64,000 bases of DNA from an uncultured Dehalococcoidia bacterium (GTDB taxonomy: Bacteria > Chloroflexota > Dehalococcoidia > SM23-28-2 > RBG-16-64-32), in NCBI GenBank assembly GCA_964558415.1, contig CAZLDI010000003.1:136627-200626 (forward strand). Reading direction: 5' to 3'. Made by a program: the position numbers and the translations under genes. Below, piece by piece: positions 1 through 64,000 of this stretch. The stretch's first letter is position 1; every line of letters starts with the position of its first letter. Under the pieces are notes generated by a model. The model was not told the DNA's origin. It was given only the letters and a program-made list of their open reading frames with translations, and did not search any database.

Positions 1-1723
1 AACCGGCGGCTTCCTGCGCTACCAGGGGTTCGACCCTGTGGTGCTCGACCGCTACGACCCGCACCAGACGCAGTTCGGGCCGATGTACGCCAACCAGTCG
101 GCGGTGTTCAGCAAGCTGTATGCGTACAAGAGCCACATCCAGCCGATCTGGGACAACATCGTCCCGGACCTGGCGTCCGCCGCGCCGGAGATGATCGGAC
201 CGACGGGCGCGCCGGACACCTACATAGTTAAATTGCGCGAGGGCGTTAAGTTCCACGACACATCGGAGATCCGGCAGAACTTCCCGGAGATCGCCGGCCG
301 CGAACTGACCGCGGAGGATGTCGTGTTCAGCTACGACCGGCAGCGCAACCCGGACAGTCTGCAGAAGGGCTACTACTACCGCTCCAGCCAGTACCGGACG
401 ATCGACACGATCCGGGCGACTGACAAGTACACGCTCGAGATCAAGACGAAGGGGCCGATCGCCCCGTTCTTCCACTTTATGGCGGACACCAACGCGATGA
501 TCATCCCGAAGGAGATCGTCGATCAGTCGCCGGGGCCCGGCGGCAAGCCGCTGGACACCGTCGACACGAACAACGCGCCGCGGCCCGAAGACCGGATGAT
601 CGGCACGGGGCCGTTCATGTGGGATACGCTGAAGTTTGGCATCGAGTTCAAAGCGGTGAAGAACCCGAACTGGTTCGGCTGGGACGACCCGGCGCTGGGC
701 CGGCCGTACCTGGACGGATACGTTGTGTCGGGCAGCAGCCTGAACGACACGGCGCTGGAGGCGCTGTTCCGGCGCAAGGAGATCGATGTCGCGGGATACA
801 TCGACAACCCGCAGTGGGTGTTCGACATCAAGGAAGAGAAGCCGGAGCTGGAGTTCATTCGCTCCCATATCTCCGGCTGGATCGGCTCGCGGTTCAAGAC
901 GTTCTGCAAGCCGTTCGACGACCCGAGGATGCGGAAGGCGATACACCTGGCGACAGAACGGCAGCAGATCATCCAGATCATCGGCAGCGGCGAGTGGAAG
1001 ATGCAGGGGCCCGTTGGGCAGGCGATCACCTACTGGGCGCTGCCTGAAGAGGAGTTGCTGAAGCTACCGGGCTACCGCCAGGGTGCGGACCGGGAAACGG
1101 ACATCCGGACCGCGCGCCAGCTATACGAGGCGGCGCTGTCGGACCTGCCGGCAGACCAGAGGGACCTGCCGCAGGTGTGGTTCGCGGACATACCAAGCTA
1201 CATCCCGAACTTCATCGGGAGCTGGAAGCAGTTCATGAGCAACAACCTCGGCGTACCGGTAGACAAGCTGCGGACGATCACCCAGCCCTACGCCCGCATC
1301 TTCGAGGTCATCGCCAACGAGGCCTGCGGCGACCAGGGCGCGATGACCTGGCAGTTCGACAACGGCTGGATCGATCTGGACGACTGGGTCTACCCGTACT
1401 TCCACTCCACAGGCTCGAAGAACTCGTTCCGGCTGAAGGACCCGGACCTGGATAGCCTGCTCGATGCGCAGCGCACGGAGTTCAACTACGAGCGACGGCG
1501 CGATCTGGGGTTCCAGATCCAGAAGTACCTACTGGGCGAACAGGGCGACGGCTTGCAGAAGGGCGCGCACGCCCGCATTGACTATGCGACACCGTACACG
1601 GCGACGGTGTCCTGGCCGTATCTGAAGAACCGCGTCGGCTTCCCGTGGTTCGGGAACAGCCACTGGTCCGCCAACATCTGGCTGGACAAGAACGACCAGA
1701 GCTACAGCGGCCGCAAGTCGTAA
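1..1723 (+). CDS. ABC transporter substrate-binding protein, family 5 (peptide/nickel type), 5' end truncated by the window edge
   Basis: The 561-aa ORF is open to position 1 with no stop upstream and has no N-terminal signal peptide, so the start lies outside the window. Length and the DTSEIRQNFPEIAG...GTGPF region look like a family-5 solute-binding protein. Confidence 0.75.
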   Translation, partial: TGGFLRYQGFDPVVLDRYDPHQTQFGPMYANQSAVFSKLYAYKSHIQPIWDNIVPDLASAAPEMIGPTGAPDTYIVKLREGVKFHDTSEIRQNFPEIAGRELTAEDVVFSYDRQRNPDSLQKGYYYRSSQYRTIDTIRATDKYTLEIKTKGPIAPFFHFMADTNAMIIPKEIVDQSPGPGGKPLDTVDTNNAPRPEDRMIGTGPFMWDTLKFGIEFKAVKNPNWFGWDDPALGRPYLDGYVVSGSSLNDTALEALFRRKEIDVAGYIDNPQWVFDIKEEKPELEFIRSHISGWIGSRFKTFCKPFDDPRMRKAIHLATERQQIIQIIGSGEWKMQGPVGQAITYWALPEEELLKLPGYRQGADRETDIRTARQLYEAALSDLPADQRDLPQVWFADIPSYIPNFIGSWKQFMSNNLGVPVDKLRTITQPYARIFEVIANEACGDQGAMTWQFDNGWIDLDDWVYPYFHSTGSKNSFRLKDPDLDSLLDAQRTEFNYERRRDLGFQIQKYLLGEQGDGLQKGAHARIDYATPYTATVSWPYLKNRVGFPWFGNSHWSANIWLDKNDQSYSGRKS

Positions 1724-1906
1724 CCGCAGCACGCGGGACCGAAACTGAATCGGGTGGCGTCGATGCCAACGCCGATGTCAGGGCTTCGGCGGATGCGGGG
1801 CGGTTGTGCTCCGCCCGTCCTACGAGAGCCTCAGCACGAGCGGGAAGGGGCGTCCGCTCCCGTCCGGAAGAGCGCCGATTTCGCTTACGTGGGCCCTGGA
1901 TCGAGC

Positions 1907-2704
1907 CTACATGATCGAGGCTGTGCTGCCGCCGTCCACCTGAATAGTCGTGCCCGAGATATAGCGGGCCTGCGCTGAAGCGAGGAACGTGATGAGGTTC
2001 GCGACGTCCTCCGGGGCGCCCAGGTAGCCCATCGGCACGCGGCCTTCTTCCAGCGACACCGCCTGCTCCAGCGATATTCCCTGCCGCTTCGCGCGCTCTT
2101 CGATCAGCGATACAAGCCGCTCCGTAGCGATGTTGCCCGGGCAGACGTTGTTCACAGTGATGCCCTCCGGCGCCAGCTCCCGCGAGAGTGTCTTCGCCAT
2201 GCCGATCACCGCCAGGCGCGTGGCGTTGGAGAGCATCAGCCCGTCGATGGGTGTCTTGACGGCCACCGACGTGATGTTGATGATGCGCCCCGCCCCCGAC
2301 CTTCGCAGACAAGGTAACGCCTCGCGGACCGTCCGCACAGCCGATAGCAGGTTCTGATCAACCGCGTGCTGCCAGTAGCTCTCGTCCAGGGCGTCGAAGG
2401 CGCCCGTCGGCGGGCCGCCCGCGTTGTTGACCACTATATCCAGGCCGCCGAAGGCGGCCGCGGTGCGGCTGACGGCGCTTTTGATGTCGTCATAACGGGC
2501 CATGTCGCAGGTCAGCGGCAGCACCTCGCCGCCCGTTTCCGCGCGGATCTCGTCCGCGGCGCTGTTCAGCGTCTGTTCGTTGCGCGCGCAAATCGCGACT
2601 CTACAGCCTTCACGCGCCAGCGCGGTCGCCGTCGCCTTGCCGATCCCCTTGCTCGCGCCGCCCACGAGCGCGGCCTTGCCCTGAAGTCCCATATCCATCT
2701 GCAT
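1907..2704 (-). CDS. SDR family oxidoreductase (FabG-like short-chain dehydrogenase)
   Basis: It has an N-terminal GGASKGIGKA Rossmann motif and a 265-aa SDR architecture with a NNAG motif. Confidence 0.85.
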   Translation of the reverse strand: MQMDMGLQGKAALVGGASKGIGKATATALAREGCRVAICARNEQTLNSAADEIRAETGGEVLPLTCDMARYDDIKSAVSRTAAAFGGLDIVVNNAGGPPTGAFDALDESYWQHAVDQNLLSAVRTVREALPCLRRSGAGRIINITSVAVKTPIDGLMLSNATRLAVIGMAKTLSRELAPEGITVNNVCPGNIATERLVSLIEERAKRQGISLEQAVSLEEGRVPMGYLGAPEDVANLITFLASAQARYISGTTIQVDGGSTASIM

Positions 2705-2799
2705 CTGCTCCTCCGCTTGAGTCTGCAGCTAATTCAACGGGTACCAGTCCGTTGCGTCAAACGGTTGTCATCTGGCGTGAGCTGCTGGTATATTGAGCG

Positions 2800-2962
2800 C
2801 GAAAAGAATACAGAGGTACGGGTCTCCACGACCCTCCCGCGGCGGGCCGCTCGCCATGGGAGAGCAGGAGTCAAAAGCGAAGCCGGTGAGAGGCCGGCGC
2901 TGTCCCGCAACTGTATCCACGGGTCCGCTCAGTAGGACACCGCGGAAGTCAGGTCGCCTGCC
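2800..2962 (+). ncRNA. Cobalamin (B12) riboswitch aptamer
   Basis: The core GGGAGAGCAGGAGTCAAAAGCGAAGCCGGTGAGAGGCCGGCGCTGTCCCGCAACTGTA matches the GGUGnnAnUCCnnCGCnGnCCCGCnACUGU consensus. A B12-box-like GAAGTCAGGTCGCCTGCC follows at 2945-2962. It sits directly upstream of a B12 uptake operon. Confidence 0.7.
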
Positions 2963-3016
2963 CGTACTGATCAACCAGCCTTCGCGGAAAGGCATGGGCG
3001 TTGCGACGAGTCCGAG

Positions 3017-3045
3017 ACCCCTGCCAGAGCGCAGGGGTTTTGCAT
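3017..3045 (+). terminator. Intrinsic terminator / attenuator in the riboswitch expression platform
   Basis: A CCCCTGC-cagagc-GCAGGGG hairpin is followed by TTTTGCATT, just before the RBS AGGAGGAGG of the downstream gene. Confidence 0.6.
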
Positions 3046-3088
3046 TCGGGCCCCCTGCCTCCGCGCATTCAGGAGGAGGTATGACACC

Positions 3089-4102
3089 TTGAGGACGCGA
3101 ATCGCCAACCCCCTGTGGCTCGTGCTTGCGATCGCGCTGGCGTCGCTCGCTTTGCTATCCGCCTGCGACTCCGACGGCGAGGAAGGCGCACGCCAGCCCA
3201 CTGACCGCTCTTCGACGCCGACCACCACCACCGCTACCCCGGCCACCTTCGATTGCGACGCAGATTATCCCGGCAGCGCGGCGGACCCGGCGACGTTCCC
3301 TATCGAGATCGAAGACAGCTCGGGTGCCGCAGTCACGTTCGAACGGCCGCCGTCCCGCATCGTTTCGCTGTCGGCGGCGCACACGGAGATCTTCTACGCG
3401 ATTGGCGCCGGTGGACAGATTGCGGCGGCGGACAACTTCTCTGACTGCCCGAAGGCGGCCGAGGCGCTCGAGCATCTCGACTCCTTCGCGCCAAGCGCCG
3501 AGGCGATCATCGCGCTGGAGCCTGACCTGGTGCTGCTCTTCTTCGACCCGGGCGACCTGAGGACGTCGCTGGAGGCAACCGGCTTGAAGGTCGTCTTGTT
3601 CGACTCCCCCGCGTCGATCCGGGGAGTTTACGAGCAGATCGACCTGCTGGGCCAGATCAGCGGTCACGTGGAAGAGGCAGCGAACCTTGTGGCTTCGATG
3701 CAAGCCGGAATCGAAGGCATCGTCGAGTCGCTGGGCGACCGCGCCGGCCCGACGGTGTTCCATGAGGGCGACAACACGTTCTTCAGCGCCGGCCCGGGCA
3801 GCTTCGTCGGCGACCTGTACGACACCCTCCGCGCGGAGAATATCGCGAACGCCACCGGCGAGCCCTTCCCGCAGCTCACTCAAGAGGCGATCATCGCCGC
3901 CGCGCCGGAGGTCATCATCCTGGCGGACGAGGATGCCGGCGAGACGGCGGAGACAGTGAAGGCTCGGCCCGGCTGGGACTCGATCCCGGCGGTCCAGAAC
4001 GGCCGCATTTACACGATCGATCCGAACATCATCAGCCGGCCAGGGCCCCGGCTGGTTGAGGCTCTCGAAACACTGGCCGGCTTCCTGTACAGGGAGAGCT
4101 GA
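3089..4102 (+). CDS. btuF: ABC transporter periplasmic binding lipoprotein, cobalamin/iron-siderophore class (BtuF-like)
   Basis: It has a lipoprotein signal (LALLSAC) and the fold-class features of a B12/Fe3+-hydroxamate binding protein. It is first gene after the B12 riboswitch, with a TTG start and an AGGAGG RBS. Confidence 0.75.
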   Translation: MRTRIANPLWLVLAIALASLALLSACDSDGEEGARQPTDRSSTPTTTTATPATFDCDADYPGSAADPATFPIEIEDSSGAAVTFERPPSRIVSLSAAHTEIFYAIGAGGQIAAADNFSDCPKAAEALEHLDSFAPSAEAIIALEPDLVLLFFDPGDLRTSLEATGLKVVLFDSPASIRGVYEQIDLLGQISGHVEEAANLVASMQAGIEGIVESLGDRAGPTVFHEGDNTFFSAGPGSFVGDLYDTLRAENIANATGEPFPQLTQEAIIAAAPEVIILADEDAGETAETVKARPGWDSIPAVQNGRIYTIDPNIISRPGPRLVEALETLAGFLYRES

Positions 4103-4107
4103 ACGGC

Positions 4108-5202
4108 GTGGACGTACTCCGCCGCTCGCTGATGGTCAGCGCCGAAGCGGATGCGCTGCCAGGCCTGCGCCGCCCCTCCCTGCCACCGCGGCTGGCGCTC
4201 GGCGCGCTTGCGCTCCTCGGCGCCGCGGTAATCGGAGTCGCGCTCGGCCCGACAAGCGTCCCGCTCGATGCGACAGTGCGGATACTGCTGTCGCATCTGC
4301 CGGGCGTCGGGCTGGCCGAAGACGTCCCCGCTAGCTGGCAGAACATCATCTGGCAGCTGCGGCTTCCGCGCGTCCTCCTGGCAGGCGTGGCCGGGGCGAC
4401 GCTGGCGATGGCGGGGGCCACTTACCAGGGCGTGTTTCGCAACCCCCTGGCGGACCCGTATCTCATCGGCGTCGCCACCGGCGCCAACCTCGGTGCGACC
4501 ATCGTGTTGGTGTCTGACGTGAACGTCGCCTGGCACGGGCTGAGCGTCCTACCGCTGGCTGCCTTCGCCGGAGCGCTGATCTCCGTCGTCGCGGTGTACG
4601 GGATAGCGCGCGCCGGGAGCACGGCCTCATCGACGACGCTGATCCTCGCCGGCGTCGCGCTGTCGTCACTGTCAACGGCGATCACGTCATACCTGATGCT
4701 CCAGAGCACAACGAACACCACGCAAGTGTTCGCCGTCGTGCTCGGCGGGTTCAACACCGCATCGTGGGTGAAGCTGGCCTGGGTGCTGCCGTACGCGCTC
4801 CCCGCGGCGATCGTGGTGCTGATGCACGGTCGCATCTTGAACGTGCTCAGCCTGGACGAAGAGCAGGCGCGGCACCTGGGCGTGGACGTCGAACGGACGA
4901 AGCTGCTGCTGTTGGGCGCGGCGTCGCTCGCCGCGGCGGCGGCCGTCTCGGTCAGCGGGACGATCGGCTTTGTCGGCCTCATCGTCCCTCACGCTGTGCG
5001 GATGGTCTGGGGTTCGGACAACCGCCAGCTACTCCCGCTGGTGCTGCTGCTGGGCGCTGCCTTCCTGATCTGCGCGGACCTGGGCGCGAGGACGCTGGAC
5101 CGCGGCGAAGAGATACCGGTGGGGATCATCACCTCCTTCTGTGGGGTGCCATTCTTTCTGTACCTCCTGCGCCGGTCCAGGGGCGGCTACTCTCTGCCAT
5201 GA
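4108..5202 (+). CDS. btuC: FecCD-family ABC permease (BtuC-like)
   Basis: It is a 364-aa polytopic membrane protein with the typical FecCD-family GxxLxxAG region (LAGVAGATLAMAGATYQG). Confidence 0.8.
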   Translation: MDVLRRSLMVSAEADALPGLRRPSLPPRLALGALALLGAAVIGVALGPTSVPLDATVRILLSHLPGVGLAEDVPASWQNIIWQLRLPRVLLAGVAGATLAMAGATYQGVFRNPLADPYLIGVATGANLGATIVLVSDVNVAWHGLSVLPLAAFAGALISVVAVYGIARAGSTASSTTLILAGVALSSLSTAITSYLMLQSTTNTTQVFAVVLGGFNTASWVKLAWVLPYALPAAIVVLMHGRILNVLSLDEEQARHLGVDVERTKLLLLGAASLAAAAAVSVSGTIGFVGLIVPHAVRMVWGSDNRQLLPLVLLLGAAFLICADLGARTLDRGEEIPVGIITSFCGVPFFLYLLRRSRGGYSLP

Positions 5203-6026
5203 GCGTCCCCCTGCCGCACGCCGCCGCCGCCCCGGCGGTCGAGACTCGTTCGCTGTCCGTGGAGTACCGAGCCGGCCGACGGAAGATCGCGGCGCTGCGC
5301 GACGTCAGCCTCGCCCTCGCGGAGGGAGAGCTCGTTGGCCTGGTTGGTCCCAACGGTTCGGGCAAGACGACTCTCGTGCGGGCGATCACGAAGGCGGTGA
5401 CGCCTGCGGCCGGCGTGGTGCGAGTCTGCGGGCAGGACGTGTCTCGCTTGAGGCAGAGCTTCCTCGCCCGTCAGGTCGCGGTCGTACCGCAGGACCCTTC
5501 GCTGCCGGAGGGCTTCAGCGCCTTCGAATGCGTTCTGATGGGACGCACGCCTCACCTCCGCCTGCTACAGAACGAGGGGCAGGAAGACATCGCGGCGGCC
5601 CAACGTGCGATGGCGGCTACGGATACGCTGGAGCTTGCCTCACGGCCTGTATCTGAACTATCCGGCGGCGAAAGGCAGCGCGTGGCCGTCGCGCGGGCGC
5701 TGGCGCAGGAAACCCCGGTGCTCTTACTGGACGAGCCCACTGCGCATCTCGACATAGGCCACCAGGTGTCGGTCCTCGAACTCGTGCGATCACTCTGCCG
5801 GGAAAAGGGGAAAGCTGTGCTCGCCGTTGTGCACGACCTGACGCTCGCCGGCCAGTACTGCGATCGCCTTGTGATGCTGAGCGGCGGCGCAGTCGTCGCG
5901 GAAGGCGAGCCGGGGGATGTGCTCCGCGAGGAGCTGCTCTCGCAGGTGTACGAGGCAGCCGTCACCGTACTGCCTCACCCGCAGACAGGCCGGCCCGTGG
6001 TGGCGCCCTCCGCCCCCGCCGGATAG
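5199..6026 (+). CDS. btuD: ABC transporter ATP-binding protein (BtuD/FecE-like)
   Basis: Walker A GPNGSGKTT, signature LSGGERQR and Walker B LLLDEP are present. Its ATG overlaps the permease stop (ATGA). The long upstream extension of the ORF in the track is rejected. Confidence 0.85.
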   Translation: MSVPLPHAAAAPAVETRSLSVEYRAGRRKIAALRDVSLALAEGELVGLVGPNGSGKTTLVRAITKAVTPAAGVVRVCGQDVSRLRQSFLARQVAVVPQDPSLPEGFSAFECVLMGRTPHLRLLQNEGQEDIAAAQRAMAATDTLELASRPVSELSGGERQRVAVARALAQETPVLLLDEPTAHLDIGHQVSVLELVRSLCREKGKAVLAVVHDLTLAGQYCDRLVMLSGGAVVAEGEPGDVLREELLSQVYEAAVTVLPHPQTGRPVVAPSAPAG

Positions 6027-6129
6027 ACCGGCCCGGCCATCGCGCCCCTTCCCGCTCATCCTGAGGTTCTCGTAGGATGAGCGGGGCGACACCGTTCCGG
6101 CCGGTGCAAACGCCCCGTGGAGAAGACAT

Positions 6130-6702
6130 ATGGCCCGCTCGAAGAAATCGATGCTGTACACGCGGTCCGGGGACGCGGGCACCACCGCGCTTTTCGGCGG
6201 CGGACGCGTGCCTAAGGACCACCCACGCGTCGAGGCGTACGGCGCGGTTGATGAGCTGAACTCCACGCTCGGCGTCGCGGCTGCCTTCGTCTCGCAGCGA
6301 ACGCTCGCGAAAGCGCTGCAGAACATCCAGAACGAGTTGTTCAACGTCGGGTCGGAACTCGCGAGCGAGACGGGTGGGAAGGCGGCGGCTGCTGGCCATA
6401 TGTTCATCGACCCGGACGACAAGATCGCCGCACTTGAGCGGCTGATCGACCAGTACGACGCAAAGGCGCCGCCGCTGCGCACGTTCATCCTGCCCTCCGG
6501 CTCGCAGGCGGGGGCGCTGCTCCACCTCTGCCGGACGGTCTGCCGGCGCGCCGAGAGGGCAGTCGTGCGGCTCTCGCGAGAAGAGCCGGTGAACCCGGAG
6601 CTGGTACGCTACCTCAACCGCCTGTCCGACCTGCTGTTCGTGCTCGCCCGCTACGTGAACAAGGCGGCGAAGAAGCCTGAGACGCCCTGGCGCAAGGGGT
6701 GA
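6130..6702 (+). CDS. PduO-type ATP:cob(I)alamin adenosyltransferase
   Basis: The N-terminus is MYTRSGDAGTT and the protein is ~190 aa, typical of PduO/MMAB-type adenosyltransferases. It sits in the B12 operon. Confidence 0.8.
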   Translation: MARSKKSMLYTRSGDAGTTALFGGGRVPKDHPRVEAYGAVDELNSTLGVAAAFVSQRTLAKALQNIQNELFNVGSELASETGGKAAAAGHMFIDPDDKIAALERLIDQYDAKAPPLRTFILPSGSQAGALLHLCRTVCRRAERAVVRLSREEPVNPELVRYLNRLSDLLFVLARYVNKAAKKPETPWRKG

Positions 6703-7340
6703 CGGACGTGACCACTCGACTCTTGCTCGCCCGTCACGGCGCCTTCGACCGCAGCGGCACAATCGGTGGGCCGGACGATGGCCTCAATGCACTGGGCCGG
6801 CGCGAGGCCGAGGCGCTGGCCTGCTACCTGGCTGATCGAGACGTAGCCTCAATCTACTCCAGCACTCTCAAGCGTGCCCTGCAGACCGCCGAGATAGTCA
6901 GCGGGCAGCTGGGCCTGGGAGTCCGTCCCGAGCCACGTCTTCGCGAGTGGGACCCAGGCGAGTGGATGGGCGTCCCCGAGGAAGAGATCAAGGCGAAATA
7001 TCCTGTAGAATGGCACCGCCTTCAGACCGACCCAGGGTTCACTCCTCCAGGAGGGGAGCATCTATCTGATCTTGTCGAGCGCGTATACGAAGCGGTCGGG
7101 GAAATCGCCGGCGCGCACCCGAACGAGTCTGTGCTGCTGGTCAGCCACGGCGGTGCGCTCAGCGCGCTTATCTGCAGAGTCCTTCACGTTGATTTCGATG
7201 CGCTTTCCCGCGCCTACTTCCGCGGCGAGCCGCCGTTCACGGTGGTCAGGTGCGCCGTTTCGACAGTGGAGTTTCGCGAGGCCGGGCCCGTGCTCCTCTC
7301 CCTCAACGACGCCTGCCATCTGGACGGACTCACTCCTTGA
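6699..7340 (+). CDS. Histidine phosphatase family protein (phosphoglycerate mutase-like; plausibly an alpha-ribazole phosphatase CobC analogue)
   Basis: The RHG catalytic motif (LLARHGAFD) is present. The GTG start overlaps the PduO stop. The cobalamin-operon context suggests CobC. Confidence 0.7.
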   Translation: MTDVTTRLLLARHGAFDRSGTIGGPDDGLNALGRREAEALACYLADRDVASIYSSTLKRALQTAEIVSGQLGLGVRPEPRLREWDPGEWMGVPEEEIKAKYPVEWHRLQTDPGFTPPGGEHLSDLVERVYEAVGEIAGAHPNESVLLVSHGGALSALICRVLHVDFDALSRAYFRGEPPFTVVRCAVSTVEFREAGPVLLSLNDACHLDGLTP

Positions 7341-8041
7341 TCCCGGTCTCCGACTCCCCGCAGTCCCGCACCTTCCCCTACGTCAACGTCGCGCTCATCG
7401 TTTCCTCCGTCCTTGTCTTTCTGTACGAATTGACGCTCTCGTTGGCCGACGTCAATCGCTTCTACTTCGACCACGGCGTCGTGCCACGCCAGCTCGTCGA
7501 CTGGCTGGAGGACCCATCAGGCGTCACGGAGCCGCTGACCGTGGTGACCTCGGCGTTTGTGCACGGTGGCTGGCTGCACCTCGTGGGGAACATGCTCTAC
7601 CTCTGGGTGTTTGGCGACAACGTCGAGGACGCGCTGGGCCACGTCAAGTACGGAGCGTTCTACGTCGTGTCGGCGACCGGCGCGGTGGCGCTACAGGTGG
7701 CGGTGGACACCAACGAAGTGATCCCGATGGTCGGCGCGAGCGGCGCGATCGCAGGAGTGATGGGCGCCTACCTCGTCCTCTACCCGACGGCCAGGGTGAA
7801 CACGTTGATCTGGTTCTTCCCGGTGCCCGTGCCTGCCGTCGTTCTGATCGGCGTCTGGTTCTTGATGCAGCTCCTCAGCGGCACAGCGGCTCTCGGCGGC
7901 GACACGCTGTCAGAGCAGGCTGTCGCCTTCTGGGCGCATGTGGGCGGGTTCGTCACCGGCTTCGCGATAGTCCTGGGCGCGCGTCCGTTCATTCGCGTCC
8001 GGCCGCTGCACGCGCGCCGACGCCGGACGGATATGTGGTGA
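7337..8041 (+). CDS. Rhomboid family intramembrane serine protease
   Basis: The GASGAIAGVMGAY catalytic Ser motif, the HGGWLHLxxNM motif and a later His are present. The start is uncertain: a TTG at 7337 is chosen just after the upstream stop, while the ORF-track ATG at 7250 would overlap the preceding gene. Confidence 0.75.
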   Translation: MIPVSDSPQSRTFPYVNVALIVSSVLVFLYELTLSLADVNRFYFDHGVVPRQLVDWLEDPSGVTEPLTVVTSAFVHGGWLHLVGNMLYLWVFGDNVEDALGHVKYGAFYVVSATGAVALQVAVDTNEVIPMVGASGAIAGVMGAYLVLYPTARVNTLIWFFPVPVPAVVLIGVWFLMQLLSGTAALGGDTLSEQAVAFWAHVGGFVTGFAIVLGARPFIRVRPLHARRRRTDMW

Positions 8042-8081
8042 GCGGGCATCGCAGCGGGTGGCGATCTAGTGCCCATCAGCA

Positions 8082-8109
8082 GGGGCGCGTCATGATGCGC
8101 CCCTACGCC
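8082..8109. repeat. REP-like GC-rich hairpin palindrome (copy 1), GGGGCGCGTCATGATGCGCCCCTACGCC
   Basis: It is a near-perfect inverted repeat (stem GGGGCGC / GCGCCCC around a GTCATGAT loop) located about 80 nt upstream of the RAYT start. Confidence 0.7.
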
Positions 8110-8186
8110 GCGCATCCACTCGCCTGCTTGCCAAGGGTGACATCGGGACGTTGCATCTTCTGTGGACCGTCATTACGGTGGGCGTC

Positions 8187-8780
8187 ATGCGATACGATCC
8201 GCGAATACATCAGCGGCGATCTGTCCGCCTCCCATACTATGATTACCGCTCGAACGGGGCATACTTCGTCACAATCTGCACGCATCAACGAGAGGCTTTG
8301 TTCAATGACCACAGGTTCAAAGCAGCGACCGAAGATTCGTGGTGCGCCATCCCGCGCCATTATCCGCAGGCGGAGATCGACGAGTTCATCGTTATGCCCA
8401 ACCACGTTCACGGAATCATTCGGATTCACTGCGCAACCACCGTAGGGGCGCGTCATGATGCGCCCCTACGCCCCGAAATCCCCAGAGCCTCCGTTCTTCA
8501 GCGTCGCTCATTGGGCGCAATCGTTCTGCAATTCAAGTCGGCATCCGCTAAGCGAATCAACGAACTGAGGTCTAACCCGGGCGGCCGGGTCTGGCAGCGC
8601 AATTATTACGAGCGTGTATTGCGAGACGAGAGGGAACTGGACGCGGCGCGGGATTACATCCTGGATAACCCACGAAAGTGGGACGACGACATCAACAACC
8701 CGAAGAACATCCATCGTCTGGGGGTTCCGAAACGCCGAGGTGGGTTCTCCAGCGAAACGCAACGGTCCGGCAAGCGGTAA
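8187..8780 (+). mobile_element. REP-associated tyrosine transposase (RAYT, IS200/IS605-like Y1 transposase)
   Basis: The HuH motif NHVHGII, a C-terminal WQRNYYER catalytic-Tyr region and the N-terminal YFVTICTHQRE block are present. An alternative ATG start lies at 8151. Confidence 0.75.
8442..8471. repeat. REP-like hairpin palindrome (copy 2), CGTAGGGGCGCGTCATGATGCGCCCCTACG, embedded in-frame in the RAYT gene
   Basis: A 28-nt core is identical to copy 1 and has a longer 11-bp stem. It is translated as VGARHDAPLR within a roughly 15-aa insertion between the HuH motif and the conserved K/R-rich helix. Confidence 0.7.
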
Positions 8781-8893
8781 GTGGTGTCAGAGCGCATCAT
8801 TGACGTGCCCCCCCCCCCTCATTGACAACCCTCCGGCGCGGGTGTAGCTTTCGCTTATCCGCAGGCATATCGCGACGCAGGGGAGGTCTCACC

Positions 8894-9979
8894 ATGGCTA
8901 TCGATGTTGACGTACTGCAGAAGCTGAGCACTGAGGAGGACCTGCCCGAGCTTGACCTGAGCTGGCTGCGTCCGGACGACCACGAGAAGGTGGAGCGCGT
9001 CACGGCCGGCCGCCGCGGGATGACGCTGGACGAGATCGAGCGCGGGCGCGAGGTGCCTGCGCACGTGAGCGCCAACACCATCCGCCCCCGCGACGCGCGC
9101 GAGCGGCCCGACGCGCCGCGCACCGGCCAGTACTACTCGGATAAGGCGGACGTGTGGTCGGACAACTCGCGGCTGCTGTACGAGGAGGCGGTCCAGCGCC
9201 AGTGGTCTTCGGCCACGGACATCCCCTGGCACACGATCGAGCCGCTGCCGGACGACCTGGAGCGCGCGATGTGCCAGCTCTGCACCTTCTTGACCGAGGT
9301 CGAGTTCATCGCCGGGGACGCGCCGGCGCAGTGGCTGCGCAAGATCCCGAACGACTACTACGAGACGAAGCTGTTCCTCCTTACGCAGATCATGGATGAG
9401 GCGCGCCACCTGGATGTCTTCCGCAAGCGCGCCTTCGCCAACGGCGGCGGGCTGCTCTCCGAGAGCCAGTCCGGCCCCTCTCTGCGCATCATCCTGGACG
9501 CGAAGGACTTCACCGAGATGTCCGCGATCATGCACGTCTTCGCGGAGGGGTTCGTGCAGAGCCTCTTCCGCACCGGCGAACTGGTCTCCTTCAACGAGGC
9601 AGAGAAGACGATCTACCGTCTCTGCGCGCAGGACGAGTCACGGCACCTGGGCTTCGGCGTGATGCACCTGAAGTACATCCTGGAGAACGAGCCGGAGCGC
9701 CGGGAGGAGCTGCACCACTACCTTGACCAGGTCGAGGGCCCGCTCTCGCTGGACATCACGCAGGGGATCAGTGCCACGACGCCCTTCTTCGACGAGGCGG
9801 TGATGATCCTGGCCGGCGGCGGGCTGAAGAACGTCGACGTGGGGATGCAGAAGCTGATGGACATCCGCAAGAAGCAGGTGAACGAGTACATGCACCGCCT
9901 CGAGGTCGCCGGCCTCGGCGACCGCCGCGACCGCATGAACCCGTTCTTCCGCTCGCTGCTGGACCCGCCGCGGAATTAG
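8894..9979 (+). CDS. Ferritin-like diiron-carboxylate protein, ligand-complete (candidate catalytic alpha subunit; acyl-ACP-desaturase-like motif spacing)
   Basis: TEVE...MDEARH...FAEG...QDESRH gives E/ExxH/E/ExxH with spacings of about 35/49/31 residues. The start is placed at the ATG after a GGAGG-like site; the ORF track gives 8822. Confidence 0.55.
   Translation: MAIDVDVLQKLSTEEDLPELDLSWLRPDDHEKVERVTAGRRGMTLDEIERGREVPAHVSANTIRPRDARERPDAPRTGQYYSDKADVWSDNSRLLYEEAVQRQWSSATDIPWHTIEPLPDDLERAMCQLCTFLTEVEFIAGDAPAQWLRKIPNDYYETKLFLLTQIMDEARHLDVFRKRAFANGGGLLSESQSGPSLRIILDAKDFTEMSAIMHVFAEGFVQSLFRTGELVSFNEAEKTIYRLCAQDESRHLGFGVMHLKYILENEPERREELHHYLDQVEGPLSLDITQGISATTPFFDEAVMILAGGGLKNVDVGMQKLMDIRKKQVNEYMHRLEVAGLGDRRDRMNPFFRSLLDPPRN
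9949..9979. repeat. Direct repeat copy 1 (CCGCTCGCTGCTGGACCCGCCGCGGAATTAG) encoding the C-terminus RSLLDPPRN*
   Basis: It matches 10421-10451 at 31 of 33 positions, and both mismatches are synonymous. Confidence 0.8.
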
Positions 9980-10112
9980 GGCGGGCGATCCGCGCCCAAT
10001 ACTTTTCGACGAATCGCCCAGATGCGCCTAAGCTTCGACACGCCCACCGCGGATGGAATCAATGCGCGTCGCAAGTATTCTGTGATAACACGTATCGTAT
10101 GATAGGTAGGCT

Positions 10113-10451
10113 ATGAGTTTCGGTGAGTTGTTGGCCGTTGTTCTAGTTTACGGCACCCCTTTGGGCGTCTCCCTTGTTGTTGGCTACCGCGTGAGTCGGC
10201 TTCTACCGCAGCGGATACTTGGCGCCCTGGCAAGCGGGTTAGCTGCTCTCGCTGCGTACACGCTGTTCATTGCAGCGTTAGCGATCATCATTGACGTTAC
10301 CACTGAGGACACCGGTGATTTCCCGCAATGGTTCTACGTGGCCTCAATACTCGTGCTAGCCTCTCTGCCCCTCTTCCTTGCAGGGACGGTCGTGGGATGG
10401 TTCGGAGCGAAGCGAAGTCACCGCTCGCTGCTCGACCCGCCGCGGAACTAG
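10113..10451 (+). CDS. Small hydrophobic membrane protein (3 predicted TM) inside a lower-GC insertion
   Basis: It is a 112-aa ORF with hydrophobic segments. It lies in a roughly 470-bp segment whose GC is clearly below the surroundings, and its last 10 codons come from the direct repeat. Confidence 0.45.
   Translation: MSFGELLAVVLVYGTPLGVSLVVGYRVSRLLPQRILGALASGLAALAAYTLFIAALAIIIDVTTEDTGDFPQWFYVASILVLASLPLFLAGTVVGWFGAKRSHRSLLDPPRN
10421..10451. repeat. Direct repeat copy 2
   Basis: See copy 1. Confidence 0.8.
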
Positions 10452-10618
10452 GGGATAGGTCGGAATGGTTCGGCCAGCCCGCTATGGCCTAGGCCTTCAA
10501 TTCCTTAGCGCCCGCTAAGTTACCCCCTTGACTCGCGCGTCGCCCTGTGGCTAAATGAGGGATGCTCTCCCCGCGAAGGGGGCGCGAATCCCGGTCCTGA
10601 CCAGAAGGAGAACCGCCC

Positions 10619-12049
10619 ATGGCTGAAACAGCCACCGACATCCCCGCGGACCTGGCGCAAGTCGCCGAGGAGAAGGGCATCCCGCCGGACCTCGTGCGCC
10701 GCGCGCTGGCGCTCGGCTTCCCCGCAGATGCGATCAAGATGCAGCTCAGCCAGCCCGACGCCAGCGCCGAAGCCGCCGAGCTGTTCATCAGCGAGCAGGA
10801 GCGCATCCGCGCCGGCGGCGAGATCACGCTGTCACCGGAGCTGGCTGAGCTCGCGCGCGAACACGACTGGCCGGAGGCGCTCGTGAAACGCGCGCTGAAG
10901 CTGGGCGCGCCGGTGGAGATGATCACGAACCAGATCAAGGCCGGCGTGCGGCCCGACCAGGCGGAAGGCTTCATCCGCCAGCAGGAGATCGCGCGCGACC
11001 AGGGGGTTGAGGCGACGCTGGACCTCTCCTGGATGCATGTCCCGACGGAGTGGGGGATACGGGTGCGCCCGGGCAAGAGGGGCCTCACCGTCGGCATGCT
11101 GAACGTCAGCACCTATGCGGACATCCCTGATTTCTGGCCCCACCAGAGCGAGATGCCGCGCGGCGCCTACCCGCTGCCCGGCGTGCCCGCGATGGGCTAC
11201 AGCATCTACGAGAAGGCGGAGCTGTGGTCCGAGAACTCCGCGGACCTCTACGAAGAAGCGATCCAGCGGCGCTGGCGGCCCTCCACCGACGTCAACTGGA
11301 ACAGCATCGAGCCGCTGCCGGATGTGATCGAGAAGGCGATGTGCCAGCTCTGCACCTTTCTCTGCGAGAAGGGGCTCCTGGAAGGCGACATCGTCGGGCG
11401 CTGGCTGCCGGAGATGTCTTACGGCTACCACGAGGTCAAGCTCTACCTTTCGACCGCGGCGTTCGACTACGCGCACCAGTTCGAGGTGTTCCGCAAGCGC
11501 GCGATGAGCAACGGCGGCGGCATGGGCCTCCAGAGCCCCGGCTACTTCCACCGCGCGATCATCGACGCGCGCGCCTGGACGGAGACGTCCGTGCTCTCCC
11601 ACATCCTCTCGAACAGCCATGTGATGGGGCTTTACGAGATCGGTCTCTACGTGGCGCACAACGAGGCGGAGCACCAGATCTTCAGCTACTGCATGCAGGA
11701 CACCGCGCGCCAGATCGCCTACGGCATTCAGCACCTCAAGTACTTCCTGCTGCGCCACGACGCACGGCGCCCTGAGGTCCAGAACTACCTGAACAAAGGC
11801 GAAGCGGTGTTCAACTTCGAGTCGGAGCGCGACACGCCGATCCGAGAGGCGCTGATCATCCTGCTGGGCGGCGGCATCGAGAAGGACCAGCTTCTGGACG
11901 GAACGCGCAAGCTGGAGTACTTTAAGCAGCGCTGGGTGCGCGCCTACGTGTCGCGTCTGGCAGCCGGGGGCATAGACCGCGCGGATAAGCTGCACCCGTC
12001 CCTCAAGAAATACGTCGACGAGCCGGCGGCGGCCCAGGCCGCAGCATAA
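10619..12049 (+). CDS. Ferritin-like paralog lacking all diiron ligands (candidate structural beta subunit) with an N-terminal tandem-repeat helical domain
   Basis: It is a clear paralog of the 8894-9979 protein (shared blocks LYEEA[IV]QR, SIEPLPD, AMCQLCTFL, VFRKRA.NGGG, HLKY). The ExxH sites are replaced (DYAHQ, QDTARQ) and the carboxylates are replaced (SNS). Two ~45-aa N-terminal repeats have the pattern (IP.DLVrRALaLGfP). AAGGAG sits 8 nt before the ATG. Confidence 0.55.
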   Translation: MAETATDIPADLAQVAEEKGIPPDLVRRALALGFPADAIKMQLSQPDASAEAAELFISEQERIRAGGEITLSPELAELAREHDWPEALVKRALKLGAPVEMITNQIKAGVRPDQAEGFIRQQEIARDQGVEATLDLSWMHVPTEWGIRVRPGKRGLTVGMLNVSTYADIPDFWPHQSEMPRGAYPLPGVPAMGYSIYEKAELWSENSADLYEEAIQRRWRPSTDVNWNSIEPLPDVIEKAMCQLCTFLCEKGLLEGDIVGRWLPEMSYGYHEVKLYLSTAAFDYAHQFEVFRKRAMSNGGGMGLQSPGYFHRAIIDARAWTETSVLSHILSNSHVMGLYEIGLYVAHNEAEHQIFSYCMQDTARQIAYGIQHLKYFLLRHDARRPEVQNYLNKGEAVFNFESERDTPIREALIILLGGGIEKDQLLDGTRKLEYFKQRWVRAYVSRLAAGGIDRADKLHPSLKKYVDEPAAAQAAA

Positions 12050-12070
12050 GCGAGAACAGGAGATCTCCCA

Positions 12071-12520
12071 ATGACACAAGACGTTAAGGTCAAGGCCACG
12101 TTCCCCTCCGTGGAGTGGTTCAACGCGATCAAAGACCTGATCAACATAGACCCCGCGTACAAGCACTTCGGGACCTGCGACTCCACCGTCGGCCTCAAGA
12201 TACCGGAGCTGGAGAAGTACTTTCTCCTCACGTTCGAGGCGTTCGAAATCACGGACATCCGCGAGGTCAGCGACCGGGATGCGGAGAACACGGACTTCTG
12301 GATGGAGATGTCCTACGCGCGCTGGAAAGAGATGATCCAGAACATCAAGGACAATGGCAAGGCGGACCTCCATCACACCCTGAACACGATCGACCTCGAG
12401 GAGCCGGAGGGCCTGGCGCGTTCGAACGACGGTTACCGGCGCGACGCCTTCTACCGCTTCAACCAGTCTTACCAGCAGTACTTCGACACATCTGCGAAGA
12501 TCGACACCACCTTCCTGTAG
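12071..12520 (+). CDS. Small soluble protein, possibly SCP2 sterol-carrier-like
   Basis: It is a 149-aa ORF starting 21 nt after the beta-like gene. The SCP2 resemblance (DFWMEMSYARWKEMIQN.KDNGKADL) is weak. Confidence 0.4.
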   Translation: MTQDVKVKATFPSVEWFNAIKDLINIDPAYKHFGTCDSTVGLKIPELEKYFLLTFEAFEITDIREVSDRDAENTDFWMEMSYARWKEMIQNIKDNGKADLHHTLNTIDLEEPEGLARSNDGYRRDAFYRFNQSYQQYFDTSAKIDTTFL

Positions 12521-12548
12521 GGCGGTTTACATGGCATCGCTCGCAGGG

Positions 12549-12572
12549 GCGGCCCTTTGTGGCCGCCCTGCC
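12549..12572 (+). terminator. GC-rich hairpin after the SCP2-like gene
   Basis: A GGGCGGCC-ctttgt-GGCCGCCC 8-bp stem is present, with no clear U-tract. Confidence 0.35.
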
Positions 12573-12615
12573 CGTCTATCGCTAACCTCGCACATGATGG
12601 ACCGCGCGGGAACCC

Positions 12616-13578
12616 ATGCCTGACCGTCACCCGGGCATCCGGCAGATATCGATGCCCATCCCCTTCCCGCTGGCGGGCGTGCATTCGTACCTGATCGAGA
12701 CGGGAGACGGCTTCGCGATGGTCGACGCCGGCTTCCCCTCCGAAGAGGCGCTCGCCCGAATGCAGGCCGGCATCCGCGAGATCTGCGGCGGCCCGGAGAA
12801 GATTCGGACCGTATTCATCACCCACTATCACCCGGACCACTGCGGCCTCGCGGGCTGGCTGGAAGCGCGCGGCGCCCAGATCGTGCTGCACGAACGCGAC
12901 TGGTCGCAGGTGCAGTCGATCACGTCCAACGCGCCGCCGAAGCCCGAGGACTACGGCGGCGCAACCGTGGCCGCGATGGCGACGGCGACCAACTTCTCCT
13001 TCGAAGAGATGCGCAGCCAGGTCCAGCGCGTGCGTTACCCCGTGGAGAGCCCGCAGCTGGTGCGCGGCGGCGAGACGATCAGCGTGGGCGGCCGCGAGTT
13101 CAAGATGGTCTGGACGCCCGGTCACACGGAGGGCCATCTCTGCATCCTGGACAGCGCCGAGGACTTACTGTTCTCAGGCGATCACATGCTCGCGCGGATC
13201 ACGCCCCACATCGGCATGTGGCACAGCAACGACGGCGACAGCCCCCTGCACAAGTTCGAGGAATCGCTGGCGCTGATCGAGCAGCTCAACCCGGCCCGCG
13301 CGCTACCGGCCCACGAAGGGCCGATCGAGAACGTGGCCGAGCGGGCGCGCGACCTGATCCGCCACCACGAAGAGCGCCGCACGCGCGTGCTGGAAGCGAT
13401 GGCCGGCCCGCCACGCCCGGCGCTGGACATCGCCCAGACCGTCTTCAAGGGCCGCGAAGGCCCGATGCAGACGTTCCTGGCCCTCTCGGAGACCCTCGCG
13501 CACCTGGACGCCCTGACTCGTGAGGGGCTGGTGGTGCGCGAAGAAGGCCCCGAGCCGGCGTTATACCGTTTGGCGTAG
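12616..13578 (+). CDS. MBL-fold metallo-hydrolase
   Basis: The HYHPDH (HxHxDH) motif is present in a 320-aa protein. Confidence 0.8.
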   Translation: MPDRHPGIRQISMPIPFPLAGVHSYLIETGDGFAMVDAGFPSEEALARMQAGIREICGGPEKIRTVFITHYHPDHCGLAGWLEARGAQIVLHERDWSQVQSITSNAPPKPEDYGGATVAAMATATNFSFEEMRSQVQRVRYPVESPQLVRGGETISVGGREFKMVWTPGHTEGHLCILDSAEDLLFSGDHMLARITPHIGMWHSNDGDSPLHKFEESLALIEQLNPARALPAHEGPIENVAERARDLIRHHEERRTRVLEAMAGPPRPALDIAQTVFKGREGPMQTFLALSETLAHLDALTREGLVVREEGPEPALYRLA

Positions 13579-13611
13579 AGGCGGCCCGCCTGGCCGTCCA
13601 ACCCTCGTCCC

Positions 13612-14424
13612 CTAGCGGAACTCCACGCGCGGGCGGAACCGCTCCTCCGCGCGCGCCACGAGCTCCTCCGCGAGCGCGCTTGCGCCGCGCGATAGCAGTT
13701 GCTGCAGGAGCGGCCGCCGCGGCCGCACGTACTGGAGACGGCGTGGCACGCGGCCCATCTCGCTGGCCATGTCGATCGCGGCCTCCACATCACCCAGCTC
13801 GTCGATCAGGCCCAGCTCTTTCGCCTTCGTGGCCGTGTACATCTCTCCGGTGGCGTACTCGCGCACGACCTCGGACGGCAGGTTGCGCGCCTTCGCAACG
13901 GCGTCGACGAACCAGCCGTAGTATTCGTCGGTCAGCGCCTCCACCTTCTGCTTCTCCTCGTCGCTGGGCTCGCGCCATGGCTGGAACATCGCCTTCAGCC
14001 GGCCCTGGTGGGTGACCACCATCTTCACGCCGACCTTCTCCATCAGCTCCTGCACTACCGGTCGTGTGAAAATGACGCCGATCGATCCCACCAGCGCCGT
14101 CGGCAGCGCCACGACCTTGGACGCCCCGCAGGCGATCAGATAGCCCCCCGAAAGCCCCGCGCTCATCACGAACGCCACGGTCGGCTTCCGCGCGGAGAGA
14201 CGCTGCAGCCCGCGGAAGATCGCGTCGGACACGCTCGCTGACCCGCCGGGCGAGTCGATCTCGACGACGACCGCGCGAATGCGCGCGTCGTCTCGCAACG
14301 CCTTCAGCATGCGCACGGTCTCTGGCCCGCGCACCTGTGCGCCGATCGCTCCGGTGATCTCCACGACCGCAATGCGCGGCCGCGACCAGGGGAGGTTAAG
14401 GCGGGCCGGATCGATGACTTCCAT
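13612..14424 (-). CDS. sppA: Signal peptide peptidase SppA (S49 family, 36K type)
   Basis: The VVEIDSPGGSASVSD and SAGLSGGYLIA S49 motifs are present. Confidence 0.85.
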   Translation of the reverse strand: MEVIDPARLNLPWSRPRIAVVEITGAIGAQVRGPETVRMLKALRDDARIRAVVVEIDSPGGSASVSDAIFRGLQRLSARKPTVAFVMSAGLSGGYLIACGASKVVALPTALVGSIGVIFTRPVVQELMEKVGVKMVVTHQGRLKAMFQPWREPSDEEKQKVEALTDEYYGWFVDAVAKARNLPSEVVREYATGEMYTATKAKELGLIDELGDVEAAIDMASEMGRVPRRLQYVRPRRPLLQQLLSRGASALAEELVARAEERFRPRVEFR

Positions 14425-14491
14425 GCCGTCAGTGTAGGGATAGACGTTCAGGTCTGTCCACAGGAACTGCTACTTCGCCCGGGCGCTAACC

Positions 14492-14968
14492 TTATTCGGC
14501 CAACGCGTCCAGCTCGCGAAGCGTCTCGTCGATCGTGGGGATCTCCCATTGCTGCCAGCCCAGATACGTATAGCGCACAATCCCCTTCGCGTCGATGATG
14601 AACAACGCCGGTCGCTGGCCGAGCGAGACCATCGCGCTCTTCACGTCGTACAGGCGGTACACCTCGCGCTCCGGGTCAGGCAGGCAGGGGAACGGCATGT
14701 CGTTTCGCTCGAAGTAAGCCCGCGCGCCCTCAAGCGTGTCGACTGCCAGCGCGAGCACCCGCGCGCCGCGCTCCTCGAAGTCCGCATATCGGTCCCGCAA
14801 CTGCGAGAGATGCCGCCGGCAGAACGGTCAGCCGAAGCCCCGCAGGAACACCAGCACCACCGGCCGCCCGCGCAGCGCCGACAGCCGGACCTGCGTTCCG
14901 TCGGTCGCGGTCAACTCGAAGTCCGGCGCCTCGGACCCGGTCTGGACGGCGTCGCTCGAGACTGGCAT
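14492..14968 (-). CDS. AhpC/TSA-redoxin (peroxiredoxin-like thiol-disulfide oxidoreductase) with one in-frame TGA at 14828-14830, either selenocysteine (UxxC) or a nonsense pseudogene
   Basis: ORFs 14828-15025 and 14492-14800 are in the same frame and together read ...[66 protein letters not shown].... The stop falls exactly where the first Cys of a CPFC redox motif is expected. The start is chosen at MPVSS (14968). Confidence 0.55.
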
Positions 14969-15036
14969 GGCGCGTCCGATTCTAGGGCAGTCGCCGAGCG
15001 GCGTCAAACGAACGCGTGCTATCATCTAGCCGCGTT

Positions 15037-16177
15037 GCGCATCATCATTTTTACGGGCCGAGGCGGCAGTGGCGTCAGCACGCTCGCCGCCGCCACCGCC
15101 GTCGCGATCGCCGGCGGTGGGCAGCGGACACTCGCGTTCGGCCTCGGCCCCGGCCTCGGTGCGGTGCTGGGCGAGCTGCTCTCGCACGAGCCGAAGGCCG
15201 TTGCGAAGGGGTTGGACGCCGCTGAGGGCGGCCACCGCTACGACGCCCCGGACGAGTTCCGCGACTGGCTCGGCGACCTGCTGGACTGGCGCGGGATGCA
15301 GGCGGAGCTGGCGGAAGACCTGGCGGCGCTGCCCGGCATGAACCACGTCGGCCGGCTGCTGGACCTTGAGGAACGCGTGAGCGGCGCCCGCTACGACTGC
15401 ATCGTCGTCGACGGCGCGCCTCTCGACCAGTTCCTCGGCCTCCCCCCCGGTCTCGAAGCGGCCGCGCGCTGGCTCGAGCGCCTGTTCGCCCCCCGCGAGC
15501 AGAGCGTCTTCGAGCCGTTCATCCGCGTCTTCGCCGGCGACTACGCGGAGACCGGCGAGGAGGTCTTCGACCGCGGACGCGAGCTGCTGACGCGCCTCGC
15601 GCAGGTCCGGCAGACGCTCGTCGATTCGGATATTTGCTCGGTGCGGGTAGTGCTGCCGCCGGACGGCGACGCCCTCGCTAGCGCGCGGGGCGCGCTGTCC
15701 GCTCTCAGTCTGTTCTCCTTCGCCACCGATGCCCTGCTGCTTTCACCGGCACTGCCCGCCCCGGTCAAAGACCCTTTCTTCGCCGGACGCCTCGCTGATC
15801 AAGAACAGGCGACGAAGGGCCTCGCGGCGCTGGTCAAGCCGATGCCCGTGCTGACGTCGACGCTATCGCCGCGCCCGCCGCGCGGCGCATCCGCGCTCGC
15901 CGATCTGGCCGCTGCGGTCTATGGCAGCCGTGCGTCTACCGACGTGCTGCACCGGGGCGACGCGCACTCCGTCTCGCGAGAAGGCGGCCGCTATGTGCTG
16001 TCCGTGGTTCTCCCGTTCGCGCGCAAGGACGACCTGAGCCTGGAGCAAGGCGACGACGGCGTGGCGGTGCACCTGAACGGCCGCCGCGCGGTGTTCCCCC
16101 TGCCGGAGGAAGCGCGCCACCAGCAGGCCGTCGCCTGGACGTTCGAGCCGCCGGTGCTGCGGGTGACGTTCGGGTAG
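15037..16177 (+). CDS. ArsA/GET3-family ATPase-like protein with a degenerate Walker A and a C-terminal ArsA_HSP20-like domain
   Basis: The N-terminus reads IIIFTGRGGSGVST (canonical ArsA is GKGGVGKTT) and ArsA-family blocks follow (YDCIVVDGAP). A C-terminal beta-sandwich-like segment is present. TTG at 15037 is the first possible start, and the long upstream ORF extension is antisense to the redoxin gene. Confidence 0.55.
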
Positions 16178-16248
16178 GGGCCGCGCGGCGGGCCCCTGAG
16201 ACTAAGCTATAATGAGAATCGTCACAGTAAGGAACAGGAGACTCGCGA

Positions 16249-16434
16249 ATGCAACAGGCAATTGGGGAGAACATTTCTATCGTGCGCGTGCTGAGGGACT
16301 ACAAGCAGGTGGAGGTGGGTTTACTTGCTCGTCTGCTGGGTCGCCAGCAGAGCGACATCGAGGATGAACTACGGGTCCTTCAGGGTGTCGGCGTCGTAGA
16401 GCGAGACGGGGACAACGTCGCCCTCGCCAAATGA
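16249..16434 (+). CDS. Small (61 aa) protein, possibly a winged helix-turn-helix
   Basis: It has the pattern LARLLGRQQSDIEDELRVLQGVGVVER and sits in a region whose GC (about 45-55%) is below the flanks. Confidence 0.4.
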   Translation: MQQAIGENISIVRVLRDYKQVEVGLLARLLGRQQSDIEDELRVLQGVGVVERDGDNVALAK

Positions 16435-17033
16435 CGGTAGGGGCTGCCTTCCTTGCTTTCGGAATAGCCGCCGTTGTCACCCTGGTCGAGCTACTTACCT
16501 CGAATTACCCCCGAACGGCCGTCTTTCTTCAAAAGTCCTGGTCCCTCTATTCCATAGCGGCGATTTATGGCCTGATCGCCTTTGGTGCTCTTGTTGGCCT
16601 CGATGAACTGACAAGCAGCGATACGCTGAAGCTGGAGGGCCTCGGACTGTCAAGCGTTTGGGTACAGGCGATCGTCGTCGGCCTGTCGACAAAGGCGCTG
16701 CTACACGTGCGCTTGTTCAATGTAACCGTTGGCGCGCAGGCGTTCCCGATCGGTATCGAGTCGTTGGTGCAGCTATTCGAGCCCTGGCTCCTTCGCACCA
16801 TCACGGTCGATGAGTGGAACTCCGTGATGCACTATCTGGCGCCCCGTGCGAAGAAATATCCGGACCTGCCGAGCGTTAAACAGGCGATGAAGGACAATCT
16901 TCCGAGCAGGTTTCCGGATGCGGAAAGGACGGCCTTCGCACTCGACTTAGACAGGGCGACGGCCGTGGAACAGGCTATGGACCTGTATATCCGTTTCGTT
17001 GGTAGAACAGCCTTCGAGCGCGTCTTTCCGTAA
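16431..17033 (+). CDS. Membrane protein (3 N-terminal TM plus a soluble C-terminal domain), function unknown
   Basis: Its start overlaps the upstream stop (ATGA), implying translational coupling. It is 200 aa and lies in the same lower-GC region. Confidence 0.45.
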   Translation: MTVGAAFLAFGIAAVVTLVELLTSNYPRTAVFLQKSWSLYSIAAIYGLIAFGALVGLDELTSSDTLKLEGLGLSSVWVQAIVVGLSTKALLHVRLFNVTVGAQAFPIGIESLVQLFEPWLLRTITVDEWNSVMHYLAPRAKKYPDLPSVKQAMKDNLPSRFPDAERTAFALDLDRATAVEQAMDLYIRFVGRTAFERVFP

Positions 17034-17132
17034 ATGTAGACAGCCCGTGGGCTTGCGGGGCTGGACCGCCAAGTTCTGTACGCAAGCCGGCTGGCGTACA
17101 GAAGAAGACCCCGGCCTACGCCGCCGGCCCGC

Positions 17133-17897
17133 CTACGCCGCGCGCTGCACGCTGTCGCCGTTCGCCAGCGCGCGCATAGCCTCTTCCATCTGGTGCTTGG
17201 CGTCGCCGATGTGGCTGCCGGGGGCGATTGTGAACGGCTCGCCCACGCGGGCGTGCACCGGCGCTGGCCTGGCGTGGCGGGTGCCCGGCGGCAGGATGTC
17301 CATCGCGCCCTTGATGTAGATCGGCAGGACCGGCACGTTGTGCGCCAACGCGAGGATGGCCGGACCGCCGTGGAAGGGCATCAGCTCGCCGTTGCGAGAG
17401 CGCTTGCCCTCCGGGAAGATCAGGATCGACCAGCCGTGGTGCATCAGCCACTGCGTGTATGCCAGGGCCTCGCGCCCGCCGCCGCGGGTGATCGGGAAGG
17501 AGTTGTAGCGCAGGGAGTTCCACATCCCCTTCAACCGGTCGCGGTACATGCGGTCGGCGGCCGCCACGACGGCCGTGCGGTCGTAGATCTTTGAAGGCAG
17601 CAGGTGCAGGACGACCGCCGTGTCGAAGTGGCTGGTGTGGTTGGCGATGATGATCATTGGGCTCTCGGCGCGCTCGAGGATCTCTCGACCCTCCACCGTG
17701 AACGGCTGGCAGAGCTTCTTGATGTGGCTGTCGACAGTCCAGCGCCTGGCGAGGCGGCGGTACCAGCGGGCCCAGAACTGCAGGGCCCAGCGGTGGGGAT
17801 CGACCTCCACAAGGGCGCGTTCACGGGCGCTGCTGGCAGTGGCTTCGGCCTGGGCGGCGGAGGCTTCCGTCGTCATGGCGACCCTCCTATAGAACAA
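17133..17897 (-). CDS. plsC: 1-acyl-sn-glycerol-3-phosphate acyltransferase (PlsC family)
   Basis: The NHTSHFD (HxxxxD) and FPEGKRS motifs are present. Confidence 0.85.
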   Translation of the reverse strand: MFYRRVAMTTEASAAQAEATASSARERALVEVDPHRWALQFWARWYRRLARRWTVDSHIKKLCQPFTVEGREILERAESPMIIIANHTSHFDTAVVLHLLPSKIYDRTAVVAAADRMYRDRLKGMWNSLRYNSFPITRGGGREALAYTQWLMHHGWSILIFPEGKRSRNGELMPFHGGPAILALAHNVPVLPIYIKGAMDILPPGTRHARPAPVHARVGEPFTIAPGSHIGDAKHQMEEAMRALANGDSVQRAA

Positions 17898-17995
17898 TGC
17901 TGGGGGCGGGATGCATGTGGATTATACTACCGCTGTCAAGGGCCGCGAATGAGTCGGGCCGATGAATTTCGTATGAATGCCGTTCGACAGGCAGT

Positions 17996-18298
17996 CTATG
18001 CGGGAGTCCGGGTCTCCTCCAGGATGCGCCGCAGGGCGGTGATCATCTGCGCGATGTTCAAGTCCCCGTAGACGGGAAAGCTGAACAGCGCGCTCTCGTT
18101 GACGGTATAGCTATTACGCCGGCCTACCCGCTTTTTGGCGATGAAGCCGTGCTCCTCCAGGTCGCGCACTATCTGGTAGACGGCGCGCTCCGTGAGGTCG
18201 GTCCCGCGCGCGATCTCGCGCAGAGTGGCGCGACGGTTCTGGAAGAGGTGAGTGAGAACCAGCCCGTAGTTGCTCAAGAAGTTCCATTTTTTAGCCAT
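17996..18298 (-). CDS. Winged-helix transcriptional regulator (MarR/TrmB-like)
   Basis: It is a 100-aa protein with the HTH region ATLREIARGTDLTERAVYQIVRDLEEHGFI. Confidence 0.6.
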   Translation of the reverse strand: MAKKWNFLSNYGLVLTHLFQNRRATLREIARGTDLTERAVYQIVRDLEEHGFIAKKRVGRRNSYTVNESALFSFPVYGDLNIAQMITALRRILEETRTPA

Positions 18299-18593
18299 TT
18301 ACGTCTACTTCGCCTGTTCCGTGCGGCTTATTCTCCGTTTTTTCCCCGGGTTATTGTAACGACTAGGGTTGACAGGCTTGCGACCCGCCGATACCCTGAA
18401 TTTGCTCAATCGCAGAATTTGAATTCCTTATTGACAGGCCAATAGTACAGACTTCGCAAAGCCAATGCAAGAACCGGAAAACTACTTTACACGATACCGA
18501 TATGCAATTCAGGTGTCATTATGCGCCTGACGGAAAGCCCTGTCCAGTAGCCAGACAGCGGATTTTACCAAACAAACTCCGCACCCGCGCTGT

Positions 18594-19157
18594 ATGACAC
18601 TTACCAGGCTGTTCACACCTCCCGCCCCCGCCGCCCGCGTCGACGTCGATCGCCGCCGCTCAGAATTCTCCGAGAAGTACCGCCTCTTCTTTCCGCGGGT
18701 GTTCGCCTACGTCTACGGGCGCGTCCACAACGTGCACGTGACGGAAGACCTGGTCGCCGACGTCTTCGAGCGAGCGTTCCTCAAGCGTGAGTCTCTCCGC
18801 AACGACGAAGCCTTCTCCACGTGGCTCTTCACGATCGCCCGCAACGTCGTCATCAGCAGCGGTCGCAAGCGCTCGCGAGAGACGCTGGTGGATCACGATG
18901 TGCTGAAAGAGATAGCCCCGAGTGCCGCCTCCGTGGAAGGTGAGGTCCTCCTGCGCGAGGAACTGCGGCACGTCGCCGCGCTGATCAGCGATTTCCCGCA
19001 GCGAGAACAGGACATCGTCTCTCTGAAGTTCGACGCCGAGCTCTCGAACACTCAGATCTCCGAGATCATGGGCCTCAGCGAGGCGAACGTGCGAGTGATC
19101 CTGTTCCGCACCCTGCGCAAGCTGCGCGGGCTAATGGCCGCGCAGCCCGCCTCCTAG
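18594..19157 (+). CDS. RNA polymerase ECF sigma factor (sigma-70 family)
   Basis: A region-2-like FERAFLKRESLRNDEAFSTWLFTIARN and a region-4 HTH NTQISEIMGLSEANVRVILFRTLRKLR are present. Confidence 0.8.
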   Translation: MTLTRLFTPPAPAARVDVDRRRSEFSEKYRLFFPRVFAYVYGRVHNVHVTEDLVADVFERAFLKRESLRNDEAFSTWLFTIARNVVISSGRKRSRETLVDHDVLKEIAPSAASVEGEVLLREELRHVAALISDFPQREQDIVSLKFDAELSNTQISEIMGLSEANVRVILFRTLRKLRGLMAAQPAS

Positions 19158-19189
19158 CGCATCCCGCTGTCGGCGCGCATCCTCCCCAC

Positions 19190-19990
19190 CTACTCCCCCT
19201 TCAGGCTGTCCAGGCTGGGCACGCCCACGATGTTGTAGCCGGCGTCAACGTAGTGAATCTCGCCGGTCACTCCGGCCGCCAGATCAGAGCAGAGGTAGAC
19301 CGCCGAATTGCCTATTTCGTCGATCCCCACGTTGCGTTTGAGCGGCGCTATCTCCCGGAAGCGGGAGTGCAGCGACTTGAAGCCGGTGACGCCCGCGGCG
19401 GAGAGCGTGCGCACCGGGCCCGCGGAGATCGCGTTAACACGGATGCTCTTCTCGTGGGCGCCCAGGTCCTGGGCCAGGTAGCGCACGCTGGCCTCCAGCG
19501 CAGCCTTCGCGACACCCATGACGTTGTAGCTCGGGACCGCGCGTACGGAGCCGAGATACGTCATCGTGAGTATCGAGCCTCCGGGGCGCATCAGCGGGAG
19601 CGCGGTGCGCGTCAGGGCGGCGAGCGAGTAGACGCTGATATCCATCGCCAGGTGGAACCCCGAGCGAGAGGTGTCGTAGAATGCCCCCGCCAGGTCCTCA
19701 CGCTCGGCGAAGGCGATCGAGTGCACCAGGACGTCTATCTCGCCGAACGCGCTGCGAGCCTTCTCCATGACGATCGCGATGTCATCGTCGTTCGAGACGT
19801 CGCACGGCTCGACAAACGTCGCGCCGACGGATGCCGCGAGCGGGCGGACGCGCCGCTCCAGCGCCTCGCCGGCGTAGCTGAAGCCCAGCGTGGCGCCTTC
19901 CCGGGCGAACGCCTGCGCGATACCCCAGGCGATGCTGTGGTCGTTCGCGACCCCGAAGATGAGGGCGGTCTTACCGCTCAGCAGTCCCAT
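19190..19990 (-). CDS. fabI: Enoyl-ACP reductase FabI (NADH-dependent)
   Basis: The N-terminus is MGLLSGKTALIFGVANDHSIAWGIA and the catalytic Y..K region is present (YNVMGVAKAALEA). The start is set at the internal ATG at 19990; the ORF-track upstream extension is rejected. Confidence 0.85.
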   Translation of the reverse strand: MGLLSGKTALIFGVANDHSIAWGIAQAFAREGATLGFSYAGEALERRVRPLAASVGATFVEPCDVSNDDDIAIVMEKARSAFGEIDVLVHSIAFAEREDLAGAFYDTSRSGFHLAMDISVYSLAALTRTALPLMRPGGSILTMTYLGSVRAVPSYNVMGVAKAALEASVRYLAQDLGAHEKSIRVNAISAGPVRTLSAAGVTGFKSLHSRFREIAPLKRNVGIDEIGNSAVYLCSDLAAGVTGEIHYVDAGYNIVGVPSLDSLKGE

Positions 19991-21269
19991 GCGCCACTTC
20001 CTTGCTGTCGCTCCCGACTCCGATGATCCCCTGCTCGCGCAGCTGCGATATATCGTCCCAGGTATAACCTGCCTGCAGCAGCACCTCTTCCGTGTGCTGG
20101 CCGAACTCCGGCGCCGGCGTGCGAATGATTCCGGGCGTGGCGCTGAGGTGCGGGGCCGGCGCAACGATGGGCAACGACCCGTGTGTTGGGTGCTCGAGCG
20201 TGGTCAGCATGCCGTTGCCAACGACTTGCTCGTCGGCCGCGAGGTCGCTGTAGTCCTGGACGATTTCGGCGAGCAGGTCGCGACCGCGAAAGAGGTCGAG
20301 CCACTCCGCGGCGGGCCTGGCAAGGAAGAGCTGATCCAGCTTCGCGATAAGTTCCATCAACTCGACAGCGTGATGACGCAGCCAGCCGACGCTCATCTCC
20401 TCCGGGCCCAGCAGCTCTCCCGTGGCCTTGTGCATCACCTCGCGGAACGCCGGCCAGTGCCGCCCAACCTGCGCCATGCCGAGCATGAGCCATCTCCCGT
20501 CCTTCGCCTTGTAGTGGTTCCAGGTGGGGCTGGTGAGTTTTCGCGGGATCCGCGGGACCGGGGAGCCGGCATAAGTGCCGGTCATCAGGTAGCTCGAGAT
20601 GTTGAACGCCTGCAACGCGATCTGCCCCTGAAGCAGCGAGCCGTTGACCATCTGCGCCTCGCCCGTGCGCTCGCGATGGAATAGCGCAACCGCGATGCCG
20701 TAAGCGAGCAAGAAGGCGCTCACCTGATCCGCCATACCGCCAAACGTGCGCGTAGGGGGCGCGTCCGGCTCCCCGGTCACGCTCATCAGGCCTCCGCGCG
20801 CCTGCGCCAGCGGGTCCAGCGCGGGCCGCTGCGCGTCCGGTCCGTCAAGACCGAATCCCGACGCCGCGCAGTAGATGACGTGATCGTTGACCGCGCGCAG
20901 TGCGTCATAGCCGATACCCAGCCTGTCCGCAACGCCCGCGCGAAAGTTCTGTACCACAATGTCGGCATCCTTCACGAGACGGTAGAACACCTGAAGGCCC
21001 GCTTCACTCTTGAGGTCAAGCACTATCGCCCGCTTGTTGCGGTTGTGCGTCTCAAAGTAGGCGTTGGGGCCGCCCTGTCCCACTTCGAACCGCACCAGTG
21101 AGCGCCCCGGGTCCGGCGAGTCCGGGCCCTCTATCTTGATGACGTCCGCCCCCCAGTCGCCCAGCATGGCGGTCGCCATTGGCCCCTGTTGCCAGATCGT
21201 GAGGTCCAGGACGCGGATGCCGTCGAAGGCGGTCATAATGCGTCGCCCGACTGAATGTTTCCGAGCCAT
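19971..21269 (-). CDS. CoA-transferase family III (CaiB/BaiF)
   Basis: The N-terminus GIRVLDLTIWQQGPMATAMLGDWGADVIKIE is typical. The start may instead be at 21236 (MTAFDG). Confidence 0.85.
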   Translation of the reverse strand: MARKHSVGRRIMTAFDGIRVLDLTIWQQGPMATAMLGDWGADVIKIEGPDSPDPGRSLVRFEVGQGGPNAYFETHNRNKRAIVLDLKSEAGLQVFYRLVKDADIVVQNFRAGVADRLGIGYDALRAVNDHVIYCAASGFGLDGPDAQRPALDPLAQARGGLMSVTGEPDAPPTRTFGGMADQVSAFLLAYGIAVALFHRERTGEAQMVNGSLLQGQIALQAFNISSYLMTGTYAGSPVPRIPRKLTSPTWNHYKAKDGRWLMLGMAQVGRHWPAFREVMHKATGELLGPEEMSVGWLRHHAVELMELIAKLDQLFLARPAAEWLDLFRGRDLLAEIVQDYSDLAADEQVVGNGMLTTLEHPTHGSLPIVAPAPHLSATPGIIRTPAPEFGQHTEEVLLQAGYTWDDISQLREQGIIGVGSDSKEVAHGTAER

Positions 21270-21321
21270 TCCACGAAAGACATCGATTCTCTTGCTGTTT
21301 CCCAGAGCCGTCTGTCCGCGG

Positions 21322-21612
21322 TCACGAGTGTTCCCTCCTGCCGCATTCGACTAGTTCCGTCGTGGTGATATCGAGTGCGCTCATAGCATCACGCCTGCTG
21401 AGAATTCGATTTACGGATTCCCGCCGTTGCTCGAGTTCGAGCGCAGTCGGTCTTAGCAGCCTGACTCGAAGCGCATCAAGTCCACTCAGAGAGCCCGGTT
21501 CGGGCTGCATGAACTCTGCCAGGTCCTCTTCGGTTATCCGGATTCGGCGGCCCACGCGCTGAGCCATCAGGCGTCCCGAGCTGATATGCCGTCGGACGGT
21601 GGTCCTGTGCAA
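21322..21612 (-). CDS. Excisionase/MerR-family HTH DNA-binding protein (HTH_17-like)
   Basis: The TVRRHISSGRLMAQRVGRRIRITEEDL pattern matches the excisionase family. It has a TTG start. Confidence 0.5.
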   Translation of the reverse strand: MHRTTVRRHISSGRLMAQRVGRRIRITEEDLAEFMQPEPGSLSGLDALRVRLLRPTALELEQRRESVNRILSRRDAMSALDITTTELVECGRREHS

Positions 21613-21704
21613 TCGGAGCCTGTCGGCGACCTCACCACTGTGAGCAAGTTACTCATGCGATGATGATACTTGAAGTGAGATGAGGTAGCAGTAGATGACC
21701 TGTG

Positions 21705-22511
21705 TTAGCTTGAACGCGCATCGAGTCCCCTGATGTTCGCCACCACCAATGGCAGCGCCTCCCCCGCGGGTGCCCGCAGCACCACGTCGCACATCGCGGT
21801 TAGCGGCGTTTCGTTCGGATTGACTTCGATGAGAGCGCCCCCGGCGCGGCGCACGTCCTGAGGGAACTGCGCGGCGGGATAGACAACGGCGCTGGTGCCG
21901 ATCAGTAGCATGCAGTCGCAGAGGCTGGTCTGCTCGATACACTCCTGAAGGGCGTCGCGCGGTATAGGCTCGCCGAACATCACGGTGTCCCCCTTCACCG
22001 TCCCGCCGCAGTCCGGGCAGTGTGGCGGCAGGTCGTCCAGCGAGAACGCCTCGAGGTCCCAGCGCCTGCTGCACTGAATGCAGCGCACCTTCGTGCGATT
22101 GCCGTGGATCTCGGTGATCGCCTGGCTGCCGGCGATCTGGTGCAGGTTGTCGATGTTCTGGGTGATGATGTGTTTCAGATGCCCCGCCTCCTCCATCGCC
22201 CGCAGCGCGAAGTGCCCCTCGTTCGGCACGGCCGAGTCCAGCGCGTCCACCAGCTCGCGGTACTGCGAGCTCCTGCTGATGCGCTCGTGCCACCACGTCG
22301 CCGGGTCTTGCAAGAACCGCTCGTAGCCGTTCATGTCGGGCTCGCCGTACTTCGTCCACAGCCCGCCCTCCCCGCGGAATGTCGGCACGCCGCTCTCCAC
22401 CGAGAGTCCGGCGCCCACGAGCGCGACGACATGTCGCGCGCCCGCGATCATCCGCGCCGCCGCTTCTATCGAGCCTTCGAGGTTGGACTCGGGGGAGCTC
22501 ACGTCGCCCAA
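21705..22511 (-). CDS. cobB: NAD-dependent protein deacylase (Sir2/CobB sirtuin)
   Basis: GAGLSVESGVPTFRG and the zinc ribbon CIQC...CPDCGG are present, together with a GTSAVVYPAA motif. Confidence 0.85.
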   Translation of the reverse strand: MGDVSSPESNLEGSIEAAARMIAGARHVVALVGAGLSVESGVPTFRGEGGLWTKYGEPDMNGYERFLQDPATWWHERISRSSQYRELVDALDSAVPNEGHFALRAMEEAGHLKHIITQNIDNLHQIAGSQAITEIHGNRTKVRCIQCSRRWDLEAFSLDDLPPHCPDCGGTVKGDTVMFGEPIPRDALQECIEQTSLCDCMLLIGTSAVVYPAAQFPQDVRRAGGALIEVNPNETPLTAMCDVVLRAPAGEALPLVVANIRGLDARSS

Positions 22512-22564
22512 TTATATCTCTAAACTTGACCCACCGGGGCGCCGCTTCTTACCGTTGCCTTGTC

Positions 22565-23374
22565 ATGCCAAGCGTACTGATCATCGCCGGCTCCGACTCG
22601 AGCGCCGGTGCGGGCATCCAGGCGGATCTGAAGACCTGCGCCGCCCTCGGCGTTTACGCGACGACCGTGATCACCGCGCTCACTGCCCAAAACACACTCA
22701 GTGTCACCGCCGTGCACGAGACGCCTCCGGAGATCGTCGCCGCGCAGATCGACGCTGTCGCCAGCGATATCCCGCTCGACGCCGTGAAGACCGGCATGCT
22801 TTCGAGCGCGCCCATCATCGACGTGGTCGCCGCCAAACTGAGGGAGCATGGGTTGGGGAACGTCGTCGTCGACCCGGTGATGGTCGCCAAGAGCGGCGAC
22901 CGCTTACTGCGCGAGGACGCCGTGCACGCGCTTGTGGAGTTACTGTTACCGCTGGCGGACGTGCTCACGCCCAACGTGCCGGAGGCGGAGGTCCTGGTGG
23001 GGCGGGCGCTCGCGACGGACGCAGACCTGCGCGCGGCCGCGCGGGAGATACATGCGATGGGGGCGCGGAACGTCGTGATGAAGGGCGGTCACCGCGAGGG
23101 CGGCAGAGTCGTCGACCTGCTCTATGACGGCCACGAGTTCCACGAGTTCTCGTCGCCCCGAGTGGACACGACGAGCACCCATGGCACCGGCTGCACCTTC
23201 GCCTCCGCCATCGCCTCCTACCTGGCGCGAGGCGAATCGGTCGCTGAGGCAGTGCGCCTGGCGAAAGAGTACGTGACGGGGGCGCTGCGTCAGGCATATC
23301 CCATCGGCCGCGGCCACGGACCGGTGAACCACTTCTGGCGGTGGACGGAGCCGGGAGCAACGCACGACGACTGA
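22565..23374 (+). CDS. thiD: Hydroxymethylpyrimidine/phosphomethylpyrimidine kinase ThiD
   Basis: It begins VLIIAGSDSSAGAGIQADLKT and has the DPVMVAKSG and GTGCTFASAIA motifs. Confidence 0.9.
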   Translation: MPSVLIIAGSDSSAGAGIQADLKTCAALGVYATTVITALTAQNTLSVTAVHETPPEIVAAQIDAVASDIPLDAVKTGMLSSAPIIDVVAAKLREHGLGNVVVDPVMVAKSGDRLLREDAVHALVELLLPLADVLTPNVPEAEVLVGRALATDADLRAAAREIHAMGARNVVMKGGHREGGRVVDLLYDGHEFHEFSSPRVDTTSTHGTGCTFASAIASYLARGESVAEAVRLAKEYVTGALRQAYPIGRGHGPVNHFWRWTEPGATHDD

Positions 23375-23714
23375 AGCAGCGACGGTCGGTGCCGGCCGGC
23401 GGCGCGGTCAGCGGGTCGAGATCGCGACCGACGATAATATGGGGCGTACGGACGACGGCTCAGCCGCGCCCTCTGGCTACGGTAGGTTCTTCGCCAGCTC
23501 CGACCACTCGCTGGTCAGGATAATGGCCGCCGCCGCGAACGCGATTACCGTCAGCGCTGTCGCCACCAGTGTCCCGAACATATTCTACCTCCCCTTCATC
23601 CAATGTCCGCCCGCCGACGCAGCCGGTCAATAAGCTGTTAAACACACAGGGTGAACGTTCGGTGAACTTCGCGGCGTTGACCCGCTCGTGCTCCGCTGCT
23701 ACTCTGAGGCTGGA

Positions 23715-23825
23715 TCTAAAAGCGGGAGCTCGGGTATCCGCCCCAGGCGGAAGGCCGGGCTGAGAGGCCCCGACCGTTCGGGGCGACCGCCGAACCTGAT
23801 CTGGGTAATGCCAGCGAAGGGAGCG
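23715..23825 (+). ncRNA. TPP (THI-box) riboswitch
   Basis: GGGCTGAGAGG followed by GAACCTGATCTGGGTAATGCCAGCGAAGGGAG matches the CUGAGA...ACCUGAUCUGGAUAAUGCCAGCGUAGGGA consensus. Confidence 0.8.
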
Positions 23826-23847
23826 CTTATGAGACACCTACGCCGCC

Positions 23848-23873
23848 GGCGCCGCCCAGCGGCGCTTTTCTTT
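23848..23873 (+). terminator. Intrinsic terminator (TPP riboswitch expression platform)
   Basis: A GGCGCCGC-cca-GCGGCGC stem is followed by TTTTCTTT. Confidence 0.65.
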
Positions 23874-23881
23874 AGAGTGCT

Positions 23882-25309
23882 GTGCGCCACGTAGTCTCGG
23901 CGCTGTCCGTCAGGGCTCCGGCAGACTCGGACGTCCGTCCGGTGCCCGAGGACCGGCGCACATTGCGGGGGTTCGACCTCGCCGTTCTCTGGGGCGATCT
24001 CGCCGTCAGCCTGCTTGTCATGGTGGCCGGTAGCCTGCTCGTGCCCGGTCTCGGAACGCGCGAGGCGTTGCTGGTGATAGTCGTTGGTACCGCGTTCGGC
24101 ACCGTGCTGCTCGCCCTCGCGGGGATGGTCGGCAGCGATACCGGCGTCCCGAGCATGGTGGGGCTGCGCGCGGCCCTGGGCGTCCGCGGCTCCTATCTCT
24201 CGTCGGGTCTGAACATCGTGCAACTGGTGGGCTGGGCGGCGCTGGAGATCATCATCATGGCGCAGGCGGCGCGCGCTCTCAGTGACGAGTACTTCGGGTT
24301 CTCCGGCTACTACCTCTGGCTGCTGTTCTTCGGCTTCGTCGGGATGCTGATGGCGGTGGGCGGACCCGTGGTTGTGGTGCGGCAGTGGATGCAGAAGTTC
24401 GGCGTTTGGGTGGTGATCGCGGCGTCCGCCTGGCTGACGTACCACCTGTTCGACGCCTACGATGTCGGCGAGATCTGGCGGCGCAAGGGCGAGGGCGGCT
24501 TCCCCAACTTCTTCCAGGGGGTCGACCTTGTAGTCGCGCTGCCGGTCTCGTGGCTGCCTCTGGTCTGCGACTACAGTCGCTACGCGCGTCGCGGGGCATC
24601 GGCAGCCCTCGGGACGTACATCGGCTACGGCATCGCCAACGCCTGGTTCTTCGTGCTGGGGATGCTCTACGTGCAGGCGCTGCAGGCCAATCCCGGCACC
24701 TTCATCGATGCGCTCGTCACGATGCTGCTGCCGCTCGCGGCCGGGTGGCTTGCGCTGATGGTGCTGCTGGTCGGCGAGACAGACGAGGCGTTCGCGAACA
24801 TCTACTCGACGGCGGTCTCGATCCAGAACCTCGTCCCGCGCCTGACGCAGGAAGTACTCGCGGTTGGCGTGGGGATCGCGGCGATCATCGTGGCGATGAG
24901 CATCGACCTGGTGCAATATGAGAGCTTCCTGCTGCTGATCGGCGGCGTCTTCGTGCCACTGTTCGGCGTCTTCATCGCCGACTACTTCGTCGTGCGCGGG
25001 CGCCGGTATTTGCTGGATGACCTCTACGGCGATTCCGGCGCCTACTGGTACACGGGCGGCGCCAGCGCCCTGGGCATCGGCGTCTGGTTAGTTGGCTTCT
25101 TCGTGTACGCCGTCGCAGCGCAGCCGCCGTGGCTGCTGGACAACGCGGACTTCGTGTCGTGGGCACCGGGCTGGATGACCCACCTGGGCGGCACCCTGCC
25201 GGCGTTCGCCTTCAGCTTCGGCGCGTACTGGGCCGGAGCCCGGTTCTTGCCCGGGTTCGGCGCCTCAGCGACGGGGCCGAGGATAGCCGCGGCGGAAGCG
25301 GTAGAATGA
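23882..25309 (+). CDS. NCS1-family permease, probable HMP/thiamine-precursor transporter (CytX-like)
   Basis: It is a 475-aa, roughly 12-TM protein directly downstream of the TPP riboswitch, with a GTG start. Confidence 0.7.
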
Positions 25310-25335
25310 TGGGGCGCAGAAGCGCGGGTGAGGCG

Positions 25336-26121
25336 ATGATGGCAGAAGATACTCTTACGATAGCGGGAAAGCCCTTTCGATCGCGGCTGATCGTCGGCAC
25401 GGGCAGGTACCGGACGCTGGAGGAGATGCGCGATGCGATAGACGCGTCCGGAGCGGAGATGGTCACGGTGGCGATCCGCCGCCTCCCCCTGGACCGGCCG
25501 GATGAACCGAACCTGATGGACTACCTGGACTGGGAGCGCTACACGGTTCTCCCGAACACCGCCGGTTGTAAGACTGCGGATGAGGCGGTGTTCACGGCCC
25601 GCCTGGCGCGCGAGCTGACGGGAAGCAGTTGGGTGAAGCTGGAAGTGATCCCGGACCCAAAGTACCTGCTGCCGGACCCCGTGGCGACCCTTGAGGCGGC
25701 GGAGATTCTCATCGCCGACGACTTCGTCGTCCTGCCGTATATCCACGCCGACCCAGTCCTCGCGCGCCGGCTCGAGGGGATCGGCTGCGCGACGGTGATG
25801 CCGCTTGGCTCCCCCATCGGCTCCGGCCGTGGCATCTTCACCCGCGAGGAGATCGAGATCATAATAGAGAACGCGACGGTCCCCGTGGTCGTGGACGCCG
25901 GTCTCGGCGCGCCTTCGGACGCCTCGCTGGCGCTGGAGATCGGCGCCGACGCGGTGCTCGTGAACACGGCGATCGCGCAGGCAAGGGACCCGGTCGGTAT
26001 GGCGCGGGCGTTCGCATTGGGTGTGGAGGCTGGCCGCGCGGCGTACCTCGCCGGGCGCATCGCAGCGAAGCAACTCGCGGAGGCATCGAGCCCGACAGAA
26101 GGCGTCGCGCGCCCCGCCTGA
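25336..26121 (+). CDS. thiG: Thiazole synthase ThiG
   Basis: The typical RLIVGTGRY...LPNTAGC...[11 protein letters not shown]...[10 protein letters not shown] motifs are present. The ORF-track upstream extension is rejected. Confidence 0.9.
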
Positions 26122-26804
26122 TGGCGCAACTCGATGGGGCGCCGGGCGTCCACGCTACGCCGTATGCGCGTCTCCCCCTGCCCTGCCTCATGTTGGTCAC
26201 GGACCGCAAGGCTTGCGCTGGCGTAGACAACCTCGTTCAAGCCGTCGTCGCCGCGATCGAAGGCGGCGTGAATGCGGTTCAACTGCGCGAAAAAGACCTT
26301 TGCTCGGCGGAATCGCTGACGCTCGCCCGGCGTATGCGTAAGCTCACGGCTGGTCGTGCGCTGCTTCTCGTGAACGGTTCGCTCGAGGTAGCGCTGGCGG
26401 CTGGTGCGGACGGCGTGCACCTCCCAGAAGGCGTCGCGTTTCCGGATCGCCCTTCGCGGCCCTTTCTCGTCGGGCGTTCCGTGCATTCCGTTGAAGCGGC
26501 GAAAGCAGCCTGGGCGGAGTGTAGCGACTACCTGATCGCCGGTCCGGTGTACCGGACAGCGTCGCACCGAGGATCGGCGGCGGCGGGCGTGCGACTCGTC
26601 GAAGCGATCAGCGCAGCGGTTGCCGTGCCGGTGATCGCCATTGGAGGGATCACGGCGGAGCGTGTCGCAGACGTAATTCGCGCCGGAGCGAGCGGCGCGG
26701 CCGTGATCTCGGCCCTGCTCCGCGCCGATTCCCCGCGGGACGCCGCTCGCGAGCTGAGTGAGGCGCTCCACGGTTCGTTCGTCCTCAGGGATGAGCGAGA
26801 GTGA
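26121..26804 (+). CDS. ThiE-family protein (thiamine-phosphate synthase paralog, possibly a TenI-like thiazole tautomerase)
   Basis: It has the ThiE fold pattern ([33 protein letters not shown]). A second, more canonical thiE lies at 28104-28736. The order thiG / thiE-like / thiS / thiO resembles the Bacillus tenI-thiOSG arrangement. Confidence 0.7.
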
Positions 26805-27013
26805 TCACGATCACGCTCAATGGAAAGCCGAAAGAATTGAGTGGTTCACACACGGTGGCGACTCTGCTAGACTCACTCAACATAAACTCCATGCAAGTGG
26901 CGGTGGCGGTCAACGGTGAGGTCGTGCGACGCAGGGATTGGCCGGAGGTGGTAATCACGGATAACGACGCAGTTGAGATAGTACGCGCTGTCGGCGGCGG
27001 GGCCGTGGTTTGA
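26801..27013 (+). CDS. thiS: Sulfur-carrier protein ThiS with a 3-residue extension beyond the Gly-Gly
   Basis: It is a 70-aa protein ending ...RAVGGGAVV* and overlaps both neighbours. Confidence 0.7.
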
Positions 27014-28107
27014 GCATCGTCGTCGTCGGCGGTGGGATCATCGGCTGCTCGATCGCGTACCACCTTGCGAAGGAAGGCGCGGACGTCATCCTGGTGGAGC
27101 GCAGCGAGATCGCGGGCGAGGCGTCCGGCGCAGCTGCGGGATTGCTGATACTCCCTGACCGCGCGGGGCCTGCGGGCCCGTTCCGCGATCTCTGCGTCGC
27201 GAGCCTGGCGGCGTATCCTGGGCTCATTGAGCGCGCGCAGGAGGAGTCCGGCGTTGATGTCCGCTGTCTCGTTTCGGGAATGCTCGTCACGGCGCGCTCG
27301 GAGGAGCGGGCCGGGATTCTGCGCGCATACGCGGGTCAGCAGCGGAGGCGAGGCGCCGATGTGACGTGGGTAGACGCATCGACGCTGAGGGAACTGGAGC
27401 CCGCGCTCTCGCCGGGGCTCGTAGGGGCGGCGTACTCAACAGGCGACCTCAACGTCGACCCAGGGCGACTGACGATGGCTATCGCTGGGGCGGCTGAGGC
27501 TGCCGGCGCGTCAGTCCGGGTAGGTACGATGCTCACGGGCTTCATGACGGCGGAAACGAAAGTGCATGCGGTGAGGACCAACGGTGACGTGATCGAGGGC
27601 GTCGATGCGGTTGTGCTTGCCGCCGGTCCCTGGACCGAGAACCTGACACGTCGGCTCGGCCGCTCGTTGCCAACGCCGCCGATGCGCGGTCAGATGATCG
27701 CTTATCGATCGACTGCACTGCGCCACGCTATCTGGGGTGAAGACGGCTACCTGGTACCCAAGACAGGTGGCATCCTCTACGCCGGCGCTACCGTGGAAGA
27801 CGTTGGCTTTCGCAAGCGCACCACGCCGCGGGCGCTCGCCGGACTCCGTGCGATGGCAGCCGGCTTGGTGCCAGCGCTGCGAAAATCCGAGGTCGTGAGC
27901 GAGTGGGCCGGACTGAGGCCGGGATCGCCGGACGGCATGCCGGTTATCGGGCAGGTGTCGGGAATGGCCAATGCGTACGTCGCTACCGGTCATTTTCGAA
28001 ACGGCGTGCTGCTGGCCCCGATTACGGGCTCGCTGGTGGCCCAGATGGTGCTTAAGGGGCGCGTTGACCGATTGCTGAAGGCGTTTAGCCCGGCGCGGTT
28101 CGGCTAA
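27010..28107 (+). CDS. thiO: Glycine oxidase ThiO (FAD-dependent)
   Basis: It has an N-terminal GGGIIGCSIAYHLAKEG FAD motif in a DAO-family protein, with a TTG start. Confidence 0.85.
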   Translation: MSIVVVGGGIIGCSIAYHLAKEGADVILVERSEIAGEASGAAAGLLILPDRAGPAGPFRDLCVASLAAYPGLIERAQEESGVDVRCLVSGMLVTARSEERAGILRAYAGQQRRRGADVTWVDASTLRELEPALSPGLVGAAYSTGDLNVDPGRLTMAIAGAAEAAGASVRVGTMLTGFMTAETKVHAVRTNGDVIEGVDAVVLAAGPWTENLTRRLGRSLPTPPMRGQMIAYRSTALRHAIWGEDGYLVPKTGGILYAGATVEDVGFRKRTTPRALAGLRAMAAGLVPALRKSEVVSEWAGLRPGSPDGMPVIGQVSGMANAYVATGHFRNGVLLAPITGSLVAQMVLKGRVDRLLKAFSPARFG

Positions 28108-28736
28108 GAGAACCGCGCCGCCAGCCGCCCTGCCGCCTCGCATACATCCGGCGCGGCCGCCACCGCCGCGATCACGGCGATCATATCGGCGCCCGCCGCG
28201 ATGACCTGGCCCACGTTAGACTCATCGATGCCGCCGATGGCGCAGACAGGCACTGACACCGCAGCCTTAATGGCGCGCAGGGTATCCAACGAGGCGGGTC
28301 GTGTATCCATCTTGGAGCCGGTCGGGGACAGACGGCCGACCGCGACATAACTGGCGCCGGCGGCCTGCGCTTGCAGCGCCTCAACGGTGTTGTTGGTGGA
28401 GCAACCCACGATCCAGTCCTCCGGTACGAGGCTGCGCACGACCGCCACGGGCAGATCCATGGGCCCTACGTGCACGCCGTCCGCGCCCGCCGCCAGCGCG
28501 AGGTCAGAGTGATCGTTAACAATGAACGGCACGCCCGCCGCCCGGCAGAGATGCGCCAGCGCCTCCGCGACCGGCAGCTGCAAGCCCTTCTCGCGGGTCT
28601 TGTCCCGCAGCTGGATCACGCGTGCGCCGCCCGAGATCGCCTGGCGCGCCACCTCGACCTCAGCGCGTCCTGACATGACTGCGTGATCGATGATCACGTA
28701 GAGTCCGTGCAGCATTTCACGGTGTTTCTGGCTCAT
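28104..28736 (-). CDS. thiE: Thiamine-phosphate synthase ThiE
   Basis: The canonical ThiE blocks [31 protein letters not shown] and CAIGGID are present. Confidence 0.85.
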   Translation of the reverse strand: MSQKHREMLHGLYVIIDHAVMSGRAEVEVARQAISGGARVIQLRDKTREKGLQLPVAEALAHLCRAAGVPFIVNDHSDLALAAGADGVHVGPMDLPVAVVRSLVPEDWIVGCSTNNTVEALQAQAAGASYVAVGRLSPTGSKMDTRPASLDTLRAIKAAVSVPVCAIGGIDESNVGQVIAAGADMIAVIAAVAAAPDVCEAAGRLAARFS

Positions 28737-28759
28737 CGGTACGGACTTACAATACCACC

Positions 28760-29962
28760 ATGGGCGCGCGTGCTACACATCTGCTCCGGCGGTACTGGCT
28801 GGCGACCGTGATAGTGACGTGGTTCCTCCTGATCCTGGGCGTCGTCTGGTCCATCCGAGATACCAGGGTCGGCGTGATGACAGTATTCATGTCCGTCGAC
28901 CTCTTCCTGGACCCTCCCGTGAGCCCGCTGAAACTTCTTGGCGACGATGTAGTGCGCGAAGAGGTCTGGATCGACGCGCCCCTTGGGCGTGGGCGAGTGG
29001 TTGCCGACGTGTACCGGCCGGATGATGGAGAGACGCACGGGGCGATACTCCTGAGCGTCGGGGCAGCGCCCAACATCCGTGAGCACGAGGGCATCATCAG
29101 GTTGAGCACCACCGCCGCGCGTTCGGGCATCGTGGTGATGATCCCGGAGCTGTACTATCCGTTCAGCGAGAACGACCTGCCGGAGAACGTACAGGGTCTG
29201 GTGCACGCGTTTTCTACCAACATCGAAGAGGTCATCGCGTCCTACCGCTGGCTGGAGCAACAGCCGTTCGCGGACCGCGAGCGCGTCGGGCTGTTCGGGG
29301 CGTCGGCCGGAGGGGGGATCGCGTTCGTCGCGGCGGCGGACGCCCGTATTCGCACCGACCTGGACTTCTTCGTGTCGATCGGCACGTACTACGACATGGT
29401 GGACTTGATCAGCGCGATCACTACGGAATCCATCTCGTACAATGGCCGCAGCGAGGAGTGGGAGCCGTGGTTGAAGAGCGTGCGCGTTCTACACCGCTCG
29501 ATCATCTCGTTCCTGCCGGACATACGGGACCAGGAGATCCTGCGCAGGATCTTCCTGGATGAGGAATCGACGGCTCGACAAGATGTCGATCAGCTATCTG
29601 CTCAGGGTCGCGAGGTATACGAGGCGTTCGAAGCGAAGGACCCCGACCGCATTCTGGCGTTCTGGGGAGAGTTATCGCCGCAGGATGTCGGCAGCCTGCG
29701 CGATATCTCCCCGTCGCAGTTCGTGGCGGACGTGCACACCGAGGTGTTCATTCTGACGGACCGCAGCGACCCGTACATCCCTTACGTGGAGTCCCGCCGC
29801 CTGCGCGATGCCGTTTCGGATAATGGGAACCGCATCCACTACGCGGAGTTCGACTTCCTCAACCACGTGGAGCTGACGAGCCCTTCGAACCCGGCATCGT
29901 TCGGCGCGGACTTCCTGAAGCTCGTGTATCACTCGTGGCGCCTGATGCTCCGTCTACAGTAG
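28760..29962 (+). CDS. Membrane-anchored alpha/beta hydrolase
   Basis: It has an N-terminal TM segment and the GASAGGG (GxSxG) nucleophile elbow. Confidence 0.65.
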   Translation: MGARATHLLRRYWLATVIVTWFLLILGVVWSIRDTRVGVMTVFMSVDLFLDPPVSPLKLLGDDVVREEVWIDAPLGRGRVVADVYRPDDGETHGAILLSVGAAPNIREHEGIIRLSTTAARSGIVVMIPELYYPFSENDLPENVQGLVHAFSTNIEEVIASYRWLEQQPFADRERVGLFGASAGGGIAFVAAADARIRTDLDFFVSIGTYYDMVDLISAITTESISYNGRSEEWEPWLKSVRVLHRSIISFLPDIRDQEILRRIFLDEESTARQDVDQLSAQGREVYEAFEAKDPDRILAFWGELSPQDVGSLRDISPSQFVADVHTEVFILTDRSDPYIPYVESRRLRDAVSDNGNRIHYAEFDFLNHVELTSPSNPASFGADFLKLVYHSWRLMLRLQ

Positions 29963-29972
29963 TCTGTGAGCT

Positions 29973-30272
29973 ATGGGCGTGAGCAAGTTCGCGCAGTGGC
30001 TCGTCCCGGTCGGCTGGCTCGTATTGGCCGGCGGTTGGGTGCTGGCCGTCGTCGCCTTCCTTGCGATCGGGACGGAGACGTGCACCACGGTGAACGATGT
30101 GCCGCTCGTCGGGCCGCTTGAGGCCTGCACTGACACGACAGCGTCTGCCGTCATCCTCTTCGTGGTCGTCGGCTTCTCCGCGACACTGGGATCCACGTTC
30201 CTGTGGACGCTGCGCTACGCGCTCAATGTACTGGAACAGATCGAGGCCAATACGCGTCCGAGTCGCAAGTAA
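29973..30272 (+). CDS. Small membrane protein (2-3 TM)
   Basis: It is a 99-aa hydrophobic ORF between two paralogous hydrolase genes. Confidence 0.4.
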   Translation: MGVSKFAQWLVPVGWLVLAGGWVLAVVAFLAIGTETCTTVNDVPLVGPLEACTDTTASAVILFVVVGFSATLGSTFLWTLRYALNVLEQIEANTRPSRK

Positions 30273-30321
30273 CATAGCGGACGGGAACGATGGCACCCAG
30301 GATCAGTATCGTCACGCGACG

Positions 30322-31485
30322 ATGAACCGGCAGTTCGCAGGGGGGCCGCGCTGGAGGAGGGGACTCCTCATCCTTCCGGGCGTAGTGCTGGTCGGCGCAG
30401 CCACGCTCGCGGGCGGTGGGTGGTACTACTCTGAGTCGCTGAAGAACGGCGCACTGGAGCCCGATCACGACCCTCCGGAGCCCGATCTCGAGGTTGTTGC
30501 CGTCGCGGAGGGACGCATCACTCTGCGCGCCACACGCCTCGCCGCCAAGGACGGTGACTGGACCGTGGACGGCGTCTTCGGGCTCGAGTGGCAAGGCGGC
30601 TACAGCCAGGTCGGCGCGATTCTACAGCGGGACGAGACGGATGTCGTCCGCGAACTGCTGCAGTCAGGGGACGTTCCGAACGTGGGAGACCGGGTCAGGC
30701 TGGATACCTTCGCCTACGCCGGAGACCCGCGACAGGCTCGCGGTATCCTGTTCGAGGACATCGCGTTCCCTTCCAAGCTCGGCGACTTGCCCGCCTGGCT
30801 TGTAGAAGGGTCGACCGACACCTGGGCGATATTCGTCCACGGCAAGGGCGCCAGGCGCGAGGAGGCGCTGCGCATGCTCCCGGCGGTCAACGATCTGGGG
30901 GTCTCATCCCTGGTGATCACCTACCGTAACGATCTCGGCGCTCCGCCGAGTGCGGACGGCTTCTACCGGTACGGGCAGACAGAATGGGAGGATCTTCAGG
31001 CGGCGGCGGACTACGCCGTGGAGCACGGCGCGGAGCGCTTGCTGCTTGTCGGCTACAGCATGGGCGGGGGGATCGTCACGAGTTTTCTCCTGCAATCTCC
31101 CCTGGCCGAACGGGTCGCCGGGGTAGTGCTGGACTCGCCGATGCTGGACTTCGCCGCGACGGTGGACCTCGGCGCCCGCCGGCGTGGTCTGCCCGGATTT
31201 GTCACCTCGGTCGGCAGGACGGTCGCCGGGATACGGTTCGACATCGACTGGAGCGAACTCGACTACCTTGAGCGGGCGGACGAGCTAGACTCCCCCGTCC
31301 TCCTGTTCCACGGCGACGAAGACGATCGCGTTCCTGTGGAGACGAGCGACGCCCTCGCGGAGGCGCGGCCGGACATCGTGACGTATATCCGCACCCCTGG
31401 CGTCGGCCACGTCCGCAGCTGGAATGCTGATCCGGATGCCTATTCGGCGGCCGTGAGCGAGTTCCTGGCGGGTGTCATGCGATAG
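30322..31485 (+). CDS. Membrane-anchored alpha/beta hydrolase (paralog of 28760-29962)
   Basis: GYSMGGG (GxSxG) is present. The start is set at MNRQFAGG before the TM segment; the ORF-track upstream extension is rejected. Confidence 0.65.
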   Translation: MNRQFAGGPRWRRGLLILPGVVLVGAATLAGGGWYYSESLKNGALEPDHDPPEPDLEVVAVAEGRITLRATRLAAKDGDWTVDGVFGLEWQGGYSQVGAILQRDETDVVRELLQSGDVPNVGDRVRLDTFAYAGDPRQARGILFEDIAFPSKLGDLPAWLVEGSTDTWAIFVHGKGARREEALRMLPAVNDLGVSSLVITYRNDLGAPPSADGFYRYGQTEWEDLQAAADYAVEHGAERLLLVGYSMGGGIVTSFLLQSPLAERVAGVVLDSPMLDFAATVDLGARRRGLPGFVTSVGRTVAGIRFDIDWSELDYLERADELDSPVLLFHGDEDDRVPVETSDALAEARPDIVTYIRTPGVGHVRSWNADPDAYSAAVSEFLAGVMR

Positions 31486-32380
31486 CGCCTCCCTGGGCCA
31501 GATCTTGCAGGAAGTCCAGCAGGATCCGGTTCAACTCCTCCGGCTTTTCCTGCTGTGTCCAGTGTCCGCAGTCGCGGATTAGCATCTTACGCAGGTTGGG
31601 CACGCGCGTCTCCATCCCTTCCGCCAGCGCCGGGGTGAGCACCGGATCGTTCTCCGCCATCACCATCAGCGATGGTTGCGTGATCAATTTGCCGTCGAGG
31701 TTCGCCGTGAGTCCCCAATTCCGATCCATGTTGCGATAGGAATTCAGCGGGCCGCGCATGCCGCCGGCCGAGAAGGCGTCCACGTACACCTGGAGGTCTT
31801 CGTCGCTCAGGAAATCCGTCTGTGCGGTGATCCCACCGTAGAAGCGGCGGATCGAGCGGGGCAGGTTGCTCTCGAAGAACTGCTCAGCCCGGCCCTCCTC
31901 CTGAAAGAACACTATGTACTGTACACGCGGGCTGTTAGATGCCTTGATCAGCGATATCGGCGGTATCGGCGGTCGTGGTAGCGCGGGCGTGTTGACCCCG
32001 ATCACGCGCTCGAACCGCTTCGGCGCCATAAGCACAGCCGGCCACATGATCAGTCCGCCCCAGTCGTGTCCCGCAACTACCGCTTTCTCTATATCGAGCG
32101 CGTCCATCAGTCCGGTCAGGTCGCCCGCGAGATGCTCGATGTCGTAGGCTTCGATCTCGTGCGGCTTGTCTGTGCCTCCGTAACCGCGCAGGTCCGGCGC
32201 GATGACGCGCAGGCCGACGGCCGCCAGCGCGGGAATCTGGTACCGCCATGAATACCAGAGCTCCGGGAAGCCGTGCAGCAGGATGACCGGGAAGCCCTCA
32301 CCCTGCTCCACGTAGTGGATGCGGATGCCGTTGGCGTTCGCGTGGTGGTGGGTCCAGGTCTCAGCGTTCACCCGTGTCAC
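31475..32380 (-). CDS. Alpha/beta hydrolase, epoxide hydrolase / haloalkane dehalogenase-like
   Basis: HGFPELWYSWR (oxyanion HGxP), GHDWGG and a C-terminal DCGHW triad are present. Confidence 0.8.
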   Translation of the reverse strand: MTRVNAETWTHHHANANGIRIHYVEQGEGFPVILLHGFPELWYSWRYQIPALAAVGLRVIAPDLRGYGGTDKPHEIEAYDIEHLAGDLTGLMDALDIEKAVVAGHDWGGLIMWPAVLMAPKRFERVIGVNTPALPRPPIPPISLIKASNSPRVQYIVFFQEEGRAEQFFESNLPRSIRRFYGGITAQTDFLSDEDLQVYVDAFSAGGMRGPLNSYRNMDRNWGLTANLDGKLITQPSLMVMAENDPVLTPALAEGMETRVPNLRKMLIRDCGHWTQQEKPEELNRILLDFLQDLAQGGAIA

Positions 32381-32775
32381 TTTCTATCCGCCTTGCGAAT
32401 AACGAACTTGGTGGCGGCATGCGTGTCGGAGAAACGAACTACCTTCACGTCCACCAGCCCGGACTCCAGGCCGAGCCGCAGAACGTCGTTCTCGTTGAAG
32501 TCCTTGCGACCCTTGCGGAACACCGCCCACACCGCTCCGTTAGGCTTGATGCTGGCGCGGAGCGCGGGCAGCCGCTTCATTTCGTTCGGGCCTTCGACGC
32601 TGAGGAAGATTGCGTCGCTTTCCGAGAGCGCGTCGCCGATCGAAACGTCCTGCGTGCGCGCACGGAGGTCGGCCATGAATGCTGGATCATCGACGGCGAG
32701 GATGGAGACGCGGGCGCCCGGCTTCACGCCGAGCTTGTCGAGAAGAGAACGGTGTTCGTAGGACTTCTCAGGCAC
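32377..32775 (-). CDS. DUF3052-like hypothetical protein
   Basis: It is a 132-aa conserved hypothetical protein with the actinobacterial DUF3052 pattern (LRLGLESGLVDVKVVRFSD). Confidence 0.45.
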   Translation of the reverse strand: MPEKSYEHRSLLDKLGVKPGARVSILAVDDPAFMADLRARTQDVSIGDALSESDAIFLSVEGPNEMKRLPALRASIKPNGAVWAVFRKGRKDFNENDVLRLGLESGLVDVKVVRFSDTHAATKFVIRKADRK

Positions 32776-32783
32776 TCACGCGC

Positions 32784-33398
32784 CTATCGGCCGCCGGTGA
32801 CGCCGCCCGACGCCGCCAGCATCTCTTCAAGATGCATCTGCCACTCCAGAGCCAGACGGCGCTTCGCCGGGGTGTCCGCAAGCTCCTCGTAGATCGCCTG
32901 TCCCCAACGGATGTGCTCCTCTTCGTCGATCAGGATGAACTTCAGCATCCGCACCGTCGGGGAGTCGCAGACCTGGTCCGTGACCGCGACGTGATGGCGG
33001 TAGTAAACGGCGAGGTGCGGCTTGAGTACGCGATATAGCCCCACCAGCCTCAGCAATTCGTCGTCCTGGTCCTGCATCTCCTGCACGAAGCGAGCGAACT
33101 CGTCGTTGGCCGGGCGGCGGACATCAGCGACTCGCAGAGTGGGCGGGATAGACATATCGACGTTCTCCTGCACGCGCAACTCCGGCAGGCGGCGGCCCAG
33201 GGCGTCCGCATGAAGAGAGTCCTGGTAGGCGTGCTCCGCCAGCGCGATCTTCAGCTTCGGCGCGGCCATCGTCGCCGCCCATCCGGCCTCTGCCTCCATG
33301 CTCGCAATCTCAGCGTACCGATAGCAGATGATGCGGCGCGCACTCTCCTCCACGGAGAACGCGCCCCCCACCTGACGAACGTCTACCGCCAGTTCCAC
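32784..33398 (-). CDS. Ferritin-like / heme-oxygenase-like diiron family protein
   Basis: It is 204 aa with the candidate ligands AEHAYQD and IDEEEHIRW. Confidence 0.4.
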   Translation of the reverse strand: MELAVDVRQVGGAFSVEESARRIICYRYAEIASMEAEAGWAATMAAPKLKIALAEHAYQDSLHADALGRRLPELRVQENVDMSIPPTLRVADVRRPANDEFARFVQEMQDQDDELLRLVGLYRVLKPHLAVYYRHHVAVTDQVCDSPTVRMLKFILIDEEEHIRWGQAIYEELADTPAKRRLALEWQMHLEEMLAASGGVTGGR

Positions 33399-33404
33399 GC
33401 GCGG

Positions 33405-33725
33405 TTAGCCGCTCCCAGCGATCTTCAGCACCTGCGACTCCGCGTATGAGCGGATTCCCAGTCTGAGCTGCCGCCGATCCTTCGCCCAGGCGCGGGCGCG
33501 CACCTTGGCCGCCTCCAGATTGTCCGGCGCCGGTAGGATCTCCGCATTGTGCTCGATGCATTGCATCGGACAGACCTGCGCGCAGATGTCGCAGTCGATG
33601 CAGCCTTCGGGGTCGATCCAGTGCTTGCGATTGGGTTGGTCGAAGTAGTGGATCGTGTCCGTGGGGCACTCGCGGCGACACCACCAGCAGTTGATGCAGC
33701 GGTCCTGGTCGATGACGTAAGCCAT
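33405..33725 (-). CDS. 2[4Fe-4S] ferredoxin
   Basis: It has two CxxCxxCxxxCP clusters (CINCWWCRRECP and CIDCDICAQVCP). Confidence 0.85.
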   Translation of the reverse strand: MAYVIDQDRCINCWWCRRECPTDTIHYFDQPNRKHWIDPEGCIDCDICAQVCPMQCIEHNAEILPAPDNLEAAKVRARAWAKDRRQLRLGIRSYAESQVLKIAGSG

Positions 33726-33783
33726 GATGACACTAACACTCGGCTGGGGACGGACGAGCTGCGTGTCCGTCCCGCGGCCTGGT

Positions 33784-34575
33784 CTAGGGGGTCGCGGTCT
33801 CCTGCATCGACGTGCCGACGAAGGTTCGCGCCATCTGTCGCAGCATCGCTAACTGCTTCTCGAACTCCTCCTGCGCGGCGCGAGCACGCTCCTTACGCCA
33901 CGGTTGCGCCTGCGAAAGCTTCTCCACCCAGTAATCGCCCAGCGCCACGTGCGTGACCTCGTCCGCCATGTTGTAGTCGTGACAGTGTGCGACCAGCTCC
34001 TCCCCCATGTCCTGCGCCAGTTGGCGCGTTTCCTCGAAGGACGTCAGCGCGAATCCCTCCAGCGCCACATTAATGCGCGCGAGGAGAACGGCGGGGTCCA
34101 GGTCCTCCGCTGGTATCTCATCTCCCCGCTGCGGCCCAAGGATGATGTCTGGATACTCGCCGACGAATGAGCCCAGATGCTCCAACAGCTTCATGTTCAA
34201 GAGCGTGTGCCGCGACTCGTCGAACGTCTGGCGGGCGAATCCGAGCGTCATCTGCCAGGGCACGTCATATTCTTCGCTCTCCACGGTGAAGCGCCCGAAG
34301 AAGTCGATGCCGCGAAACTCCGCGCTGAGGATCGACATAATCAGCGGCGCCAGGAATCGGCGGTCCTTGCGCGCCATCTCGCGCAAGATCACGGGGTTGT
34401 AGTTCTGAACCCCGCCGAGCTTTCCCGCGACCTCATTCTGTTCGTCGGGGGTGAGCTCGAAGAAGCTGCGGTAGGGCGGCTCCCTCTTGGCACCGCCGAA
34501 CTCCAAGCGTTGCCGTAGCGGTCTGGCCATGCTGGGCTCCCTTCCGGCGAATCGCCGCTCGCCTTGACGGGTCAT
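33784..34575 (-). CDS. Ferritin-like diiron-carboxylate protein
   Basis: Two ExxH motifs (FDESRHTLL and MADEVTHV) are present, plus conserved glutamates. It is 263 aa. Confidence 0.45.
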   Translation of the reverse strand: MTRQGERRFAGREPSMARPLRQRLEFGGAKREPPYRSFFELTPDEQNEVAGKLGGVQNYNPVILREMARKDRRFLAPLIMSILSAEFRGIDFFGRFTVESEEYDVPWQMTLGFARQTFDESRHTLLNMKLLEHLGSFVGEYPDIILGPQRGDEIPAEDLDPAVLLARINVALEGFALTSFEETRQLAQDMGEELVAHCHDYNMADEVTHVALGDYWVEKLSQAQPWRKERARAAQEEFEKQLAMLRQMARTFVGTSMQETATP

Positions 34576-34669
34576 TCTCCTGGTGCGATATTATACCCTC
34601 ACGCGAACGTTCACGTTAAGTGACGCCAATCACTCCGTCCCCCGATAGATCTGGAACCCGGAGGTCCCC

Positions 34670-35923
34670 ATGAAATTCGGCCTCTTCTACGAGCACCAGC
34701 TACCGAAACCACGCGACCGCGAGCAATGGGACGCCGAAGACGAACATAAGCTCCTCAAGGACGCGCTTGACCAGGTGGAGCTGGCCGATAGCCTGGGCTT
34801 CGATTATGTCTTCGAGGTGGAGCACCACTTCCTGGAGGAGTACTCGCATTCCTCCGCGCCAGAAATATTCCTGGCCGCGGCGAGTCAGCGCACCAAGAAC
34901 ATCCGCCTGGGGCACGGCATCGTCATCATGCCCCCTCGTACCAATCACCCCGCGCGCGTCGCTGAGCGTGTGGCGACGCTGGACCTGGTCTCCGACGGCC
35001 GGGTCGAGTTCGGCACCGGTGAGTCAGCTTCTGAAATGGAACTCGGTGGCTTCGGCGTGGCGCGTGAAGAGAAGAAGATGATGTGGGAGGAGGCGACGCG
35101 CGAGTGCGTGCGTATGATGACCGAGACGCCGTACACCGGCGTCGAGGGCGCGTACTTCGGGATGCCGCCTCGAAACGTCGTCCCCAAGCCGCTGCAGAAG
35201 CCGCACCCCCCGCTCTGGGTGGCGTCGTCGCGGCGAGAGACGACGATGGTAGCGGCCCGCCTGGGGATGGGCTCGCTCGGATTCGCCTTCGAGACGCCCG
35301 AGGAACTCAAGGAGCGCGTCGACCAGTACTACGAGTTGGTACGCGACGAATGCTATCCGATAGGCAAAGCGATCAACCCGGCGCTTGCCGTGCTCTCTGT
35401 GCTGAGCTGTTTCGATGATGACGATGAGGCGATCGCGAAAGGGCAGGAGGGCGCGCAGTTCTTCGCCTACTCCCTCGCCTATTACTACAACCCGTTCACC
35501 GGCGGCAACCACAAGCCCGGAGCGACGAACATCTACCAGAAGTTCATCGACTCGCCGCCGGAGCAGCGCTGGGGGCCGTTTGGCGAAGGCTTCCGCGGCT
35601 TCGGCGGCTTCCAGGGGGCGCCGATCACAGAGGAGCCAAAGGACGAAGTGACCAGGGCCCTGTGGCGCGCGAACCAGCGCGGAGGCTGCATCGGCACGCC
35701 GGAATTCATCAAAGACACGCTGCGCAAGTACGAAGCCGCGCACCTGGACCTGATGATCTTCGTGGCGCAGTGCGGCGCGCGCAAGCACGAGGACATCATG
35801 GACTCCATCTACCGCGCCGGCACGAAGGTGATTCCGGAGTTCAAAGAGCGGCACGAGGACCACCAGCGCTGGCGCGAGCGACAGCTGGAGGGTGTTGGGC
35901 ATCCGGTGAACTCGACCATCTGA
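34670..35923 (+). CDS. LLM-class flavin (F420/FMN)-dependent oxidoreductase, luciferase-like monooxygenase
   Basis: MKFGLFYEHQ...VFEVEHHF is present and the architecture is a TIM-barrel LLM protein. Confidence 0.8.
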   Translation: MKFGLFYEHQLPKPRDREQWDAEDEHKLLKDALDQVELADSLGFDYVFEVEHHFLEEYSHSSAPEIFLAAASQRTKNIRLGHGIVIMPPRTNHPARVAERVATLDLVSDGRVEFGTGESASEMELGGFGVAREEKKMMWEEATRECVRMMTETPYTGVEGAYFGMPPRNVVPKPLQKPHPPLWVASSRRETTMVAARLGMGSLGFAFETPEELKERVDQYYELVRDECYPIGKAINPALAVLSVLSCFDDDDEAIAKGQEGAQFFAYSLAYYYNPFTGGNHKPGATNIYQKFIDSPPEQRWGPFGEGFRGFGGFQGAPITEEPKDEVTRALWRANQRGGCIGTPEFIKDTLRKYEAAHLDLMIFVAQCGARKHEDIMDSIYRAGTKVIPEFKERHEDHQRWRERQLEGVGHPVNSTI

Positions 35924-35956
35924 GCGACCTTCCGAGGGCGGTATACTGATTGTGTC

Positions 35957-36280
35957 ATGGTCATAGACGTGCGCTCACGGTTGGGGGTATCGGACGAGGT
36001 TCTGGCGGCATTCTGTCGGCGCTGGAAAATCTCGGAGCTGGCGCTGTTCGGTTCCGCGCTTCGCGAGGACTTTCGCCCCGACAGTGACATCGATCTGCTC
36101 GTAACCTTTGCGCCGGACGCCAGCTGGAGTCTGCTGGATCATGTCAAGATGGACGAGGACCTAGAAGGGCTGCTTGGCCGACAGGTCGATACTCCGACCA
36201 GGCGATCTGTCGAGATGAGCCCCAACTGGATCCGGCGGAGGGCGATCCTCGAGAGCGCCCGGGTAATTTATGCGGCCTGA
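35957..36280 (+). CDS. mntA: Nucleotidyltransferase antitoxin MntA-like
   Basis: The GS...DSDIDLLV nucleotidyltransferase motif is present in a 107-aa protein. Confidence 0.75.
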   Translation: MVIDVRSRLGVSDEVLAAFCRRWKISELALFGSALREDFRPDSDIDLLVTFAPDASWSLLDHVKMDEDLEGLLGRQVDTPTRRSVEMSPNWIRRRAILESARVIYAA

Positions 36281-36620
36281 TGATGCAAGTCTCCTTGATA
36301 TCGCGGAAGCGGCACGCCTAATAGTGGAATTTCAGCAAGGCTTCGACTACAACGCGTTCGCCCGAGATGACAAAACCCGAGCGGCGGTCCTTCATGAGCT
36401 ACTTATCATCGGCGAGGCGGCGAAGCGCCTGTCTCCTGAGTTTCGTGACGAGCATGGGCAAATCGACTGGCGCTCGATCGCCGGCATGAGAGACAGGCTG
36501 ATTCACCAGTATGACCAGGTAGATTTAGAGGAAGTCTGGAGAGTGGTAACTCGAGACATAGGACTCCTAACTGAGTTTCTTAAGCCGCTGCTACCATCGC
36601 TCCCCAAGGAGCAGGCCTGA
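36270..36620 (+). CDS. hepT: HepT-like (DUF86) RNase toxin
   Basis: The Rx4HxY motif (RDRLIHQY) is present and the gene overlaps mntA by 11 nt. Confidence 0.75.
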   Translation: MRPDDASLLDIAEAARLIVEFQQGFDYNAFARDDKTRAAVLHELLIIGEAAKRLSPEFRDEHGQIDWRSIAGMRDRLIHQYDQVDLEEVWRVVTRDIGLLTEFLKPLLPSLPKEQA

Positions 36621-36946
36621 TGTCCGCCAAACTAGACCGCATCAAGGATGACTCCCTTCGCGGGTCCCTGACCCAGGCGCAGGCGTCGCTGCGCGCGAAC
36701 GACTTCTCGGACGTGGTCCACCGCGCTTCGGACGCCTACCTGGAGCTGCTGCGCCGGAAGCCGGAGATGCTGCAGGGTCCAACCGCGCTGCGAAGCCTCC
36801 TGTTCTTCCCCCGGCTCGGCGCCCGCATGATCCAGGAGAGCGATGGCTCGCCGACGGTGATCTATGATCGCGAGAAGTTCACGTTCTCCGAAGCGATCAC
36901 GTACTTCGAGTTCGCGGTGGACAACCTGGCCAGGGAAGGTCTTTAG
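36620..36946 (+). CDS. Hypothetical protein translationally coupled to hepT
   Basis: Its ATG overlaps the hepT stop (TGATG). It is a 108-aa protein with no recognised motif. Confidence 0.4.
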   Translation: MSAKLDRIKDDSLRGSLTQAQASLRANDFSDVVHRASDAYLELLRRKPEMLQGPTALRSLLFFPRLGARMIQESDGSPTVIYDREKFTFSEAITYFEFAVDNLAREGL

Positions 36947-37057
36947 CCGGCTTTCGGACCCGCCCGCGGAACCCTCTTGTAAATACCTCTCTGACGGTGG
37001 TATCGTCGCGCTTGCTGGTGGCGCATCGCGCGTGGCCGTAGGGAAAGGATCGCAATC

Positions 37058-39097
37058 ATGATCCCCGCACTGATCGTCCTGGGCATCGTCCTCCTGGTCC
37101 TTCTGATCCTGATCTTCCCGGGCGGAATGCTGGTCAACGTGGGTGGCCAGCAGGTCGGCATTATCGAACGCCGCTACGTCGGGCGCTCTCTGCCCGAGGG
37201 CCGCGTTGTCGCGATGAAGAACGAGATCGGTGTGCAGGCGCGCGTCCTGCCGCCCGGGCTGCACTTCATGTGGCCGTTCATCTACATCATTACGAAGACG
37301 ACAATGATCGCCATCGGCGAGGAAGAGGTGGGTATCCTCGAGTCCATCGACGGGCGGCCGCTTCAACCGGGCCGCATTTTCGCCAGGCATGTTGAGGGCC
37401 TTGACTCGTTCCAGGACGGCGAAGCGTTCCTGCTCAACGGTGGCCAGAAGGGGCCACAGGTCGATGTTCTGCCGCCCGGCCAGTACCGGATCAACACGTA
37501 TCTCTTCACAGTTCGCGTCCAGCCGGTACTAACGATCGCCAAGGGTCAAGTCGGCATCGTGAGCGCCCGGGACGGCGAGCCGATCCAGCCCGGACGGCTC
37601 CTGGCCCACAAGGTGGAAGGCCACCAGGCGTTCCAGCACGGCGAGCTGTTTCTGACAAACGGTGGCCAGCTCGGGCCCCAGATCGAAGTCATCCTGCCGG
37701 GTCGCTACCGCATCAACACTGAGCTGTTCAGCGTGGAGGTACTGCCGGCCACGATCATCGAGGCGAATCAAGTGGGTTTGACAACGGCGAAAGATGGCGC
37801 GCCGCTGCCCGCCGGCGAGCTCGTAGCCGCCAGCGTCGCCGGGCACAACGACTTCCAGGACGCGTCCGCGTTCCTCGCCAGCGGTGGCCAGCGCGGACCA
37901 CAGTTCGACCTGCTGAAGCCCGGCACATACTACATCAACCCGCTGATGTTCGATGTGCAGCTGGATGAAGTGGCGACGGTCCAACGGGGAGAGGTAGCTG
38001 TGTTGGTCTCGAACGTTGGGAAGGAGCCCGGGGACATCCCGCACGAAGAGCGGCTGGCTGGCAAGGAACGGTACGTCGTGCCGGCGGGATTTCGGGGCAT
38101 CCAGTCGGAAGTGGCTGGACCCGGCGTATACTACCTGAACCGCTGGGCGTACATCGCCTACATCATTCCGACGACGAACCTGACAATCGACTGGGCGGAA
38201 GAAGGGTTGGTGGCCCAGGACGACGACACCACGCCCGGCACGCGCCGGGTGCAACTCTTCAATCCCCTGGCTGTGATCAGCCGCGACGGTTTTGAGATGC
38301 GGGTGAGCGTCAAGGTCGTGATCCGCGTGCGGCCGGACCAGGCGCCGCTGATGGTGGCAAAGATCGGTTCCATCGAGAATCTGATAGATCACGTGGTGCA
38401 CCCGATGATAGACTCATCGTTCCGCAACCAGGCGTCGTCGTCCGAGGCGATGAGCTTCATGCAGGACCGCGCTGACGAGCAAGCGAAGGCGGAGGCGCGG
38501 GCACGGGTGGAACTGGAAAAGTACCACGTGGAGTGCGTCTCGGTGCTGATTTCGCAGATCATCCTGCCCCAGGAGCTGATGGAGATCCACACGCGACGTG
38601 TCATCGCCGCGCAGCAGCAGGCGATGTTCATCGAGCAGCAGAAGGCGGAGCAGGAACGTATCGCCACCGAAAACACGCGCGCCAAGGCCGACAAGCAGAT
38701 AGAGCTGGTCGCGGCGCAGATCGGCGTTCAGATCGCCGATCAGACGAAGAAGAAGACGATCATCGAGGCTGAGGGCCGGGCGCGGGCGGTGCAGGTGGAA
38801 GGACAGGCTGAAGGCACGAGAATCCTCGCGGTCGGCACGGCGACGGCGGAGGCCTATCAGAAGCAGGTGGATGCGGTCGGCCAGCTGAACCTCGCCGGGA
38901 TCGAGGTAACGAAGTCGATCGCCGGGGCGGGGCTCAAGATCACCCCGGACATCATGGTGGGCGGAGACGGCGCCGGCGGCGGGGGCGGGGCAAACGTATT
39001 CACCGCCTTCATCGCGCAGCTGCTGGCCAGCAACCGCACGGCGATAACGCCGCCAAATGGCGCCCAGAGCGCGGGTCCGCCGGAGCAATCGCCTTAG
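37058..39097 (+). CDS. Flotillin-like SPFH (band-7) membrane protein with 4-5 N-terminal ~75-aa tandem repeats
   Basis: The N-terminal TM is followed by repeats of the pattern vG.....dG.P.qPG....h.veG...FQ.g..FL..GGQ.GPQ...L.PG.Y.IN...F.V. An SPFH core and an EA-rich flotillin coiled coil (AQQQAMFIEQQKAEQERIA...) follow, then a Gly-rich tail. Confidence 0.7.
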   Translation: MIPALIVLGIVLLVLLILIFPGGMLVNVGGQQVGIIERRYVGRSLPEGRVVAMKNEIGVQARVLPPGLHFMWPFIYIITKTTMIAIGEEEVGILESIDGRPLQPGRIFARHVEGLDSFQDGEAFLLNGGQKGPQVDVLPPGQYRINTYLFTVRVQPVLTIAKGQVGIVSARDGEPIQPGRLLAHKVEGHQAFQHGELFLTNGGQLGPQIEVILPGRYRINTELFSVEVLPATIIEANQVGLTTAKDGAPLPAGELVAASVAGHNDFQDASAFLASGGQRGPQFDLLKPGTYYINPLMFDVQLDEVATVQRGEVAVLVSNVGKEPGDIPHEERLAGKERYVVPAGFRGIQSEVAGPGVYYLNRWAYIAYIIPTTNLTIDWAEEGLVAQDDDTTPGTRRVQLFNPLAVISRDGFEMRVSVKVVIRVRPDQAPLMVAKIGSIENLIDHVVHPMIDSSFRNQASSSEAMSFMQDRADEQAKAEARARVELEKYHVECVSVLISQIILPQELMEIHTRRVIAAQQQAMFIEQQKAEQERIATENTRAKADKQIELVAAQIGVQIADQTKKKTIIEAEGRARAVQVEGQAEGTRILAVGTATAEAYQKQVDAVGQLNLAGIEVTKSIAGAGLKITPDIMVGGDGAGGGGGANVFTAFIAQLLASNRTAITPPNGAQSAGPPEQSP

Positions 39098-39165
39098 CTT
39101 GACCCTGCTCGCAGGGAGGTCTACATTGTCGTCAAACGCCGGACATTAACCTCAAAGGAGGCGGC

Positions 39166-39765
39166 ATGGGACTCTTCGCGTTCTTGTTCAAGACCCCCAT
39201 CGGGATCATCATTTCGATGTTTTCCGGCGTGATCATGTTTGCGGTGATTGTGGTGGTCGTGGTCGGCGTTATGGCGTTCTCGGGCGGGCCGGCCGCCTGC
39301 ACGCCCGGCGGCGGCGTGATAGTGATAGACGCCGCGAACGCCGACTCGTTCGACGCGAAGTGGGACCAGCTCGACGCCGCGCTGGGCAGTGGAGACCCCG
39401 GTTCCATCGTCCTGAACGAGAGCGAGGTTAGCTCGCGCGCGAACGAATATATCGACAGCAAGGCGAGCGACCTGGGCGACGTGCAGGTCTGTATCCACAA
39501 TGGCGTCGGTGAGGTCACCGGCGAGGTCGACGTCTTCGTGGGTACGGGTAAGTTCAAGGTAACGGGCACCGTGGACCTGTCCACCGGAGTGCCCGTTGTC
39601 GACTTCCAGGATATCGAAGTGGGCAACGTCCCAGGCTTCGTTCTAGGGCCTTTCGAAAGCGCTGTGGAGGACGCGATCCAGGAGTTGCTGAACGATTTGG
39701 ACCTGGACCACACCTACGTCCCGACCTTGACCGAGGGCCAGGCTCAGATCGACGGCACTCCCTAG
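39166..39765 (+). CDS. Membrane-anchored hypothetical protein
   Basis: It has an N-terminal hydrophobic segment and is 199 aa. Confidence 0.4.
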   Translation: MGLFAFLFKTPIGIIISMFSGVIMFAVIVVVVVGVMAFSGGPAACTPGGGVIVIDAANADSFDAKWDQLDAALGSGDPGSIVLNESEVSSRANEYIDSKASDLGDVQVCIHNGVGEVTGEVDVFVGTGKFKVTGTVDLSTGVPVVDFQDIEVGNVPGFVLGPFESAVEDAIQELLNDLDLDHTYVPTLTEGQAQIDGTP

Positions 39766-39769
39766 CGCG

Positions 39770-40081
39770 TTACTGCACGACCTCGCTGATCTGAATCGTC
39801 GGCTGGATGTCCGTGTAGTTCGGGACGTCGGACATAATCGCCCCGGCGTGCGCCCCGAAGGCCTGCTGGAACTCCGGCACGGAGTTGAAGAACATGTGCA
39901 CGGCAGCGACGAAGGGCGCCGGCACGCCCGGCGGCATTCCCGCCAGGCCTTTGTCGATCTCGCACCGTATCATCGCCGGTCCCACCTTGTCCGCTATCAT
40001 CGCGATGTGGCTATTCGAGTAGTAGTCGTGGTCGAAGCGTTTGCCTTCGCTGTTCGGGTAGAGAACTGACACACGGATCAT
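39770..40081 (-). CDS. EthD / Dabb-like stress-responsive small protein
   Basis: It begins MIRVSVLYPN.EGKRFD.DYY..HI. The ORF-track start at 40114 is also possible. Confidence 0.5.
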   Translation of the reverse strand: MIRVSVLYPNSEGKRFDHDYYSNSHIAMIADKVGPAMIRCEIDKGLAGMPPGVPAPFVAAVHMFFNSVPEFQQAFGAHAGAIMSDVPNYTDIQPTIQISEVVQ

Positions 40082-40132
40082 GTGAGCCTCCTTCTGTTGC
40101 CTGTAGGCAGCCATTTTAGCAGAGGGCGTCCG

Positions 40133-40843
40133 CTATCGCGCCATCCTCTCGACGGCGCGGCGGAAGGCAGTGTGCGCCTTGCCTTTGATAACGCCGCTGT
40201 GCCCGAAGCAAGCAGAAGCGAACTCCAGTGCGGCCAGCTTGCGCATGCTCTCTCTCGCCTGCGCCATATCCTCCGTGAACATCCCGAGCGGCGCGCCGAC
40301 TCGGCCGAACATGTTTCCCGCGGCGTCTCCGGCAAACAGGACGCCGCGGTTCCGCGGCCAGAGATAAGCGAGGTGGCCCGCGGTGTGACCGGGGCTATGA
40401 ATCACTGTGATTCCGCCAGCGATCGGCAGCTCCTCTCCGTCCCCGACCTCGTCCAGGGTTTGCACAGTCTCCAGCCTGGGATGAAAGAAACGGTCGACAA
40501 CGGGGCCCAGTGTCCTTCCGGAGAGCGTCGCTCTGTTTGCCGTCGGCATCGGTCGCTCGCCGCGCACTAACGGCGCGTCCAGCGGATGAATATAGACCTT
40601 CGCGCCGGTTGCCTTGACGAGTGCGGCGAGACTGCCGGTGTGGTCCACGTGGTGATGAGTTATCAGGATGTGCTTGAGGTCTGTCGCCTGCCGTCCGAGG
40701 GCGAACAGCGTCTTGAGAAACTTCTCCGATCTGCCTGAAAGGCCGGAGTCAACCAGCGTGACCTCTTCATCTGAGATAAGGAAGGCGTGCACATACAGCA
40801 TGCTGATGTCGTAGACGCCCGGCAGGACCGGTTCCGGAGACAT
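40133..40843 (-). CDS. MBL-fold metallo-hydrolase
   Basis: The ITHHHVDHTGS (HxHxDH) motif is present. Confidence 0.8.
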   Translation of the reverse strand: MSPEPVLPGVYDISMLYVHAFLISDEEVTLVDSGLSGRSEKFLKTLFALGRQATDLKHILITHHHVDHTGSLAALVKATGAKVYIHPLDAPLVRGERPMPTANRATLSGRTLGPVVDRFFHPRLETVQTLDEVGDGEELPIAGGITVIHSPGHTAGHLAYLWPRNRGVLFAGDAAGNMFGRVGAPLGMFTEDMAQARESMRKLAALEFASACFGHSGVIKGKAHTAFRRAVERMAR

Positions 40844-40846
40844 CCG

Positions 40847-42340
40847 TTAGACCTCCTGACCTCTCCTCAGCAACCGTCCCGAGTGCAGCGCCGTCTGACG
40901 TCCACGCTCCGCGGCTACCTCTCCGTTCACGACGACGTAGTCGATCCCCTCGGGGTACTGTCGAGGATCCTCGTACGTCGCCCGGTCGACGATCCGGTCC
41001 GGATCGAACACAACTATGTCCGCAAACCAGCCCTCCCGTAGTTGGCCGCGCTTCGGCAGATTCATGCGCTGCGCGGGAAGCGAGGTCATCTTCCGCACGC
41101 CTTCTTCGACGGTGAAGAGACGGTGGTCTCGCACATACGGCCCAAGCACGCGCGGGAACGTCCCGTAGAGCCGCGGGTGCGGCTTTCCGGTAGGTGAGGG
41201 GATGCCGTCCGAACCGATCATGCACTGAGGGTGCGACATCACGCGTTGGACGTCGGGCTCGTCCATGGCCCAGAAGACCGCCACCGCGCCGGGGTCCTCG
41301 GAGACGACGCGCCGGCCGGCTTCCATGGGCGAGACCCCCAGCATCTCACCAAGCTCGGTCAGCGACTTGCCTTCCCACTCGGGCCGTCCCCGCACGCTGG
41401 CGGCCATCACGCCGTCTATGTCCCGGCCTGCGGCCTGGCCAATGACGATCGCCATTATCGTGCTGGCTGCCGTGTACGGATACGCGTCGAACGTCACGTC
41501 CAAGCCGCCATCGCGCTCTCGCTCGATGAGCGCGATGGAGTCCACAGTCTTGCCGAAGTTAGGCGGGTCAGAGGCTTTGTGGTGCGATATCTCGACCGGC
41601 AGCCCCGCCTCGCGACCGATCGTGATCGCCTCAACTACGGCTTCCAGCAGTCGTTCGGACTCGTTCCGGATGTGGCTCATGTAAATGCCGCCGTGCTTCG
41701 CGGCGCCCTTCGCCAGCTCGATGATCTCCCCAGTGGCCGCGAAGGCGCCGGGAGGGTAGATCAGGCCCGTCGAAAGACCGAGAGCGCCGGCAGTCATACC
41801 CTCCTCCACGTCTTCGCGCATCGCCGCCAGCTCGCGGCCGTCCGGCGCGCGCCGCTCCATGCGGAGGTGGCGGTGCCGCACCGGGCCGTGCGGCACGAAG
41901 CAGCCTACGTTGATGGCGGGACGGGCCTTCGCCACCGCAGACATATACTCGCCGAACGTCTGCCAGGTAATCTCGGGGAGAGAGCCGAGGACGTTCTGCA
42001 CGCCGGGAATCGTCAGCGTGCGGCTCTCGTCCAGGGGCGCCACGCCCGCGCCGCAGTTGCCGACGATATCCGTGGTGACGCCCTGCATCAGTTTGAAGTC
42101 CATCGGCGTGCTCAGCACCGCTGCGTCGTCATGCGCGTGGACATCAATGAAGCCGGGCGCCACGCTCAGCCCGGAAACATCCACTACGCGCCTGGCCGCG
42201 CCCAGATCGTCGCCGATCGCCACGATGCGGTCGCCGCGTATCGCGATATCAGCGGGGAAGGAAGGGGCGCCGGTACCGTCGATGATCGCGCCGTTGCGGA
42301 TTAGAAGATCGAACTCGGCATCGGGCATGAGTGGCTGCAA
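40847..42340 (-). CDS. N-acyl-D-amino-acid deacylase (D-aminoacylase, amidohydrolase family)
   Basis: The N-terminus LIRNGAIIDGTG...GFIDVHAHDD and its 497-aa length fit the D-aminoacylase family. Confidence 0.85.
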   Translation of the reverse strand: MQPLMPDAEFDLLIRNGAIIDGTGAPSFPADIAIRGDRIVAIGDDLGAARRVVDVSGLSVAPGFIDVHAHDDAAVLSTPMDFKLMQGVTTDIVGNCGAGVAPLDESRTLTIPGVQNVLGSLPEITWQTFGEYMSAVAKARPAINVGCFVPHGPVRHRHLRMERRAPDGRELAAMREDVEEGMTAGALGLSTGLIYPPGAFAATGEIIELAKGAAKHGGIYMSHIRNESERLLEAVVEAITIGREAGLPVEISHHKASDPPNFGKTVDSIALIERERDGGLDVTFDAYPYTAASTIMAIVIGQAAGRDIDGVMAASVRGRPEWEGKSLTELGEMLGVSPMEAGRRVVSEDPGAVAVFWAMDEPDVQRVMSHPQCMIGSDGIPSPTGKPHPRLYGTFPRVLGPYVRDHRLFTVEEGVRKMTSLPAQRMNLPKRGQLREGWFADIVVFDPDRIVDRATYEDPRQYPEGIDYVVVNGEVAAERGRQTALHSGRLLRRGQEV

Positions 42341-42401
42341 CGTAGCAGGCGGCGGGACGAGATGTCAATCGTCGATCTGCACGGGGCCGGCGGCCGGTTG
42401 A

Positions 42402-44678
42402 GTGCCGTTCACCCCTTGGCACACGCTCCCCGGGCGCATAGAATCCCGACCTGACATGATTACCCTAATGACCGCAGACCACCAGCGGGAAAACGGTTAC
42501 AGCGCCGACGCTGAGGACTCGACGCTCCTCGCAGCGCTCAAACAGTACTTCGGGTTCGAGGCTTTCCGCCCCCACCAGGAGGACATCATTCGCGATTCGC
42601 TGTCCGGGCGCGACGTCTTCGCGCTGCTGCCGACGGGTGGCGGGAAGTCGCTCTGCTTCCAGCTGCCGGCGCTCGTGCGGCCCGGCCTCACCCTCGTCGT
42701 TTCGCCCCTGATCGCACTGATGAAGGACCAGGTGGACGGGCTGCGTTCGATGGGCATCGAGGCCACGTTCGTTAACTCATCCCTCGCTCCGAACGAGGCC
42801 CGCGCTCGCCTCCGTGGCGTGGAAAGCGGGGCCTATCGCCTGCTCTACGTCGCGCCAGAGCGGCTGATGCAACCCGGCTTCCTGGCGGACCTGCAACGCT
42901 GGAACGTGGGCCTCTTCGCCATCGACGAAGCCCACTGCATCAGCGAGTGGGGCCACGACTTCCGCCCGGAGTATCGGGAGCTGGAGCAGTTGCGCCGGAT
43001 GTTTCCGGAAGTACCGGTGATGGCACTGACCGCGACGGCCACCGAGCGCGTCCGCGCGGACATTATCAAGCAGCTGCGGCTGCGCGCAGCGGCGTGCCAC
43101 GTGGCGAGCTTCAACCGGCCCAACCTTACATACCGCGTCATCGCCAAGAGCAAGCCGTACCAGCAGGTGCGAGAGTTGGTCCGCAGGCGACCGTCGGAAA
43201 GTGGCATCGTCTACTGCCTCAGCCGGCTCGGGGCGGAGAGCGTGGCGAGGAGGTTGCGGGCGGACGGCGTGAAAGCCGCCCCGTACCATGCGGGACTGGA
43301 GAAGGAGGAACGCTCGGCGAACCAGGAGCGCTTCCTGCGCGATGAGGTGCAGGTGATCTGCGCCACGATCGCCTTCGGCATGGGCGTCCACAAGCCGAAC
43401 ATCCGCTTCGTTGTCCACTACGACCTGCCGAAGAGCGTGGAGGGCTATTACCAGGAGACGGGGCGCGCCGGCCGCGACGGCCTGCCCAGTGAGTGCCTGC
43501 TGCTCTTCAGCCCCGGCGACGCCGTGAAGTACCAGCAGTTCATTGAAGAGAAGCCCGACGAGCGTGAACGCGAGGTCGCCCGGCAACAGCTGCGACAGAC
43601 CGTTGAATATGCGGAATCCGCAGCCTGTCGCCGGTACGACCTGCTCCGATACTTCGGTGAGGAGTTCGCCGCGTCGGGCTGCCAGGCGTGCGACAACTGC
43701 CTGTCGCCGCGCCAGACGTTCGACGGCACCGACGCGGCCCGGAAGCTGCTCTCAGCGGTCTATCGGATCCGCGAGAGGAGTGGGTTCGACGTTGGCCTGA
43801 AACACATCGCCGAAGTTCTGACCGGCGCCAACACGGAGAAAGTGCGCAGCATGGGACACGAAGGACTTTCCGTATACGGAGCCGGAAAGCAGCATTCCCG
43901 CTCTGCGTGGGCGGCCATCGGACGTGAGCTCGTGCGCCTCGGCTACCTCCGTCAGGCATCGGGCCGGTTCAGTGTCGCCGAATTAACCCCCGCCGCCTAC
44001 GACTTCATGCGCGGGAGCGCGCCGCTTACGCTCACGAAACCCGATGTACCCACTGACGCGAAGACCGGTTCCGCCGGCTCGATCGAGTGCGACGAGGCGC
44101 TGTTTGAGCGCCTGCGCGCCCTGCGCAAACGGTTGGCCGACGAGCGCGGCGTCCCGGCCTATCACGTCTTCTCGGACGTGGCGCTCCGCCAGATGGCTCG
44201 CGACTACCCTGCCGCGGAAGCGCAGCTCTCCCGCATCAGCGGTGTTGGAGCGAGCAAGCTGCGCGAGTTCGGGGCCGTCTTCATGAGCGAGATCGCGGAG
44301 CACCTGCGCGTGAACCCGCGAATGGAGTTCGGCGGCGGCACGCCGCCCCCGCCGGCACCGGTACCTTCGCGATTGGGCGACACCCATCACGAGACGTTGC
44401 GCCGCTTCCGTGCGGGCCAATCTGTGCCGGAGATCGCACTCGAACGTGGGCTGGTCGCCGGAACCGTCTGGGGGCATCTTGCGGATGCGGTGGAAGCCGG
44501 CGAAGAGATAGACGTGGACAGCCTGCTGACGCCCCAGGACAAGCGGGACATCGGGGACGCGTTCTCTAAACTGGGCTTCGCGAACATCGTGGGCGTACGC
44601 GAGATGCTTGGAGAACGGTTCAGCTACGGGCTGCTGAAGATATTTCGGGCAACGGAACAACGCTCCGTTTCAGCGTAG
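42402..44678 (+). CDS. recQ: ATP-dependent DNA helicase RecQ
   Basis: The FGFEAFRPHQ, DEAH (IDEAHCISEWGHDFR), RQC zinc cysteines and HRDC motifs are present. An alternative start lies at 42456 (MITLM). Confidence 0.9.
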   Translation: MPFTPWHTLPGRIESRPDMITLMTADHQRENGYSADAEDSTLLAALKQYFGFEAFRPHQEDIIRDSLSGRDVFALLPTGGGKSLCFQLPALVRPGLTLVVSPLIALMKDQVDGLRSMGIEATFVNSSLAPNEARARLRGVESGAYRLLYVAPERLMQPGFLADLQRWNVGLFAIDEAHCISEWGHDFRPEYRELEQLRRMFPEVPVMALTATATERVRADIIKQLRLRAAACHVASFNRPNLTYRVIAKSKPYQQVRELVRRRPSESGIVYCLSRLGAESVARRLRADGVKAAPYHAGLEKEERSANQERFLRDEVQVICATIAFGMGVHKPNIRFVVHYDLPKSVEGYYQETGRAGRDGLPSECLLLFSPGDAVKYQQFIEEKPDEREREVARQQLRQTVEYAESAACRRYDLLRYFGEEFAASGCQACDNCLSPRQTFDGTDAARKLLSAVYRIRERSGFDVGLKHIAEVLTGANTEKVRSMGHEGLSVYGAGKQHSRSAWAAIGRELVRLGYLRQASGRFSVAELTPAAYDFMRGSAPLTLTKPDVPTDAKTGSAGSIECDEALFERLRALRKRLADERGVPAYHVFSDVALRQMARDYPAAEAQLSRISGVGASKLREFGAVFMSEIAEHLRVNPRMEFGGGTPPPPAPVPSRLGDTHHETLRRFRAGQSVPEIALERGLVAGTVWGHLADAVEAGEEIDVDSLLTPQDKRDIGDAFSKLGFANIVGVREMLGERFSYGLLKIFRATEQRSVSA

Positions 44679-44712
44679 CCTTTGTTCGTCGAGCGGGCTG
44701 CCTCCGTGTCCA

Positions 44713-45198
44713 TCACAACCACGGCGGCAGGAAGCGCTTCGCGAGAAGCCACAGACGCGCGTATATCGGCGTCTCCAGCGAGAAGTCCTGCGACAGAGCC
44801 CGTTCGGGCGTAACGACAAGAGTAATCTCGGCGCTCTGCTCTATCGCCTCGCGAGAGATGCGCTGATACGCGGCCCCCGCCACTCCGCCGAGGTAGTGGC
44901 GGGCCATGTCTTTGGCCAGCCCCTCGGCTTCCGGCTCGATCGTCGCCCTTCCGTGAATGGTTACGCTCTTGTACGGCGGCCTTTCGTCCTGCACGCAGAT
45001 CGTGACCCGTGGGTCGCGGCGCACGTTCATCGCCTTGATGCTCTCCAAGCCCGTTCGGATGAGGAACCGCCCATCCCGATAGAGGTACCAGATGGGGGTG
45101 AGGACCGGCTCTCCCGCCGGGCCGATGGTTGCGAGAACGCAGACGTGGCGTCCGCGCAGGTACCGCTCCCACTCTGGCTTGCTTAGACGCTTTGGCAT
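44713..45198 (-). CDS. PPOX-class F420-dependent (pyridoxamine 5'-phosphate oxidase family) enzyme
   Basis: It is a 161-aa split-barrel protein with the VCVLATIGPAGEPVLTPIWY pattern. Confidence 0.75.
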   Translation of the reverse strand: MPKRLSKPEWERYLRGRHVCVLATIGPAGEPVLTPIWYLYRDGRFLIRTGLESIKAMNVRRDPRVTICVQDERPPYKSVTIHGRATIEPEAEGLAKDMARHYLGGVAGAAYQRISREAIEQSAEITLVVTPERALSQDFSLETPIYARLWLLAKRFLPPWL

Positions 45199-45249
45199 TG
45201 CGGCTGCAACGTAGCAGGACAGGGACGCGCAGTCAACGCGCGGTGGCGG

Positions 45250-47943
45250 TCAGATGAGTTCCAGCTTCGTGGCGGCGAGGACCGCCTCCGCCCGGTTCTT
45301 CGCGCTGAGCTTCGTCATGATGGCGCCCAAATAGTCCTTCACTGTATGGGGACTGAGGAAGAGGGTGGCCGCGATCTTCTTGTTCGTCAGCCCCTGCGCT
45401 ACCAGCTCGAGAATGCGGATGTCCTGCTCGGACAGCCGCAGCGCCGCCTGCGCGTCCTCGCCACGCCGCAGTCTGCGCGCCACGGAACCCTGGGGGTGCA
45501 AGGCGTCTTTCGGACGCGATTCCGCCGCGATACCGCTCTGGGTAACCGTGTACAGGAAGTCTTCCTGTTCGGCGTCGAAGGTCCCTCCTTGTTGCGCGCT
45601 TCGAGCCAGGGCCAGGTCGGTCATCCGGCGCTCGATGGCGATGCTGGCTATGTGAACGGCGACCTCCACGCTGGTGCTCTCAAGTGGCTGTGGTGTGTGT
45701 GGGGCGCGATAGTACATTGCCAGCGTGCCCAGCACGCGGCCGGCAGTTGAAAGGATGGGCGTGGACCACGCGGCCTGCAGTCCGTGACCAAGCATGAGGT
45801 CGCGGTTGTCTACCCAGAGCGGGTCACTGGCGATGTCTGAGCAGATTACCGGCAGCGCCCGGTAAGCGGCCGTGCCGCAGGATCCTGACCGCGGGCCGAT
45901 CGGGACCCCGGTCTCCAGCGCCTGCGTGAAGGAATCGGGAAGGCTCGGGGCGGCCACGATCACAAGCGCGGTCCCGTCCTCGTTGACCAGGCAGACGGAG
46001 CAAAGCGCTGCCGGCGTGAGGCCTTCCACCATCTGCGCCAGCGCGTCCAGCACATCCTCCATCGCGATGCCGGCGGCGATCATCTCCAGGAGACGGTTCT
46101 GCTGCTCCAGCAGGTATTGGCCGCGTCTTCGGTCGGTAACGTCTCGCGAATTCACGATGGCAACCAGTTCACCTGACTCGGCCGGTTCGACGCGCCCAAC
46201 TGACTCCAGGTAGCGCCACGCCCCGGACTTGTGGAGCACTCGCATCTCCGCCCGCTGGACTGTTCCCGGCTCCTGCGCGGCGGCGTTGAAGACCGCGAGC
46301 ACCGGCTCGCGGTCTTCCGGATGGATAAAGTCGAAGACGTTTCTGCCTAACCGTTCCTCCAGCATGTATCCCAGAACGCGGGTCACGGCGTCGCTTTCGT
46401 ATTTGATTGTCCCATCCAGGCCAAGGACCACGATGATGTCGGAGACGTTCTCCGTAAGTGATCGGAAATGGCTCTCGCTCTTCCGCAGAGCGAGCTCGGC
46501 CTCCTTCAGCTGCGTAATATCGACAACGGACGCGAATACTCTGGACAGCGACTCCTCATGACCGGGTGGTATTGAGAGTTTGAACCTGATATGTATGCGT
46601 TCACTTGCAAGTGTGTAATTAACCGTCTCAGCCTCGAACTCCGTCTGGCCGGCCGCGAGCGCCACGAGCTCCTGCTCGAACACCTTGTACGATTCTTCGC
46701 CAAAGATGACGCCCAGCCCGCTCACAAACGCGTCTACGTTGTGGGCCTTGTACAGGGCGAGTGTGGCGCGGTTCACGGCGATGACCTTCACCATAGCGGC
46801 GCACGCGGCGACGTCCTCCGGATGATTTGCCAGATAGGCAGCGAAGTCCTCGACGCCGCTTCGGGAACGGGAGTCGAAGAACGTCTTCACCTCCGACATG
46901 TCCGCTTCCCACAGCGAGATGGGCGAGTCTTCGAACAGGACCCGGTGGTTTTCGGCGCTCTTCTTTAGCTCAAGTTCCATCTGCTTGCGCTCAGTGACAT
47001 CCCTGGAGACGGTGACGATGAAGGTTGCGCCGGATTCGTCGCTCTGGGCCCTCCCGAGACTTTCGATGTAGTGCCACGTGCCGTCGCTGTGGAAGGCGCG
47101 GATTTCTGCACGCGCGACACTGCCGGGATCCTCGATGGCTCCGCGGAAGGCGCTTACGACGATACTGCGGTCGTCCGGGTGAACGAAGTCAAGTATCGAT
47201 CGTCCGACCCGCTCGGCCGCCGTATATCCGAGTACATGCTCCGACCCAGCGGCCTCGTAAAGGACGTTTCCGTCCGTTCCGACAACGGCGAAGAAGTCCG
47301 GCGCCTGGTCGGCAAGCGAGCGTAAGTGCTGCTCGGAACGCTGCAAGGCCCACTCTCTTGCGGCGGCCCTGCCGATCGCTTCCCCGATCGACTTTAGCGT
47401 AGTCACGATGCGATCGTTAGTCTCCCGGGGCTCCCGGCTGAAGAGGGCGACCACGCCGCTTACCTCCCTGCCCGAGCCAAATGGGAAGGCGCAGGCAGAC
47501 CCCAATCCGGCCTCCGTGGCGGCGTCCCTGCGCAAGAAGATCGGGTCAGCGGCAAGGTCCGTGATCCATTCCGGTCTACCGCCGGACCACACCCGGCCAA
47601 CCAGACCGGTGCCCCTCCCAAGGGCGCCCTTACGGGCCATCGCCTCGAATCCCTCGGCATCTACAGAGGGCTCGTTCCAGAGCGCCTTCAGGCGCAATAG
47701 TTCGGCATCGCGGTCGACCACCCAGATCTCCGCCAGCTGCCAGCCGAGATTCCCGCAAAGCGCCTGGAGCAGCCTGGGCGCCGCCTCGGAGAGCGTGTAG
47801 TGTTGCTCGAGAATATCGGTGACCGCGGCGAGCGCACCCTCAAGATCCGTATCGGGGGCGGCGGTACGCGAACTCGAACGGCGAGGCGGCGGGCGCTTGG
47901 GGATGGCCGGCTTGGCGCTGGCTTTCGGGCTCATTGGTGACAT
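45250..47943 (-). CDS. LuxR-family transcriptional regulator with GAF and multiple PAS sensor domains
   Basis: A C-terminal LuxR HTH (LSEQDIRILELVAQGLTNKKIAATLFLSPHTVKDYL) is preceded by GAF and PAS repeats. It is 897 aa. Confidence 0.85.
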   Translation of the reverse strand: MSPMSPKASAKPAIPKRPPPRRSSSRTAAPDTDLEGALAAVTDILEQHYTLSEAAPRLLQALCGNLGWQLAEIWVVDRDAELLRLKALWNEPSVDAEGFEAMARKGALGRGTGLVGRVWSGGRPEWITDLAADPIFLRRDAATEAGLGSACAFPFGSGREVSGVVALFSREPRETNDRIVTTLKSIGEAIGRAAAREWALQRSEQHLRSLADQAPDFFAVVGTDGNVLYEAAGSEHVLGYTAAERVGRSILDFVHPDDRSIVVSAFRGAIEDPGSVARAEIRAFHSDGTWHYIESLGRAQSDESGATFIVTVSRDVTERKQMELELKKSAENHRVLFEDSPISLWEADMSEVKTFFDSRSRSGVEDFAAYLANHPEDVAACAAMVKVIAVNRATLALYKAHNVDAFVSGLGVIFGEESYKVFEQELVALAAGQTEFEAETVNYTLASERIHIRFKLSIPPGHEESLSRVFASVVDITQLKEAELALRKSESHFRSLTENVSDIIVVLGLDGTIKYESDAVTRVLGYMLEERLGRNVFDFIHPEDREPVLAVFNAAAQEPGTVQRAEMRVLHKSGAWRYLESVGRVEPAESGELVAIVNSRDVTDRRRGQYLLEQQNRLLEMIAAGIAMEDVLDALAQMVEGLTPAALCSVCLVNEDGTALVIVAAPSLPDSFTQALETGVPIGPRSGSCGTAAYRALPVICSDIASDPLWVDNRDLMLGHGLQAAWSTPILSTAGRVLGTLAMYYRAPHTPQPLESTSVEVAVHIASIAIERRMTDLALARSAQQGGTFDAEQEDFLYTVTQSGIAAESRPKDALHPQGSVARRLRRGEDAQAALRLSEQDIRILELVAQGLTNKKIAATLFLSPHTVKDYLGAIMTKLSAKNRAEAVLAATKLELI

Positions 47944-47996
47944 GTTGGTATTAACACTTTAGAACGCCGCGATTCAAGACCGGTTATAGCAGGGTC

Positions 47997-48035
47997 GGCC
48001 TCAGAACACCCCCCCGAATGGGGGGTTCTGAGGCC
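47997..48035. promoter_or_regulatory. Long interrupted inverted repeat / hairpin in a divergent promoter region, GGCCTCAGAA-ca-CCCCCC-cgaat-GGGGGG-TTCTGAGGCC
   Basis: It has 10-bp plus 6-bp arms. A second CCCCCCGAA(C)GGG half-motif repeats at 48049-48064. It lies between the LuxR-family gene (-) and the tasA-like gene (+). Confidence 0.5.
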
Positions 48036-48156
48036 CCCGAGCCATCCTACCCCCCGAACGGGCGTCCTGATACGCGTTACGCCGGCCGCGTGGTGCGGTC
48101 TTTGTGAGTGAATGCTCCATACAGGGTAGTGAGCATGAAAACAAGGAGGCTCTTTT

Positions 48157-48753
48157 ATGAAGCGCAGCAAGCGAATCCTCGCGGTTATCCTCGCCGTCGG
48201 CGCGGTGGCCGCCGTATTCGGCGGCATCAGCAACGCGCTGTTCACGGACTCGGACCCGGTGGGTAGCAACACGATGGACTTCGGCACGATCAGCCTGACC
48301 ACGTCGCCGGCGAGCGCAATCTGGGCGCCGCTCACGGCGGCCATGCCCGGCGACCGCGCAACCGGGTCGCTGACCGCTACGAACGCGGGCTCAGGGCAGC
48401 TACGCTATGCAGTGACCGGATCCAACACCAACGCCACTGTGGCGGCGGCGATGAACCTGCGCGTTGCCCTGCGTGGCGGAGCGTCGTGTGACTTCCCGTA
48501 CCACAACACGGATGGCACGACCACAAGTCTCACCGACGATACCCAACTGTTCGCGGGCCTGCTTAACGTGGCGGCCCTGATCGGCAGCAGCGCGCAGGGC
48601 GCTCAAGCCGGAGACCGCACGCTGGCGGCCGCCGCGAACGAGGTGCTGTGTTTCGGGGTTGTCGCTCCGCTGAGCGCTGGCAACTCGCTGCAGGGTCTGG
48701 CGAACACGGCGACGTTCACCTTCGACTCCGAGCAGACATCTAACAACCCGTAG
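48157..48753 (+). CDS. TasA/camelysin-like secreted protein with a SipW-cognate-class signal peptide
   Basis: The N-terminus MKRSKRILAVILAVGAVAAVFGGISNALFTDSD fits the SipW-cognate signal class. An AAGGAGG RBS lies 7 nt upstream. Confidence 0.7.
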   Translation: MKRSKRILAVILAVGAVAAVFGGISNALFTDSDPVGSNTMDFGTISLTTSPASAIWAPLTAAMPGDRATGSLTATNAGSGQLRYAVTGSNTNATVAAAMNLRVALRGGASCDFPYHNTDGTTTSLTDDTQLFAGLLNVAALIGSSAQGAQAGDRTLAAAANEVLCFGVVAPLSAGNSLQGLANTATFTFDSEQTSNNP

Positions 48754-48770
48754 ATTTATCTGGACGGTAT

Positions 48771-48817
48771 CACGAAACCCGTCCCGGCGAGGAGTATCTC
48801 GCGGGACGGGTTTCGTG
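48771..48817 (+). terminator. Very stable near-perfect hairpin (15-bp perfect arms, extended to about 20 bp) between the tasA-like gene and sipW
   Basis: CACGAAACCCGTCCC...GGGACGGGTTTCGTG. No U-tract follows, so it is a likely intra-operon attenuator or processing signal. Confidence 0.5.
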
Positions 48818-48855
48818 CCGGAAGCCTATGCAACGAAAGTTAAGGTGACATTAAC

Positions 48856-49437
48856 GTGACGACGATAGAGAGAGCGACGGGACATCAGGCCGGGCAGGCG
48901 TGGGCAACGCGCCCGGCTGGATGGCCCGCGCAGGTCTCCTGGTTCGTCATATCGGTCACTGCGGCCGTGCTCCTGCTTGGGGTTGTCGCCTACGGTGCAG
49001 CGCCTCTCCTCGGATACAACATAAAGGTTGTCGGCGGAGGCAGCATGGAGCCCGACGTGCCGCGAGGGTCGCTCACTATCTCGCGCCTGGCGGACTCCGA
49101 AGATCTGCGGATCGGAGACATCATCAACTTCCGCTACCCGCAGGCGAATGCCAGCCTCACCCACCGGATCATCGCGATCAGGGAGGTTGAGGGTCAGCGT
49201 ATGTTCACGACGAAAGGGGACGCCAACCTGACCCCTGACCCGTTGGAGGTGGAACTGGGCGCCGGAGCGAACCGGGTGGAGCGCGTCGTGCTGCACGCTG
49301 GCTTCCTGGTGGCATTCGCCCGCGGCACGTCCGGCTTGTTATTGACGGTGGCCGCTCCCGTGCTGGCATTACTGGCAATGTACCTGTGGGAGCCGAGAAA
49401 CAACGGGAGTAAGGAAGCGAAGCCCGCACAGGGATGA
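48856..49437 (+). CDS. sipW: Signal peptidase I, SipW type (S26B, archaeal-type)
   Basis: It has a TM segment and then GGGSMEP (catalytic Ser), with a conserved HRII block. It has a GTG start. Confidence 0.75.
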   Translation: MTTIERATGHQAGQAWATRPAGWPAQVSWFVISVTAAVLLLGVVAYGAAPLLGYNIKVVGGGSMEPDVPRGSLTISRLADSEDLRIGDIINFRYPQANASLTHRIIAIREVEGQRMFTTKGDANLTPDPLEVELGAGANRVERVVLHAGFLVAFARGTSGLLLTVAAPVLALLAMYLWEPRNNGSKEAKPAQG

Positions 49438-49438
49438 G

Positions 49439-50380
49439 ATGTCAGATCTCAGCTGGAAGCGGGTGGCCGCCTTCACTGCCGCCCTGATCGGCGCGGCTGT
49501 GCTCACTTTCACCGCCGTCAGCGTCGGCTACGCCGTGTTCTCGCAAGCACTGGGCGTTGGCAGCAATACCGTCACGTTCGATTCATTGAACGCCCCCACG
49601 GGGGTGGGCGCGACCGGCGGCACGTCGGTAAGTCTTACCTGGACGGCCACCTCAGACACCTATGCGAGCGGCCACCGCGTGCTCCGCGGGACTGCGGCGG
49701 GCGGGCCGTACGCACAGATCGCCGAGATCACTCCCCGCACGACCACCACCTATGTCGATAGCCCGGGCAACGGGACGTTCTACTACGTCGCCCGCGCCTT
49801 CTTCCAGAACTGGGAGAGCGCGAACAGCAATGAGGCGTCCGCAACAGTCGTTATCAACACCGGGTACTTGAGCTGCACCGCCAACGCCGCGGTGACCGCG
49901 AGCAGCGGCGACAACAACGGCTTCCAGCTGAATCCAGGCAACGCCTGCGCGGATGACGCCGCGTTCGCCGAAGACACAAATAGCGGTACGAACACCACCG
50001 CGAACTGCACTAACACCGGCAAGGACCGCCACATCTATCGTGACTACGGCCTCTCCATCCCCGCAGGGTCCACGATCAACGGCGTCGAGGTGCGGCTGGA
50101 CGCCTGGGCTGACAGCACGGTCGGCAGCCCTTACCTGTGCGTGGAGTTGTCCTGGGACGGCGGAACGACGTGGACAGCGACGCAACAGACGACGACGTTG
50201 ACCACGGCGCAAGCAACATACACCCTCGGTTCAGCGACGGACACGTGGGGCCGCACCTGGGCCGTCGGCGACTTCACCAACGCCAACTTCCGCGTGCGCA
50301 TCACGAGCGTAACGGGCAACAACAACCGCGACCCGCGGTTGGACTGGGTGCCCGTGCGCGTGACCTACAACCCACTGTAG
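49439..50380 (+). CDS. Secreted protein with a SipW-cognate-like signal peptide and a fibronectin-III-like domain (TapA-position accessory protein)
   Basis: The N-terminus has a TM/AVFSQALG segment. An FN3-like block (SVSLTWTATSD...YYVARAF) and a Thr-rich region follow. Its ATG sits 2 nt after the sipW stop. Confidence 0.55.
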   Translation: MSDLSWKRVAAFTAALIGAAVLTFTAVSVGYAVFSQALGVGSNTVTFDSLNAPTGVGATGGTSVSLTWTATSDTYASGHRVLRGTAAGGPYAQIAEITPRTTTTYVDSPGNGTFYYVARAFFQNWESANSNEASATVVINTGYLSCTANAAVTASSGDNNGFQLNPGNACADDAAFAEDTNSGTNTTANCTNTGKDRHIYRDYGLSIPAGSTINGVEVRLDAWADSTVGSPYLCVELSWDGGTTWTATQQTTTLTTAQATYTLGSATDTWGRTWAVGDFTNANFRVRITSVTGNNNRDPRLDWVPVRVTYNPL

Positions 50381-50450
50381 CGGGCCAGATCGACTCTCAG
50401 GCACCCGCCTCGGCCCGATACTACTTCAGAACAAACGCTCTGAAATAGTA

Positions 50451-50478
50451 TTGACTTGCGCACCCGGGGCGTTACAAT
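50451..50478 (+). promoter_or_regulatory. Sigma-70-like promoter (TTGACT-16 nt-TACAAT) preceded by the inverted repeat TTCAGA-N8-TCTGAA at 50425-50444
   Basis: Near-consensus -35 and -10 hexamers lie about 30 nt upstream of the 50509 ATG. Confidence 0.5.
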
Positions 50479-50508
50479 TGGGGGAAGCGAAGACGCAGCT
50501 TAGCATTT

Positions 50509-51621
50509 ATGCCAACGATCCTTCACACCGCCGATGTTCATCTGGACCGCGCGTTCAGCGGGCTGGGTATGGTGTCCTCGATCGCTGCGGCTCGCCGCCG
50601 GGAGCTTCGCGACGCTGTTGTTCGGTTCATCGACCTGGCGCTTGATCTGCGCGTGGATGCCATTACTATCGGCGGAGACCTGTACGAACACGACCGAGTC
50701 ACCGCCGATACCGGCCATTTCTTGCGCCAGCAGTTCGAGAGACTGGGCGCGGTACCGGTGCTGATCGCCGCCGGCAATCACGACCCCTGTATGCCGGGCT
50801 CCACGTACAGGCGGGTCGATTGGCCGGCGAACGTCACGATTTTTGGCGAGCCGCGCTTCCAACCCGTGCAGGTGGCGCCGGCGCTGACGGTCTGGGGCGC
50901 GGGGCATGACGGCCCATCCCTTCGCGAAAACTTGCTCGATGGCTTCCGCGTCTCCGGCGCGGGCCGGCACGTTCTCCTTTTTCACGGCTCCGATGTCCAG
51001 TCGGTTCCGGAGGGCAAGCTCACGCACGCTCCGTTCCAGCCGGCAGATGTCGTCGCCACGGGCGCGGACTTCGCGTTGCTGGGCCACTATCATGGCGCGC
51101 GGCTACACCCGCAGGAGAACCCTCTGTATGGCTACCCGGGCAGCCCAGAACCCCTGGATTTCTCCGAGTCCGGGGATCATCACGTGCTTCGCGTCGATGT
51201 GGATGACGCCGGCGTGCGTCCGCAACTCATCCCGTTCGGGACGGTTCGTTATATCACGAGAGTCGTCGACGTCAGCGAGATGCTTACGTCCGAGCAGATC
51301 CGTGCGGCGGTTGACGCGCTCCCCGGCGACGCGATCACGCGCGTCCTGCTTGAGGGCTGGCTCCACCCGGAGCTTGATCTGGATGCCCCGGCGCTCTATG
51401 ACGCGTGCGCCGAACGCTTCCCCTATCTGGATATCGTCAACCGGAGTGAAGCCGCGTATGACTTCGATCAGCTTGCTGAAGAGACCACGACAAAGGGGGC
51501 GTTCGTGCGCATCCTCCAGGAGCGGATGGCCCGAGCCGATTCGGACGAGCGCGAAGTGATCCGCCGCGCGTTACTGCTGGGTCTGCAGGCGTTCGAACGG
51601 AAGGATCTGCGCGTAGCATGA
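50509..51621 (+). CDS. SbcD/Mre11-family metallophosphoesterase (YhaO-like DNA repair exonuclease)
   Basis: The metallophosphoesterase motifs ADVHLD, GGDLYEH and GNHD are present. Confidence 0.8.
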   Translation: MPTILHTADVHLDRAFSGLGMVSSIAAARRRELRDAVVRFIDLALDLRVDAITIGGDLYEHDRVTADTGHFLRQQFERLGAVPVLIAAGNHDPCMPGSTYRRVDWPANVTIFGEPRFQPVQVAPALTVWGAGHDGPSLRENLLDGFRVSGAGRHVLLFHGSDVQSVPEGKLTHAPFQPADVVATGADFALLGHYHGARLHPQENPLYGYPGSPEPLDFSESGDHHVLRVDVDDAGVRPQLIPFGTVRYITRVVDVSEMLTSEQIRAAVDALPGDAITRVLLEGWLHPELDLDAPALYDACAERFPYLDIVNRSEAAYDFDQLAEETTTKGAFVRILQERMARADSDEREVIRRALLLGLQAFERKDLRVA

Positions 51622-53909
51622 AGATCCGCCGCCTGGAGCTCGCCGGCTTCGGCTGCCTGCGGGGCTTCGAGGCCGATCTTGCGCCGGGATTGAACCTGTT
51701 CTTCGGCCTCAACGAGGCGGGTAAGTCGACGCTGCAGCAGGCAGTCTGCGCGCTGCTGTACGGGTTCTATGATGCCGATCGAGCGCGTCCGGACGAAATA
51801 GCGCGCCACGAGCGGTTCCGGCCGTGGCAGGGCGGCCCGTTTCGCGGGGCGCTGGAGTATGAACTCGCGGACGGGCGCGGCTTCGAGGTCCGGCGCGATT
51901 TCGGACATCCGGACGTCCCAACGCAGCTGATCGATTCCTCGACTGGACTAGACATCGTCACGCGGTTCGGGCAGAGCCGGCACGGGAACGTCCCGTTCGC
52001 CCGTAAGCACCTGGGAATGACCCGCACTGTCTTCCAGAGTAGCGCCTTCATCTCCCAGGGCGAGATCTTCGACGTCGCCCGCGAGTCGCCACGCCAGATC
52101 GGGGACGCCATCGCGGCACTCGCGGACTCCGCCCGCAGAGATGTCTCCGCGGCGGGAGCCATTGCGCGGATCGACGGCGTCCTTTCGAAGCTGGGCAGTG
52201 ACCGCGCGCGCACGGCCGAGCTGCCCAGGGCGCGCCACTCCTTGAAGGAGGCTGTCGCCGAGCTAGACGGCCTCACCGCCTCGCAGCGAGAGCTCGCGTC
52301 CAGAGAGGTTGAACTGGAAGAGACAGCCCGGCGTTCCACGGGGGTCTCGGACGAGGCGATTCGCCTCGAGCTGCTGCTGGCGCAGTCGCAGGCCGCGGAA
52401 CTGCGTGCTCTCCTTGAAGCCGTACGGGCAGCGGAAGCGGAGATCGAGCGTGCACGCTCGGCCGCGCAGGAGCACGCTGAGTATGAGAACTTCCCGAGTC
52501 AACGGCGCGACGAGATGATCGTCCTGCGAGAGCACGTGCGGCAGGCTCGAGAGACCCTCAGGAACACTCTCGAGGCGCTGGATCTGGCAGACCAAGGGCT
52601 TCCCGCGGGGGATCGCCTTGAGTTTGAATCTCTACGTATCTCCGTCGCCGCGCTCTCCGCGGAGCAACTGGAGGAGCTGCGAACCACGGCGTACACGGCC
52701 GCAAGCAGGGTCGATTTGCTATCCATCGTCGCATCCGCAGCGCACTCGATCGTTCGAGCGTTGCGCGGTCTGATATTGCGCCTTCTCCGCCGGACTCCAC
52801 CGGGACCCGCCGCCCCTGTCTTTCCGCGAGTTTCGCAGGACGAAGCGTTAGTCCTGCTGGAACGCCACACTCGCTTCCTGTCACTGCGGCCCGTCGTCGA
52901 GAACGTCGCCAGGCTGCAGCGGCAGTCGGAGGAGGAACGCGTCCGGCTGGAGGCGATAGAACAACGGCTGCGGGGATTGTTCGACGAAACGAGACTCGAT
53001 AGACAGGGAGAGGCCGACGATCTATGCGTAGCGTTCCTTGAGGCCTGCGACAGACACACCAGGTACAAACTTGCTCTTGCATCGGAGGCAACCTCCCGGC
53101 GATCGCGAGTAACGCTCCTGTCGGGGCGCTCGCCGCGCGAGCTGGAGGTCGATCTCGGCGAGCACGAAGATCACGCCCGGCGGCTCCTGGCGGCGAGACC
53201 GCATCTACTGGGCAGCGAGATCGACGCCGCGCCTACGGAGCTCTCCCGCCGGCTGGATGGCCTGCGCCGGGAGCAGCGAGAGTTGGACGTCCGCGGTGCG
53301 ACGCTGGGCGAGGAAGCCCGCCTTTTGAGGGAGCGCCACCGACCCGCCGCCGAGATCGAGGAAGATGTCGAGCGCTGGCGCCGGGAAGTGGCCCGCCTGG
53401 AGCTCGCCCGCGCGGCGCTCCAGGCGGCGCGAGGAGCGATCGAGGAGGCGATGACCTCTGTGCATCGCAACTTCGTGCCGCGCGTCAACGCCTTTCTGAG
53501 CGAGGGGATGGAGTCCGTCACCGGCGGGCGCTACCGTCGTGCTCATGTCGACCCCGGGAGCCTGCGTATTTCACTCCTGGTGCCGGAAACGGAAATGGTG
53601 GTCACGGACCCTCCGGTGAGCCACGGCACGCGGACGATCGCTTACATACTCATGCGCCTGGGCCTGGCGCGACATATGAGCGCCATCGGCGAGCCTGTCC
53701 CGCTGATTCTGGACGACCCGTTCGTGGATGTGGACCATGAGCGGCTGCCGCGCATTTTGGAGTTCCTCAGCCGTCTGAGTGAGGATTCTCAGGTACTCGT
53801 CTTCACAAAGGACGAAGCGATCGTCCGTTGGCTTGAGCGTGAGCCGGCTGGTCAGCGCCACATGCTGCATCAGCTACCGTCCGCAATTTTCGTCGCCACG
53901 GGCGTGTAA
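51618..53909 (+). CDS. SbcC/Rad50-like AAA ATPase (YhaN-like) with a long coiled coil
   Basis: An N-terminal Walker A (GLNEAGKST) and C-terminal signature / Walker B (LILDDPFVDVD) flank a coiled-coil middle. Its ATG overlaps the sbcD-like stop. Confidence 0.8.
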   Translation: MKIRRLELAGFGCLRGFEADLAPGLNLFFGLNEAGKSTLQQAVCALLYGFYDADRARPDEIARHERFRPWQGGPFRGALEYELADGRGFEVRRDFGHPDVPTQLIDSSTGLDIVTRFGQSRHGNVPFARKHLGMTRTVFQSSAFISQGEIFDVARESPRQIGDAIAALADSARRDVSAAGAIARIDGVLSKLGSDRARTAELPRARHSLKEAVAELDGLTASQRELASREVELEETARRSTGVSDEAIRLELLLAQSQAAELRALLEAVRAAEAEIERARSAAQEHAEYENFPSQRRDEMIVLREHVRQARETLRNTLEALDLADQGLPAGDRLEFESLRISVAALSAEQLEELRTTAYTAASRVDLLSIVASAAHSIVRALRGLILRLLRRTPPGPAAPVFPRVSQDEALVLLERHTRFLSLRPVVENVARLQRQSEEERVRLEAIEQRLRGLFDETRLDRQGEADDLCVAFLEACDRHTRYKLALASEATSRRSRVTLLSGRSPRELEVDLGEHEDHARRLLAARPHLLGSEIDAAPTELSRRLDGLRREQRELDVRGATLGEEARLLRERHRPAAEIEEDVERWRREVARLELARAALQAARGAIEEAMTSVHRNFVPRVNAFLSEGMESVTGGRYRRAHVDPGSLRISLLVPETEMVVTDPPVSHGTRTIAYILMRLGLARHMSAIGEPVPLILDDPFVDVDHERLPRILEFLSRLSEDSQVLVFTKDEAIVRWLEREPAGQRHMLHQLPSAIFVATGV

Positions 53910-53970
53910 CGCTGCCGCTGGCTCAGCCGTCCTCACATTAGACGCATTAACGTCAGTTTGCTTTTAGTTC

Positions 53971-54735
53971 ATGAGCGCATCACTAGAAACCAAGAAGCCC
54001 GCTGCGGCTGTCGCCGCCAGGACAGCGTATGTCCTGGCCGAGCCCGAGGTCTGGTCACAGGCGCTGGAGGATGCCCTCCAGGGACTGGGACTGGATGTTC
54101 TGTCCTGCTCTCAGCTGCATGAGCTGTTTGAAATGTCCCGCGAGCAGCCCGGGGCGCTACTTGTCCTGGCGCAGAGGAACGGCCCGTTCGCCGTTCGTGC
54201 CTGCAGAGTGATTCGCGGCCTTCAGGACGTTCCGGCGATAGTGGTGATGGCGCGCGAAGGTGACCTGATCCCCGTACTCGATGCCGGAGCCGACGATGCT
54301 GTCGTGGCACGAGTGGACCCGGCGGTCTTCGCAGCCCGGGTGCGAGCGCTGATGCGTCGCGCTCAACCGGCATCGCGGAGCGGCGGCCATCTGGTGATCC
54401 GCGATCTCGTGATCGATCTGGAAAAGTACCGGGTCACGATCGGCGACAAGCCGGTGGCGCTGACCCCCACGGAATTTCGCCTTCTGGCGGTGCTGGCCCA
54501 GCAGGCCGGGCGAGTGGTAGATCCAAGAGCCCTGCTGTCTGCTGTCCATCAGCACGACTATAGCGAACGAGATGCTCAGAACCTGGTGAAGGTCCACATC
54601 GCCAACCTGCGGCGCAAGATGAACGACTCCGGTACCGCGAGCCGCTACATCCTCTGCGTGCGAGGATTCGGTTACATGTTGGAGCGCCGTTCTCAGATAC
54701 GTGAAGACGACCCGCTGGCCGAGCTGATCGAGTAA
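53971..54735 (+). CDS. OmpR/PhoB-family winged-helix regulator with an atypical receiver domain lacking the phosphoacceptor Asp
   Basis: The C-terminal wHTH is LTPTEFRLLAVLA...VHIANLRRKM. In the receiver the usual DD pair is AEPE and the D57-equivalent LLVLD reads LLVLAQ. Confidence 0.65.
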   Translation: MSASLETKKPAAAVAARTAYVLAEPEVWSQALEDALQGLGLDVLSCSQLHELFEMSREQPGALLVLAQRNGPFAVRACRVIRGLQDVPAIVVMAREGDLIPVLDAGADDAVVARVDPAVFAARVRALMRRAQPASRSGGHLVIRDLVIDLEKYRVTIGDKPVALTPTEFRLLAVLAQQAGRVVDPRALLSAVHQHDYSERDAQNLVKVHIANLRRKMNDSGTASRYILCVRGFGYMLERRSQIREDDPLAELIE

Positions 54736-54876
54736 CCCTTCTCCCGGCGCGCCGCGTCGGAGCCCGCGCTGGGCTTTACCTCTTCTGAACCAGACCCGAA
54801 CCATTTCTTTACCGGTATTGCGTCACAAGTTGGTCTCGCATCTGCTACGCTGACCCCCGACGACTCAGTCAGGGAG

Positions 54877-55347
54877 GTGGAGATGGGATCGGAAACGATG
54901 GGCCGTACGGTCACGCAGAGGGGTAGGCAGGACCAGGATGCCAGGCGCAGGCGATTCGCCGCTTTCTTCCCGCGATTATTCGCCTTTGCGCTTTCGATGG
55001 TGGGCAATGAAGCCCATGCCAGGAAGGTCGTGATCGAGACATTCAGTCAAGTCTTCGCCCATCCGGCGCACCTGAGCGACCAGCAGTTTTCGATGGCGGT
55101 TTTCAGCCTGGCGCGCAGCCTCTGCCGGGATGCGCGTCCCGACGGCAGACGCAATGACGGCGACCTGCTGGGTAGTGAGCGGGAAGTATTGTCGTTGCTC
55201 TTTGACGCCCAGCTCAGCCGCGGTGAGGTGGGGATGGTTACGGGCCTGGAAGACGAAGAGGTTAGGGCGGAAATGGTGAGCGGGCTGCGGAAGCTGCGCG
55301 GGCCGAACGGCGGCTCTATCATCCCGGCCTTTTTGCGGCGGCGCTAG
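54877..55347 (+). CDS. Hypothetical protein with weak sigma-70/ECF region-2 and region-4-like segments
   Basis: It is 156 aa and Arg-rich. The similarity is low, so this is a tentative call. Confidence 0.3.
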   Translation: MEMGSETMGRTVTQRGRQDQDARRRRFAAFFPRLFAFALSMVGNEAHARKVVIETFSQVFAHPAHLSDQQFSMAVFSLARSLCRDARPDGRRNDGDLLGSEREVLSLLFDAQLSRGEVGMVTGLEDEEVRAEMVSGLRKLRGPNGGSIIPAFLRRR

Positions 55348-55352
55348 CGGCC

Positions 55353-56018
55353 TCAATACTTTGAGACGTTGAGCTCCTTGATCCTGCCTTCGACCAGATA
55401 GACCACGCGCTCGCAGATATTCGTCACTCTGTCTGCGATTCGTTCCAGGTTGTGAGCGACCCACAGCAGCCAGGTGGCACGCTGGATCGTCTTGGGATCG
55501 CGGATCATGTATGTCAGCAGCTCGTGGTAGACCTGCTCGTACAACGCGTCCACTTCGTCGTCGCGGTTGCACACAACGGCCGCCAGCTCTACATCTCGCT
55601 GCTTGAACGCCTCCAGACCGTCCATCAGCATCCCGGTTGCGATCTCGGCCATGCGAGGGATGTCGATATACGGCTTCAACGGGGGCTCGTCGGCCAGCAT
55701 GAGCGCGATCTTGGCTATGCCTTCCGCATGGTCGCCCATTCGCTCCAGGTCGACGATGATGTGGAGCACCGCAACGATCGTCCGCAGGTCACCGGCCAGC
55801 GGCTGCTGCATGGCGATCAGCTCGAGGCATTTTTCTTCCGTCTCGTAACGCTTACGGTCGATCGCTGAGTCATCTGCTATCACCTGCCGCGCGAGTTCAA
55901 CGTTGCGGGTCTTTAGCGCCTCGATGCCGCGCTCTATCGCTGCCTCAACCCTTCCTGCCATCACCAGCATGTCTTCCTGGATCTCCGTGAGCTGCCTTTC
56001 GAACGCCGTCCGTGTCAT
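55353..56018 (-). CDS. phoU: Phosphate-signalling regulator PhoU
   Basis: It has the two PhoU repeats with conserved E/D..H metal sites and is 221 aa. Confidence 0.9.
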   Translation of the reverse strand: MTRTAFERQLTEIQEDMLVMAGRVEAAIERGIEALKTRNVELARQVIADDSAIDRKRYETEEKCLELIAMQQPLAGDLRTIVAVLHIIVDLERMGDHAEGIAKIALMLADEPPLKPYIDIPRMAEIATGMLMDGLEAFKQRDVELAAVVCNRDDEVDALYEQVYHELLTYMIRDPKTIQRATWLLWVAHNLERIADRVTNICERVVYLVEGRIKELNVSKY

Positions 56019-56033
56019 TTCTACCCCGCCGTC

Positions 56034-56933
56034 CTAGCCGAAGCGGCCTGTAATGTAGTCCTCTGTACGCTTGTCCTTCGGGTTCGTGAAGATCTCGTTC
56101 GTGTGGCCGTACTCAACCAGGCGGCCACGCAGGCCGTGTTCCTGCGCGAGCATGAATGCTGTGTAGTCCGACACCCGCGCTGCCTGTTGCATGTTGTGGG
56201 TCACGATGATGATCGTATACCGATTCACCAGCTCGCGGATCAGGTCCTCAATCTTCAGCGTGGCAATCGGGTCCAGCGCGGAGCAGGGCTCATCCATCAG
56301 GATGACGTCAGGCTGCACCGCCAGCGCCCGCGCGATGCACAATCGCTGCTGCTGACCGCCGGAGAGGGCCAGGCCGGATTTCTTCAAGTCGTTCTTCACT
56401 TCGTCCCAGAGCGCCGCCTGCCGCAAAGACCGCTCCACCAGCTCGTCCATGCTTCCCTTATGCCCGTTCACGCGGGCGCCGAAGGCCACGTTGTCGTAGA
56501 TGCTCTTTGGGAACGGGTTGGGCTTCTGGAATACCATCCCGATGCGCCGGCGCACTTCGACGGGGTCAACACTCGGCGCGTAGATATTCTGCCCGTGGTA
56601 CTCGACACGCCCCACCGTCTTCACACCGGGTATCAGGTCGTTCATCCGGTTGAGGCAGCGCAGGAACGTGCTCTTTCCGCAGCCAGACGGTCCGATCAAC
56701 GCAGAAACGCGGTTTAACGGCAGCTTGAGGCCAACATCTGCGAGCGCCTGCTTCGTTCCGTACCAGAGGCTGAGCTCCGACACGGAGAAGACGGCCGGTT
56801 CGCTCGGTTCCAGTATCGAACCGGTCGGTGGCCCGGAGATCAGCGATTCCGTCATCTGCAGGAGGTCCTTTGAAAGCTGCGGCGATCCAGGGATCAGCGT
56901 CAATTCTCTCACCTTAACGGGCTGCTGTTCCAT
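56034..56933 (-). CDS. pstB: Phosphate ABC transporter ATP-binding protein PstB
   Basis: [18 protein letters not shown] and ILMDEP are present. The true start may be internal. Confidence 0.9.
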
Positions 56934-56938
56934 GTCGC

Positions 56939-57835
56939 TCAGTTTCGCCGGAATCTCTCTCGAATCAGTGCGGCCACCAGGTTCAGGCTGAGTACCGCCA
57001 CCATCAGCACTATGATGGCCGCAGCGGCGTTCTGGCGGAACGCCTCTTGCGGCCTGATCGTCCAGTTGTATATCTGAATTGGGATCGTAGTGAAGTCGTC
57101 TGTCGGACTGGTGTTGTCGAAGGCGATGAAAGCGAACGCCCCGATCATGATGAGCGCTGCGGTCTCCCCTGCGGCCCGCGAGACAGCCAGGATGATGCCA
57201 GTCATGATGCCGGGCATCGCCCCGGGCAGGACGTGGTGCCGCACCGTCTGCCAGTCTGTGGCGCCGAGCGCGAGCGACCCGTCGCGGATGCTGGGTGGGA
57301 CCTGCCTGATCGCTTCCTGCGACGCTATCACCGTCATCGGAATGATCATCAGCGAAAGTGTGAGGGCGCCGGCAAGGATGCTGGGGCCCAGATTGAGGAA
57401 TCGCGAGAAGATCGCCAGACCCAGCACACCGTAGATGATGCTCGGGACGCCAGCCAGGTTAGCGAGGTTCAGCTTCACGAAGCCAAGCAGCCGGTTCCGC
57501 GGCGCGAACTCCTCGACCCAGATTGCCGTGCCCACAGCTATCGGCAGAGCCACCGCCACTGTGATGCCGAGCACCCAGGCGGTACCGAGAATGGACGAGC
57601 GCAGACCCGCCTCTTCAGCCTTTCGGGACGGATAGCTGGTCAGGAAATCCCAGCTGAGCCGCCCGGCGCCTTCCCTGAGAGTGTCGTATCCGAGCAGGTA
57701 GAAGAGGACGACCACACCGACGAGGCTGGCGGCGAGCAGAAAGTAGCGCGAGACGCGCGAGATGAACTGGCGGCGGGCCACCGCCCCTGTCGCACGCAAC
57801 TCAACCGGCTGCGGTAGGGCCCCCGTCTGCGCCAC
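56939..57835 (-). CDS. pstA: Phosphate ABC transporter permease PstA
   Basis: It has a 6-TM permease architecture with the EAA-like loop of the PstA family. Confidence 0.85.
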
Positions 57836-58860
57836 TATTGGTACGCCTCCCGGTAGCGGGTGATTATCCGCTGTGCGGCCACGTTGAAAAGGAAGGTTAT
57901 CAAGAACAACATCAGGGCGACGGCGAAGAGCGACTGGTAGTCGATGGTGCCGCGGGCGGCGTCTCCCAGGCCGACCTGGAGCATGTATCCGGTCATCGTC
58001 TGGATGCTTTCCAGCGGGAACAGGGTGAGGTTGGGGGTGGAACCGGCGGCGATAGCGACGATCATCGTTTCACCGACGACACGGGCGATCGCCAGCAGCA
58101 CTGCCGCGACGACGCCTGACAGCGCCGCCGGCAGCACGACGCGGATCGCAACCTCCAGACGCGTCGCCCCAAGGCCGTACGCCGCTTCGCGCAGGTCTCG
58201 TGGCACGCTCGCCATGGCGTCCTCGGATACCGACGCGAGGGTAGGCAGGATCATGACCGCCATCATCGTGCTGGCGGCAAGCGCGTTAAAGATGGGGACG
58301 TCGTCCCCGAAGACCGGACGCAGGACGTCCAGGGTCACGAAGTTGAGAGCGAAGTAGGCGAAGACCACGGTGGGTACCCCGGCCAGCGCCTCCAGGATCG
58401 GCTTCAATACGCGCCGAGTGCGCCGATCTGCATACTCGCTGAGGTAGACCGCCGTCGCGAGACCTATCGGCAACGCCATGGCGAGGGACCAGAACACAAT
58501 ATTCGCCGTTCCCGCGACGAGTTCCCAGATGCCGAAGGACGTAGGCTTGAAAAGCGGCTGCCAGTTCGTGTCCAGGAGGAAGTCGGCGAGAGAGACCTCC
58601 TGAAAGAAAGAGGCGGACTCTGTAACGAGGACGATGATTATGAGGGCCGTGGTCAGCAGCGAGACCGCTGCACAGGCGAGCAGCAGGTTCTTTATTACGA
58701 ACTCGTCCACGCGCCTGAAACGGCGCCTCAGGAGCGCGGAATTGACGGATGTTGGATCCAGGCTGCGTGTCATTCGGCGCCTCGAGGCGGGCAGGGGATA
58801 ACGACGCGTTTCTGCACTGTCAGAGATTGCGGAGCGAGGCGGCCCGGCGGAGGCCACCAC
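57835..58860 (-). CDS. pstC: Phosphate ABC transporter permease PstC
   Basis: It is a 6-TM permease of the PstC family. The true start is probably internal to the ORF. Confidence 0.85.
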   Translation of the reverse strand: MVASAGPPRSAISDSAETRRYPLPASRRRMTRSLDPTSVNSALLRRRFRRVDEFVIKNLLLACAAVSLLTTALIIIVLVTESASFFQEVSLADFLLDTNWQPLFKPTSFGIWELVAGTANIVFWSLAMALPIGLATAVYLSEYADRRTRRVLKPILEALAGVPTVVFAYFALNFVTLDVLRPVFGDDVPIFNALAASTMMAVMILPTLASVSEDAMASVPRDLREAAYGLGATRLEVAIRVVLPAALSGVVAAVLLAIARVVGETMIVAIAAGSTPNLTLFPLESIQTMTGYMLQVGLGDAARGTIDYQSLFAVALMLFLITFLFNVAAQRIITRYREAYQ

Positions 58861-58896
58861 TTTGCCGCCTCGCGAATCATATTCGGGTTCGCGCGC

Positions 58897-59910
58897 CTAC
58901 GGCAAGAACGGCTCTAGCTTGGCGAACTGCTCGTCCAACAGGCTCTCGGGGATATTGACGTAGCCGACCTCTGCCACAAGCTCCTCCGCGTTTTCCAGGT
59001 AGAAGTTGGCGAAGCCAAGGACCTCGGGACTATCGCTCAGGAACTTCTCGCGTGTGTAGATGAAGAGCGGGCGGCTCAGCGGCTTGTACGTGCCATCCAG
59101 CGCCGCGTCGAAGCTGGGTTCCACGCAGCCCGCGCCACCGTCGACGGCAACTGCGCCGAGCGCCTGGCCTGCTTCCTGGAAGTAGGCGAAGCCGAAGTAA
59201 CCGATGGAGAATTCGTCGCCCTCGACGCCCTGGGCGAGGACGTTGTCATCCTCGGAGGACGTGCCGTCAGCGCGGTGAGTGGCCGTCTCTTCCACCCCCT
59301 CGATAATCGTCTCCACGAAGTAGTCGAACGTCCCGGAGTCTGTGCCCGGGTAGTACGGGATGATAGTTTCGTTCGGGAACGAGGGATCGACCTGGTCCCA
59401 GGTTTCGAAACCGTCGGCCCTAAAGATGTCGTGCAGCTGCTGCGTCGTGAGGCAGGTCGCGTAGTCGTTCGATGGGTGAACAACGATTGACAGGGCGTCG
59501 ATCGCCACCTGCAACTCGACCACGTCCGTGATGCCGTTGCCGGCGCACGCATCCAACTCGGCCTGCTTGATCGGCCGCGAGGCGTCCGCGATCTGGATCT
59601 CGCCGCGGCAGAAGGCTTCGAAACCGCCTCCGGTCCCGGAGAAGCGCACGTTTACCTGGGTGTCGGCGATCTTACTGAACTCTTCCGCTACGGCCTCCGA
59701 GATCGGGAAGACCGTGGACGATCCGTCAATGTCAATCTGCCCGCTGAGAGAGCTGTAATCGATGCCGTCGGATGACGAGGCGCCGGCTCCGGGCGTACCC
59801 TTGCCGTTTTCCTCCCCGCCACCGCAAGCCGCTATGGCAAAAAAAGAGGCCGCAATCACAGCGGCCTGTACGAACCGAATGGGCATCGCGCCCATTGGCG
59901 ACATTTGCAT
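58897..59910 (-). CDS. pstS: Phosphate-binding lipoprotein PstS
   Basis: A lipoprotein signal (AIAACGG) and PBP-superfamily phosphate-binding blocks (SGTGGGF) are present. Confidence 0.85.
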   Translation of the reverse strand: MQMSPMGAMPIRFVQAAVIAASFFAIAACGGGEENGKGTPGAGASSSDGIDYSSLSGQIDIDGSSTVFPISEAVAEEFSKIADTQVNVRFSGTGGGFEAFCRGEIQIADASRPIKQAELDACAGNGITDVVELQVAIDALSIVVHPSNDYATCLTTQQLHDIFRADGFETWDQVDPSFPNETIIPYYPGTDSGTFDYFVETIIEGVEETATHRADGTSSEDDNVLAQGVEGDEFSIGYFGFAYFQEAGQALGAVAVDGGAGCVEPSFDAALDGTYKPLSRPLFIYTREKFLSDSPEVLGFANFYLENAEELVAEVGYVNIPESLLDEQFAKLEPFLP

Positions 59911-60354
59911 TAAGGACTTTCCTCCATACGTCTAATCGCGGTTGTGTGAAGTGGTCGGACATCGCGAGGCGAGCATTCCGTCTTCCTGGTGTTGCGACCT
60001 CCATTCCTGCAGAAAAAAAGAGGCGCCCTGAGGCGCCACACTGATTTCCGTGTGAATTCGACGGTTCACTGTCTGCAGGCTAGCATGGGCGATCCCTATC
60101 AGTCAACATCTGGTGAATAGAACGACTCTATTCCTGCTAGTGCGCCGGCAGGGACGGTTCTGGGCTAATCGTTGCGAACCCCGCGGCCGCAGGCGCGCTC
60201 AGCCAACCGACGTCGGCCTCAGGAGAAGTTCAAGCTATGATGAGCGACATCGACATCAATCGAACATCCTGCTGATCTTGTGAGTGCTGACCCGGACACA
60301 GACCTGAGAGCGTTGCGGGGCCGCACTCCGGAGCGGTACGATTTCAAGCAGCGG

Positions 60355-60429
60355 GGGCCTGTAGCTCAGCGGTAGAGCTCCGGACTTTTAATCCGGGAGT
60401 CGTGGGTTCGAATCCCACCGGGCCCTCCA
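60355..60429 (+). tRNA. tRNA-Lys (anticodon UUU)
   Basis: A manual cloverleaf fits: acceptor GGGCCUG/CGGGCCC, U8, D-arm GCUC-AGCGGUA-GAGC, anticodon stem CCGGA/UCCGG with loop CUUUUAA, T-arm GUGGG-UUCGAAU-CCCAC, and an encoded CCA. Confidence 0.85.
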
Positions 60430-60523
60430 CAGATTTCATGTACGCAGCGCCAACTGAAGGCGCTCTAGAATCGCGCGTCTCGGTTCGTTTGACATCAGGG
60501 CTGGCAGCAACCTGAACGCGAAA

Positions 60524-61351
60524 TTAGATTATCTCGCGCCGCGCGAACAGCCAGGCCGCTGCAACGATTGGTATGGCCGCCCAGGCAGCGAGTGCCGCGG
60601 AGAGGATGGCGGTGGCGCCGGTGGCGCCGACGCTCTCCAGCAGGTACGAGCCGAACGGGCCCAGCACCTCGAGGTCTGGTTCGAGCTGGATGATCGCCAG
60701 GACGCGTACGACCTCCACGGGGTTGAGCAGAAGAGCGACGAGCAAACCAGTCCCACCGAGAGATGTCTGCGACACCGCGCCGATAAGGACAAGGTCGAAG
60801 AACAGCACGGCCACGAACCATACCATCATGGCGACGCCGAGCGCTTGCACGCGGCTGGTGGAAACGACCGAGATGAGCAGGCCGAGGCCAGTCATCACAG
60901 CGGTTAGCGCGAGGATGAGGCAGACAAGCGTGATGTAGGTCGAGACATCGACTGACGAGGCAAAGGTAGCGATGACGACGCCCCCAACACCGAATCCGGC
61001 GATGGTGGCGATGGCGATGGCAGAGGTTAGCCCGACGAACTTACCAAGAAGCAGGTCGAGCCGGCTGATCGGCTGCGAGAGCAGGTACGTGAGGCGCCCG
61101 CGGTCCCGCTCGCCGGCGATGCCCCCGGCGCCGAGAGAGAGCGCGATGAGCGGCGACAGCAGCAGACACAGGTTCAGGAGACTGGCTGTGGTGCGGCTGA
61201 AGTTCTCGAACCCAAGACCGCCCAGGTTCTTCTGGCCGAGGTACGAGAGGCCGAACGCCAGGGCCGCAAACACGGCGGCGTAAAGGGGGAGCCAGCGCCC
61301 GGCAACTGCGTCCTGGACCTCCTTGCGCGCGATCGTCGTCACGGCGTTCAC
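60524..61351 (-). CDS. nosY: ABC-2 type permease, NosY-like
   Basis: It is a 6-TM ABC-2 permease downstream of nosF/nosD-like genes. Confidence 0.7.
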   Translation of the reverse strand: MNAVTTIARKEVQDAVAGRWLPLYAAVFAALAFGLSYLGQKNLGGLGFENFSRTTASLLNLCLLLSPLIALSLGAGGIAGERDRGRLTYLLSQPISRLDLLLGKFVGLTSAIAIATIAGFGVGGVVIATFASSVDVSTYITLVCLILALTAVMTGLGLLISVVSTSRVQALGVAMMVWFVAVLFFDLVLIGAVSQTSLGGTGLLVALLLNPVEVVRVLAIIQLEPDLEVLGPFGSYLLESVGATGATAILSAALAAWAAIPIVAAAWLFARREII

Positions 61352-62193
61352 GGCCGTGCCTCCTCGCCGTCTCGGCGCGATGCGAGTTCCCGGCTGAGCG
61401 CGGTTTCGATGTTCGTCTCCTCAGGCGAGATGTGGTCTGGCTTGATTCCGACGTCAGCGAGCGCCGAGAGGAAGGCAGCCGGGGCGGTGCCGTTCAGGGT
61501 CACGACGAAGCGATTTTCCGCCCGGCGGTTGGCCAGCTCTGCAGCGGACATGTCGAGGATAATGTGGCCACGCTCCAGGACGATGAAGCGGTCAGCCAGC
61601 CCGCTGATACTCTCGGTGAAGTGGGTAGACAGGGCAACCGTCTTGCCCTCACTCCGCAGATCTCGCAGCATGTCGTGGAACTGCTGGCGACTCTCCAGGT
61701 CCAGGTTGGCTGTAGGTTCGTCCAGCAGCAGAACCGGCGGGTCCGAAAGCAGCGCAGCGGCCAGGGCGAGTCGCTGCCGCATGCCGCCCGAGAGCTCGCC
61801 GGCCTTCATCCGCCGCTCTTCGAACAAGTTGACTCGCCGTAGCAAGGTCTCGACCCGCGCGGGCCCGACACCCTTGAGTCCGGCAAAGAACTGCAGCGCG
61901 CCCTCGGTGGTGTCGGCTGCATCAAACGCCGGCGTCTGCGGCAGGTACCCGATGAGCCGCCGAGCGTCCTTGCCCCGGTCGCGGACGGACTTCCCGCCGA
62001 CCTCGACAGAGCCCTGGAAGCTGGTGATACCGAGGATGCACTTGAATGTAGTTGTCTTGCCCGCTCCGTTTGGCCCCAGGAGCGCAACGATTTGGCCGGG
62101 CTTCAGGGCGAACGTGAGGTTGTCGATGGCTGTGGTACGGCCGTAGCCCTTGGTCAGGCCGGTCACGGCTACGGCAGGCGCCAGTTCCGTCAT
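61348..62193 (-). CDS. nosF: ABC transporter ATP-binding protein, NosF-like
   Basis: GPNGAGKTT, LSGGMRQRL and LLLDEP are present. Confidence 0.8.
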   Translation of the reverse strand: MTELAPAVAVTGLTKGYGRTTAIDNLTFALKPGQIVALLGPNGAGKTTTFKCILGITSFQGSVEVGGKSVRDRGKDARRLIGYLPQTPAFDAADTTEGALQFFAGLKGVGPARVETLLRRVNLFEERRMKAGELSGGMRQRLALAAALLSDPPVLLLDEPTANLDLESRQQFHDMLRDLRSEGKTVALSTHFTESISGLADRFIVLERGHIILDMSAAELANRRAENRFVVTLNGTAPAAFLSALADVGIKPDHISPEETNIETALSRELASRRDGEEARP

Positions 62194-63737
62194 CCCACCC
62201 TCCCCGCTAGTCTGACGAGCCGCCCGACGGCGCGCCCCAACACATAGGTCGCATCCACGTCGAGGAACGCCTGCAGAAGTGCGGCTGACAGGAGCAACAG
62301 AAGCGCACTCACGATCAGCAGATTCGCGTTGAGCCCGGCGTCACGGGCCAGCGCCGGGCCGGGCGCCTCCATCAGCGGTCCACTGTCGCGCATCACCGCG
62401 TCGTACTCGTACACAGGAAACATATCAGCGGCGATGTCGATCGCCTGCTGAGCCACCGTGAACTGGAAGACTCTCAGGCCGTCGGCGCTGGCGAGCCCTC
62501 CGGCGAACGGGGGCCGGGGCTCGTAGGGCCTGTCGCCGACACCGTCGCCGTTCGCGTCGTACCCGCTGTAATCGCTCCAGTAGTTCCCCCGGCCACTGAG
62601 GGTCCACACGGCCGACTCCGGGCGGGAACTCGCTGAGGGTGTCGGCACGCTCTGCGAGCCCGTTTGCCCGGAGTGACCGTTATGGCTGGTGTTGGCGGGG
62701 GCGGATTCTGTCGATGGGGCGGCTCCGTGGCTGAGCGCACCACTGAGCGCCTGCACCTGCACGGTATTCTCTATCATCGCATTTTCTACGAACGTGATCG
62801 GCGCGTTCGTGAACAGACCGATGCCGGTGTCGTTGAGGGCAAGGGTGTTGGCTAAGAATGTCGCAGATGCGCCTGCCGAGTTCGGAGTGCCCTCAACCGT
62901 GATTCCGTACTTGTTGCGGAGGATGTTGTTGCCTTCCACGAAGATGTTATCGACGTCCTTGATCAGCATGCCGGCGCCGCTGGCGCCTTTTCGGTTGTTG
63001 GAAAGCTCGTTGTCCTTCAGCAGCAGGTCGTGCGAGAACATGAGGACCGCACCGGCAAGATTGTCCCGGAACGTGTTCTCCAGGATGCGATTGTTATCGG
63101 ACGACATGAAGTGCAACGCATAGCGGCTGTCGGTCACGGTGTTCTGCCCGATGCCGTTGTCGTCCGAGAATTCGAGGTGGATCCCGTCACCAGAGTGAGT
63201 GATGTTGTTCGCGCGAATCGCCGCCCCCTCAACCTCCCACAGGTAGATGCCATGTCCGCGCCTCTCCTGGGGGATGTCAGCGCCCTGGTCGATGTCGTTG
63301 AACGCTATCGTCGCGTGGTGGCTGCCCGTCACGTGTATTCCGTACAGGGAGTCGCGTATCTTGTTCGATCGAATGGCTGGCTCGTGAGCGTTCACGACTT
63401 TTATCGCCGCGCCCTCTTGGGACACGGCGCGCCCGCTGCCCACGATTTCGAATCCGGAGAGGGTGACGCCAGCAGCTCCGATGATCGTCACGACGTCGCC
63501 CTCGCCACCGCCGTCGATTATGGGTGAACCTACGCCGACAAGGGATAGCGGCTTGTCGATGATGATGTGCTCGCGGTAGACGCCTCCCTCAACGGTTATG
63601 CTGTCCCCGGGCGCCGCGGAGTCTATGAGCGCCTGGAGGGCGGCCGTGCCTGCGTCAGCGCGATCCGTCGAAACGGTCGAAGCGAAGGCGGCAAAGCCCA
63701 GGAGAACCGCCACGAGCAGGCAAGCGGCTTTTGGCAT
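62190..63737 (-). CDS. nosD: NosD-like periplasmic right-handed beta-helix (copper-enzyme maturation) protein
   Basis: It has a signal peptide and repeated parallel beta-helix (PbH1) units with IxxNxI periodicity. It is 515 aa. Confidence 0.7.
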   Translation of the reverse strand: MPKAACLLVAVLLGFAAFASTVSTDRADAGTAALQALIDSAAPGDSITVEGGVYREHIIIDKPLSLVGVGSPIIDGGGEGDVVTIIGAAGVTLSGFEIVGSGRAVSQEGAAIKVVNAHEPAIRSNKIRDSLYGIHVTGSHHATIAFNDIDQGADIPQERRGHGIYLWEVEGAAIRANNITHSGDGIHLEFSDDNGIGQNTVTDSRYALHFMSSDNNRILENTFRDNLAGAVLMFSHDLLLKDNELSNNRKGASGAGMLIKDVDNIFVEGNNILRNKYGITVEGTPNSAGASATFLANTLALNDTGIGLFTNAPITFVENAMIENTVQVQALSGALSHGAAPSTESAPANTSHNGHSGQTGSQSVPTPSASSRPESAVWTLSGRGNYWSDYSGYDANGDGVGDRPYEPRPPFAGGLASADGLRVFQFTVAQQAIDIAADMFPVYEYDAVMRDSGPLMEAPGPALARDAGLNANLLIVSALLLLLSAALLQAFLDVDATYVLGRAVGRLVRLAGRVG

Positions 63738-63746
63738 GCCCCTACC

Positions 63747-63989
63747 TCAACCCTGGCGTCCAGCCGCCTGCGGCGTGGAAGCCCGAGGCGTCGCGATAGG
63801 CGAAGAATGTGGCCAGCGCTGCTGCAACCATCGAACGGCTAGAGGCAGGAACGTGATGGCCACCGCTGCCAGAACCATCAGATAGAAACCAATCTCGAAC
63901 CCCGTCTCCGAGTTAAAGTTCCAGACCTTGGTTGATCCGAGCACTTTGGGCGTGAAGTCGCCGGTGTTGAGGGCGGCTTCCGGATTCAT
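63747..63989 (-). CDS. Small membrane protein (1 TM) upstream of the nosD-like gene
   Basis: It is an 80-aa ORF with one hydrophobic helix and sits adjacent to the window edge. Confidence 0.35.
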   Translation of the reverse strand: MNPEAALNTGDFTPKVLGSTKVWNFNSETGFEIGFYLMVLAAVAITFLPLAVRWLQQRWPHSSPIATPRASTPQAAGRQG

Positions 63990-64000
63990 GGTGTGCCCGT

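What the first reader, a model, noticed from the sequence alone, without database searches (positions are those of the whole stretch)
14492..15025. Peroxiredoxin-like redoxin gene interrupted by a single in-frame TGA at the U/CxxC position: selenoprotein candidate or nascent pseudogene
Two minus-strand ORFs (15025-14828 and 14800-14492) are in the same frame. Together they form one conserved AhpC/TSA-redoxin sequence whose only interruption is a TGA at 14828-14830. Reading through gives ...[20 protein letters not shown]..., so the stop sits exactly where the first Cys of a CPFC thioredoxin-fold motif is expected. Read as selenocysteine it gives UPFC. Prx-like thiol-disulfide oxidoreductases with UxxC are an established bacterial selenoprotein family. 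The flanking sequence shows no other frameshift or stop, which argues against long-standing decay. Downstream on the mRNA, about 17-20 nt after the UGA, a small hairpin CUCGC-AGUU-GCGGG (6 bp) with a G/U-containing loop can form, roughly where a bacterial SECIS apical loop sits. No selA/selB/selD or tRNA-Sec is in this window, so the call stays open.
Basis: partly seen in the sequence, partly recalled or inferred. Interest (0 to 1): 0.72.

Follow-up and report, generated by a model that had tools for sequence, protein, structure and literature searches.

The report
Selenocysteine redoxin gene with SECIS hairpin
The apparent stop codon inside this small peroxiredoxin-like gene is almost certainly read as selenocysteine, because all 57 related genomes checked keep the same TGA followed by the same co-varying RNA hairpin; this is a real but ordinary member of a known class of bacterial selenoproteins that gene callers routinely split in two.

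Summary
A single in-frame TGA (14830-14828, minus strand) interrupts an otherwise intact AhpC/TSA-fold gene, giving the motif FLRGFG-U-PFC-RRH. It is not a pseudogene. All 57 orthologues that cover the codon carry TGA there; they come from Chloroflexota, Actinomycetota and one Acidobacteriota MAG and share 46-77% identity. No orthologue has Cys or any other codon. Both flanks, and the nine codons right after the TGA, are under purifying selection in the same frame. Nineteen nt after the TGA lies a 6-bp hairpin with an AGUU loop. It shows strong compensatory covariation and meets all four criteria of the published bacterial SECIS model. Two more distant TGA-containing relatives keep the hairpin with different stem sequences. 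Five Cys-containing relatives (41% identity or less) do not keep it. TGA is an ordinary stop in this window, so the recoding is local. Best explanation: a cytoplasmic Prx-like UxxC thiol/selenol oxidoreductase whose Sec is inserted through SelB and SECIS. Main gap: no selA, selB, selD or tRNA-Sec lies in the window, and the rest of the genome could not be searched. PF00578 proteins with UxxC are an established selenoprotein family, and Dehalococcoidia are known Sec users. I therefore file it as a new member of a known kind, of moderate to low interest.

The parts
14492..14968 (-). Complete selenoprotein coding sequence: 158 codons including Sec47, plus TAA stop at 14494-14492. It encodes a Prx-like (AhpC/TSA fold) redoxin, MPVSSD...LDALAE.
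   Evidence: Translation. Pfam PF00578 at 1.1e-32. The start is shared with all orthologues. pN/pS is 0.36 for the N-terminal part, 0.10 for codons +1..+9 and 0.33 for the C-terminal part.
14828..14830 (-). In-frame TGA read as selenocysteine (Sec47), the first position of the U-P-F-C redox motif.
   Evidence: TGA in 57 of 57 orthologues and in 2 distant relatives; TGT or TGC in 5 Cys homologues.
14819..14821 (-). TGC codon for Cys50, the second residue of the UxxC motif. It aligns with the peroxidatic Cys of peroxiredoxins and is the inferred resolving residue.
   Evidence: Cys in 55 of 57 orthologues. Alignment to BCP/PrxQ structures 2ywn and 2cx3.
14793..14808 (-). SECIS-like hairpin: 5' arm 14808-14803 (UCUCGC) and 3' arm 14798-14793 (GCGGGA). 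Nineteen nt lie between the UGA and the stem, and 25 nt between the UGA and the loop.
   Evidence: RNAalifold predicts the same 6 bp. Covariation score is 0.502, against 0.120 in shuffles (0 of 500 reach it) and at most 0.127 in slid controls. Hairpin energy is -7.9 kcal/mol.
14799..14802 (-). Apical tetraloop AGUU, with G at loop position 2 followed by U. It is made from the Gln-Leu codons CAG-TTG.
   Evidence: CAGTTG occurs in 54 of 57 orthologues. The Leu codon is TTG in 56 of 57, although TTG is only 7.4% of Leu codons in the window's genes.
14979..15007 (-). Promoter-like site: -35 TTGACG (15007-15002), 17-nt spacer, -10 TAGAAT (14984-14979). Only 10 nt separate it from the ATG and there is no Shine-Dalgarno sequence, so the mRNA is inferred to be leaderless or nearly so.
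   Evidence: The consensus scan gives 10 of 12 matches, with 0.1 sites expected. The same TTGAC...TAnnAT arrangement is conserved in about 24 close orthologues.

Best explanation
The gene at 14968-14492 (minus strand) encodes one 158-residue cytoplasmic selenoprotein with a peroxiredoxin (BCP/PrxQ-like) fold.

Inferred decoding mechanism, which fits all the sequence evidence: the ribosome reaches UGA47. The mRNA hairpin 19 nt downstream (6 bp, AGUU loop with a G-U step) is bound by the Sec-specific elongation factor SelB carrying Sec-tRNASec. Selenocysteine is inserted instead of termination, and translation continues to the TAA at 14494-14492.

Inferred protein function: Sec47 sits at the N-terminal cap of the first active-site helix, in the position of the attacking cysteine of a thioredoxin-type CxxC motif. 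It aligns with the conserved Thr of the peroxiredoxin PxxxTxxC motif. Cys50 occupies the position of the peroxidatic Cys. The inferred chemistry is a Sec47 selenolate attacking an oxidised substrate (a disulfide, sulfenate or peroxide), resolution by Cys50 to a selenenylsulfide, and re-reduction by a thioredoxin-type reductant. The physiological substrate is unknown.

Shown here: the conserved TGA, translation on both sides of it, the co-varying hairpin specific to the TGA forms, and the fold. Inferred: SelB/tRNASec dependence, actual selenium incorporation, and the redox chemistry.
For: (1) The TGA is universally conserved.
- The genome scan used C-terminal peptide patterns that do not depend on the Sec codon, and it returned 58 loci from species-representative MAGs.
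- All 56 loci that cover the codon, plus the window itself, have TGA.
- Of the 120 best protein hits, 119 are 87-105-aa C-terminal fragments truncated at the same point.
- The single full-length hit (P0058) has 'W' there only because of a code-4 gene call; its DNA has TGA.

(2) Translation runs through the TGA.
- In 24 ungapped close orthologues, pN/pS is 0.36 upstream, 0.10 for the nine codons PFCRRHLxQ between the TGA and the TTG, and 0.33 downstream.
- Pro+1 uses all four codons, and Arg+5 uses both CGG and AGG.

(3) Cys homologues align with the TGA. P0122, P0127, P0129, P0133 and P0135 have CPFC encoded by TGT or TGC.

(4) The hairpin behaves as a SECIS.
- RNAalifold independently finds the 6-bp stem.
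- Four pairs show double compensatory changes. There are 73 double-change cells against 13 in shuffles, 0 of 500 shuffles reach the observed score, and slid registers score at most 0.127 against 0.502.
- It satisfies all four criteria of the bSECIS model in PMC13188914: a 4-nt loop (3-9 allowed) with a 6-bp stem (4-16 allowed); G in the first two loop positions followed by U; 25 nt from the UGA to the loop (16-37 allowed); and -7.9 kcal/mol (-7.5 or lower required).

(5) The hairpin tracks the TGA.
- Among the 57 Sec forms, 53 have 6 of 6 pairs and 4 have 5 of 6.
- Two distant TGA forms (L072 and L073) have 6 of 6 pairs and an AGUU loop, with different stem sequences.
- Five Cys forms have 4, 3, 5, 3 and 3 of 6 pairs, with loops AGCU, AGCU, UUUU, AGUU and GCCU.

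(6) The recoding is local. TGA ends 20 of 56 predicted genes in the window.

(7) Fold and motif.
- PF00578 matches at 1.1e-32.
- The AF2 model of Cys homologue P0122 has pLDDT 92.7. It places the Sec-equivalent Cys39 at the N-cap of helix 40-51.
- Foldseek gives TM 0.85-0.91 to BCP/PrxQ structures.

(8) Lineage.
- The Sec-decoding trait is documented in Chloroflexi, Actinobacteria and Acidobacteria (PMC1794560).
- Dehalococcoidia MAGs with 46-49 selenoproteins are listed in BSepDB (PMC13326102).
Against: - No selA, selB, selD or tRNA-Sec was found in the 64-kb window or in the flanks of 54 related loci. The rest of this genome could not be searched, so Sec competence of this organism is inferred from its lineage, not shown.
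- No Rfam family matches the hairpin.
- The hairpin is short. The 60-nt region folds no better than shuffles (z=+0.59), and the 24-nt hairpin alone is only marginal (z=-1.77, 16 of 200 shuffles). The case therefore rests on covariation, not thermodynamics.
- The loop and stem lie in conserved codons (L-x-Q-L-x-x), so part of the sequence conservation is protein-level.
- Only five Cys-form DNA sequences were available as a control.
- There is no direct evidence of selenium in the protein.
Confidence: 0.93

Rival explanations
1. Nascent pseudogene: a recent nonsense mutation (TGC or TGT to TGA) inactivated a Cys-type redoxin in this genome.
For: A single in-frame stop at a codon one mutation away from Cys. 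No Sec machinery in the window.
Against: The same TGA is present in 57 of 57 orthologues at 46-77% identity in three phyla, with no other lesions. Purifying selection acts on both sides. No Cys orthologue above about 41% identity exists among 5.8 billion and 1.8 billion proteins searched.
Confidence: 0.01
2. Sequencing or assembly error that created a false TGA in this window.
For: The source is a metagenome-assembled sequence.
Against: Independent assemblies hold the identical sequence with the TGA: Logan SRR6155509, Logan SRR6155503 and JGI 3300010391. So do all orthologues from unrelated projects.
Confidence: 0.005
3. Read-through without selenocysteine: UGA47 is decoded by a near-cognate or suppressor tRNA (Trp, Cys or Gly), or through a lineage-wide code change, and the hairpin merely stimulates read-through.
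For: Sequence alone cannot tell which amino acid is inserted. Sec machinery is unverified for this genome. Downstream hairpins can stimulate stop-codon read-through in other systems (general knowledge).
Against: TGA is a normal stop for 20 of 56 genes in the window, so the code is not reassigned. The codon sits exactly where Cys homologues have their N-terminal redox Cys, and Trp or Gly there would destroy the motif. The hairpin meets every bSECIS criterion, including the G-U step in the loop and the UGA-to-loop distance (PMC13188914). The host lineages are documented Sec users (PMC1794560, PMC13326102).
Confidence: 0.03
4. Genuinely split gene: translation ends at the TGA to give a 46-aa peptide, and a separate 102-aa protein starts at the conserved TTG (14800), as gene callers annotate it.
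For: The TTG is conserved in 56 of 57 orthologues and lies 27 nt after the TGA. All automatic annotations call two genes.
Against: The nine codons between the TGA and the TTG (P-F-C-R-R-H-L-x-Q) are the most strongly protein-constrained part of the gene (pN/pS 0.10) and vary freely at synonymous sites. They must therefore be translated in this frame. The split would remove the redox motif from both pieces and cut a single Prx fold in the middle of its active-site helix. TTG conservation is explained by its place in the AGUU-G loop and closing pair. Cys forms use CTG, TTA or CTC at that codon.
Confidence: 0.02

Closest known systems
Prx-like thiol:disulfide oxidoreductase selenoproteins (PF00578, UxxC/UxxU). 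This is 'Prx-like 1' in the GOS selenoproteome; the type member is Geobacter sulfurreducens WP_010940744.1. Sources: PMC1794560, PMC2398784, PMC13188914.
   Same: Same Pfam domain (PF00578) and same Sec-containing motif (UxxC). Sec replaces the N-terminal Cys of a CxxC motif on a peroxiredoxin fold. Cys-containing homologues exist. The SECIS lies in the coding sequence just downstream of the UGA.
   Different: In this orthologous group, every member at 46% identity or more is a Sec form and Cys forms appear only at 41% or less. In the GOS 'Prx-like 1' family, Cys forms outnumber Sec forms about 12 to 1 (PMC2398784). The hosts here are Chloroflexota and Actinomycetota, not Deltaproteobacteria or marine plankton. 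The protein carries a family-specific GWQQWEIP motif.
NCBIfam NF040769 SelL-related redox protein, and eukaryotic selenoprotein L / PRX-like-2 proteins.
   Same: It is the best-scoring curated NCBIfam model (98.6 bits, E=3e-28). It also has a CxxC/UxxC-type motif on a Prx-like fold, followed by basic residues.
   Different: The score is below the curated cutoff of 120 bits, and only profile positions 2-105 of 173 align. The same holds for P0058 and for the Cys relatives, which score 54-82 bits. SelL has UxxU. The gene is not a member by the curated threshold.
Canonical peroxiredoxins of the BCP/PrxQ class (for example PDB 2ywn, 2cx3, 3hjp) and the selenoprotein Prx (TxxU).
   Same: They are the closest solved structures by sequence (E=2e-19) and by fold (TM 0.85-0.91). 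The Cys aligned with the peroxidatic Cys (C50) and the conserved Arg (R119 in GQRP) are retained.
   Different: The PxxxTxxC signature is broken. Pro is replaced by Arg44 and the catalytic Thr is replaced by Sec47. In the selenoprotein Prx the Sec replaces the peroxidatic Cys (TxxU); here the Sec is three residues upstream (UxxC), a thioredoxin-like arrangement as in ResA/TlpA.
Bacterial SECIS elements, as described by the bSECISearch consensus (PMC13188914 Fig. 2).
   Same: A stem-loop inside the coding sequence downstream of the UGA: 4-nt loop, 6-bp upper stem, G followed by U in the loop, 25-nt UGA-to-loop spacing, and -7.9 kcal/mol. All are within the consensus ranges.
   Different: The element is very compact, and no conserved lower stem was detected by RNAalifold. 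SelB binding was not tested, and no Rfam model covers it.

Membership tests
Bacterial selenoprotein gene (Sec-UGA plus bSECIS) | In-frame UGA conserved among orthologues, with coding conservation on both sides | tested here: met
   TGA in 57 of 57 orthologues. pN/pS is 0.36, 0.10 and 0.33 upstream, just after and downstream of the TGA.
Bacterial selenoprotein gene (Sec-UGA plus bSECIS) | Cys-containing homologues align with the UGA position | tested here: met
   P0122, P0127, P0129, P0133 and P0135 have CPFC with TGT or TGC at the aligned codon.
Bacterial selenoprotein gene (Sec-UGA plus bSECIS) | Downstream stem-loop fitting the bSECIS consensus: loop of 3-9 nt, stem of 4-16 bp, G in the first two loop positions, 16-37 nt from the UGA, and -7.5 kcal/mol or lower | tested here: met
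   Loop AGUU, 6 bp, 25 nt, -7.9 kcal/mol (criteria from PMC13188914). Covariation: 0 of 500 shuffles reach the observed score. The hairpin is specific to TGA forms.
Bacterial selenoprotein gene (Sec-UGA plus bSECIS) | The genome encodes SelA, SelB, SelD and tRNA-Sec | not testable with these tools
   None is in the 64-kb window or in locus flanks. Only lineage-level support exists (PMC1794560, PMC5389517, PMC13326102).
Bacterial selenoprotein gene (Sec-UGA plus bSECIS) | Selenium is actually incorporated at the UGA | not testable with these tools
   This needs 75Se labelling or mass spectrometry.
Prx-like thiol:disulfide oxidoreductase selenoprotein family (PF00578, UxxC) | PF00578 AhpC/TSA domain above the gathering threshold | tested here: met
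   113.1 bits against a cutoff of 26.
Prx-like thiol:disulfide oxidoreductase selenoprotein family (PF00578, UxxC) | Sec in a UxxC redox motif | tested here: met
   U-P-F-C; the Cys is conserved in 55 of 57 orthologues.
Prx-like thiol:disulfide oxidoreductase selenoprotein family (PF00578, UxxC) | Specific sequence relationship to described members (for example WP_010940744.1) | not tested
Canonical peroxiredoxin (Prx) | PxxxTxxC active-site signature plus the conserved Arg | tested here: not met
   Alignment to 2ywn and 2cx3 shows Pro replaced by Arg44 and Thr replaced by Sec47. The peroxidatic Cys equivalent (C50) and the Arg (R119) are retained.
NCBIfam NF040769 SelL-related redox protein | Score at or above the curated cutoff of 120 bits | tested here: not met
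   98.6 bits, covering profile positions 2-105 of 173. Relatives score 54-82 bits.
Thioredoxin-fold CxxC oxidoreductase | First redox residue at the N-terminus of the active-site helix, following a beta strand | tested here: met
   In the AF2 model of Cys homologue P0122 (pLDDT 92.7), Cys39, the Sec equivalent, immediately precedes helix 40-51 after strand 28-33. ResA structures match at TM 0.75-0.79.

The most novel reading that the evidence does not exclude
This may be a distinct, so far uncatalogued selenoprotein subfamily with three unusual properties. It is effectively obligately Sec, with no Cys orthologue down to about 45% identity across Chloroflexota, Actinomycetota and Acidobacteriota. 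It carries a minimal 6-bp AGUU-tetraloop SECIS built from the codons L-x-Q-L-x-x, whose stem covariation forces correlated amino-acid replacements (S..R-D, R..T-E and A..R-D). Its distribution matches the two phyla reported to use the unusual 8/4-type tRNASec (PMC5389517), which hints at co-transfer or co-adaptation of the selenoprotein, its SECIS and the decoding machinery.
Probability: 0.3. Interest if true: 0.45.

Novelty: new member of a known kind. Interest (0 to 1): 0.35.

Why it matters
In practical terms, the gene is mis-annotated as two fragments (46 aa plus about 101 aa) in every assembly examined. It is occasionally 'rescued' as a Trp-containing protein by code-4 gene calls. This shows how selenoproteins are systematically lost from MAG annotations of Chloroflexota and Actinomycetota.

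Biologically, it adds a well-supported UxxC Prx-like selenoprotein to soil, groundwater and sediment Dehalococcoidia-type lineages. That implies these organisms depend on selenium for part of their thiol redox metabolism.

The clade gives an unusually clean natural experiment on bacterial SECIS constraints. There are 57 TGA forms with a co-varying hairpin, and Cys relatives without it. The clade is also unusual in having no Cys orthologues.

It does not change any concept. PF00578 proteins with UxxC, and SECIS-directed recoding, are textbook.

Tried and rejected
- Rfam scans of the whole window at gathering thresholds and of 14400-15100 at E up to 10 found nothing relevant at the site. No match here is uninformative about whether the hairpin is a SECIS.
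- ARAGORN on the window and on 54 related loci found no tRNA-Sec. This is uninformative, because the flanks are short and Chloroflexi tRNASec can be non-canonical (PMC5389517).
- Pfam scans of 20 large window ORFs, plus precomputed Pfam for the 4-24 kb region, found no SelA, SelB or SelD.
- A scan of the window for other in-frame TGA genes with good coding signal on both sides found only this gene. Three relaxed-filter hits are antisense shadow ORFs.
- Single-sequence folding of the 60 nt after the UGA is not better than shuffles (z=+0.59), so thermodynamic stability was rejected as evidence.
- Neighbourhood analysis for a conserved partner gene: ArsA-like ATPase and SppA synteny holds only in the closest clade (20 and 22 of 59 loci). 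Distant clades have unrelated neighbours, so no functional partner could be inferred.
- P0058, P0123 and P0130 appeared to carry Trp at the site. This was rejected: their DNA has TGA, and the products were called with genetic code 4.
- BSepDB supplementary tables, which could have shown whether these MAGs or this family are already catalogued, are not held.
- The cluster look-up for accession or organism names of the window's proteins returned no names.
P0058 was used instead.
Full report
**1. Observation.**
On the minus strand, the ORFs 15025-14828 and 14800-14492 share one frame. They are separated only by TGA at 14830-14828. Read-through gives ...[28 protein letters not shown].... With Cys substituted at the stop, the 158-residue product matches Pfam AhpC-TSA (PF00578) at E=1.1e-32 over residues 11-133, spanning both sides of the stop. 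It also matches Redoxin at 1.4e-22.

The true start is ATG 14968 (MPVSSD...), not ATG 15025. Every orthologue starts at the equivalent MP(V/I/T). Gene callers give a 46-aa N-terminal piece. A -35 TTGACG / 17 nt / -10 TAGAAT promoter match at 15007-14979 lies downstream of 15025. The gene ends with TAA at 14494-14492. The same sequence, with the TGA, occurs in three independent assemblies: Logan SRR6155509, Logan SRR6155503 and JGI 3300010391. A sequencing error is therefore excluded.

**2. Comparative test of the stop codon.**
A protein search with the read-through sequence returned 120 listed hits. Of these, 119 are 87-105-aa products covering only the C-terminal ~55-65% of the query, which means gene calls truncated at the same place in relatives of 65-79% identity. 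The only full-length hit, P0058, shows 'W' at the position. Its DNA (L066) has TGA, and the tool reports that the gene does not translate to the protein under code 11. The 'W' is therefore a code-4 gene call.

I then scanned one genome per species (GTDB representatives). The peptide patterns came from the C-terminal part ([YH]LG[WG]QQWE and SLGQRPGLF), so the scan is blind to the Sec/Cys state. It gave 58 loci in MAGs of:
- Chloroflexota (Dehalococcoidia, Anaerolineae, Caldilineae),
- Actinomycetota/Acidimicrobiia,
- one Thermoanaerobaculia.

Every locus that covers the codon has TGA: 56 loci plus the window, 57 sequences in all. None has Cys or anything else, and none carries another in-frame stop. 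Two loci keep the TGA but have lost the second Cys (L044 U-P-F-G and L060 U-P-F-A).

**3. Is the region after the TGA translated?**
In 24 close orthologues that align without gaps, Nei-Gojobori proportions are as follows.

| Segment | pN | pS | pN/pS |
|---|---|---|---|
| 46 N-terminal codons | 0.211 | 0.589 | 0.36 |
| Nine codons between the TGA and the TTG that gene callers take as a start | 0.034 | 0.350 | 0.10 |
| C-terminal 101 codons | 0.182 | 0.550 | 0.33 |

Pro+1 uses CCG, CCC, CCA and CCT. Arg+4 uses four CGN codons. Arg+5 uses CGG and AGG. His+6 uses CAC and CAT. The nine codons that a 'split gene' would leave untranslated are thus the most protein-constrained in the gene. The pseudogene and split-gene readings are refuted.

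TGA is the ordinary stop of 20 of 56 predicted genes in the window. The genetic code is therefore standard and the recoding is site-specific.

**4. The hairpin.**
I aligned 69 nt around the TGA from the 57 sequences (A2, ungapped). RNAalifold predicts one consensus helix, columns 29-34 paired with 39-44, with a 4-nt loop. Four of the six pairs show double compensatory changes.

Counting pairs for the 7-pair version gives:
- 88.5% of cells paired, against 68.0% in shuffles;
- 73 double-change cells, against 13.0;
- a covariation score of 0.502, against 0.120, reached by 0 of 500 shuffles;
- registers slid by 1-3 columns, which preserve phylogeny, score at most 0.127.

The central pair occurs as G-C, C-G, U-G, U-A and G-U. 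The compensations change amino acids in concert: L-S-Q-L-R-D, L-R-Q-L-T-E and L-A-Q-L-R-D/R/Q.

The loop is AGUU in 54 of 57 sequences. Its Leu codon is TTG in 56 of 57, although TTG is only 7.4% of Leu codons in the window's genes and only 3-6 of 57 at other invariant Leu positions of this gene.

In the window, the stem is 14808-14803 paired with 14798-14793 and the loop is 14802-14799. The stem begins 19 nt after the UGA, and the loop begins after 25 nt. The isolated hairpin folds at -7.9 kcal/mol.

These values meet all four constraints of the published bacterial SECIS model (PMC13188914, Fig. 2 legend):
- a 3-9-nt loop and a 4-16-bp stem;
- G in the first two loop positions, usually followed by G or U;
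- 16-37 nt between the UGA and the loop;
- an MFE of -7.5 kcal/mol or lower.

One caveat applies. The 60-nt region does not fold better than shuffles (z=+0.59), so the argument rests on covariation, not stability. Rfam has no matching family.

**5. Control: Sec forms against Cys forms.**
An exhaustive representative search with P0058 found full-length relatives only at 41% identity or less. Several have CPFC (P0122, P0127, P0129, P0133, P0135). Two more show 'W' (P0123, P0130).

Their DNA shows the following.

| Group | Codon at the site | Pairs in the SECIS register | Loop |
|---|---|---|---|
| Five Cys forms | TGT or TGC | 4, 3, 5, 3 and 3 of 6 | AGCU, AGCU, UUUU, AGUU, GCCU |
| Two 'W' forms (L072, L073) | TGA | 6 of 6 in both | AGUU, with stems UGAUGC/GCAUCA and UGGCGC/GCGCCA |
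| 57 orthologues | TGA | 6 of 6 in 53, 5 of 6 in 4 | AGUU in 54 of 57 |

The hairpin therefore follows the TGA and not the protein family, as expected of a SECIS.

**6. What the protein is.**
The closest solved sequences are BCP/PrxQ-type peroxiredoxins (2ywn at 2e-19, 2cx3 at 5e-19), followed by ResA-type thiol-disulfide oxidoreductases. In those alignments:
- Sec47 aligns with the conserved Thr of PxxxTxxC;
- Cys50 aligns with the peroxidatic Cys;
- Arg119 (GQRP) aligns with the catalytic Arg;
- the Pro is replaced by Arg44.

The protein is therefore not a canonical peroxiredoxin. It carries a thioredoxin-like UxxC motif on a Prx scaffold.

An AlphaFold model of the Cys homologue P0122 (pLDDT 92.7, pTM 0.89) puts the Sec-equivalent Cys39 at the N-cap of helix 40-51 after strand 28-33. 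Foldseek gives TM 0.85-0.91 to Bcp/PrxQ structures and 0.75-0.79 to ResA.

No NCBIfam model reaches its curated cutoff. The best is SelL_rel_redox (NF040769) at 98.6 bits against 120, covering only profile positions 2-105 of 173. Relatives score 54-82 bits.

By my reading of the N-terminal sequence, there is no signal peptide. The inferred chemistry is attack by the Sec47 selenolate, resolution by Cys50 to a selenenylsulfide, and reduction by a thioredoxin-type partner. The substrate is unknown.

Synteny with a divergent ArsA-like ATPase (15035-16177, plus strand) and a downstream S49/SppA peptidase (13612-14424, minus strand) is confined to the closest clade. More distant clades have other neighbours. 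No partner can be inferred.

**7. Sec machinery.**
No tRNA-Sec or Sec-pathway gene was found in the window. No tRNA gene was found in the flanks of 54 related loci. The redoxin is the only credible in-frame-TGA gene in the window.

Lineage-level support comes from the literature:
- the Sec-decoding trait and selenoproteins are reported in Chloroflexi, Actinobacteria and Acidobacteria (PMC1794560);
- 8/4-type tRNASec is reported in Actinobacteria and Chloroflexi (PMC5389517);
- Dehalococcoidia MAGs with 46-49 selenoproteins are listed in BSepDB (PMC13326102).

**8. Comparison with what is known, and novelty.**
'Prx-like thiol:disulfide oxidoreductase' (PF00578; UxxC/UxxU) is listed among prokaryotic selenoprotein families predicted with high confidence (PMC13188914). 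'Prx-like 1' (pfam00578, UxxC) had 225 Sec members and 2,740 Cys members in the GOS data (PMC2398784). By domain and motif, this gene belongs to that kind.

Three things are less usual. The orthologous group appears to be exclusively Sec across three phyla. The SECIS is very compact and co-varies cleanly. The group is not covered by any curated NCBIfam model, so it is split in all annotations seen. Whether BSepDB already lists it could not be checked.

**Verdict.** This is a genuine selenoprotein gene, with 0.93 confidence. It is a new member of a known kind, and its interest is moderate to low (0.35).

Noticed in passing
window 14979-15007 (-) and 14431-14460 (-): Both the redoxin gene and the downstream SppA gene have sigma-70-like -35/-10 matches ending only 10 and 6 nt before their ATG, with no Shine-Dalgarno sequence. 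This suggests leaderless or near-leaderless mRNAs. The TTGAC...TAnnAT arrangement is conserved upstream of the redoxin gene in about 24 close orthologues, whereas distant clades have GGAGG-type ribosome-binding sites.
   Followed up: partly
window 2803-2979 (+): A cobalamin riboswitch (Rfam RF00174, 54.8 bits) lies upstream of an ABC uptake cluster (Peripla_BP_2, FecCD, ABC_tran) and a Cob_adeno_trans gene.
   Followed up: no
window 10619-12049 (+) and 12071-12520 (+): An adjacent pair of genes (476 aa and 149 aa) has no Pfam hit on record. The pair is conserved in the same order next to the redoxin neighbourhood in a MAG whose redoxin is 69% identical (L003 12712-14145 and 12220-12669). Its function is unknown.
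   Followed up: no
L066 (P0058), L072 (P0123), L073 (P0130): Public protein collections hold 'full-length' versions of these selenoproteins with Trp at the Sec position. Short metagenomic contigs were gene-called with genetic code 4, but the DNA has TGA. This artefact could mislead Sec/Cys/Trp comparisons.
   Followed up: yes
L044 about 3142 and L060 about 3145 (locus coordinates): Two orthologues keep the TGA and the hairpin but have lost the second Cys of the motif (U-P-F-G and U-P-F-A). This hints that the Sec alone may suffice, as in a 1-Cys-type mechanism, or that these copies are degenerating.
   Followed up: no
window 14549-16177 (+): The mechanical 542-aa ORF is a chimera. Its first ~160 codons are an antisense shadow of the redoxin gene in this 69% GC region. 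The real ArsA-like ATPase (ArsA_ATPase plus ArsA_HSP20, 380 aa) starts at TTG 15035, diverging from the redoxin gene across a 66-bp intergenic region.
   Followed up: partly
window 60355-60429 (+) and 60524-63737 (-): A tRNA-Lys(UUU) gene lies next to a NosD-like beta-helix protein with ABC-2 permease and ABC ATPase genes, a NosDFY-like cluster.
   Followed up: no
L074 1001-1794: In one Cys-form relative (P0133, GCA_016930695.1), the redoxin gene overlaps by 4 nt with a CxxCxxCC-domain (PF03692) gene, a possible redox partner. This is not seen next to the Sec forms.
   Followed up: no
P0121 (1430 aa, no locus): The top hit of the representative search is a 1430-residue protein with five separate stretches matching this redoxin domain, an unusual multi-redoxin architecture.
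   Followed up: no
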